A stretch of 64,000 bases of DNA from Octopus bimaculoides (Eukaryota). Location of the stretch: assembly GCF_001194135.2 (NCBI RefSeq), contig NC_068981.1, positions 36,030,759 through 36,094,758 on the forward strand, in the 5' to 3' direction. Positions 1 through 64,000 of the stretch are shown piece by piece. Position numbers and translations under genes: made by a program. The notes under the pieces were generated by a model, which searched no databases, was not told the origin of the DNA, and saw nothing but the letters and a program-made list of their open reading frames with translations. The number at the start of each line of letters is the position of its first letter. Within the stretch, counting starts at the first letter, position 1.

Positions 1-12115: not shown

Positions 12116-12812
12116 AAATACTTACAGATGCACACATATATATCAATATAAACTTGACTTACTTTTAAAAATTTGTAAAGAAATCATAAAATGTAACATT
12201 GTCAGGAATATTTAATTACTGTTCTGCAGAGATGACAGACTGTCATGCTGTAGTTATAGTTTTGATGATCTTTTCAAAGAAGGATATCGCTGTTGCAGAA
12301 GCCATTCCGTATAGAAGGGACTGAAAAACTGGATGTGAAGTTTATTTGCTCTAATCATAGCCTTGCTTCACAATAACTATCAATGATGAAATGTATGGTG
12401 TGTAAATAATAAGGATGTGTTGTAATATGGTTGTGGAAATTATATTAGTCTTGTCCTTAATTATGAGCTAGTTGGTGTTGCTTCAAAATTAGTTCCTGAA
12501 ACAATATGTGTTTTAAGACAAATGATGATGTCTGCTAAAATTAAGTTGTGAGAAAGAAGTATTTTTCTTACTTTATTGTTTAGTGTATTTTTTTTGATAC
12601 AGCATTTATCTAACTGTAAGCCAGTAACTTCAACAATGTGTGTGTGTATATATATATATATTTATACAAATCTTAATATAAATATAAAGAGATGGCACTC
12701 AATGGATAAAGAAAAGTTAAATATAACAACAACAGGTGTGGATTTTTGACTCCAGGTTTTTCACTAATTCTTTTGTGTGTATATGTGTGTGTGTGTGTGT
12801 GTGCGTGTATAG

Positions 12813-12849
<37 letters not shown>

Positions 12850-12929
12850 GTGAAGACCAGTTTATGTTTTTTACAAATGATATATATATACATATTAAAT
12901 ATGATACATATATCATATATGATATATAT

Positions 12930-12960
<31 letters not shown>

Positions 12961-14510
12961 GGGGGGGACCAGCAAGTAATCAATTTCAATGAGGCTATGT
13001 TGACTCACGATTTTAAAAATTATACTGTTGAAATAAACAATGTGTACAATCAAACATAGTGATGATTTTAAAAAAAAGCACTGGTATAAAATTAACATTT
13101 AGTCTCATGTTGTATACATCTTTGATCTGTTATCACTTGCCCAAGTAATACTGGTGTGATACACTGTATATCTGTCTGTCTGTCTGTCTGTCTAACTTTC
13201 TATCTATCTATCTGTCTATCTATATATATGTGTGTGTATGTATATATATATATATATATATGCTTTCACTACAATGAAAGGTTGGTGTTGTTGAGAGACA
13301 AATACAGGGAGAGAGGGAGAGATAGTGTGTATGTTTGAAATATAGATAGATGTCACTATACTAAGTAGCAAGCTTTGACTGAAAGCAGGACAGCTGTGAA
13401 GGGGTGTCCCGTAAGCCAGCAAATATGGTGTATTATTATTAATAATTTAACCTAAAAAAGTGTGAAAAAATATATATTGCCATGAAAAATGCCATAAAGT
13501 ATCGTGGATGATATTTACACTTCTGTGAATATGCGGTTGTTTCCGCAAAAAAATATTAGCTCCATAGACTTGCCAACTGAGTAGAATATGCATGACTGAG
13601 GAGGTCTAATAGGATAGAAACATGTCCACTGCTTTCACCAGTTAGTGTAAAGACATTTTCTATATTTTCAAAAATGTCTTTCAAGTAATTTTATTGGAAT
13701 TATTCCCCACACTTGTAGTTTTTAGATTTTAAATATCCCTTGTGGGAGTTTTGCATACTAACTGCATAGATAACCTCAGTCAATCAAAGATTTCCCAGTT
13801 CACTATAATACATTGGCAAGGCCCTATTGCATTAGCATTCGGTTTGCTGAATACTTTCCTGATATATTTTCCCTCGCTCACATTGATCGATATAGTGCTA
13901 TCACGTAGACCCATTTATACATATTTGATAATATTGTATGAACAGAACAAAAATGTTAAAGCTGGCATTGTACCTGCATGCTTATAAAGTAGCTTTCTTG
14001 TTTGACATATACACATAAATTATAATCAAAGATGTTCATTTTAAATCCACTGATTGACAGTCAATAGGAATTAAAGAAAAATATGTACTCAAAACTATGT
14101 CAAATTGAAACATTCAAAACAAACAGTAAAATCAGAATGGATTAAAGAGAGTGTGGAGTACTTGACCAATAACACATCTACTTAACTAGAATCAGAGACA
14201 ATCCACTAGTTCTCCATATACTGCATCACAAGTGAAAGCTCTTTGCTAATGCTGCAGCAATTAACTCAACTGCCAGCATGAACTGAAGGAAGCAGATCGA
14301 GACTTTAGTGAAATAACTGGATGGAATTGTTTTACGTTTTTATTAATCATGATTAATGAATTATACTGTTTAAATTATGGAGAGCTTTTAACTTGCCAAA
14401 TAAGTGATGTCTAGACTGATAGAGAGCCAATTTCAATGCTGCCATATATTTAGGAGACTGATTTTGGATAAAGAATACTGTGTATGTATGTGCATGTGCA
14501 TGTGTGTGAT

Positions 14511-14577
<67 letters not shown>

Positions 14578-15224
14578 GATGTGTGTGTGTAAACAGTAAA
14601 AGAAATGCATTAGAGAGAAATTGATAAAAGTTAAAGATGACAAATAAATCTATAATCTTTATAACATAGTGTAGCTTTGGGAAATATTTCTATCTTACAC
14701 AAATAAAATTAAAAGAACAAACAGAATTACTGTCTAAATCCATTCAATTCCTTTGTATTTCAACACTTCGTTATAAAAACCATGTTTATCAAAGAAACAT
14801 TAAACACATTGAGGTTGTGAATAGAAAATTAACACAGATCTTATTTTATCTAGGTTATTTGGATCCTTTTACTTGTGTTAAGTACAACACTGTTGTCTGA
14901 GTCAACAAGAGACTTTCTATGTCTGGTTTTCAATGTGGTGCATGGGACTTCAGAATGGGATGCGAGTAACTGACAAGCGAATAAAATTTGCCATAAAGTT
15001 TTAACTAATACTTCTTTTGAATGTATTTTTGTATATACTTTGTCTGTTCATGGTAAGACACTCACTGTTTATGGGAAATTGAAGTGGGGCATGGATAAAA
15101 TAGGGTGGAAAACATTGCTTTATGTAGTTATTTGTCCAGCTAGCAACAGCAGTTAAATCTATTAAATACAAAAAAATGAACACATTAGATAAATATAGTC
15201 CTGATTATATAATATATCTGAAAA

Positions 15225-15500
15225 AGACATGATGGTCATAACTGGAATGCCTTTAACTATAAGTCAGGGTTGATTTGGGGCTAAATACCAACTGCAGGAT
15301 AGGCCAATAAGGATAACCTCTACATGATTGCTTGACCTTCTAGAAATAGTAGCCAAATCTTATTCAGTCCTGCTGTCTTAAAATGAGAAAGAGCATATTG
15401 AATAGTGTAGTCCCAGTACATAATGTCTATGTAAAAATTGAAATACCCAAGGCTTGAATGCTTTTGATCAATAGTCTGCTCAAATAGGACTGACATGCAG
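15225..15500 (+). mobile_element. Interspersed repeat family E (AGAAATAGCAGCCAAATCT / ATGGTCATAGCTGGAATGCCTTTGATCA motifs)
   Basis: The motifs recur at about 5700-5930, 35480-35710, 38690-39090 (-), 41640-41740, 45140-45270 (-) and 59935-60100 (-). Class not determined. Confidence 0.6.
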
Positions 15501-17879
15501 CTAAGCATCAATAATAACAATGGCTGTAGAGTGAGATAAGTTCCTACTAAATTGAGCCAGAAATATATGCTTGACTCCGAACTAACACATTTCATTTCAC
15601 TTATTTCAGGCTGTAAATTCAACAGCTTGAAGAATAATTGGCTATACTAGCCAGGTTGACTACCTTGACAGGCACCATGTTAACAAAGCCTTTAGTAGTG
15701 GTCCAGTGACCCATTAAGAGTTACAGGGCATATTTATTTATCACTTGTGCCAAACCTTCTTGTTCCATGTAATATTTCATATGTCTATGTTAACTCTGGA
15801 CTTCAAAGAGATTACATTCATGCAATAGCTACGCAAATAATACCAGATCAAGTCAATTAAACATTTTATGTTTTGTCTTAAAACTGTGGAAAACCATTCT
15901 TTCAATGCTTTCTCCCTACACTCATTTCATGTTTAAACAATGTGGATTGCAAAACCATTCAGCCAAATCTCTCTATATTACAGCAATTGCTAAATCACTC
16001 AATCAAATCTATATATTTCTATTCTGAATAGAACAGTGTTTTGTTCTGAAAAGCAGTGTAAAGTGAACCATATTAAATACAGAACTAAGTTTCTCAAGTA
16101 TTGTTATAGAAAATTAATTCACTCTCCTCCACAAATACCATTAAAATGATTGTAGCTCACTTTATAATTTACATTGTTCCATGGTGGTTTGACAGATCTA
16201 AATCTTGATTGCTTTATTAAATAGCTATCCTCTAGTTCCATGTTATCATCTCGTACTTCATGTCAAAATCTGTAACTTCACATACTTTTATATTTTATCC
16301 TCCAGTCTTTCTTTTTCGATGTATTTTTTTACATTTTTGCAAATATTTTTCAGAATACTGGTATAGATTTTAGAGTAATCTAAGGATTATATACTTCACA
16401 ACAGTTATTTTTGTATCTTTTATCTTAAATATAGAAAATTCGCACTGCTGCACCACCTTTAAAGTATATTATAATAATATTCTTGAATCTCTTTCCTTTA
16501 TTTTTTTAAATATTATTCTTGTTCTTGAGGTTTAAAGTCAGAACAACAAACTTTATTTCTTTCTTGATGTAGTTGAATTATTCAATTCCCTTTTTTTAAG
16601 AAACTGATTGCAGTGATTTATTTATATTTGAAATGCAAAGAAAGTAGCAATTTTGACTTTGTTTCAATATATTTCTCTCTCTCTTCTTTTGTTTTCTTAA
16701 AACCTTTCTACCTTTTTAACTTACTATACACCAGTGGTGTCCTATACTTCAATTTGGATAATTTACAGTGTATGAAAACAAAGCTTATCCTTCTGCTTCA
16801 ATATACTTTCTCTTGTTTTTGCAACTACATCGTCCAGTCAAGAAAGAAGCTTCTCTTCCTTCGTTCCAGTGATGTTAGTTCTTCATCTGCAGCCTCTTAT
16901 TTCTTAACTATTATCAATGTTATAACTATTGTTAATACAACCAAACTATTCTCTCCATAACAAACACCATTCCATTTTTATGTGAAACAACACCACTTTC
17001 TGTCATAACATGCAATCAATTTTATTAACATTTTACTACATTTATTTTCACAACACTCTTATATTTTCACCACAACAGATTTCCATTTTTCTCTACCATC
17101 ACACCATTTTTATAACAGCTTCTATATCATTCACTGCATGCCTTTCTTATTGAATAATTTCCTTTCTTCTGTTTTACACATGCATCTCAGATGTTGAGTT
17201 ACTTCTCAATTTTAGAACAAGGAACGTTTTACATTCTGATAAGTAGCTGACCCTCAACAGAGTACAAATATAAGTCATATTTGAATACTAAACAACAGTA
17301 ATAATACTGAATTAATCTAGACAAGAGTTACGATGGTATACATCTATTCTTACTATATAGCATTCTTCCCATATTTTTTCTTTTGTTTTCACAACACACA
17401 ACCATTCTTGCCATAACTCCCTACTGGTGCTAGCCATTGCACATTTCCATTAATTTATGAAAAGCTAAACCTTAAAAGATTGTTACTACAGTACATTTCA
17501 AGAATATAACCCATTATTCATAATGAATGCTGCAAACAAACAGTTTGTACGACATGTAACCACTGTTTTGTGACTGACACAAATTGCAGTTCTCTTGCTC
17601 TCCATCTCTCACTCTCTCTCTCTCTCTCACTCACTCACTTTTTCATTCTCTACCTGCTGTCACCACACTTTGTTACTATAATTACTAACTTAACTGGACC
17701 TTGAAAACAAAAACAGGAAAAAAAAAATTATTATTCCCTCACCACATCCTGAGTGTTTATTCTCTAAGTCATCTATATATCATGCTCTGTGTCCTTTCAA
17801 TAAGCCAGCCCACTTTATTAAATGAATGAATGGATTCATCTCACACTACCACGAACAAAAAATATAAACACAGGCATTG

Positions 17880-18360
17880 AAATGAATTTTTGTGATGATG
17901 AAGATGATGATGATAACAGAGCAAAGATGTTGGTCATGATGATAATCATAACAATAAAGATGGTGGTTATGATGATGATGATGATGTTGATACAAGGTTA
18001 GAAATGCATAAGCCCTTTTCCACCAGTCAAATCCCATTTGCCATTCCCATCACTGTTTGCTGCTATGATTTTGATGGACTCTGCAAAACCACTATCAGAG
18101 CCTCAAAGAAACTGCAGATGATGATGATGATGATGATATTAATAATAACAATAAAAAAAGAAGCTATTACTGCTGCTGCCACTGCTGTTGTTACCACCAC
18201 CACCACTACCACTGCATAATAATAATGATGATGATGATGATGATGATGATGATAATAATAAGTTGTTTCTAAAAATGGGGAAGATGATGATAATAATGAT
18301 AATAATGTTAACATTAATAACATTCATCATAATAATGATGATGATAATCAACATTTTGAA
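17880..18360. repeat. Compound GAT/AAT/CAC trinucleotide microsatellite region
   Basis: Directly visible; accounts for the homopolymer-rich ORFs here. Confidence 0.9.
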
Positions 18361-18925
18361 AACACAATGTAAGAGGCAAAAATAAATAAATTATCAAATA
18401 CATAAACTAAATAAATGAATGATAAAACTATTGAAAACATTAGGGAATTTCATTTTTTTTAATACTTAATGTTATTCTTTTCTTTTTTTTTTGAAATAGT
18501 GAAGTGGGGGGAAGGGATGTGCAAAAAAGATTTGAATATAGAAATAACATGATATTAGTTGTTAAAAGTAAAAAAAAAAAACTACAAGGCAGGAAATATA
18601 CAAAATAATATAAGAAAATAACAGCAAATCAAGCAAAAGAAAATAATTTTGTAACTGTAGAAGAGATATAAAGAAATTGTCTAATCTCCATGTTGAGTTC
18701 CATATATTGATCAGTTATGAAGAAAACAGTGGCGTTTAGATCCCTAGTGGCTAAATTATAAAAATAGTAATAAATCAAGACTTTGTTTCTTTCTTCCTTC
18801 ATTTATGGTTTCTGTTTATCTACATGTATATTTGTATGTGTTTGTATGTATGCCTACACACACACACACACATATATGCAGGTATGTATACATACATATA
18901 TGTATGAAAATATATATAATATATA

Positions 18926-18977
<52 letters not shown>

Positions 18978-19063
18978 TGTATATGCATATACATAATATA
19001 TATATATATTTATATGTATACATATACATACACACACACACAAATATATAAATATATATATAC

Positions 19064-19117
<54 letters not shown>

Positions 19118-19968
19118 ATTATATATATATATGTAATATGTATGTGTGTAAATGAATGACAAAGAAACAATGAAGATGTTTTAAGAAATTTTTCAGCAAA
19201 AATACTGTGGGAATAAGAAAAAGAGGAAAAGAAAAATCTTAGAAATTACTTAGATATAAAAAGGGTTTAGAAATTTTTGCTGATGGCAGAGAATTTATAT
19301 ATTACATTAATGTTTGTGTGTGTCTAAAATCTGTTTATTGCGTTTACGCACATTTATGCATGGAAAGCAGACGAAAAATTATGACATATATATATATAAC
19401 ATGATAATAAAATGATAATTTTATACAAATATATATGCACACACATATGCTTACATATATATATGTATCCCATGTATGCATATACATTTAGTTGTATATG
19501 TGTATGTACAGCCATCCATACATACACACACACTTACATGCATGCGTGCTCATGCACACACACATGTACACATATATACATATATAGATGCTGGCTTAGC
19601 TCAGTGATTAAAAAATTCACTCTGCAGTCATGATATTCTGAGTTCAATTTCACTGCATAGCATCTTGGGTAAGGGAATTCTACCAATGCTTTAAGGGAAT
19701 TCAAATCTTATGAGTGAAATTAAGTAGGCAGAAACTGTATGGAAGTTCATGACTTGGGATGTGCCTGTTATGTGAAAATCCATTTGTGCCACACCATGTG
19801 TCATACCAATCCTACTTGACAATTACATTACAGTAATATGTGTCTGTGGAATATGCAGCCATTTATGATTTATTCAATGTGTAGTAACCACTGGAATTCC
19901 TAACATCAAACCTGACAGATTTCTTTACATTAGTTTTGTTTCGGCATATATATATGAACTGTGTATGT

Positions 19969-20003
<35 letters not shown>

Positions 20004-20690
20004 GGATCTTTCTGATTTGGTGGACACCATTTGTTTTCTAATGAAATACTTTCAAACTTAAGATACTGATAGAGTGTGTCATATAAAACATCTTTTTCTC
20101 TTAGCGTTGTTCAGAAAATTTTCTATATTCCAAGTTATTTCCTGTTAAAAGTTGTCATATTTCGGTAATTTCAACCAACCACTGACGTCTATTGAGGTGA
20201 AAACAATTACTGCTGTGGTTTGTCAACATGTTCTGGCGGTGTAATGGGATCTTTTCCCTTGAATAAAATGACTGGTGTTGTTTCTCAACAACAACTACCG
20301 GTGGTACTGTTATTTATGACATCGTTCATGCATTTGTACTGGTTTTAGCTTTAGGGTTAGAGTTCGGGTTTTAGAGTTAGGGTTTGGGTTTTAGGGTTTG
20401 GGTTTGCTTAATTCAAAAGGATTACCAGGGACTAACGATATATACACTACCACAAATTATTGTTGACAAAGAACAGCAGTAACTGTATTCAGCTGAATAG
20501 ACGTCAGTGATTGGTTGAAATTACTGAAATACGACAATTTTAAACAGGAAATAACTTCGAATATAAACATTTTTCTCTGTTGCTCTAACTTGGGGTGTAG
20601 CAGCTTCCAAATACAATGTTTTGTTTTTGAGTAACTACTTTTAGAATTTTCATATACTATGCTGATAGCACTACTACTTAAAGCTTTATA
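20004..20690. mobile_element. Non-autonomous foldback-like element with about 115-bp internal inverted repeats around a degenerate (TTAGGG)-like tract
   Basis: 20115-20228 pairs with 20461-20575 as reverse complements. The spacer contains TTAGGGTTAGAGTTCGGGTTTTAGAGTTAGGGTTTGGGTTTTAGGGTTTGGG (about 20350-20405). Both sides are bounded by (TA)n. Confidence 0.7.
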
Positions 20691-20994
20691 TATATATAGC
20701 TGTATATATATATATTTATATAATATACTTGTATACATAAACACTCATTCTTGTGCATGTATATAAATACAAATTCATACACAACATGTTTTACAGATGC
20801 TTGAGTTAGACAAGTATATTACTGCAGTAATATTTTGCATAATAGAAAAATAAATTTGAAACCACATAGCTATTCCTACACCTATATATATATATATATA
20901 TATATACACACAGATATATACACATGTATATATATGTAAAACTATATATGATGCATAACGCGCACACACACACACACATGTATGTATATATATT

Positions 20995-21420
20995 CATCAT
21001 GGTCATCATTTAACATCTGTTTTCCATCCCCATAAGGCCATAAGGGCTGGATCTGCATTCATCAGTGTCGTCGTCGTCATCATCGTCATCATCATCATTC
21101 AATATCTGTTTTCCATGCTGGTATGGCTTGAATGGTCTGACAGAGGATGGCAAACCCAAGAATTCTGCCAAGATTAACTGTCTGCTTTGTCATGGTTTCT
21201 ATGGCTGGATGCCCTTTCTAATGCTAATCGTTTTACAGAGCATACTGGGTGCTTTTTATGTGGCACCAGCAATGGTGAGGTTACCAAGTAACTTGCAAGA
21301 TAAAATCCCTCAACTGAGATGGGAAGTGGAATTGAGTGAGATGGCTTTGTGGCAGATGATGAGGGGTTAAACTATGGTAGAGGGATAGAAACAAGTGTCT
21401 TGCAACAGATGAGATACATG
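20995..21420 (-). mobile_element. Nested SINE family D fragments
   Basis: Two CATCAT...AACATC/AATATCTGTTTTCCAT starts, followed by CTATGGCTGGATGCCCTTTC and GGTGCTTTTTATGTGGCACCAGC. Confidence 0.75.
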
Positions 21421-21574
21421 GTTACTCAGAGAGGGAGATAGAAAGAAAGAAAGAGATAGAGAAAGAAAAATAAAGAGAGAAAAGAAGAAAGAAAGATGGT
21501 GGCACATATGTATTTATATTGCATATGTTCATATATATATATATATATACACACACATATATATATATACATAT

Positions 21575-21615
<41 letters not shown>

Positions 21616-21950
21616 CATTCATATTATAAAAACATATTTGAAAGTATGTATGTGTGTTTATATATGTAATATGTAAATATTTTGTTTTGTCTCTCCAGTT
21701 TTGTTAGGTGTGTATGTGAGACGGAGAAAGAAAGATACCTTATTTAACTTGAGAATCATGAATATCAAGATGTCATACTATAATACTTCATTGTTGTACT
21801 ATTACATCCATCTAGCTACACCACTTTTTATGGCAATATAAGTAAACATTATTATAAAATACTACAAAGTAACAAATTTGTTGTAGATTGAATCAACCTT
21901 GGTATATGAAATTATTTTTTGCACTCTAAAATCTCATTCACATTTTTCAG

Positions 21951-21997
21951 GGTGGTGGGGTAGTTGAACATAGAGGGATGAAAGTATTGGCTGTAAG
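21951..21997 (+). CDS. Candidate internal exon of an unidentified host gene (GGGVVEHRGMKVLAV)
   Basis: Acceptor ATCTCATTCACATTTTTCAG; only frame 0 is open. Donor AAG|GTATTT gives phase 2 (alternative GCT|GTAAGG at 21992). Phase-compatible with the candidate at 27263. Confidence 0.35.
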
Positions 21998-22100
21998 GTA
22001 TTTAATCCAGTGATTCATCTACACTGCCACTCCATTGCTTACATATGTTCTATAGTATTGAGATAAATAAAAAAAATGTTACTTGCAGTTAAGTTGATTA

Positions 22101-22180
22101 TCACCTTACCAAATGTAGTTTTTAACAAATTTTTTTACTCACCTGAAAAATACAAAAGATAAAAGCACAGAATTAGAAAT
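22101..22180 (-). promoter_or_regulatory. Candidate recursive splice site (3'ss fused to 5'ss) with a 33-nt cryptic exon
   Basis: Minus strand: TTCTAAT (branch-like), then TCTGTGCTTTTATCTTTTGTATTTTTCAG|GTGAGT. A second donor TTG|GTAAGG lies 33 nt downstream. All three frames of 22142-22110 contain stops. Confidence 0.45.
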
Positions 22181-23499
22181 TTGAAAAAGAAAACCAACAA
22201 AAAAGAAAGTAATAAAACAAACTATTTAGTGTTAAGATTGTGATTTTCTCTCATCTGTTAGCCTCATCTTTAGAATGTTTATTTTCAATATTTATGTGTA
22301 CACAATCTTTCGATCTTCAGTCATCATAAAGTGTCTTTTTTTTTATGGTAACTAAATGGTTTTAGATTCAATTCAAACTAGGAATGTATTTTAAACCGAG
22401 AATAGCAATTTGTTTATCCACTATGTTATTTGTATATTATTTTCCTTAGTTTACATAATGGTTCCTAGTTTGAATTCATTATGCACATACATATATATGT
22501 ATGTGCATATATGGTATATATATGTTCAAAAATTATATAGAAGCAAAACTAATGGAAAATACACACAGAGAATGTTACTAAATCTTCATCAGTTATCATC
22601 CAAAGAATCAAAGGCATGAAATTGTTATGATCCTTTGGATGATAAGTGATAAGGATTTAGTGATGTTTTATGTGTGTGTGTTCTGTTTATTGTGCTTCTA
22701 TATAATTTTCAAATGCATTGTTTAATGTAATGCCATGCACGTTCTTGTTTTGTAATTATTCAGTACACACACACACACATATATATATATATATCATGTA
22801 TATGTGTGTGTGTGTATATATAGAAAAACGATCTATACAGGTCAACAAATATATGCGTGTTCATTAAAAACCATGTGATATGATGATGGAAGATCAAATA
22901 CATAAGAATATAGTGACAATATAAAGAAAGCTATAAAAGAAGTATTAGACTGAAATAAGTATTATTATTGATAGATATGATTGACTGAAACCATTGATGG
23001 CAGTTCCATAGCATGGTTGCAGTTCAATGAATGAAGCCAGCAAAAGAATATATTCTAAGAATTAAGTTATCAATGCTGAAAATTATAACCTAAGGAATAA
23101 CAAAGAATCATTGTAGATATTAATGTATCTTATAAACTCTTTAATATTTGAGTAAATGGCAAAATAATTATTTTAATTAATCTAGTTCATCATTATTCAG
23201 CTATGGAACTAACTACATCATCATCATCCAAAGAATATCATTGATAATATCAAGTTAATCCTAATTAGAATTTCTGATACTAAGAGAGCCATAAATTTTG
23301 TGAAAGTGAGGGATGTAGTGAAATGAATATAGATCTGGAAACATCACTTTTACTCATTATAGTGGACACAGAATAATGATGGGCAAAGACCACAAAATTG
23401 TTAGAATTATCATGCTAACACATGAACAGACTTTGAAATATCAATAACACAAAACAATATATTTCTAAATGAGAAAATAACTTGGTGGTTTATTGTAAT

Positions 23500-23905
23500 G
23501 TGTTAGGCAGAGGAAGAGGGACAGTCCCTCTGACCTTTGCAGGCCCAAGATTGATACGGTTGATGTTCAACTTGAACATTTGTAGGTCAATAGTTGCAGG
23601 AAAAGTGTGGGTGGTGAGAAAATTCTAGGGGTTTGTAGGTCTGAGTGAAGTGATTTAGGGTAGGATCTGGGGTGTGTGACATGGTGTGGATAATGAGAAA
23701 AGGAGACATGGGTGTGTCAAATTGGTTTGAGTGGAGATGGTATGTAACTAGCTAATTTAGAAGAATAGAGGCTGTTATAATATTGATAGAAGAGGCAAAG
23801 AGTGGAAACATTGTATCTGTGGAGGGTGTTGGTGACTGAATAATTGTTGATCTATAGAATGGATTTCTTTTTGATGTATCTAGGATGTATAATAAATTAT
23901 TGGCT
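23500..23905 (-). mobile_element. CR1/L2/Jockey-group LINE 3' coding remnant
   Basis: Minus-strand translation ...TLHRYNVSTLCLFYQYYNSLYSSKLASYIPSPLKP... matches the HRRxVxxLxLFYRYY..CSSEL post-RT C-terminus of these LINEs. Confidence 0.75.
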
Positions 23906-25229
23906 CAATTATCATAATTAATTTATGGTATATCATACATTATGATTCCATGTTGATTTTTAAAATGTTTATCAAATTAGCTGCAGAAGAATGTTTAAGA
24001 GGAGAGATAACTGACATGAGCATATAATGTTTAGTGTACAAGTAAGATGTGTGTGGTAAGATGGGGTGTGAAGGTATGTAATGATGAATGTGAAAGACAC
24101 AAACAATTTATCAGTGATGAATCTGATGTGAAATAACCAATGTATATTTCATTTAAAACAAAATGAAAACTGAATCTGAAAATGTTTTAAATATGATCTG
24201 AAAATGTTAACTCTTATTCTGTGTGTTGACTAAACTTAGTAAACAATGACAGTCCAAGCAAATATATGTAAAATATGTAGTCATGATTATGATTCCTTAT
24301 ACTGGGAAGGTTATATATTTTTATGGAGGGATGACTTTAGTCAATTGAATATAAATCTAGAAGCATCTCTGACATTATTTTATTGGACACAGTATAACAA
24401 AATATTATGTTGTCACTTGGTAGGGTTTGAACTAAAAATTCAGAATAACACTCTAAATGCTGTTAGGCATTCTACAAGCTACTTTTTAAAATTTGCAATT
24501 ATATTCAGTATTATTCTATTGAAGCTGATTCATCTGTAGGAAGAATGATAATGTTGGCCCTGAGTAATGTTTGAACATAACTAAATCAATAAACTAAATA
24601 CTATAGAAGAAAATATACAAAGAAAGACTTCCTATTAACCATATCACCAGTGAATGTTATATTAACAAAAAATTTATAGAAGAGGTTGTTTTTATCAGAT
24701 GGATTGCATAATTGCATTGCAGAGCTTAATTCTTCCAACTGACTAGTGAAGTTAATAAAATGTGCATCCTTACTCTTATCTTACTCAATATATGAAGACA
24801 AAAACCTACAACTTTGCCTAAAAGGTCAGACCAGATGGGTTGTATAACATTGACAATATAATACATTAAGTCTTGGAACTACAAGAGAAATCATTTCAGA
24901 ACACAACAAAATCATTTAGCATTAAGGATGATATCTAATATCATTTAAAGTTTTTGAATCAATGTTTTCATAAAATATAATTCATAATGCAATGCAAAAA
25001 TGAAATATACACAACTTGTTTTAGATAAATATAAAGGTCCATACTTGGCTACAAAAGAAAATACGATTAATTACTTGTTCTGTAGCAAGCTTTGTACTAT
25101 ATAAAATATCCAGAAAACCTTCTGATAAAATTAAGCTGGCAGAAAGATAAGTACATAGAGGAAAAAAAGAGAGACAGAAACAAACAAGGAGGAAGAAAAC
25201 TCAGAGGTGGAGGAGGTTGACTACCATGG

Positions 25230-25740
25230 CAGCTTATCAGATGTGAAGAGAAGTTTGGCAATGTTTACTTAAGCAATGATGTGGTTCAGTAATGAGAAGT
25301 TCGACACAAAAAACATATTAAGTAGAAAATGATTTCTCTGCATGAGTTTACTTTTCTTCATTAAGCATAATTGAACTAAAGAACAGAAAGCTATGTCTTT
25401 GCCATTATCAGAAGTATCATAGAAGCAGCAAGTTGCATGATTGGGAGTAAAGAAGAAGATCGTTTTAATATTCTCATTGACAGGTCAAACAAGTATACAG
25501 AAGAATTTTGTACAAAAGTAAGTTCTTTCATTTCAGAAACTAATTGAGTTAGTAGGCGGCAACATTAATAACTTTGGGATGTTTATTGAATTAGATTCCT
25601 GTGATGGTGCACTGGGAAATGCAACAGATACATACTTTGGCATTGGGAAACATGTTATTGAATCAATAGTTCAGGTTTACAACAGTTAGGAAGGGAATGT
25701 ACTGACTGATAACTTGTAAACAGTTTCTTCACTGTTATGA
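25230..25740 (+). mobile_element. Possible heavily decayed piggyBac-type transposase remnant
   Basis: The frame at about 25570-25740 reads NFGM...YFGIGKHVIESIVQVYNS*EGNVLTDNL*TVSSLL, weakly like the KFGxK...LGxxVVL...GRNxTxDNFFTS region around the second catalytic Asp. Weak, by-eye match only. Confidence 0.3.
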
Positions 25741-27262
25741 TTAATAGGAAACCAATGGAATTGGCACAGATGGTTGAGTGTAGGCCTCGGTATATGTTAT
25801 TAGTATCTAGTCTACTGACTCAGTTACTGTGTTCAAATCCCATTGGGAGTCAAATTTTCCAATCCTCCCATTGGTGTTAATAAAAATAAGTGCCAATATA
25901 TGCTGAAGTTGAACTAATCAATACTATTCTCTTTTCTTCTTATAAAGCTCTATGTTGCTAGTAAAAGCAATTAATATAATCAATATCTGTTAAACATGGC
26001 ATTAGTTTGCCTTTATTTAAAGTTTTTGTTTATATTTATTTTGTCTTAATATTCTTGTTTAAGGTTTTATTTATTTTTATTTAGTCTTCATTGGACAAAC
26101 TGAAACCTGTGAACATCTGATAATTCATACTTTGTTTAAAGTTTCTTTTATATTTATTTAGTCTTCATAGAATAAGTTTAAAACTAGTTTACATCTGAGA
26201 ATTCACCTCATATATTTGGTCATATTTGTTTGAAGAATACTGTTGAAATACTGCTAAAAATAAAAGAAGAGCATAAAATGTCTTTTCAGCTTTAGGCAGT
26301 ATTTTATAATTTGGTTACCTAACATAGATTTGATCACAAATTAGAAGTAAATTACTAAGTAAATTTGGTACTAAAACATTTAGTTGTAACTTTAGCATAA
26401 AATATCAAAAACATATGATTCGTTTTGTACACATACATATCACATTTTCTATACATTTTTAAGCATCTTTTTTAGTTTGCATTTGAAGCAATATGGAACA
26501 GAGTTTGTAGAGTTTGGATATTTATACATGAATAGTCAGATAAAGAGTTTTGCTTTTGGTAGTAAGTTCTAATAGCCATTTGTTTACACAGGTTCCATAA
26601 AAATTTCATCTTCATATGTGTCTAGGACAAGTCAGCCCAGCAAACTCACTCCTTCCCATTCTAGAATCATTAGTGGAGAGACACACAGCTCTGTGTGCAG
26701 GTTAATAGAACATGCTTGTAAACAGTTGCAACGGCTTCAAATAGTTTCTCCATGGTGCATAGTGTGTGTTGAATTGCTAGATATAAAGGTGCATAGCCTA
26801 GAGACTAGTATGTTTTGCTCATAATCATAAGATTGTGAGACAAGTTTCTGGCACTTCCTTTCATGTTGTTCCACTCTGCTCAGCTGAAATGAGTATTAGC
26901 CAGTTGCAGGTGCAGCTCTCTCTATCTGCAGTAGTCACATTCTGAATATCCTACTGGGCCAAAAGTGTGTGAGTTCTGAGGAGGTCTATGTCATCTTGTG
27001 ACTGTATAGGTATCTAAAAACAATTAGTGAAAGTATAATACATGTTACTGAATCATACTCACTTATGAGTGAAGGATGGCTATACTGACTGCTTAGAGCT
27101 AAGTACTTCACTCACAAATATAGTACAGTGCCTGCATCAGAATTTGAAGGAAAAACGTTTCAGCTGGAAATTTAGCTTCTTATTGATTTAGAATTCTCCT
27201 CCTGGATTCTATGCCAAATCTTTTAGCAAGCAAAGAAAAAATGTTTCATTTATGTTTTTTAG

Positions 27263-27355
27263 CTATTGGTTTGCACTAAGAATGCAATACATCTATAAAC
27301 ATACACGTACCAAGACTACAGGCCTTTCTATTGGAATTCTTAATGGAATCATTAG
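27263..27355 (+). CDS. Candidate 93-nt symmetric (phase 2-2) exon, YWFALRMQYIYKHTRTKTTGLSIGILNGII
   Basis: Acceptor TTTCATTTATGTTTTTTAG and donor AG|GTAGGA. Open and protein-like, in unique sequence. Joining to 21997 gives AG+C = Ser. Product not recognised. Confidence 0.45.
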
Positions 27356-27439
27356 GTAGGAAACAAGTTTCCATATTTTTTTTGTTTCAATTTTTATTTA
27401 TATAAAGTGTTATTTTAACTCTGCTAACAGATAATTACT

Positions 27440-27465
27440 TATTATTATTATTATGATTATGATTA

Positions 27466-27518
<53 letters not shown>
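27440..27518. repeat. (ATT)n microsatellite
   Basis: Directly visible. Confidence 0.95.
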
Positions 27519-27519
<1 letters not shown>

Positions 27520-28532
27520 CATTTGTCTTATTTATATTGCATGCTTTCACTGCACAATCGAATGCAGCTCTGTGTGCCTTGGGTATGTGCAGTGTTTTGT
27601 TTCGTCTATGTGTTTATCTATTGTATTGAAAATACAGTGCCTAGTAGTGCTATTTTCTGATTTTCTGTGTAAGTACTGGAGTTTTGGTTATGTATTTGTT
27701 TACAGTATTTTTTTTATCATTCCTAAAGCACTCATCATCATCATCATCATCATCATCAGTAGTATTGTTTCTGTTGCAAATTCCCACATGTTCTATTTAT
27801 CTCTATTTGTAGATCTTTATATCTGGATGTCTTTTCCATTTCTTTTAAATATATATTGTTGTTTATTGGAATTTATTCATCAATTAAGAGAAATTTCTTT
27901 TCCTAATGGAATTTAACAATAACATTGGGTAGATATGCCTTAGTTCTCCTGTTAATATGGATTGGCTTATCCCAGACTATAAACATTTTGTCTTTTTCTG
28001 TGACCCTTTGTGATGTAAGAATAATAATGAAGATGATAGTGAAGGTTGTTGTAGTGATGGTTGTGATGAAGATGATGGGGATGCTGATGTTGATGTCAAC
28101 AATGATGATGATAAGGCCAATAGTTAACTACTAAGTTTTCAACGATAAACTTGTTACATCCCATAATTTCATAACAAAATCATTGTGGGAAAATTCATTC
28201 CAATTTGAATGTTAAATTATGTTTCCCCCAGCTCATCAATAAGACTTCTACTTCAGTGACTGAAACTGGGGAAAACAGTAATTCTTACAGAATTTCTTAT
28301 TTCAGTAATGGTAGAGGCATCTATTAGTGGCAAGATTACAGCATTACTATGTCTGTCATGTCTTCCTAGTTTGTTTCCTATTGATAATTTTCCTGAGCAG
28401 CATTCTTAATTGTTACAAAGTTACTACAAAACATCATATAGGAGATCAATAGACTACTTAATAAGTTATGGGATGCTAATTAGAATAAGATTTCTTGATT
28501 GATGATTAACTTCTGTCTATTAGCCTACAAAC

Positions 28533-28577
<45 letters not shown>

Positions 28578-28644
28578 CACATACATACATACATATGCTC
28601 ATATGCGTGTGTTTATAGAAATGGAAATTAACGAAAGCCTATTG

Positions 28645-28689
<45 letters not shown>

Positions 28690-29399
28690 TATATATTTGA
28701 GTGTGTGTCAGTATTTTTATTTACATATTACCCATCTATCATGAGCTAGAGGCAGTGACATTGTTGTCATTTCTCTTAACAAATCATTTGTTGGCTTTGT
28801 GCCTTCAAAGACCTACCATTAAAGTAAGAGACCTGTTACTTAAAAGACAGGTAAAGTTTAGGGACAAAAAGTGCATGCACCTGTGAAACAATGTCTCAAA
28901 ACCACATTTGTCTAACATGGAAAAAATGTATGTAAAAAAAAAAAAATCAGAAAACACACACACACTCTCTCTCACATACACATGCATACATACACACAGA
29001 TATATGTAACTTGGGAAGCCTATAATAATGATGATTTTTGTAAGAAATGCAAAGACAAAACAATTTGAGGTTCAGTGTACATGACTGGTCACAGACATAG
29101 CTGTATAGTTAAAAACTTTGATTTGCAATCACAAAATCTCAGGTCTGATCCCACTGTGTAGCACCTTGAACAAGCAACTTTTACCATACCTTCAGGTCAC
29201 CCAAGCTGTTTGGATGCTTGTTGGAGGGATTGTATGGATAATTAAAAGAGCCAGTCTTGATAGCTGCATGTACACTTGGCTTGCCTGAAAATTGTGCTAA
29301 GTGATATGTCTCTGTAGAATATTCAACCATTTATATAGGCTAATTTATTGAGTAGGATGTATCAATGATTAAATAACTGGAACACTCATTATTAAGACT

Positions 29400-29775
29400 A
29401 GTAGATCGTTGGAAGTTGAATCTCATGGTGGCAACAACAAATGACTGAGACTTTTGGTGATTTGCTGTGCTTGAGAAGATATGTCAAGTTTGTAGCTAGT
29501 GCTGGAGACATGTGCCAGTGGCACATACATGTCAGCTGTGTTGGTGAAGCTGGTGACTTATAAAAAGTATTCATGCTGATGATATGTAAAATACATCCAT
29601 GCCAGTGATGCATAAAAGACGCTTGGTACACTCTATGGAGTGATTGGCATTAGGAAGGACGTCCAGCCATAAAAACCAAGCCAAAAGAAACTAGAATCTG
29701 GTGCAGCTCTCCAGCTTACTAGTTCCAGTTAAACCATCTAACCTATGCCAGTATGGAAAATGGATGCTAAATGAT
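29400..29775 (+). mobile_element. RTE 3' UTR / SINE family D copy (old)
   Basis: GGCATTAGGAAGGACGTCCAGCC...CCTATGCCAGTATGGAAAATGGATGCTAAATGATGATT terminus. Confidence 0.7.
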
Positions 29776-30409
29776 GATTATGATGAATGATAAGTAGGAA
29801 TCCATTCAAATAATTAGTTAGAGTAATACGAGTATTTTAACTGTTATATATTTTTATCAATCTTGAAAGGATGGAAAGCAGAAATGACTTCAATAAGTCT
29901 TGAATGCAAAATATATCTAGATAAAACTAGATACTATACAAGATACAATACAAGACAAAAGTAAAGTACTACATCAAACCATGGTTCACAGAGCTGCACT
30001 TTTTAGTGCGGCAACAGCCCAAAATAAAACTACTGGACAATAATGATAATAATAATAATTTAAATAATAATAATGATAAAGATACAAACAATATATGTCT
30101 TTCCCAAAAGAATTAGCGAGGTGAACAAAGTGGAGGTTATCAGGAATTTTAATTTGGTCATCATATCTATTTTGCTGTCTGTTTATACTTATCACAATAA
30201 AAATGGCACCAATGATATGGTACCTTAATGTCAAAGGATTCTTGAAAGAAGGCCAAATCATAAACTGCAACAATTTTCATTCTCAGGAGACATTCTTTAA
30301 CTGATCACATGAGAAACTATACCCCCCCCCCACACATACACACAACACCCACACACACATGCATATAAATATGTGCATACATATGAGTGTGTATACATAC
30401 ACATACATG

Positions 30410-31660
30410 CAGGGGTTGGACAAAATAATGGAAACACCTAGCATCATAGCATCATAATTTTGAAATATCTATAAAATCATCAAAAGCTTGTTTATTTTTA
30501 TGTTTTTTTATTTATTATTAGTGTTGCTTAATATGTTTTGCTAAAACTGCGTTTTTTTTCCAGATATCATTAGAAAAAGGTAATTAAAATTCATTAAATT
30601 GCCAGATCTATCGGACTTTCAAAGAGGTCAAATTGTTTGTACTCATATGGCAGGTGCTAGAGTAACGAAAACAGCTGAAATGTTTGGTGTATCAAGAAAT
30701 GCTGTCTTGAAAGTAATGACAGCCGTTGAGAAAGAGGCAAAAACCTCCTTGTTGAAACAAAACTCTGGAAGAAAACCAAAACTTTCATATAGGGACCATT
30801 GGACTCTTACATGAATTGTTCGCAAGGATCACAAAAGTACAGCTCCCAAAATTACTGCAGAACTTAATGGTCACCTCAAGAACCCAGTTTCCACAAAAAC
30901 TCTTCACCAGGAGCTGCACAAAACCAGATTTCATGGGAGGACTGCAATCAGAAAACCACTACTTTCAAAAACAAACGTTGCAAAGCATTTAGGGTGGAGT
31001 AAAAACCTACAGAGTTGGTCCCCAAAACAGTGGCAGAATGTTATTTTCTCAGACGAATCATCCTTTGCCTTATTTCCGACCACTGGCTGAGTATACGTTT
31101 GAAGACAGCAAAAAGAAGCATTTGACCTACACTGCCTTTTTCCATCACGGAGGAGGATCTGGCGGGAGAGGGGGTCTATATCTTGGAAATCTGCTGGCTC
31201 AACGACAGGATTAATAGTCAAGACTATTTAAGCATTTTATCTTAGCAAATTCATCCTATGGTTGTGGAAGTGTTTCCAGAGGGAAGTGCAATCTTTCAGT
31301 ATGATAATGCATCAATCCACACAGCTAAAGTTGTTACTGAATGGCATGAGAAACATTCTAGTGAAGTTGAGCATTTTATTTGGCCACCACAGTCCTCGGA
31401 TCTCAATATTATTGAACATTTATGGTGCATTTTAGAAAAACAAGTAAAGAGTTGATATCCTCCACCATCATCACTACCAGAACTGGAGACTGTTTTGGCT
31501 GATGAAAGGACAAAAATTCCTTTGGAAACAATTCAAACTTTGTACAAGTCCATACCCCATAGAATTTAAGCTGTAATTACTGCCAAAGGTGGTCCTACCC
31601 CATTTCAAAATAAATTTGCTTGAAATTTTAAGGTGTTTCCATTATTTTGTCAAACCCTTG
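30410..31660 (+). mobile_element. Full-length (1251 bp) inactive Tc1/mariner DD34E transposon
   Basis: 30-bp TIRs CAGGGGTTGGACAAAATAATGGAAACACCT and AGGTGTTTCCATTATTTTGTCAAACCCTTG (2 mismatches). TA on the right; TG on the left (probably a mutated TA). Confidence 0.95.
30599..31605 (+). pseudogene. Tc1-family transposase pseudogene
   Basis: DLSDFQRGQIV...SGRKPKLS (paired-like HTH/GRPR-like), VIFSDES (D1), IFQYDNASIHTA (D2), WPPQSSDLNIIEHLW (E) and AVITAKGGPT C-terminus. Several stops and frameshifts. Confidence 0.92.
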
Positions 31661-31740
31661 TACATATATATCTACATACATACAAACTTGCATACATACC
31701 TATATACATACCTATATACATACCTATATACATACATACA

Positions 31741-32076
31741 TTGCCAGTGCCCCTGGACTGGTTCTTGTGCGGGTGGCACATGAGATGCACCATTTTGAGC
31801 GTGGCCGTTGCCAGTACCGCCTGACTGGCTCCTGTAGGATTTTCGAGCGAGATCGTTGCCAGTGCCCCTGGACTGGCTTGTGCGGGTGGCACATAAAAGA
31901 CACCATTTCGAGCATGGCCGTTTTCGTGCGGGTGACACTTAAAAGCACCCACTACACTCTCTGAGTGGTTGGCGTTAGGAAGGGCATCCAGCTGTAGAAA
32001 CTCTGCCAAATCAGACTGGAGCCTGGTGTTGCCATCCGGTTTCACCAGTCCTCAGTCAAATCGTCCAACCCATGCT
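31741..32076 (+). mobile_element. Young SINE family D / RTE 3' UTR copy with internal tandem modules; its end falls in a gap
   Basis: GC- and CpG-rich, with repeated GCCAGTGCCCCTGGACTGG...GTGCGGGTGGCAC units, then GGCGTTAGGAAGGGCATCCAGCTGTAG...CGTCCAACCCATGCT. Confidence 0.85.
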
Positions 32077-32843
32077 NNNNNNNNNNNNNNNNNNNNNNNN
32101 NNNNNNNNNNNNNNNNNNNNNNNNNNNNNNNNNNNNNNNNNNNNNNNNNNNNNNNNNNNNNNNNNNNNNNNNNNNNNNNNNNNNNNNNNNNNNNNNNNNN
32201 NNNNNNNNNNNNNNNNNNNNNNNNNNNNNNNNNNGAGCATGTCTAGATATGCAACGATATGCATGAGAATACATTCATAAAACAAAACATACAAATCTTC
32301 ACACATACATACATGTATACATACATACAAAAATACCCTGATGTTGATGTTGAAATTTCAATGAAGGAGCCTTGGATCTAGGTTAGAAACCAGCTCTTTC
32401 TCTATTGGCAAGAAATCTTAAAATAAAACTGAACAATGACATACATGCATGTATGCATGCATAGATGAGTTTATGCTGATAAAGATAAATTCTTTATAAG
32501 TATTAAGCTCTGAAATTACGTAGGAAAATAAAAGATTTTTAGCAGGAAATATGTACATTTAAAAGAAAAAGAACAAAGAAAAATAGCAGGCCCACAGGCA
32601 GAACATTCAATAGATATGAACTGACCAGGTTTTCATGAAAAATAAGCTGTTTAGATAATGTTAGGCCTTATATTTTACACACACACACACTCGTGTGTGT
32701 GTGTGTGTGTATTCATGTATATAAACATTGAGCTATTTACTTTCCAATACTAACTCGAAATTTAGGCTGTTTATTTATTTACCTATATTTTTGTCCTATT
32801 TCGTTTTCCTTATGGATAAAAACCAATGACTTTTCCTAACCAG

Positions 32844-32863
32844 TGATTCTTCAATTCAAAAAG
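32844..32863 (+). CDS. Candidate 20-nt micro-exon
   Basis: ACTTTTCCTAACCAG|TGATTCTTCAATTCAAAAAG|GTATGT, with strong sites on both sides. The phase 2-to-1 reading (S)DSSIQK is compatible with following 27355. Confidence 0.25.
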
Positions 32864-33574
32864 GTATGTAACTTAAGAATCTGAAATTTTGTAGTTCATG
32901 GTGATACTAAATAATAAAATCTTTTTCCAAAATTGGAAAAAAAGAAAGAAACAAAACCTGGCTGCTTAATAACAGAGTGTATAATTCTTAAAGTTTGTTA
33001 CAACTAATGGTACTATAGTGTCTCGTCATTTCTGCAGGGTGTGTCTACTTTGGAAAAGAAGAGCAGCTGCATCTGATATTAATCCATGCAACTTTGAACA
33101 AATGTTGTGTGTGGCATGGAAGGGGATTTTCCATGTCAGAACATACCACACATACCAGACTATAAACACCACACACACACACACCACTCAGCATTTATAC
33201 TACACATACTAGAGCAGGCACAAATGACATTCCTGAACACATTGCATTTGATCTTGTGCTCACTTATTTGATCATACACCATGCATACCAAAACATTTGC
33301 ACACAGACATACACACTCAATACACACGGAAACATAAATGGCACACACTAAAGCATCCACCATTATCATGCCAAAAATTATATTCTATGCACCAGCACAG
33401 ATAGAACTGGTAAGAATTCTGTCACACTGCTTTAGCACAGACAACACACACACTTACACAAACAGGCAACATCTTTCTCACATGCATGTAAACATAAAAC
33501 ACTGTATCACAAGATCATACATCACATATAAAAAAGCTTAACACATTCCTACATAGAAGTACAATTTACACACA

Positions 33575-33615
<41 letters not shown>

Positions 33616-33654
33616 TCACGAGCGCGCGCGCACACACACACACACACACGTTAT

Positions 33655-34370
33655 TTACTCTTGCTGGCTGCATAACGTCAGTGTGCATGCACGGCAGAGT
33701 GTAAGCGTCCTGAGAGAAAAGTTGGACATAAGAAGCATCAGATGTTGTGTGCAAGAGAGACAACTGTGCTGGTATGGTTATGTGATGCATATATATGAGG
33801 ATAGCCATGTGAAGAAGTTTCACACCCTAATGGGGAGGGAATCTGTAGAAGAGGTACACCTAGGAAGGCATAGGATGTGGTGGTTAAGCACAATCTTTGA
33901 AAGCTGGGCCTCACAGAGGCAATGACAAGCAACTGAGACCTTTGGAGATATGCTGTGTTTGAGAAGACCTAGCAAGCCAAGTGAGATCATAGTCGTGGCC
34001 AATGCCAGTATTGAATAGCTGACCCATTTAAAAGCACACCCCCCCCACTCATTGGGCGATATGCTGTGATCCATGCTGGTGGCATGTAAAAAGCACCATT
34101 TGAGCATGGCTGATACCAGTTCCACATGACTGGCATGTAAAAAACACCATTCAAGTGTGGCTGATGCCAGTGCCACCTGACTGGTATGTAAAAAGTACCC
34201 ACCACACTCTTGGAGAGGTTGGCATTAGGAAGGGCATCCAGCTGTAGAAACCTTGCCAAATCAAATTGGGGCCTGGTGCAGCCTCCCAGCTTACCAATTC
34301 CCAGTCAAGCCATCTACCCTATACCAGCATAGAAAGTGACCCTTAAATGATGATGATGATGATGATGATG
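33655..34370 (+). mobile_element. RTE LINE 3' fragment with 3' UTR and (GAT)n tail
   Basis: LREKLDIRSIRCCVQERQLCWYGYVMH matches the RTE C-terminal RRLxWxGHVxR motif, followed by the family D terminus and AAATGATGATGAT. Confidence 0.88.
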
Positions 34371-35699
34371 AACAGAACATATCACACACACAAGCACATG
34401 TCATTTGTGGAAATCCTTGAGTAGCAGTTATTACAATATTTCCCCAATATATTTATTTCTCTTCAGTTAAACAAAGGTTCAATATTCTATCAGAAAGGCA
34501 TGGGGCCAAGGAAACCTACTGTCCGATTCTAAAACTAGCTCTGACATGAAGCCAACTTTTTCACATACACAAACTTTAATGCTAACACCAACCTCAATTG
34601 TAATCTTAACACTCGATATTAATTCAAATACCAGGGAAAAATATTAATTCAGACTAAAATCTAAAGCTATAACAACTAACCTTAATCTATAATTCAAACC
34701 CAAATAGTAGCTATGATTCTAATGCACAATGGAAACAGACACACACATACGCATATAAATACAATAGTCTTTCTACAGTTTCCATCTAACACTCAAGGCA
34801 TTGGTCAACCTGAAACTATCTATAGTAGGAAGCACCTGCCTGCAGATCCATACAAGGAGAATGAGTCCTAAACAGCATGGCTGGGAACTGAACTTTTTAA
34901 CCACTTAGCCATACCATCTCAAATCCTGAACTTCTATCCAGCTCTCAGACTGACTTTAACCAAATCTCATACATTACTGACAACTGTAGCCTAAACACAA
35001 GCTTTTATACTAATCTTAAATTATATCTAAATTCTAAAATTGATTTCAGCCAAAACATTAACTTAACCCATTTCCTAACCCTAACCTTAAGCATACGTTT
35101 TTAAAAACTTGTTGAAACATCTGAAGCTATTCCTAAACAGTATGCTAATCATGTTTCAAGTTGATTAGCAACTCATGGCTGATTCTCAGAAATTCCCTTT
35201 GATAATCAAGTGGTATATTTATTCACCCTGAAGAATGATAAAAAACGAAATAGGCACACTTAAGCACTTAGTCATGCTCCCTCCAAGACTTTTTCCCCAT
35301 TGGCTGCTGTAAGGGAAGAAAAAAACCCCATAAAAATAAGATAAAAGAAAAGAGATTGGGCGAAGCAGGGTTGGGTGAGGTAATAAAAATAAAAAAGAAA
35401 ACACAAACAAGAAACTGAATCTATTAAAATGTTGCAACTGTGATATTGTAATGTTTTTTATTTGTTGTAGCCACACCATCAATAGCATTAACAGATAAAT
35501 CAGCAATAACAAGCAAACAAGTGACCCTCTACGTGGTTGTTCAAGCTGCAAGAAATAATAACCAAATCTCCTTCAAATTATGCACTTTTGACTGAAAAGA
35601 AATATACACTGGGTAATGTAATCCAAGATACGCTATGCATTTAAAAAAAAGAAAGAAAAAAGACAAGTTGGTTATGGCCTTTGATCATAGGATCAGGGT

Positions 35700-36190
35700 T
35701 GACAATGGTTAAACAACAAAACCAACCAGTATAAAGCAATAAGAACATGATCAATAAAAAATAATAACAACAACAACATCAACAGTAATAGTGACTGCAA
35801 CAATGAAGGCAACAGCAACATCAGTGATGGCAGCAACAGCAACAAAAGCATTTGTAAGCAAGAAAAAATAGCAATAACAACAATACTCTCCTTTACCATA
35901 TGTGCCACTACCACCACAACCACCACGACAACCTCTACCACAACAACAATGTTAGCATCAAGAAGAGTGCTCATATCGCTCCACCCCGACCACAGACATA
36001 TACACTTCTCCATCCATCTCCACTCTCGTCAACAACTAAAGCAACGCTTTCCCAAGCAAATAACACATCAATGACTCCAAAACAACAACATAGACATAAA
36101 CAGCAACAATAACAATGATGACTACAACGATAAACAACCATCGCCATAACAGCACCACCACCACTACCACCTGCAGTAATACAACCGAAA
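35700..36190. repeat. Degenerate CAA/CAG/CAC trinucleotide low-complexity region
   Basis: Directly visible; accounts for the poly-V/L/H/Q ORFs. Confidence 0.85.
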
Positions 36191-36379
36191 GTAATATATA
36201 AACAGATCGTTTCTTTTTTAAACTTTTTTTCACTCAACCTTTTTTGAAGTACTGTATCCTTCAAAGCCCTCACCAAATATTTCCAATCTTAGAACATTTG
36301 CCATGTCAGCACTGCCATGGCATTCAACAAGATTTACTTTATTCTTTGACTTTCTTCTACTTTTATGATCATTAGATTA

Positions 36380-36415
<36 letters not shown>

Positions 36416-36568
36416 GCAGTAGTAGTAGTAGCATTATTACTATTAGTATTAACAGTAGCATGTTTTTTTGTTGTATTTTCAGGTTGTTAAATCAGAATAC
36501 ATTCTTCTATTTGGTTGTCAAAGAAACAAACATTATAATAGAATAGACACACACGCAACACAACACAA

Positions 36569-36610
<42 letters not shown>

Positions 36611-36620
36611 NNNNNNNNNN

Positions 36621-36662
<42 letters not shown>

Positions 36663-37784
36663 TACCATAAAAATCCTTTACAATTTGTTATATAAAACCT
36701 TTTAAATGATGCCTTACTCAAGTATGTATAATATACATATTATACATGTGTGTGAGAGTTCATAACTATATACATATACAAGTGTGGGACTGTTTGTGTA
36801 AATGTATACTTAAACATAAACACACACAGAGATATTGATAGTGAATCTGTCAATGATGATGATTCAGTTGTTCAATCAACTGAATAACCAACCGTTGAAT
36901 TTACTTACACAAATGGCTGAATATTCCACAAACACATGTAACCTTAATGTAATTCATAGATAGAATTAGCATAACACAGTGTGTGTGACCAGGCTATACC
37001 TTTTGAATTACAGGTACTACCCACCTGAAGTGCTTCTATAGATTTTGTATCTTCCCAGTTTCACTTGCAAGGCAAATTCAACCTCAGTGGAATTTGAACT
37101 CAGATGTAATGACTATAGAAAATGACACTTGCCCAAGATGCCATGCAGTGTCCTTGAATCCAAGACCTTGTGATAATGAAGTGTGTACATATATATATAT
37201 TTAATTGCTGAAGTTGACTTTGCCTTTCATTCTTTTGGATTGATGAAATAAGTACCAGTTGAGCACTGGGGTAGAGGTAATCAACTAGCCCCTTCCTCCC
37301 AAATTTTGGGCCTTGTGCATATAGTAGAAAGGATTATAATAATAATAGTAATTATTATTATTATTATGATGATGAGGATAATATGTATAGAGGAAGGCGT
37401 ATAACTACATTCATATATTTCTCTCACTCTTGTCCTCTTTATATATATATATATATATATATAAAATTTAAAGGGAAAAATTTATAATTATTCCCTTATA
37501 TGGTTTTCACGCTGACTACTTGATAAATTCTTATATAGATTTTATCCTATATTTAATTGTAAATTTAACTGGAATATATTCAGTGTTGAATTTTTCTGAA
37601 TATACACATGTACTGAGATGTAAATTGAAAAGCCCACCTCTTACATAGATATATAAGTGTGAACATTTCTATGTGCTATGTTGGATACATTTGGTGTTCG
37701 TCTGGTATGTTGAATTTTGTTCATTTTTATGTGTCTTGATTATTCCTGCACTGATGATTAGAAAGTGGATTATGTACTCTAACT

Positions 37785-38008
37785 ATGAAATCATATGTGT
37801 GCGATATAGTGATCTCATATCAAGATAAACAGCGCATGACCTCGCAGGTGGGGCCCAGTTAGAATTTTCTTCAGGTCGAGTAGCCCATCCCGCTCAAAAG
37901 GTCCCTGAATAAGGTTTGTTTAAGGATGTTGAGCAAAACACCCATGTTTCCAAAGGTGAATTATTCAAACCCCAAAGAATTCCTCTCAACACATGGCTTA
38001 TTATTATT
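37785..38008. mobile_element. GC-rich, young-looking interspersed repeat fragment, class unassigned
   Basis: Abrupt CpG-containing island (GACCTCGCAGGTGGGGCCCAG...GGTCGAGTAGCCCATCCCGCTCAAAAGG) in AT-rich DNA. I recall it as a common octopus repeat but have not verified this. Confidence 0.45.
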
Positions 38009-38689
38009 AGCAAATGTAGCATCCTCAATTACTGAGTGTTTGGATTATGTGGGCTATTATAATGATGATACTGTAAATTGATACCATAATGAAAATAGTG
38101 ATTTTAATTGTTATTAATAGTCACTGTATTGTTGCTTAGGAAAGCATCTGTAACGCCTGATGATTCATGTTATAATCATCAGATGTTACCTTTAGATATC
38201 CTCATCATTTGATGACACCAGGTGAGAGAGACACCACATTTCTTCCCTAGTGCTTACAATATCTTGCATTACCACACCAACGTTTCACTCTCATATCCCA
38301 AATCTCTGATGATGACCACTGTACAAGTAATCTTGTATCTCTTACCACCAGCTGGCTAAGGTATCTAAAGGACAAATGATGAATCACTTATCATTTGGTC
38401 TAAAGCAGTGCCTAGAAAATTGTATTTTATGTGGTGTCACTGTTTGAATAAATATTTGTGTGTATGTATGTATTTGTACAAATGTATGGATGTATAAATA
38501 TATATAAAATTGGATGGTTATGGTTGAAACATTTTCAGTTATAGGTTTGCTTTATCAAGGCTAACTGGGTGTGGGATAGAGTGTTGGAGAAAGGGTCTGC
38601 TACGTTCAGTGATGAAGCCCCACAAATTGTTGAATATGATTTCTATGAAATATTATGTACTCTATGTAGAAGCGTAACAACCCTTCTAA

Positions 38690-39090
38690 TCCCTTGCTTA
38701 ATGATGGCCCTCATAATGCAAACCTACAAAGACATTCTAGCTATGACCATTCATGCTTCAGCCATAATGTTGAAGGCTTTATTATCCAATGCATATTTCC
38801 TATGTTTTTTTTTAAAAAGGTGATGGTTGAGTGATTTGAGAGAGATTTTGTTGCTATTTCTAGCAACCTGCTCACCTGCATAGAGGCTTCTTCATCAAGT
38901 TCTAATATGTCATATCTGCTTGTTTAGTCCAAGATCAGCTGTGATTGAGCAAAGCTATGATCAAAGGCCTTCCAGCTATGACCATTCCAGTTCCTTTTTT
39001 TTACTTCAGGCATATCTATATCATTCAAAGTGTACATGTTACTTTAAGTGATTTGAGAAAGATTTTGCAGCTATTTCTAACTCTTTGTAC
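38690..39090 (-). mobile_element. Tandem fragments of repeat family E
   Basis: Two GAGATTTTG(T/C)(T/A)GCTATTTCTA and two AGCTATGACCATTC motifs. Confidence 0.6.
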
Positions 39091-40110
39091 TACCACCTTA
39101 TAGAAGCTCTTAGGTTGTGTTTGTAATGGCAATGATAGTGATGTTGTTGCTAATAGTTCATGGTAGTTATAGCAGTGATAGTGTTCATGGCAGTGGTTGC
39201 TGCAATACATCAAAAGCTACATTAAATGCAGGTGTAAAAATCTTTTGATAGTTACTTCATTTCCAGTACATCTGATATGCTAAATATTCTCCCCACAAAA
39301 AAAGATTTTCCACTTTACAGACTCATCCGAGTTAGTTATTTATTTTTATCTTCACTTCCAGTATTAATCATGTGTGTATGGCATGTATATACATGTATGT
39401 GTTTGTATATATGTCTATGCTTGTGCATGAGTAGGTCTGTATGTGAATATATGTAGAAATGTTTGTTTATACATGGATAGATATATTCATTTACAAATAT
39501 GTGTATGTATATATTTGAATTCATGCATGGATGTATAGTATGTATAAATGTACATATAAATGTGTGTGTGTGAGTACATGGATTTATATATGTGTATATA
39601 TACACACATATTACACACAAACATGCTCATTTATGAATTTATGAGTATATATATTTGTATAAATATTTCTAATTTTACTAAACACATATACAAATTTGTG
39701 CAGACATATATGAAATATATATATACATGCATACATACATACATACATATACTATACATGCATATATTATACATACATATATACATACATATGTGCATGT
39801 GTGTGTGTGTGTGTATGTGTGTGTGAATATATGTGTTGATTACAGTTACACACAAATACATAAATATGCACATGTAATATACTATATTTTCAACAATAGT
39901 ATAGCTTCTACTGTATATTGACTTAAATATACATACTGATCTGCATGATTAAGCTGTATTGCGTCCACTGATCATGACCACTGGTTCAATATCCTGTCAA
40001 AACACACACACACACACATTCACACAAAATTTACATTCACACACATCTATACAAATGACATCTGTATATCTAACATATTTGTGTACACAAACAGAGAGAG
40101 TGAGAAAGAG

Positions 40111-40151
<41 letters not shown>

Positions 40152-40503
40152 ACAAAACTGAAATAGAAAGGCATACACATACACACAGTTGTACATGATG
40201 ATGACAGATCCTGCTGAGTTTATATGATGAGTTATCACTTATATTTAGCTGGACATTCTATTGCTCAGTTTAAGTGGATGAGTATTCCACAGACGTGTGC
40301 ATCAGTATGATATTCTACATGACAAGCTGTTAATTTTGAATTAGCAGAACAGTACATCTGATATGCTTCATTGCAGTTTCTGTTTATCCCTTTCAGTCGC
40401 AAGGCATGGATAAAGAGGCTATGATAAAAACATACACATACATACGTACATCATATACGCATATGCACATATATATATACATATATGTATATGTATATAT
40501 GTA

Positions 40504-40737
40504 CAGGGCTGGCCAAAAGTCACCTGAGAGTAAATAAAAATTCCATAAATATTTAATATTCAATTTTATTTATTCATTCCAATTATGAATGTTTAATAAT
40601 TGAATGCTATGAGTTAAAATCACCGTTTTTTTTTTAACATTTGTCTATTTATAAGCAAAGTCTCATATAAAATAACTTTTTGTTTTAATCTTGGAATTAA
40701 ATGGTTTTGATTTACTGTCAGGTGACTTTGGCCAACC

Positions 40738-40740
<3 letters not shown>
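40504..40740. mobile_element. 237-bp Tc1/mariner-type MITE
   Basis: TA-CAGGGCTGGCCAAAAGTCACCTGA ... TCAGGTGACTTTGGCCAACCCTG-TA: about 24-bp TIRs, TA TSD, AT-rich non-coding interior. Confidence 0.88.
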
Positions 40741-40791
<51 letters not shown>

Positions 40792-40859
40792 CACACACGC
40801 ACATATTTATACACACATATATACACTTACATATACATATATACATACAGCTCTAAAAA

Positions 40860-41121
40860 TCATGCTAAAAGTAACTTCGCCTGTGCTAGTGCCATGTAAA
40901 AAGCACCGAGTCCACTCTGCAGGAGTGGTGTTAGGAAGGGCATCCAGCCGTAAAATCCATGGCAAAACAGACATAAGTAGCCTAGGGTAGTTTTTCTACC
41001 TGGCTGGCTCATGTCAACCGTCCTATTCATGCATGCATGGAAGATGGACGTTAAATGATGATGATACATATATACAGTCGAACCGTCCAACCCATGCTAG
41101 CATGGAAAACAAACGTTAAAC

Positions 41122-41154
<33 letters not shown>

Positions 41155-41290
41155 AATATATATATATATATATATATATATGGGTTGGACGGTTCGACTG
41201 GGGTCTGGGAAGCCAGGAGGCTGCACCAGGCTCCAGTTTGATCTAGCAGTGTTTCTACAGCTGGATGCCTTTCCTAATGCCAACCACCAT
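40860..41290. mobile_element. Cluster of SINE family D copies in opposite orientations
   Basis: A + copy ends at 41065; an inverted 3' end lies at 41075-41155; a - copy body lies at 41181-41290. Confidence 0.8.
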
Positions 41291-44200
41291 ATACATACTA
41301 ATGAATATTTATATGTGTGTGTGTGTGATTTTAGAACATATGTCTTAACAACTCATCATGCCTGGATCCATGTTGTACAACATGTACACTAATATAAAAG
41401 CTATTTAGTATTGCCATAATATGGTTTGGTTGAATATATGGAAATATACTCAGTTGATGATCCAAGTCAATGTCAAGAATTTTCACATTAATGTTCGAGT
41501 ATATTGCCACATTATTACTAACCCTTCACTGATACACAATCAGATTACTAGAAGTGCATGTTCAAGCTAACTTTGAATATTAGTTGATGTGGAGCAATAC
41601 TAGATCATACTGAGAAGCACTAGGGATAGGAGCGTGTAGTTATTTAGGTATGAAGGGAAGCAGTCTCTTGACCTGCTAGAATTAACCTTCCAAAGATCTC
41701 TATAAAATTACACTTCACTGTCTTAAAATCTATTCGTAAACATTGGTAGTCTTACTGTAAGGATTTTGATTACAAATCTGTCAGATCAAAGCTGTTTGAA
41801 CCAACAACAAGCACAATGTATATGCACATGTAGCTCTATGTATAAACATATGTACACTGTACATACATACATGCTTGCTTACATACATACATACATATAT
41901 ATATATACACAACATACATGCTTACTTTCATATATACATATACATATGTACATAAGAAGAAAATGTATGTACAAGTAATAGCATGATTAACAGTCACATT
42001 TGACCAACCCAAACCCACTTTGACAGAAATGATTTTTCACTGTCCATGAAAAACTTCCGTTATGATATGAACAACTTTCACATGAGAGACGAGAAAAAAA
42101 AAAGGAAGAAAAAGCAACTAAACATTATATATGTATGTATACTGCACATACATACATATAAATTATATATATATACATGTATATATATTTACATACATAA
42201 GATGCATACACACATATATGGTATCAGATATTTAACAAATATCTATAGATGAACCTTTCTTATCAAGTCTGACATTTGAAATTACCAGCATAGTGAAGGA
42301 AATTGCAAAAAGAACAAAAAAACTATAGGAATAAACATAATGATAAAGATAAATAAATTTTTAAAAAAGTATGTTAAAGAAGCAAAAGTACACTTACATA
42401 CATGCAAAGATAAGCAACACACATACAAAAAGCTTTAACTCCTTTTCACATGAGAAAACGATATTAAGATGATAGATAGGTTACAATTGAACAACTATTA
42501 AGCTCTCAACCAGTGAATAAAAATACCAAAAAAATATTACTGAAATAAAAAAGGATGGAACAAAACACACTAAAGAAAAATAAACAACACCAAAAAAATA
42601 ATGTAAATAGCAGTGGACAAGAGATATCTCATTCATTTCATTTCGTTATGCCAGAATTTGTGTTCATAAGAACAGTAACATTGATATCATATATAAAATA
42701 GCAAGCTATTACATTAGATATATGCTGTGTATTTTATTAATTTTTTTTTTCTATTTTTAGTTTTCTTAATTTCTTTTTTGAATAGTTTAAATGAATATAT
42801 ATTTATCTAGTGTTCTATTAAATGAGATACTCTGTTATTTAGTTTTATCATTCTATGTTTTGAGTTCAAGACTCACTCTGGCCAATTTTAATCTTTCAGT
42901 ATAATAAATGTGATGGAGTCAATGAAAATTGCCTATAAAGCTAACATTCTTCTAGGAATTAATCTTCTGCTTGAATCAAGAGAAATCAATACTTTAAATA
43001 AATACCAGTTATGTTTTAGGAATCAATTCAATCAACCACTATGCTTCTTTACAAATTTCTAGCCCTACGCTGTAAAAATAAGAACTATCATATTTCATAC
43101 TCTTATTGCTTTTAATACTGCTACTGGTTATCATCTGGTCAGCTGTTGTTAAGCCGACCAATGTCACCATTTAACCATGTGGAAACAACTCTTGAGTATT
43201 ATGTGCAAGATATGATATCCCTTAGCCTAATACACGACCCAGTAAGATGAAAAAATAAGAATCATAACATAGAGCTATGATAGAAGTAAGTAGTCAGCAA
43301 ACCACACCATAACATAGTGAATACTGTCCTTATTTTTGACTATGGACAAGATATTTATATTTGTCCAACATCTATAATGCACATATGTATTGTCTTTTGT
43401 TTCCTATTTCATTTATATTACCTCAAGGAACCTGAGGATTATTTTCTAACAGGATCTCTAATATTAGTAGGAAGAAGGGAATAAGGGAGGAAGTTATAAG
43501 AATGAAAACCAACAATGAATATGTGCAATATAATGTATTCCACTGAAGACATTCATGGTCTAGATCACTGGATTACGTCTGCTACCCAAATACTAAAATA
43601 CCTCTCAAACAAGCTTCTGTTAGTTTACATTTACCAGTCTTCACTCACAAAGCTTTGGTAGATCCAAAGCTATTGTAGAAGACACTTTTCCAAGGTGCCA
43701 TGCAGTGGGATTGAACCCATAGCCATGCAACTGCAAAGGAAACATCTCCACACACCTCTTTTCATATCTATACTTAGATTTGATGAAACATTTATTTTTC
43801 TTTGTAAATATTTTGGTGCATTCTATTTGATGATTGACCAACCATCTGGTTTGTCCGGTCTCTGATTGGTACTACATATTGATTCTACTATAACAGTATA
43901 CCTTACAGAGAAATAGTATCTTTTTAATAAATTAGAGCAACTATTGACTATATTGGTTATGTATCACAGAAAATCTTGATGCAGTCAACATTTTCTACCA
44001 CTTGCCTGAGGCTTACAAGTTTGTCTACTTACACACACAAACATGTGTGTATGTATGTGTGTATGTGCACATATGTATGCATATAGAAACAAATGTTTTT
44101 ACGTATACAGTCAGTATCTGTAAATTCTGTGACTACATAAAAATGTATTTGTGCACATGCATGTGTATGCATGTATATGTGTGTATATATATGTACATAT

Positions 44201-45929
44201 ATATACACACACACACACCTATATCCACACACACATATGTACATACACACACTCACATGATCATGCAGTGGCCTCATTTGATATCTAATAAACCAGCTAG
44301 TGTGTGTATAAATCATGCTACTAAATTATAAAGTAGATTTTCTCCCATTGCAACATGGCTGCCACCAGAAATAATTGAACCAACCAATCTTAATCACAAT
44401 GAATTGTAAATGCTTAGTGAAGAGATTAATGTTTCATACCCAGGAAATGTGTGATTCCTATGTAGACACATTGTCTTTGAGGTCCTTCCTGGCACTTATA
44501 GATTTTTATGCTTTTAAGTGCGAATATGTGTGCATGTGTGTGTTTATTTTTATCTATGTATAGTTCCATGTGACTATCTATATGTGTGTGTTTGTCTATT
44601 ACTATGGGAATATTACTGTTATATGAATGTGTGTATGTTATTTACGTAGATCTGATCATATGTCTATTTAAAAGTGTACATGTATATGTATGTATTTGAG
44701 AAGTAAAGAAAGAGGTAGAGAGAGAGAGAGAAGGTAAGAGAGAGGGAGAGGGAGATAGAGAGAAAGATAAAGAGAGAGAGAGAGAGAAAAGGGGAATTTG
44801 CTATTTATGCATGTATGTACTAGTACAGTTAATGTACAACAGCTTTTTTCTCCCCCATTTCCTGTCTAATACTTAATCTTTTCCAACTAATGAATAAAAC
44901 AACAGCATTAATTTGTTTAATGTTTTTTATGGTGATCGATCAAAAGCAATTACAGTGGTTGAGGGATTAAGCTACTGGATTACTTCTCCAAGTGACAAGA
45001 GTTCACACCCTATCATAAGTTTTGCTCAGTACACAAACTATGGCATTATTTTTACCACATCTATTGAATTGAGTAGCTGGTGTTTAGGAGGGCATCCAGC
45101 TATAAAATATCTATTCCAACAATTTCTAAATCCCCACAAAATGCTATAGATGTCAAGCAATTTATTTCCATATATTACTGTTGTGTAGCTAAGCTTTAGT
45201 CAAGTAGAACTATGGTCAAAGGCATCACAGCAATTACCATTTATCTCTCTGTTTCTCTCTCTCACATTTTTTTTGCTTTTTTTTGTTTTCCATATCTACA
45301 ATTACACTGTAAAATGTGCCCTTTTTTTAAAAATGGTAGCATGAAATTTGAGGGAATTTGGTTGTTAATAGTAAGGAGATTGAGTGACTCAGTGCAGGAT
45401 TCTTTGATGGGTCAATCTCTATGTGATTTAAAAAGGTGAATCTTGCATCCTGAAACAGCTTCACTTTGGCTTTCTCACACAAGGTCAAAGGAACCTGGAT
45501 ATCTCCTATTTCAAAAACTGATTTGAAGACAGTATCTAGTATCGGAGCATGACACCTCAAACTACTAAAATCTTTTGCCAATAACAATACTAGTTACTGT
45601 GCAGCAACTTTGGTGAGTTATGTTGAAGCAGGTTTATTACTGTTAGAGAGAAGAGAGAGGCTATAGTATAGAAACTTCTGATAGGGACTGTCTTGTATCA
45701 CAACTGGCCTTGTGTAAGCAGTTCGTATGTAAGCTACATCTCGATCCATTAGAAATATAACTGTCTGTATCACCTTTTTAACTAGCACTAGACCACTAGC
45801 CTAATACATAACATCATAATAAATGTTTACCTTTCGTGTGTATAATAGCTTTATGATGATGTTATTGTAACAAACTAATGAAGATAATAATTTCTTACAG
45901 AGATGTACAAGTGAGAGGTTTAGCTGATT

Positions 45930-46165
45930 GCATCAACCTCAGTATTTGATTAATACTTTATTTTATCAACCACAGAAGGATGAAAGACAAAGTTGACTTC
46001 AGTAGAATTTGAACTCAGAATGTAAAGAACTGGAACAAATACCACAAAGTTTTTTTTCCAATGCTCAAACCCCAAATTGACCACTGTATTTGACTGGTAC
46101 TATATCTAATTGAGCTCAGAAAGATGAAAGGCTGAGTGGAATTATCAGGATTTGAACTCTGGACA
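45930..46165 (-). mobile_element. Two tandem old SINE family C fragments
   Basis: AGGATGAAAGACAAAGTTGACTTCAGTAGAATTTGAACTCAGAATG and AGATGAAAGGCTGAG...GATTTGAACTCTGGAC. Further fragments at 25790-25960, 29840-29940, 37030-37330 and 61060-61210. Confidence 0.7.
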
Positions 46166-46447
46166 TAAAAAGCCTGCAGAAAGGAAGAAGGAGAATGAAA
46201 ATGAGAAGAAATGATGATGACAAGATATTTAAGCAAGAAACTTCAGATTCTGAAACCACACACACACACACACACTTTATACTATAAGTAATTAAAGCCA
46301 AAAATATTACAATAAGCATGTCTTATCAAAAGTAGGAATTGAAACTGAGTAGCAATCTCAGTGTACTAAAAAACTCAAGCTTATATGACAACCAAAACAG
46401 GTAAGTTACTACAACTGCACAACAAATCACTGTGTGCTTGTGTTTGT

Positions 46448-46692
46448 TTAACCCTTTCACTTAATACAGGACTTTTGTTGCAGACTTCTGAATCAAATTT
46501 ATTTGATTTACCAACAACAGGATGCTGTATTTGACAACAGGCAAATAAGATTTGTTCAAATTTTCATAAATGGTAAAAGAATAAAAAGGAAAAAAATGTA
46601 AGAGACATTTTTGAGACCATCTTAAACTGACATATTTTATCCCGGCATGATGCAGATCTAGGCTGCAGATAATGCTGTACTGAGAGGGTTAA
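46448..46692. mobile_element. piggyBac-type MITE candidate
   Basis: TTAA-CCCTTTCAC ... CTGAGAGGG-TTAA: TTAA duplication with short imperfect CCCT-starting TIRs; 237-bp body. Confidence 0.5.
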
Positions 46693-46990
46693 AGACCATG
46701 ACATATGTCACATAAGACTTTATATATTCCTTGTTATTCTCACTTCATTAAAATACAAACAGAAGAGGACAAACATGCACAAAATTTTTAAATGTGTATG
46801 TATGTATATGTATACACAAACACACACACATGTATACATATATATGCACAGACATATACACACACACATTTTCATACTTTCAGTGAAAATTGTTGCTATT
46901 CATTGCCTCTCATGCTTTATCGCTTTATCTTTCTGTCATGTTTCTCTCCTTCAGCCCATTGTTGTTTCTTCACAGTCTGTCTGTCTGCCG

Positions 46991-47042
<52 letters not shown>

Positions 47043-48302
47043 TTTGTCTTTTCTTTCATTCAAAGCAAACATGTATTTCTGTTGCCGGTACTGGAAGTGC
47101 TGAGAATAAATGTCAGAGCTATATGAAACCTGTTCTTTCTTACAGAAAACATTTTAAAATGTTGGTCTCAACTCCATAGTTATTTTCATTTATATTTTGT
47201 ATCATTCAATTTTTTTTTCCCTATGGTGTTCTGTTTTCAAATATATATATACAAACATATAGAATAATCTGTATATATATACATATATACATACATGTGT
47301 GTGTGTATGTGTGTGTGTGCACATATATCTTCTGATATATACGTATATATACATATATATCTACATGAATGTATATATACATATATTAATTTATACATAA
47401 ATATTTATATCCGCACACATAATGTGTATATATGTATCTATGTATATAAACAAGTTTGTTTGTAAGTAAATATCCGTATACTTGTATGTAAAAACTTACA
47501 TGTGTTTGTAAACATGTATTTATATGTAGATATATACATATTTCTATCATTGAAATTTCTGTAAGCAAATATATATAGGCGTATTTGTCTGTAAACACAC
47601 ACACACACACACACAAGCATATCTGCATAGGTGTTTGCATCCACAAAAATATTTGTGAATATAAATCAATATGTGTGTGTGTGAATATAATGAAAATGTA
47701 AATAAACAAAATCAATTCTGTAATTTTTTTTTGTAATTTCTTTAAATTCGTCCATTTGTTGCATTAGTTTGTCTGTCATGATCTACAGAGGTCTTGAAGA
47801 TATAGCTTATTTGAACAAATCACTTAATGAACTGCTTTAAACTGAAATCTTTATAAACAGTGTTGTTGTCAAATGCAGACAGATCCAAGACTTAAGACTG
47901 TGAAGTTCAGTAGAGCTCTCATTCTATAGAATCACACCAGTAAACATCAAAAGAAAGCATACATAATATGAAGCAATAAAAAACAATATTCTTCTTGTGT
48001 TTAGGTAGACTGTACATGAACTTCTAACATCATCAGCGACAGTAATAATGAGATTAATTTAATGAATTACCACACATCAGAATCAATACAAACAGTAGAA
48101 CAACAACAATGATAATAATAATGCTGCTGATAATGATGATGATGATGACAATGATGATGATTCCTTGTGTGTTCTTCAATTGTCATTGGGACACATGCAT
48201 GCACACAATAAACATTACTATGTATTTTTAAACAGTTGATTGCAAAATAAAAAAAAGGATATTTAGAAATTTCATCTAAATCCAACGTCTTTAATATATA
48301 TA

Positions 48303-48368
<66 letters not shown>

Positions 48369-48892
48369 NNNNNNNNNNNNNNNNNNNNNNNNNNNNNNNN
48401 NNNNNNNNNNNNNNNNNNNNNNNNNNNNNNNNNNNNNNNNNNNNNNNNNNNNNNNNNNNNNNNNNNNNNNNNNNNNNNNNNNNNNNNNNNNNNNNNNNNN
48501 NNNNNNNNNNNNNNNNNNNNNNNNNNNNNNNNNNNNNNNNNNNNNNNGGGGGGGGGGTGAGAATAACAGTAGAGCAAAGAAGCTCAATAAATTCAAGAAT
48601 TCTCTTTTTCTGGTGGTTTTTGCTCTTTCATATCCACTAAATTAATACTAAAGTAAAATTGATGAAAATATTGCATTATACAGAAAATAATGAGTTATTG
48701 CTATCCAAGATATAGTTTTACAATTTTGTTTTGATGTAGGTTCTGAGGAGTCAAAAGACAGAACACTAATAAAATATTCTTGAATTTGTTGAACTTTATT
48801 CTTTAACAAGTAGGGATCCATAGGAATTCCATAATTTTTATTTCTATTTTGATGCATAAATTTGTAGATCATTGTTATATTATTTCATGGTA

Positions 48893-49116
48893 TTAACCCT
48901 TTTGTTATCATGTTTCTGTTGAAATACATAGTCTTTACTTCAATTGATTTTGAAAATAATATAGAATTTATTAAAATAATTGTCATTATTAAGCTGGTGT
49001 TTGAAACATAAATTAGCATGAAATTCTGATGGATAGTTTTAATTAAGGCCATTTTAAAAGAGTTTGTATCATAAAACTCAGAGTGGTTTCTGGTAGTATG
49101 GTATGAAAAAGGTTAA
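48893..49116. mobile_element. piggyBac-type MITE
   Basis: TTAA-CCCTTTTGTTATC ... GGTATGAAAAAGG-TTAA: TTAA TSD with about 13-bp imperfect TIRs. Confidence 0.65.
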
Positions 49117-49429
49117 ATATTCTAATTACATCATTAATTGTATTCCAGTGTTTGGGTCATTTAATGTGTAACGCTTCAAAATTGTTTCATTACTTTAACT
49201 ATTGCAGTTATACCATTCTTTCATACCAAAGTTAAAAACGCTGTAAGTATAACACATAAATCATGTTAAACATTTTGATTATGGTTTTCATTTTGTTTCA
49301 GAGTAATGGAAGTTTAAAGTGTAATACAGTTCACCTTAAGAGGATGCAATAAATGAACACTGAGTATGTAAATACAAGTAAGAAGGATAAAACAGAGAGT
49401 GTTCTTTATAATTATAACAGCCAGCATCA

Positions 49430-49981
49430 CACATCTGGTTATTCATACTTCATGCTTCTGATGATTGGATTGGATATGAAGTGCAGTGAAAAAGACTTCT
49501 TGAGAAGCAAGAAGGATGTCCAACATACATCTAACAAGCTTCATGACATCAAGCTATCAGGTGTCTCAAAGTCAACAAGGCTAGCATTTTTCAAAGCATC
49601 TTAATGGAGCAGAAAGCTGCTCAATGATGAAGAAAGCTTAAGACTGCCTTTGTGGTATATACATGAAGGTAGCCACAAGATCAAAGAGGAGATTTATAGA
49701 CACATTCTATCCATCACTATTATTATTACTCAATGCAGAGTATGCTTTATTGGTCACTGCTATTGTACTGAACATGAAATCATATCAGATGTTATATTTT
49801 GCAGACATCTGCACCCTAATAGGGGACAAAAACCAATCAACTATTATGTTATTAGCTGACAACACAGCATGAAACTGAAGATCTACCAAAGTTAATACTA
49901 GACAAAGATTCCAGGCATAGCATGGTGGAATGCATCTCAGTTGCAGCTGCTTGAAGAAGAAATCATACATATACATTATAC

Positions 49982-49990
<9 letters not shown>
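49430..49990 (+). mobile_element. RTE-X-like LINE 3' remnant
   Basis: Frames give SEKDF...NKLHDIKLSGVSKSTRLAFFKAS and RVCFIGHCYCTEHEIISDVIF...RGQKPINY, matching the post-RT SSEKD...WxSxLSR..KLxFF and RxxFAGHCxR motifs. Ends in a microsatellite. Confidence 0.7.
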
Positions 49991-50018
<28 letters not shown>

Positions 50019-50488
50019 NNNNNNNNNNNNNNNNNNNNNNNNNNNNNNNNNNNNNNNNNNNNNNNNNNNNNNNNNNNNNNNNNNNNNNNNNNNNNNNNNN
50101 NNNNNNNNNNNNNNNNNNNNNNNNNNNNNNNNNNNNNNNNNNNNNNNNNNNNNNNNNNNNNNNNNNNNNNNNNNNNNNNNNNNNNNNNNNNNNNNNNNNN
50201 NNNNNNNNNNNNNNNNNNNNNNNTCCGATCTTATATATATAAACATTGTCAAACTGTCCCTATGTGAATAAACACTTTGTGGTGATATTGATAATTAGTC
50301 TATCATGCCAAAATGAATTAGTGAGATTGCTCAATAAAAATGAAAATTTATTAAGTTTAGAGTGATTAATTAGTTAAAACTATGAGACAGTCTAAAACAA
50401 AGTCTAGTTGCATAGAAATAAATTATCTACTGTAAATGTGTGTGTATGTATGTATGTATGTATGTATGTATGTATGCATGTATGTATA

Positions 50489-50531
<43 letters not shown>

Positions 50532-51063
50532 ATGTATAAGTATGACTGTGAAATTAGGTCTGCTTAGACACCACATGCTTTCTGGTCCAGTTCCATTGAA
50601 ATCCAAAACAAAGCCTTGTGAAGGAATATATGTGTATATAATACACTCACACACACAAAAATATATACCCATGCACACACTCAGTACATAAAAATGCATG
50701 TAAATTAGTATGTGTATATATATATATATATATATCTAGCATACAATAGTATCATAATAAAACCATCAGTATGTTGAAAGATTGGGCACTGAATCAATAG
50801 TGTTCCAGACAATCATCTTAGAGGTTAGTGCATCATATACTGTAGTTGAAACTGCACATATCCAGAGCTAAGACACTGCTGTTTCAAATGTAAAGAAACA
50901 ATAAGTATTTGTAAAATTTATGTCTCTTCCAGTTTCCTTAATGTGTCATCTTTAACTCTTATTTTTGGAACTTATTCATCGAGATTCTATTGCGTCATCA
51001 CAAACCAATATATATTTTTCTACACATGCACATTTATATAATTACACACACACACATTCATAT

Positions 51064-51094
<31 letters not shown>

Positions 51095-54000
51095 TGCTTT
51101 TTGTAAGTGTTTCAATACAAAGCTGTGACATCTGAGTATTAATTGTCACTGAGGTTTCAGTAAAAACATCAAACTGAACAATGCTATGAAAAGTCACCAT
51201 TATCACCATCATGATGATGTATTTTTGCATCATCATCATCAGCAGCAGCATCTAAATCACCCAGTTGTCAGTTTACCATTCAATGCTAGCATGTATTAGA
51301 CTTGCTTAATATCATAATGTTAATTCTATGAATAAAGCGAAACAATTCTACAAAGTTCTTCATTTGCATAACTGTTGCATTAAAGTTGATGGTTTCCTTA
51401 AATCTCATTTGCTGAACAATAGCAAAAGATTATGTATTTTGACAATACTATCTTCCATTCTGAATATTTATGTTGCTTACCCCATTTCTTTCTTTCTTTG
51501 TTTTCTACTCTTTCTGTCATTCACTCTTTCCTTTTTGCTTTCTCATATTATAGATGGAGTAAAAACACATACACAGACAATTGATAATAGAAGCCTGTTC
51601 AATCAACTGAAATAGGATGGATTACTTTAGATGAAAATGGAAAAACCTTTGTTGAGGGGTGGTTGTGTCAGTCATGCATTTCTCTTGTCCAGATGTTTTT
51701 AACTACTCTACTACAGCACATTTATGTGTTATGTGTAGCCTATAAGCATTTCATGATTTTCTTTTTAGATGAGCCGGAAAATGTGAAACTATTTTGGAAG
51801 CTGAAGTGTTTTTTTAACACACAGTGCCAGCATCAAATGTAATTTATTGTTGCTAAGTCAGATATAAGCACCCACCATTGTCTTAAAGGCAATTTTAATA
51901 CTCATTCTGTTTATAATAAGCAAAAGAAAATTTCTGCCTTGGGAAAAGAAATGGTGTTGTAAGTTTACTCAGGCACTTAACAGAACAGATTATGTAAGCA
52001 CTTGGAGTGATGATTTATAGAATGGAAATTTATTCCAAAATTATCCAAATATCACATTAAATATAAAGAAAGTGGAATATATAGCCTAACATCTGACAAA
52101 AACATCACGTTTGATGACTTATGAATGTGGTTTGCTCCACATATATAGATTTAATTTTGACACTGTTATTTTGGCATATATGTTGGAGCTTCATGATTTC
52201 TATATTGGGCATCACTTTTCAGGGTACCATGACACTCTCATGCAGTCTTCAAATGAAGCAGACTAAATCTTATTCCAGATAATACCAACAATCTTTTTTA
52301 TTCCTTTAAAATAATGAGAGCAGGACGAGATGAAGAAATGTATCATATGAATCACTTTGACTTGTGTGAGAATTAAAATGACCAAATACAGACTGCTATA
52401 GTCATAGATAATGTTAACAGTATAGAGGTCCAATGGCAGGCTTATAGATTCACAAATTGTTCATTATGTATTTGGATAGTACATCTAAGATTATATACTT
52501 ATTCTCACCTAACAGTAACAGAGAACATAACTGGCTGAACAGTGTTCTGTCTGGGCATCAACAGTTCATATTCTCTTGCCAGTACTATACTGTGTCTATA
52601 GCTAAGATTTTAACAACTGTCTTTCAATGGCCAAGTTCACATTGACCATAACTATGTTGTTTAACCCAGAGGAGACCAAACAAAGTGGGTGTGTAATCAA
52701 GAGTACTCGAGTCATGATAATCTTGTCATTTTATTCAAGTATTATGCATGTTGGACTGCATTATATCCAATATGCCCTCTTTATTAAGGTGGTAGGTGTG
52801 CTTTCAACAAAAGAATTTGGCTGCTATTTCTTGCACATCAAACAATCAGTAGAGACTTTCTCACAAGCATGTACAACTGTATGTACTGCATGGTGATATA
52901 ACTCTATTAGGAACATTAATAGCAGCAGCAGTGGGGAAATGATGAGTAGTACATTGGATGAGTAGCTCATTGGCAAGTACTTTTCTTCCTGGAAGAAAAG
53001 GGATGCACTAAGGGAAGATTGATCCTTGATGCCTTTAATGCTACATGAAATTGGAAATAAGCACTGACCAATGAATTCAATAAATACTGGCTTTTAGAGA
53101 AGTTAGATTTTTTGTATTAAAACATTCTATATTGCAAATTGTGAATAATATTAAATTTGGTAACAGGTTTCTAGTAGGCCACTTGCTGGTTTACTGCATT
53201 TTTTGTAGGGAAAATGACAAAAGAGCATCTACAATTTGGTGGAGTACTAAATTCCATTTATAAGGCTTTGGCTTACTAAATCTATCATAGAAGACACTTG
53301 TCAGTGGCACCACACATCAGAATGAGACACAAAACCACATAATAAAGAAATGGAATTCTAAACCACCCAGCCATGCTTAAAACATCCAACAAGTCAGTCT
53401 GCGTTGAATTTCTAGCTAGCTGCAATTATTGTATTACTATTTCATACCATATTGTCTTAATACTTCAGTATTAATATATGATATTCTATTTCAAAAATAT
53501 AATTCAGAATTTGTTGAAGAAGATTCCAATGTTTCATTTGGCTACTACATAGATGCTCTCTCTCTCTCATTATCTTGATAACTATTATCAATTATACGAA
53601 TTCCAGACTATATACCATCATATAATATTTCATACTTATAAATGCAAAAGATTTTTGAAATACTACTTTAGAAGGTGAGAGATTTGCTAATTAGAGTCGT
53701 AAATATTTGCTTATAACCTGAAGCTACCTGTATCTAAAATATAACTTTCTTGCACTGTACTTCAAAGAAGTATTTATGTCATAATATATCATATATAGAA
53801 AAGTCTAATTTTGTTGATATTGTTGCTTTTATTGTCATTGTTATTATTTATTTTTTAAAAAATTTCTAACTCTTGGTTCAGTGCATTTCATATTCTCATT
53901 GATGTTGATATAACTTTATCTGAAATTGCTGAACATAAAAGGATTTTAATTTAAGAGCATGCATATTAATGTGTTAAGTTTTGCTTGTTTATGTGCTTAT

Positions 54001-54562
54001 GCATGTATGTTTATTATATTTTCATTATACTATATTTTGTATATATTTCATATATATTGAATATATTTTATAAATGGTGTATATATTTTGTATGTATTGT
54101 ACTATATTCATCATATATTATGTAGATTGTATATATAACATACATTTATTATAGTCATTATGTGTATATTATCCATGTTTTACATATTGCATATATTATG
54201 AATAATCTCTCTGCTCTGTGTGTGTGTGTGTATGTGTACATGCATGCATGTGTGCATGTGTGTGTGTGTATCACTACAGATATTAGGATGCATTCTGATA
54301 TATTTATGTGCTTTATATGCTAAATGAATTCATTTATGTTGCACATGTGAGTTAGTAGTATGTGGCATATATGTAGATGTGTAGTTTCAATCATTAAACA
54401 AATTTATTAACATATATGTGCATGTGTGTAAACATATTTGTGTATGTATGTATATATGTGTGTTTGTGTGTGTGTGTGTGTGTTACATTACATTATATTA
54501 TATTTTTCTCTACTTTCAGCATTGAGGCCTTTATAACTATGGCTGGCAGTGAAGTATTAGAG

Positions 54563-54603
<41 letters not shown>

Positions 54604-55233
54604 CATATATACACACACACATAAGTATATTTGTGTGTGTGTGTGTAGTTTCAATCACTATGTTGCGTGTGATCGAATGGCTATAACAACATAGGTAAGG
54701 AAGTGGTGAAATGGATTAATTGACAGCTTTTTAGTAGATTTAAATTCAGGGGATGGAAGTGGTGGTGGAGAAAATTTATGCATTTCACTCCAATTTAATA
54801 TATATAATCATATGGCAAATAGAGAAAAGCGAGTGAGTATGTGTGTAGTGAATATGGCTGTATGTGGTTAAGAGATAAATAGAGTGGGAGAATGTAAAAA
54901 TGACAGAGAGCAAGAGAACGAGAGCAAGGGAGGAGGTTGTAGGGGGACTTGTTGCATAGATTATGGACTCTGAGTGTTTACATTTATAAAGTAGCAACTG
55001 AGCCAACTTGGTTCTTAACACTTCTGAAAGCCTACCATTAAAAGATAAGCAGATATAAGCTAACACCATAAAGTAAATGGCATCAAAAGAAAAGAGGAAG
55101 CAGGGTGATAGATAGATAGATCAATAGGTTGATAGATAGATGGATAGTTAGATAGACAGATAGGGTAAAGAGAGGACGGGGAAAACAGGCATGTGAAACA
55201 AGACTGACTAGAAGGAACTTGAAAGAAGCAGAA

Positions 55234-55304
<71 letters not shown>

Positions 55305-56388
55305 TGTAGGGGTGGGAAGAAGAAACTTAAAAAAAACAACTTCTCATATTAAATTGATTAATGCTTCTAGCAATGAAATGAAATGAAAGAAAACGAAAAA
55401 ACTGAAAACTACAACATAATATTAGAATGTGAAAAAAAACAACAAAACCAAAAACATAAGTTAAAATGGATTGAGAAATATGTCTATGTCCTTCTCTGTG
55501 TGCATAGTGTGTATATATGATTACATGTGTATGTGTATATGCCTGCATTACTGTGTGTGCACAGTCATATATATATATATATGTATGTATATATATCTAT
55601 GAACATGTGCATAAATACACACACTCTATCTACATACATATACATATATATGTGTGTGTGTGTGTATACATACACACACATACACACGTGGATACAGGTG
55701 TTTGTGTGCATGTGTGAGAGAGGGTGGTAGAAGTGTGAAGAAAATGAAATTTATGAAAAAAATAAAAGTCAGTTAAAAACAGCTAAAGATAAGAGCAATC
55801 AAACTAGCAAGTGAGATGAAAGAGTCAAAGTTAACAAATGTGTTGACTGGCTTTGTGGGGAGGTGGGGCCAGGATAATGGATAAAGTAAAAGGAACTAGG
55901 AAAAAATATTAATGGCTGAAAAAAGAGATGGATACTGAAAATATTGGAACATATTGATAGAAACAGAGAGAATATTAGATACATATTCAGTGATAGAAAG
56001 ATAGATAGATGCTCATGTTGATAGTCTGACAAAGATACTCGTACAAGATAGTGTGTGTGTGTGTGCATATATATATATATATACATATATATAATGCAGG
56101 TATGAAAATTCATGCACATATATGTATACCCAAGTGTGTATCCCGATTTTAGAATAGGTACACTATGTCCTTGTGTGTCATAAGAAGGATGGTATTAAAA
56201 AGAGCATCTGACAATAAAATGCTGCTTCAGAAAACACAACCCTGCCCATGCTGTGATGGAATGTAAGCACAAAACAATGATGATTATGATATTTACACAC
56301 ACATATGCACTCTCTCTCTCGCATGCACACACACACACACACACACACACATTTAAAAAAACTTTTTTGCTTATTTTAGTCATTAGAC

Positions 56389-56438
<50 letters not shown>

Positions 56439-56894
56439 TAGATATACATACACACACACAAATATACATACATATATATATAGTTATAGGCATTGAATGC
56501 AGAAGATGTGTGCATGCTCTGCTGAATATGTAATGTCAGCATGCATGAATGACAGTGTGCTGGTGAGCTGAGTGAAAAAACATGCTTTTTAGAGGAATCA
56601 ACTGTATTGCACAAAAGAAAAGATTGCACTGTTACAGACAAATAATGAGGATGATGAAACAGTTAGGTGAAAAAGCATTAAAGTGAAAATGCAAGAGGAC
56701 GATGTTGGAAGAGTAGTATGATTTCATCTTAAGATGTTGACTAGTGAATGAAGAAGGACTACAATAGAATGACAATGGGCCATCATAGGTGGTGAGCACT
56801 GCATCTCTTAGCTTTCCCCATTGGAAATTTGTCATCACTTTGTTGAAATATCTCCTCTCTCTATGAATGTGTATGCAATTATGCATGTGTGTGA

Positions 56895-57048
56895 TGGCTG
56901 TATGGTTAAGGAGCTCATTTTGCGATCATAGGATTTCAGGTTCAGTGTCACTGTGCTGCACTTTGGGTAAGTACATACAAAGTCCCAGGCCAATAATGTA
57001 GTGTGAGTAAATTTGATAGATGGGAACTGTGTGAGAGCCCACCATATA
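56895..57048 (+). mobile_element. SINE family A head; its TA tail is the Tc1 insertion site
   Basis: GGCTGTATGGTTAAGGAG...GGTTCAGTGTCACTGTGCTGCACTTTGGGTAAG...GGGAACTGTGTGAGAGCCCACC, then TATA-CAGGGG. Confidence 0.7.
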
Positions 57049-57995
57049 CAGGGGTTGGACAAAATAATGGAAACATCTAGCACCATAGCATCATAATTTT
57101 GAAATATCTATAAAACCATCAAAAGCTTGTTTATTTTTATGTTTTTCAATTTATCATTAGTGTTGTTTAATATGTTTTGTTAAAACAGCGGTTTCTTTTC
57201 AGATATCATCATAAAAAGGTAATTAAATTCATTAAAATGACAAATCTATCGGATTTTCAAAGAGGTCAAATTATTGGTGCTCATATGGCAGGCACTAGCA
57301 TAATGAAAACAGCTGAAATGTTTGGTGTATCAAGAAGTACTGTCTTGAAAGTAATGACAGCCTTTGAGAAAGAGGCAAAAACCTCCTCGTCAAAATAAAA
57401 CTCCGGAAGAAAACCAAAACTTTCAGATAGGGACTGTGGACTCTTACACAAATAGTTAGAATTTGGAGAGAGCCAAAAGAAGCATTTGACCCAGACTGCT
57501 TTCTACCAACTGTTAAAATTACTGCAGAGCTTAATGACTACCCTGAGAACCTAGTTTCCACAAAAACTCTTCACTGGGAGCTGCACAAAGCCAGATTTCA
57601 AGGGAGTGCTGCAATCAGAAAACCACTTCTTTCAAAAACAAATGCCGTAAAGCTTTTAGAGTGGAGTAAAAACCTCCAGAATTGGTCCCCAGAGCAGTGG
57701 CAGAATGTTATTTTCTCGGACAAGTCATCCTTTACCCTATTTCCACTCACCGGCTGAGTATACATGTAGTGACAGCCAAAAGAAGCATTCGAGCCTTCTT
57801 CTAGCTGTTAAACATGTAGGAGGATCTGTGATGATCTGTGGGGCTATATCTTGGAAATCCACCAGCCCAATGGCAGGATTAATAGTCAAGACTATTTAAG
57901 CATTTTATCTGGTCAAATTCATCCTATAGTTGCAGAACTGTTTCTGGAGGGAAACGCAATCTTTCAGGATGACAATGCACCAATTCACACAACTA
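57049..57995 (+). mobile_element. 3'-truncated copy of the same Tc1 family as 30410-31660
   Basis: TA plus left TIR CAGGGGTTGGACAAAATAATGGAAACA. Peptides MTNLSDFQRGQIIG, GGSVMICGAISW and IFQDDNAPIHT. Breaks off after D2; no right TIR. Confidence 0.93.
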
Positions 57996-58358
57996 AATAC
58001 ACATGTATACCGCCAAAGGGCTTGATCACTTGTCAATGTCTCCATGAGGTCCAATGCTTGAATGGTCCTTTTTACGAGCCACTGGGATGGATGCCAGTCA
58101 GATGGCACTGGCATTGGCCATGACTATTATTTCACTTGGTTCAACAGGTTTTCGATTATATGTATTCAGTCAGTAGTTAGCCCTTTGAGAGGATGCCACT
58201 TTTAACCATTTTTGAATAAGACAATCACACAACCACAACTTCAACCACCGTTATAACTGGAATTTTGGTGGCACACCGTTTTTGAGCACTCAGAACACAT
58301 ACCTATTCATTTGAGTCATCCTGACAAAAACTCTTCATATCCTCTCTCTATATGTATT

Positions 58359-58406
<48 letters not shown>

Positions 58407-59301
58407 NNNNNNNNNNNNNNNNNNNNNNNNNNNNNNNNNNNNNNNNNNNNNNNNNNNNNNNNNNNNNNNNNNNNNNNNNNNNNNNNNNNNNNNNNNNNNN
58501 NNNNNNNNNNNNNNNNNNNNNNNNNNNNNNNNNNNNNNNNNNNNNNNNNNNNNNNNNNNNNNNNNNNNNNNNNNNNNNNNNNNNNNNNNNNNNNNNNNNN
58601 NNNNNNNNNNNNNNNNNNNNNNNNNNNNNNNNNNNNNNNNNNNNNNNNNNNNNNNNNNNNNNNNNNNNNNNNNNNNNNNNNNNNNNNNNNNNNNNNNNNN
58701 NNNNNNNNNNNNNNNNNNNNNNNNNNNNNNNNNNNNNNNNNNNNNNNNNNNNNNNNNNNNNNNNNNNNNNNNNNNNNNNNNNNNNNNNNNNNNNNNNNNN
58801 NNNNNNNNNNNNNNNNNNNNNNNNNNNNNNNNNNNNNNNNNNNNNNNNNNNNNNNNNNNNNNNNNNNNNNNNNNNNNNNNNNNNNNNNNNNNNNNNNNNN
58901 NNNNNNNNNNNNNNNNNNNNNNNNNNNNNNNNNNNNNNNNNNNNNNNNNNNNNNNNNNNNNNNNNNNNNNNNNNNNNNNNNNNNNNNNNNNNNNNNNNNN
59001 NNNNNNNNNNNNNNNNNNNNNNNNNNNNNNNNNNNNNNNNNNNNNNNNNNNNNNNNNNNNNNNNNNNNNNNNNNNNNNNNNNNNNNNNNNNNNNNNNNNN
59101 NNNNNNNNNNNNNNNNNNNNNNNNNNNNNNNNNNNNNNNNNNNNNNNNNNNNNNNNNNNNNNNNNNNNNNNNNNNNNNNNNNNNNNNNNNNNNNNNNNNN
59201 NNNNNNNNNNNNNNNNNNNNNNNNNNNNNNNNNNNNNNNNNNNNNNNNNNNNNNNNNNNNNNNNNNNNNNNNNNNNNNNNNNNNNNNNNNNNNNNNNNNN
59301 N
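58407..59301. other. Largest assembly gap; others at 1295-1401, 6403-6935, 9900-10120, 32077-32234, 36611-36620, 48369-48547 and 50019-50223
   Basis: N runs, mostly flanked by (TA)n or (TG)n tracts. Confidence 0.99.
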
Positions 59302-59335
<34 letters not shown>

Positions 59336-62300
59336 GATATGTGTGTGTGTGTGTGTATGTGTGTGCATGTGTATGTGTATATTCCCAGCAGAATCATTTC
59401 CATGATGATTCTGATGGGAAGAGTGAATAATAATAGCATGAAGTAAGGTAATAGATGTATGAACAATAAATTCTTTGAGAGAGAGGGGGGAGGGGGAGAG
59501 AGAGAAAGAAAAAGAGATCGACAGAATAAATGAGATAAGAGGAAATTAGGGATTAGAGGGAGAGGGTCTATATAAGAAAAAGAAATACTGAAAGTGCATG
59601 AGTAGAATTAACATTTCCATTGCTTTACAGGAAGTTTCTGGAAAATGAAATTGAAAGTAAAAAAAACAATGAAAAAAAGAAAGAAAATCCCCATCATTTA
59701 GCAAATGGAAGAAGCTATTCTCCCAATTAGTTTTGAGTAAAGTCATGGAGAATATATTGTCACTGCACTAAAACTTAGCTTACACAAACAACAACAACAG
59801 CACAATCATAGGTAATGGGAAAAGCAGCAGCAGTAGCAGCAACAGCAACAGCAGATATAAATTAATAGAATTAACAGTGGTTCACAATCTATAACAAAAG
59901 TGTGATTGCTGTTAGGTAAATGCTATTATTGTTTAACTGCAAGTCAGCTCTGATACAATGTATCTATGATCAAAAGCATTCCAGTTGTGACCATCCTGTC
60001 TTTTTATGCATTTAGGACTATATTGTTGAATGTATCCTTTTTTGCAGACCATATGGTGTGATTTGAGGAAGTTTTGTTTATTAGTACTAGTAAGCTGAGA
60101 CAGTATAATACGCCTCTTTTGTTGGTTCATATAGTAAAGGTATTCTAAGTTATGTGTTTAAACCTTACTATGGAGTGTTTGTTGTCTCTCAGTTCCTAAT
60201 ACATGACTGACAGACAGAAAAAGTTCTACCACTTTTGCGAAGAAGAATTGTGGTAGTTGTAAAGATCTATACTTAAAAAGTTATTCTAGCCATAACAGTC
60301 CTATCTCTTGTTTTATCTTTTTTTTTTGGGGGGGGGGGGCATAATATAACCTGGGAGAATTTTATGCAATGTATCCTTCAATTTTAAGACAGTGGCATGT
60401 GGTTAAAAGCTTTGGCTGCTATTACTACAATATTGAGAAACTATAAATATAACTCCCTGATCAGCTTTAGTGAGGAATAGTTGTTGGGAGAGGAGAGATG
60501 GAGTTGTGAAAATGATTGCTCTATTTAAAAGCTATCCTCAATAATGTTAACAAGGAATATTAAACAGAGAAGAAAGTGAATTGATCAATTGATCAAAGTT
60601 GCTGTTGAGCTGAGATTGTGTATCAGGTTTGATTCCCAGTTTATGGGGTTATTTTATACCACTTCCATCACTAATGTGCATGAGAAAAGACTGAAAATCA
60701 AATTCTTCTTTCAGTATGAAAACTTGTACCATTAAATATTATTAGAGACAGGGTGTAGTTAATTGTCTTTTTGTCTTTTTTGACAACTTTCTTATATAAA
60801 ACATTGTTAATCAACCCAAAGAAACTTTATTAATGTTATGAGCTAAATGAAAACTGTCTAATAGACGATGGTTAGCCTTAAATGAATGTAACTGGCATTG
60901 AATGTTTGATGCACAGTAGTAGAAAAAACAGAGACAAAATACTGATAACACAGGGGTAAAAGAGTTTGTGATTTGATTTTGATGTTGAAGTTGAAACCAA
61001 TTTGCGTTATTTCTAAGACAACAAGCAGGCATAATCGTTAGAGTATCAGGAAAATACTTTGCAGTTTTAGTTCTGGCTTACTACCTTTAAGTTCAAATCC
61101 TAAGAGGTCAACTTTGCTATTCACATCCTTTCAAAGCTGATAAAATAAAGTAACTTGCAAGTACTGGGGCTGATGCTGTCAACTAATCCCCTCTGCTCAA
61201 AACTGCTACCCTTATATCTAAATTAGCAGGTTTAAACAACTCGAGACTGGAAAGTACATTAAAAATATATAGATTAAGTATATCTACTCGAGGTGAGTCT
61301 TACAGATTAAAAACTAAGGCCTATTCAGTAACCTTTCCACAACACTATGACACCTATGTCTGTGCAAGGACTTCAGTAGTTAGTCAAAGAAACAAATCAA
61401 TAGTCTTTCATGAAAAGATTGTCCTGGCACTCCTTGCAGTATTTGAGTTGTTCTCTCAACAAACTCCAACTAAGTAATACTGATTTATGTGTTTCTCACC
61501 CCAGTCTTTATTGATTCTTAATCTATTCTACTGACAGCCTATACACTATTGATTATGATTAATTTATCTTTTTGCAAGCCTATATATTATTGCAAATATA
61601 AACTAAATAAATAAATTTCTTCTTACCACCGCTGTTATTGCTGATGTTGTTTTCTTTATCCTCAACATTAAATTACTATTTCTTGTCAGCAAAATACCTA
61701 GAAAATTTATTTTTTGAAAAAATGTTGTCTAATTTTTATTTTTACATAATTTTGTCAGAATTTAGTTGCATGAAAGTTTAGCATACATATGTATATTTGT
61801 ATTCATGCATATATATATATATTTGTATGTATGCATATATATATATATATAAATACACACATATATATATAAGTACGTATATGTATATATGATATATATG
61901 CATATGTATATAAGCATGCTGGTTTTTAAGCATCGTGTGAGTTTTCAACAGAACTAACTACACATGTATATACAAGTATGTGCTTAGTTAAATCATGACA
62001 GCTCAACAAACTGAAAGGTGAAACTCAGAGTATTAGTGAAATTTTACATTGCATTAAATATCATCTCTCTATCTCTCTCCACACACACACACACAAATAT
62101 ATATGTATATATTTATGTATACACACACACATATATATATATATATAGCCTATATATATAACCTATTGAATTTTTGTTGCTTTACTTCAAATTTTATTCA
62201 CCAAATCTCTTGATTTTGATTTTGGTTTTGACCCTACCAAATTCTGGTGCCTCAAACATTTCAAGTACCACATTTAATCTTTTGATTAAATCTATATTAT

Positions 62301-62344
62301 ATATATGTATATATATGTATATATATATGTGTATGTATGTATGT

Positions 62345-62565
62345 GTTTGTGTGTCTGTGTTTGTCCCCCCAACATCGCTTGACAACCGATGCTGGTGTGT
62401 TTATGTCCCCGTAACTTTGCGGTTCGGCAAAAGAGACCGATAGAATAAGTACTAGGCTTCTAAAGAATAAGTCCTGGGGTCGATTTGCTCGACTAAAGGC
62501 GGTGCTCCAGCATGGCCGCAGTTAAAAGACTGAAACAAGTAAAAGAGTAAAAGAGTAAAAGAGTA
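62345..62565 (+). mobile_element. Young SINE family B copy with (GTAAAAGA)n tail
   Basis: CpG-rich, GCTTGACAACCGATGCTGG...GCGGTTCGGCAAAAGAGACCGATAGAATAAGTAC...GGCGGTGCTCCAGCATGGCCGCAG, tail repeated about 3 times. Confidence 0.88.
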
Positions 62566-62599
62566 TATATAAATATATATATATATAGTGGAAAGAGTT

Positions 62600-63520
62600 G
62601 GTATACAAAAGCATGTGGTTTGATGTATAAAAACAAAATAGAATGAAAATCTATGAAATACTTGTATTATATGGTTAAAGAATATATTTAAATAATGTTA
62701 GGAAAATATTATAAAATTTTGTGTGTAGTGACATTGTTTTTGGAGAAATAACTGGTTTCGTATTTTCTTTTCAAATTTCTCAAATTTCTTTATTGATATT
62801 GTGTCATCTCTTCGCTATGGTGTGATATAGGAGAGTTCCAAACAGGGGGAAGTAATCAGGGATTTTTTCGGTATAAGGAAGATAATCAAAAATGTTGGGA
62901 ATGATTGGGTTTTATAAATTTAACATGATTCGGTTTTGATTGAATAAAATGTTAGAAGTGGTTAAGTTTTGCTTTATATTTTTCAATGAGGTAAGTTTCC
63001 TTATTTAAAAATGCTAGAAATGATTAAGTTTTAGCTTATATTTTTCAATGAGGTAGGTTTTTTTTATTTAATCTAACTTGTGTTGGTGTTCCAATGGCAT
63101 ATTGATAAAATGGAAAGATTACAAATTGTGGTAGCAGTTGCTTTGCACATCTCTCAATGTGTTAGTTAGAAGGTATCATTCTGTATTCTGGGAATGCAAT
63201 CTGCTGTCGGTGCAGAGTGCATCTACATCTGAGTGATAATCCCGCAGACCCTATGTAGTTTTGGTGGCAGCCTGAGCATCTTATAATGTAAATCAGGTTT
63301 TCTGAGGCACAAGTAAAATCAGATTTGATTTTGAATTTTTGTCCCTCTTTAAAAAGGAATTCTGATCCTTCAAGAAAGTTTGGACATGTTGCACAATTTG
63401 CTTCTTTGATGTATCTAGTTAAAAATGTGTGTTTCACATTTTTACTGGAAGTATGCTACTTTCATTTCTGTTTGGTGCATTTGTTTTTCTTTTTGTTTTT
63501 CTCTACTGGAAATGACCTAT
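62600..63520 (-). mobile_element. Penelope-like element 3' fragment: GIY-YIG endonuclease remnant and 3' terminal region
   Basis: ORF 63162-63437 NCATCPNF...FTCASENLIYIIRCSGCHQNYIG...LRCRCTLHRQQI has the upstream CxxC, the xIY-YIG core and CxxC. It continues after a frameshift as HIERCAK...FVIFPFY...YLIEKYK.KLN. Confidence 0.9.
62743..62781 (-). ncRNA. Minimal type I hammerhead ribozyme candidate with a U3-A8 core
   Basis: Minus strand: GAGAAAT-TTGAAAA-G-AAAATA-C-GAAA-CCAG-T-T/ATTTCTC. Perfect 7-bp stem I, 1-bp G-C stem II with a hexaloop, near-palindromic helix III (ACCAGT), GUU triplet. Confidence 0.6.
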
Positions 63521-64000
63521 GTGTTGATGATATTCATTTGAATGTGTGGAGCCATTTGACAATCCTTGTTCCTTACAGAAATCATTAAAAATCCAGACTA
63601 CGGTAATATAACAGGCTACTTTCAAACTACTCTCACATACCAGTTACATAGTAAAACAAAAATTTTTTTAGGCTATTACTGTAACTGCAATATATTGGAT
63701 GGTATGCAATGAGGAGATATAATAAACTGACAAGTAAAAGGAAATGTTTAATTTATTTTCCTCTCCAGAGGATAAAGGAAGACATCTGTCAAGAGTTAAA
63801 AAATAAAACATTAAATAAAAGAACAAGAAGGGAACTAAAGAAGAGCGAAGTTAATTCTGGAGTAAAATATTTGACTTAATTGAGTTGGTGAATAATAAAG
63901 ACAAAAATATAAAAAAAAAGTCATCAAAACCAATAAATATAACAAACATTGATAGAAAGGAAAGAAGCTACCCCCACCCTTCTTCTCTGACTATCTGCTT

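What the first reader, a model, noticed from the sequence alone, without database searches (positions are those of the whole stretch)
22101..22180. Recursive-splice (ratchet) site with a 33-nt poison RS-exon-like architecture
Seen on the minus strand, in unique sequence: branch-like TTCTAAT about 30 nt upstream, an uninterrupted pyrimidine tract, CAG, and then immediately a consensus donor GTGAGT. A second donor (TTG|GTAAGG) lies 33 nt on, and the intervening segment has stops in all frames. Established: this is the layout of Drosophila ratchet points and vertebrate RS-exons in very long introns. Inference: it could indicate recursive splicing in a mollusc, which I do not know to be described. 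Caveat: it needs a minus-strand transcript, while my best coding exon candidates are on the plus strand only about 110 bp away. Either genes overlap or one call is chance.
Basis: partly seen in the sequence, partly recalled or inferred. Interest (0 to 1): 0.7.

Follow-up and report, generated by a model that had tools for sequence, protein, structure and literature searches.

The report
Probable chance recursive-splice-site look-alike
The minus strand at 22143/22142 really does carry an acceptor-like site directly joined to a consensus donor, but this is about as common as chance predicts in such AT-rich DNA, and no gene, exon or transcript can be tied to it, so it is most likely a look-alike and not a working recursive splice site.

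Summary
The sequence is as described, with one error. On the minus strand there is TTCTAAT (branch A at 22173), a pyrimidine-rich tract, CAG (22145-22143) joined directly to GTGAGT (22142-22137), and a second donor, TTG|GTAAGG, 33 nt further on. The 33-nt segment has stops in all frames. The pyrimidine tract is not uninterrupted: 3 of its last 20 bases are purines.

The motif is not rare. The 12-nt core TTNYAG|GTRAGT appears in 19 of 100 shuffles. Requiring a pyrimidine-rich tract gives about 1-4% per 64-kb window, and a weight-matrix score gives 5-12%. That implies hundreds to thousands of chance sites in a 2-3 Gb genome. The extra features are also cheap, and the donor GTGAGTAA itself closes two of the three frames.

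There were no Rfam or tRNA hits and no strand asymmetry. Transcription and conservation could not be tested with these tools.

Verdict: probably a chance juxtaposition in intergenic or deep non-coding DNA (about 0.8). A genuine ratchet point in a very long intron of a minus-strand gene remains possible (about 0.1). If genuine, it would be the first reported in a mollusc.

The parts
22172..22178 (-). Branch-point-like TTCTAAT, with the putative branch A at 22173, 30 nt upstream of the AG
   Evidence: Read directly. A YTNAY match in this position range occurs at 40% of random positions, and CTAAY at 4%.
22146..22165 (-). Pyrimidine-rich tract CTTTTATCTTTTGTATTTTT: 85% pyrimidine, interrupted by A, G and A. 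T at -5 and -6.
   Evidence: It is part of a longer T-rich stretch (75% pyrimidine over 85 nt).
22143..22145 (-). Acceptor-like CAG
22137..22142 (-). Consensus donor-like GTGAGT directly abutting the AG (the putative ratchet-point donor)
22110..22142 (-). 33-nt putative RS-exon GTGAGTAAAAAAATTTGTTAAAAACTACATTTG, with stops in all three frames
   Evidence: Frames 2 and 3 are closed by GTGAGTAA itself.
22104..22109 (-). Second donor-like site, TTG|GTAAGG, 33 nt after the junction
22037..22042 (-). Third donor-like site, TAT|GTAAGC, 100 nt after the junction (an alternative end for a cryptic exon)

Best explanation
This is a chance juxtaposition of an acceptor-like and a donor-like motif in non-coding, AT-rich DNA. 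The DNA is probably intergenic or otherwise not transcribed from the minus strand. In sequence that is about 67% A+T, T-rich runs ending in YAG are frequent (61 in this window). The hexamer GTRAGT is common enough that the two abut roughly once per 10-100 windows of this size, so the site does nothing. What is shown: the motif, its expected frequency, and the absence of any detectable exon or known RNA nearby. What is inferred: that the minus strand is not part of a long intron.
For: - The core motif is expected by chance: 0.22 per window, and 19 of 100 shuffles have at least one.
- With a pyrimidine-rich tract the expectation is 0.007-0.037 per window. By weight-matrix score, 5-12.5% of simulated windows do as well.
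- These rates agree with published background rates of 0.07-0.12 ratchet-type sites per 100 kb on the antisense strand of large introns in 13 animals (PMC2773006). Scaled to a 2-3 Gb genome, that is hundreds to thousands of such sites.
- The window holds 61 acceptor-like sites and 182 GTRAG.
- The ancillary features are common or follow from the donor itself.
- No ORF segment of either strand matched any of 5.8 billion proteins.
- There were no Rfam families and no tRNAs.
- Poly(A)-signal and U1-site counts show no strand bias that would mark a transcribed strand.
- Recognisable content is decayed transposons, microsatellites and assembly gaps.
- In an annotated octopus genome, genes cover only about 14% of the sequence and introns average 5.4 kb (PMC6279123). 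An exon-free 64 kb is therefore more likely intergenic than intronic.
Against: - It is clearly the best of the 285 AGGT sites in the window (10.2 bits against 6.6 for the next).
- It meets the fly-specific TT at -5/-6 rule (99.5% of fly ratchet points; bioRxiv 10.1101/006163).
- It has a donor at a plausible cryptic-exon distance.
- In every invertebrate tested (sea urchin and four insects), such sites are 4-22 times enriched on the sense strand of introns over 50 kb. If this window is such an intron, chance becomes the less likely explanation.
- Absence of exons is exactly what a very long intron would show.
- Short exons (under about 35 aa), UTR exons and non-coding exons would have escaped my searches.
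Confidence: 0.8

Rival explanations
1. It is a genuine recursive splice site (ratchet point) in a very long intron (over 64 kb) of a minus-strand gene whose exons lie outside the window or were too short to detect. The proposed mechanism, by analogy with flies, has four steps:
1. The 33-nt (or 100-nt) cryptic exon is defined by the acceptor at 22143 and the donor at 22109 (or 22042).
2. The upstream exon is spliced to 22142, which regenerates a donor (exon|GTGAGT).
3. That regenerated donor outcompetes the downstream donor.
4. The cryptic exon is removed with the rest of the intron. If it were included, its stop codons would make the mRNA a target for nonsense-mediated decay.
For: - The sequence layout matches: AG|GTGAGT, TT at -5/-6, 85% pyrimidine over 20 nt, a branch-like CTAAT at -30, and donors at +33 and +100.
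- It is the top-ranked AGGT in the window.
- Fly cryptic RS-exons are short (about 50 nt), poorly conserved and out of frame (PMC8605326).
- Ratchet-type motifs are enriched 4-22 times in large introns of sea urchin and insects (PMC2773006). The mechanism is therefore probably old and could exist in molluscs.
- The exon-free 64 kb is compatible with a giant intron.
Against: - No minus-strand gene, exon or transcript could be shown.
- The prior for lying in a sense-strand intron over 64 kb is a few percent (gene and intron statistics).
- The motif frequency is within chance.
- A 33-nt exon is short for exon definition (my own knowledge).
- The pyrimidine tract is interrupted.
- Conservation and RNA evidence, which define the class, were not testable.
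- A rough Bayes estimate combines a likelihood ratio of 3-5 with a prior of 3-5%. That gives about 0.1.
Confidence: 0.1
2. It is an ordinary or cryptic acceptor of an unannotated minus-strand non-coding or UTR exon (33 or 100 nt, or longer). Alternatively it is a pseudoexon used at noise level. In either case the GTGAGT at the exon start would be incidental.
For: - An acceptor-like site of reasonable strength is followed by donors at +33 and +100.
- Stops in all frames fit a non-coding exon.
- Pseudoexons of this kind are well documented in long genes (PMC7175933, listed).
Against: - There is no evidence of any transcript.
- Nothing distinguishes this acceptor from the other 60 acceptor-like sites in the window.
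- A consensus donor at the first base of an exon would tend to remove it.
Confidence: 0.06

Closest known systems
Drosophila intronic ratchet points (Ubx, kuz, Bx; Duff et al. 2015; Joseph et al. 2018, 2021; Pai et al. 2018)
   Same: - Acceptor and donor are juxtaposed around AG|GT.
- T at -5 and -6.
- The donor is GTRAGT.
- A short out-of-frame cryptic exon is bounded by a second donor.
   Different: - Fly sites are defined by their position in the sense strand of long introns, by RNA intermediates, and by strong conservation. None of these is shown here.
- The tract here is interrupted.
- The candidate cryptic exon (33 nt) is shorter than the typical length of about 50 nt.
Vertebrate RS-exons (Sibley et al. 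2015; Blazquez et al. 2018)
   Same: - A YAG|GT site is followed by a competing donor.
- The intervening segment carries premature stops, so it would act as a poison exon if included.
   Different: - Vertebrate cases sit in very long, mostly brain-expressed genes and are supported by saw-tooth coverage and junction reads.
- Here no host gene is known.
- Two of the three 'poison' frames follow from the donor consensus itself.
Decoy splice sites and pseudoexons in long non-coding DNA
   Same: - Good matches to splice consensus arise by chance in AT-rich sequence.
- They are not used, or are used only at noise level.
- The frequency here matches the published antisense-strand background (0.07-0.12 per 100 kb, PMC2773006).
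   Different: This is a default class and not a family. It makes no positive prediction beyond the absence of transcripts and of conservation.

Membership tests
Intronic ratchet point (fly type) | Juxtaposed acceptor|donor: pyrimidine-rich tract, YAG|GTRAGT | tested here: met
   CAG|GTGAGT with 85% pyrimidine over 20 nt. Best of 285 AGGT sites. The tract is interrupted, and the strict Y8 pattern needs 2 mismatches.
Intronic ratchet point (fly type) | TT at positions -5 and -6 (99.5% of fly sites) | tested here: met
   The sequence is ...TATTTTTCAG|GT. The rule is from bioRxiv 10.1101/006163.
Intronic ratchet point (fly type) | Lies on the sense strand inside a long intron of an expressed gene | tested here: inconclusive
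   No exon of any gene was detectable on either strand in the 64 kb. No look-up of window ORFs returned an annotated contig. There is no strand bias in poly(A)-signal or U1 motifs. This fits either a giant intron or intergenic DNA.
Intronic ratchet point (fly type) | Cryptic RS-exon with a downstream donor that is weaker than the regenerated ratchet-point donor | tested here: inconclusive
   Donors are present at +33 (TTG|GTAAGG) and +100 (TAT|GTAAGC). Their strength relative to the regenerated donor cannot be scored without knowing the upstream exon's last bases.
Intronic ratchet point (fly type) | AG|GT core much more conserved than other intronic AGGT | not testable with these tools
   No cephalopod or other eukaryotic genome collection is available. 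An exact scan of metagenome contigs found nothing.
Intronic ratchet point (fly type) | RNA intermediates: junction reads into the site, lariats from it, saw-tooth coverage | not testable with these tools
   No RNA-seq data are accessible.
Vertebrate RS-exon | The RS-exon carries premature stop codons, so inclusion gives an NMD target | tested here: met
   There are stops in all three frames. TGA and TAA come from GTGAGTAA itself, and 8% of random 33-mers here have stops in all frames.
Vertebrate RS-exon | Host is a very long gene with the site deep in a long (often first) intron | tested here: inconclusive
   No host gene was identified.

The most novel reading that the evidence does not exclude
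The site is a working recursive splice site in a giant intron (over 64 kb) of an unannotated or out-of-window minus-strand octopod gene. It would be the first ratchet point reported in a mollusc or any lophotrochozoan. It would use the same TT-N-CAG|GTRAGT grammar and short poison cryptic exon as flies. That would imply the mechanism dates back to early bilaterians.
Probability: 0.1. Interest if true: 0.55.

Novelty: not a real feature. Interest (0 to 1): 0.15.

Why it matters
If real, it would extend recursive splicing to a third major animal lineage. Cephalopods have large genomes, long neural genes and unusual RNA processing, so this would give a concrete site to test. That would still be an expected extension: motif enrichment is already reported in insects and sea urchin, and usage is shown in flies and vertebrates. 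As it stands, the finding mainly shows that single splice-motif matches in AT-rich genomes carry little weight without strand, transcript or conservation evidence.

Tried and rejected
1. Gene context by homology. I concatenated stop-to-stop ORF segments of both strands. Filters were at least 28-32 aa, not low-complexity, outside obvious transposon relics, and GC at least 0.355 outside 19.7-24.9 kb. Three searches against 5.8 billion proteins gave no hit at E <= 1e-3. Caveats: exons under about 35 aa, AT-rich exons and non-coding exons would be missed, and I ran no positive control for concatenated queries.
2. Contig look-ups with window ORFs 22410-22619 (+) and 24246-24539 (+): not on record. 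No annotation and no other assemblies could be reached.
3. Exact scan of metagenome contigs for the 33-nt core: nothing.
4. Rfam at gathering thresholds and a tRNA scan: nothing, so no intronic RNA gene marks a transcribed strand.
5. Strand cues: AATAAA 99 vs 90, ATTAAA 53 vs 36, GGTRAG 22 vs 14 (+ vs -), and base skews. These are contradictory and weak.
6. Transposon origin. I asked whether the T-rich tract is the antisense of an A-rich retroposon tail. There are no other copies of 21.65-22.75 kb in the window, and the nearest AATAAA on the plus strand is about 77 nt from the A-rich run. This is unsupported, and it cannot be tested at genome scale here.
Pfam on ten transposon-like ORFs confirmed only Tc1/mariner pieces.
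8. I treat it as chance.

Full report
**What is in the sequence.** The minus strand of 22101-22180 reads ...ATTTCTAATTCTGTGCTTTTATCTTTTGTATTTTTCAG|GTGAGTAAAAAAATTTGTTAAAAACTACATTTG|GTAAGGTGA....
- The coordinates are TTCTAAT 22178-22172 (branch-like A at 22173, 30 nt before the AG), CAG 22145-22143 and GTGAGT 22142-22137.
- The second donor-like site has its GT at 22109-22108, which defines a 33-nt segment, 22142-22110.
- All three frames of that segment contain stops.
- A third donor-like site, TAT|GTAAGC, lies 100 nt after the junction.
- One detail is wrong. The pyrimidine tract is not uninterrupted: the last 20 nt are 85% pyrimidine with three purines, the last 30 nt are 77%, and the longest pure run next to the AG is 6 nt.
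- The region has no other copy in the window, so it is 'unique' at that scale only.

**Is it more than chance?** Only marginally.
- AGGTRAGT occurs four times on the two strands, about as composition predicts. Only this copy has a good upstream tract.
- The fly-type core TTNYAG|GTRAGT occurs once against 0.22 expected, and 19 of 100 dinucleotide-preserving shuffles contain at least one.
- Requiring YAG, at least 80% pyrimidine over 20 nt and GTRAGT gives 0.007-0.03 expected per window in Markov simulations, and 0.037 by a product estimate.
- I also used a juxtaposed acceptor+donor weight matrix built from my own approximate metazoan frequencies, not trained on this species. With it the site is the best of 285 AGGT (10.2 bits; the next is 6.6). 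A site at least as good appears in 5% (order-3) to 12.5% (order-5) of simulated windows.
- The strict Y8NYAG|GTRAGT pattern is matched only with two mismatches.
- These figures agree with published background rates. Shepard et al. 2009 (PMC2773006, Table 2) found 0.07-0.12 ratchet-type sites per 100 kb on the antisense strand of introns over 50 kb in 13 animals.
- In a genome of 2-3 Gb, this means hundreds to thousands of chance sites.

**The supporting features add little.**
- A YTNAY branch match at -18 to -40 occurs at 40% of random positions in this window.
- A GTRAG 20-100 nt downstream occurs at 11%.
- Stops in all frames of a 33-mer occur at 8%. Here frames 2 and 3 are closed by the donor GTGAGTAA itself (TGA, TAA), so the 'poison' character is largely a by-product of the donor consensus.

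**Surroundings and gene context.**
- The window is 31% G+C and full of TA/CA/GA microsatellites. It has eight assembly gaps.
- It carries decayed mobile elements. Two Tc1/mariner relics were confirmed by Pfam. There are also SINE-like and LINE-tail-like repeats.
- This fits a large AT-rich metazoan genome such as an octopod's, but I could not verify the species.
- To find exons I concatenated all non-repeat, non-low-complexity stop-to-stop ORF segments of both strands and searched them against 5.8 billion proteins in three queries. Together they covered the whole window. None gave a hit at E <= 1e-3.
- Two window ORFs near the site are not on record in the assembly index.
- Rfam and tRNA scans were empty.
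- Poly(A)-signal and U1-site counts show no coherent strand bias.
It has no homology support.
- The window therefore contains no detectable coding exon on either strand. It is either intergenic or lies deep inside an intron longer than 64 kb.
- Caveats: exons under about 35 aa, AT-rich exons and non-coding exons would escape this test. I could not run a positive control for the concatenated-query approach.

**What recursive sites require.**
- Fly ratchet points are juxtaposed acceptor|donor sites with TT at -5/-6 in 99.5% of cases. They are far more conserved than other AG|GT in the same introns. They are supported by junction reads, lariats and saw-tooth coverage (bioRxiv 10.1101/006163; PMC6110457).
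- They work through a short (about 50 nt), poorly conserved, out-of-frame cryptic exon. Its donor loses to the regenerated ratchet-point donor (PMC8605326).
- Vertebrate RS-exons follow the same logic, with stop-containing exons (PMC5126111).
- The sequence-level criteria are met here: AG|GT, TT at -5/-6 and a downstream donor.
- The contextual criterion, a sense-strand position in a long intron, is undecided.
- Conservation and RNA intermediates, the criteria that actually define the class, cannot be tested with the tools available. There is no eukaryotic genome or RNA-seq collection, and the metagenome scan was empty.

**Weighing the explanations.**
- If the window were a large minus-strand intron, and if octopus behaved like the invertebrates in Shepard et al., the site would more likely be real than not. 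In those species, sense-strand density is 0.5-2.2 per 100 kb against about 0.1 background.
- The prior for that context is small. In O. minor, genes average 23.6 kb. With 30,010 genes in 5.09 Gb, they cover about 14% of the genome, and introns average 5.4 kb (PMC6279123). An exon-free 64 kb is therefore mostly intergenic, and only half of any intronic cases would be minus-sense.
- A prior of 3-5% and a likelihood ratio of 3-5 give about 0.1 for a genuine recursive site.
- An unannotated non-coding exon or a noise-level pseudoexon takes about 0.06.
- A functionless chance juxtaposition takes about 0.8.

**Novelty.** No paper in the searchable library links recursive splicing with molluscs, octopus, cephalopods or lophotrochozoans. 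The single co-occurrence was in an unrelated reference list. A confirmed site would therefore be a new member of a known kind. On present evidence I classify the finding as probably not a real feature and score it low. The decisive checks are simple: annotation strand, stranded RNA-seq junctions, and octopod alignments.

Noticed in passing
window 22529-22709: A 181-nt near-perfect palindrome. As RNA, 22515-22725 folds into a single long hairpin (-89.4 kcal/mol, z = -12.8 against shuffles). It lies about 390 nt upstream of the site on the minus strand and is not repeated elsewhere in the window. It may be a foldback or MITE-like element, or a double-stranded RNA source.
   Followed up: partly
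window 30407-31620 and 57046-58120 (+): Two decayed Tc1/mariner transposon copies, 85-90% identical to each other. Pfam gives HTH_Tnp_Tc3_2 (E 5.9e-10) and DDE_3 (E 1e-12). Their reading frames are broken.
   Followed up: partly
window 3280-3373, 11920-12013, 62366-62459; 29636-29726, 31961-32051, 34211-34301; 9590-9743 vs 31923-32076: Two short interspersed repeat families (65-92% identity between copies), in both orientations. They are probably SINE-like elements. They give the recurring 'FLQLDALPNANHSE'-type pseudo-ORFs.
   Followed up: no
window 7155-7692 (-) and 33557-33983 (+): Inverted copies (about 78% identical) of an element with a 'GRGRPRKTW'-type ORF. From memory this resembles the C-terminal tail of a LINE reverse-transcriptase ORF. 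Pfam gave no hit at E <= 0.01.
   Followed up: partly
window 8105-8407 and 8726-9062: A large foldback: three collinear inverted-repeat pairs, 87-91% complementary, spanning about 950 nt.
   Followed up: no
window 1095-1294 and 1402-1601; N runs at 1295, 6403, 9900, 32077, 36611, 48369, 50019, 58407: There are eight assembly gaps (2308 N), most of them flanked by TA or TG microsatellites. The 200 nt on either side of the first gap are 100% identical, which is probably an assembly artefact.
   Followed up: partly
window 63162-63437 (-): A 91-aa ORF with a Cys-rich 'IYIIRCSGCHQNYIG' stretch. From memory this resembles the GIY-YIG domain of Penelope-like elements. Pfam found nothing at E <= 0.01, so this is unconfirmed.
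   Followed up: partly
window 52510 (-) and 40525 (-): These are the next-best minus-strand acceptor|donor juxtapositions (gttag|GTGAGA and ctcag|GTGACT). Both are much weaker than the site at 22143. Three of the top four AGGT scores are on the minus strand, which is not significant.
   Followed up: no
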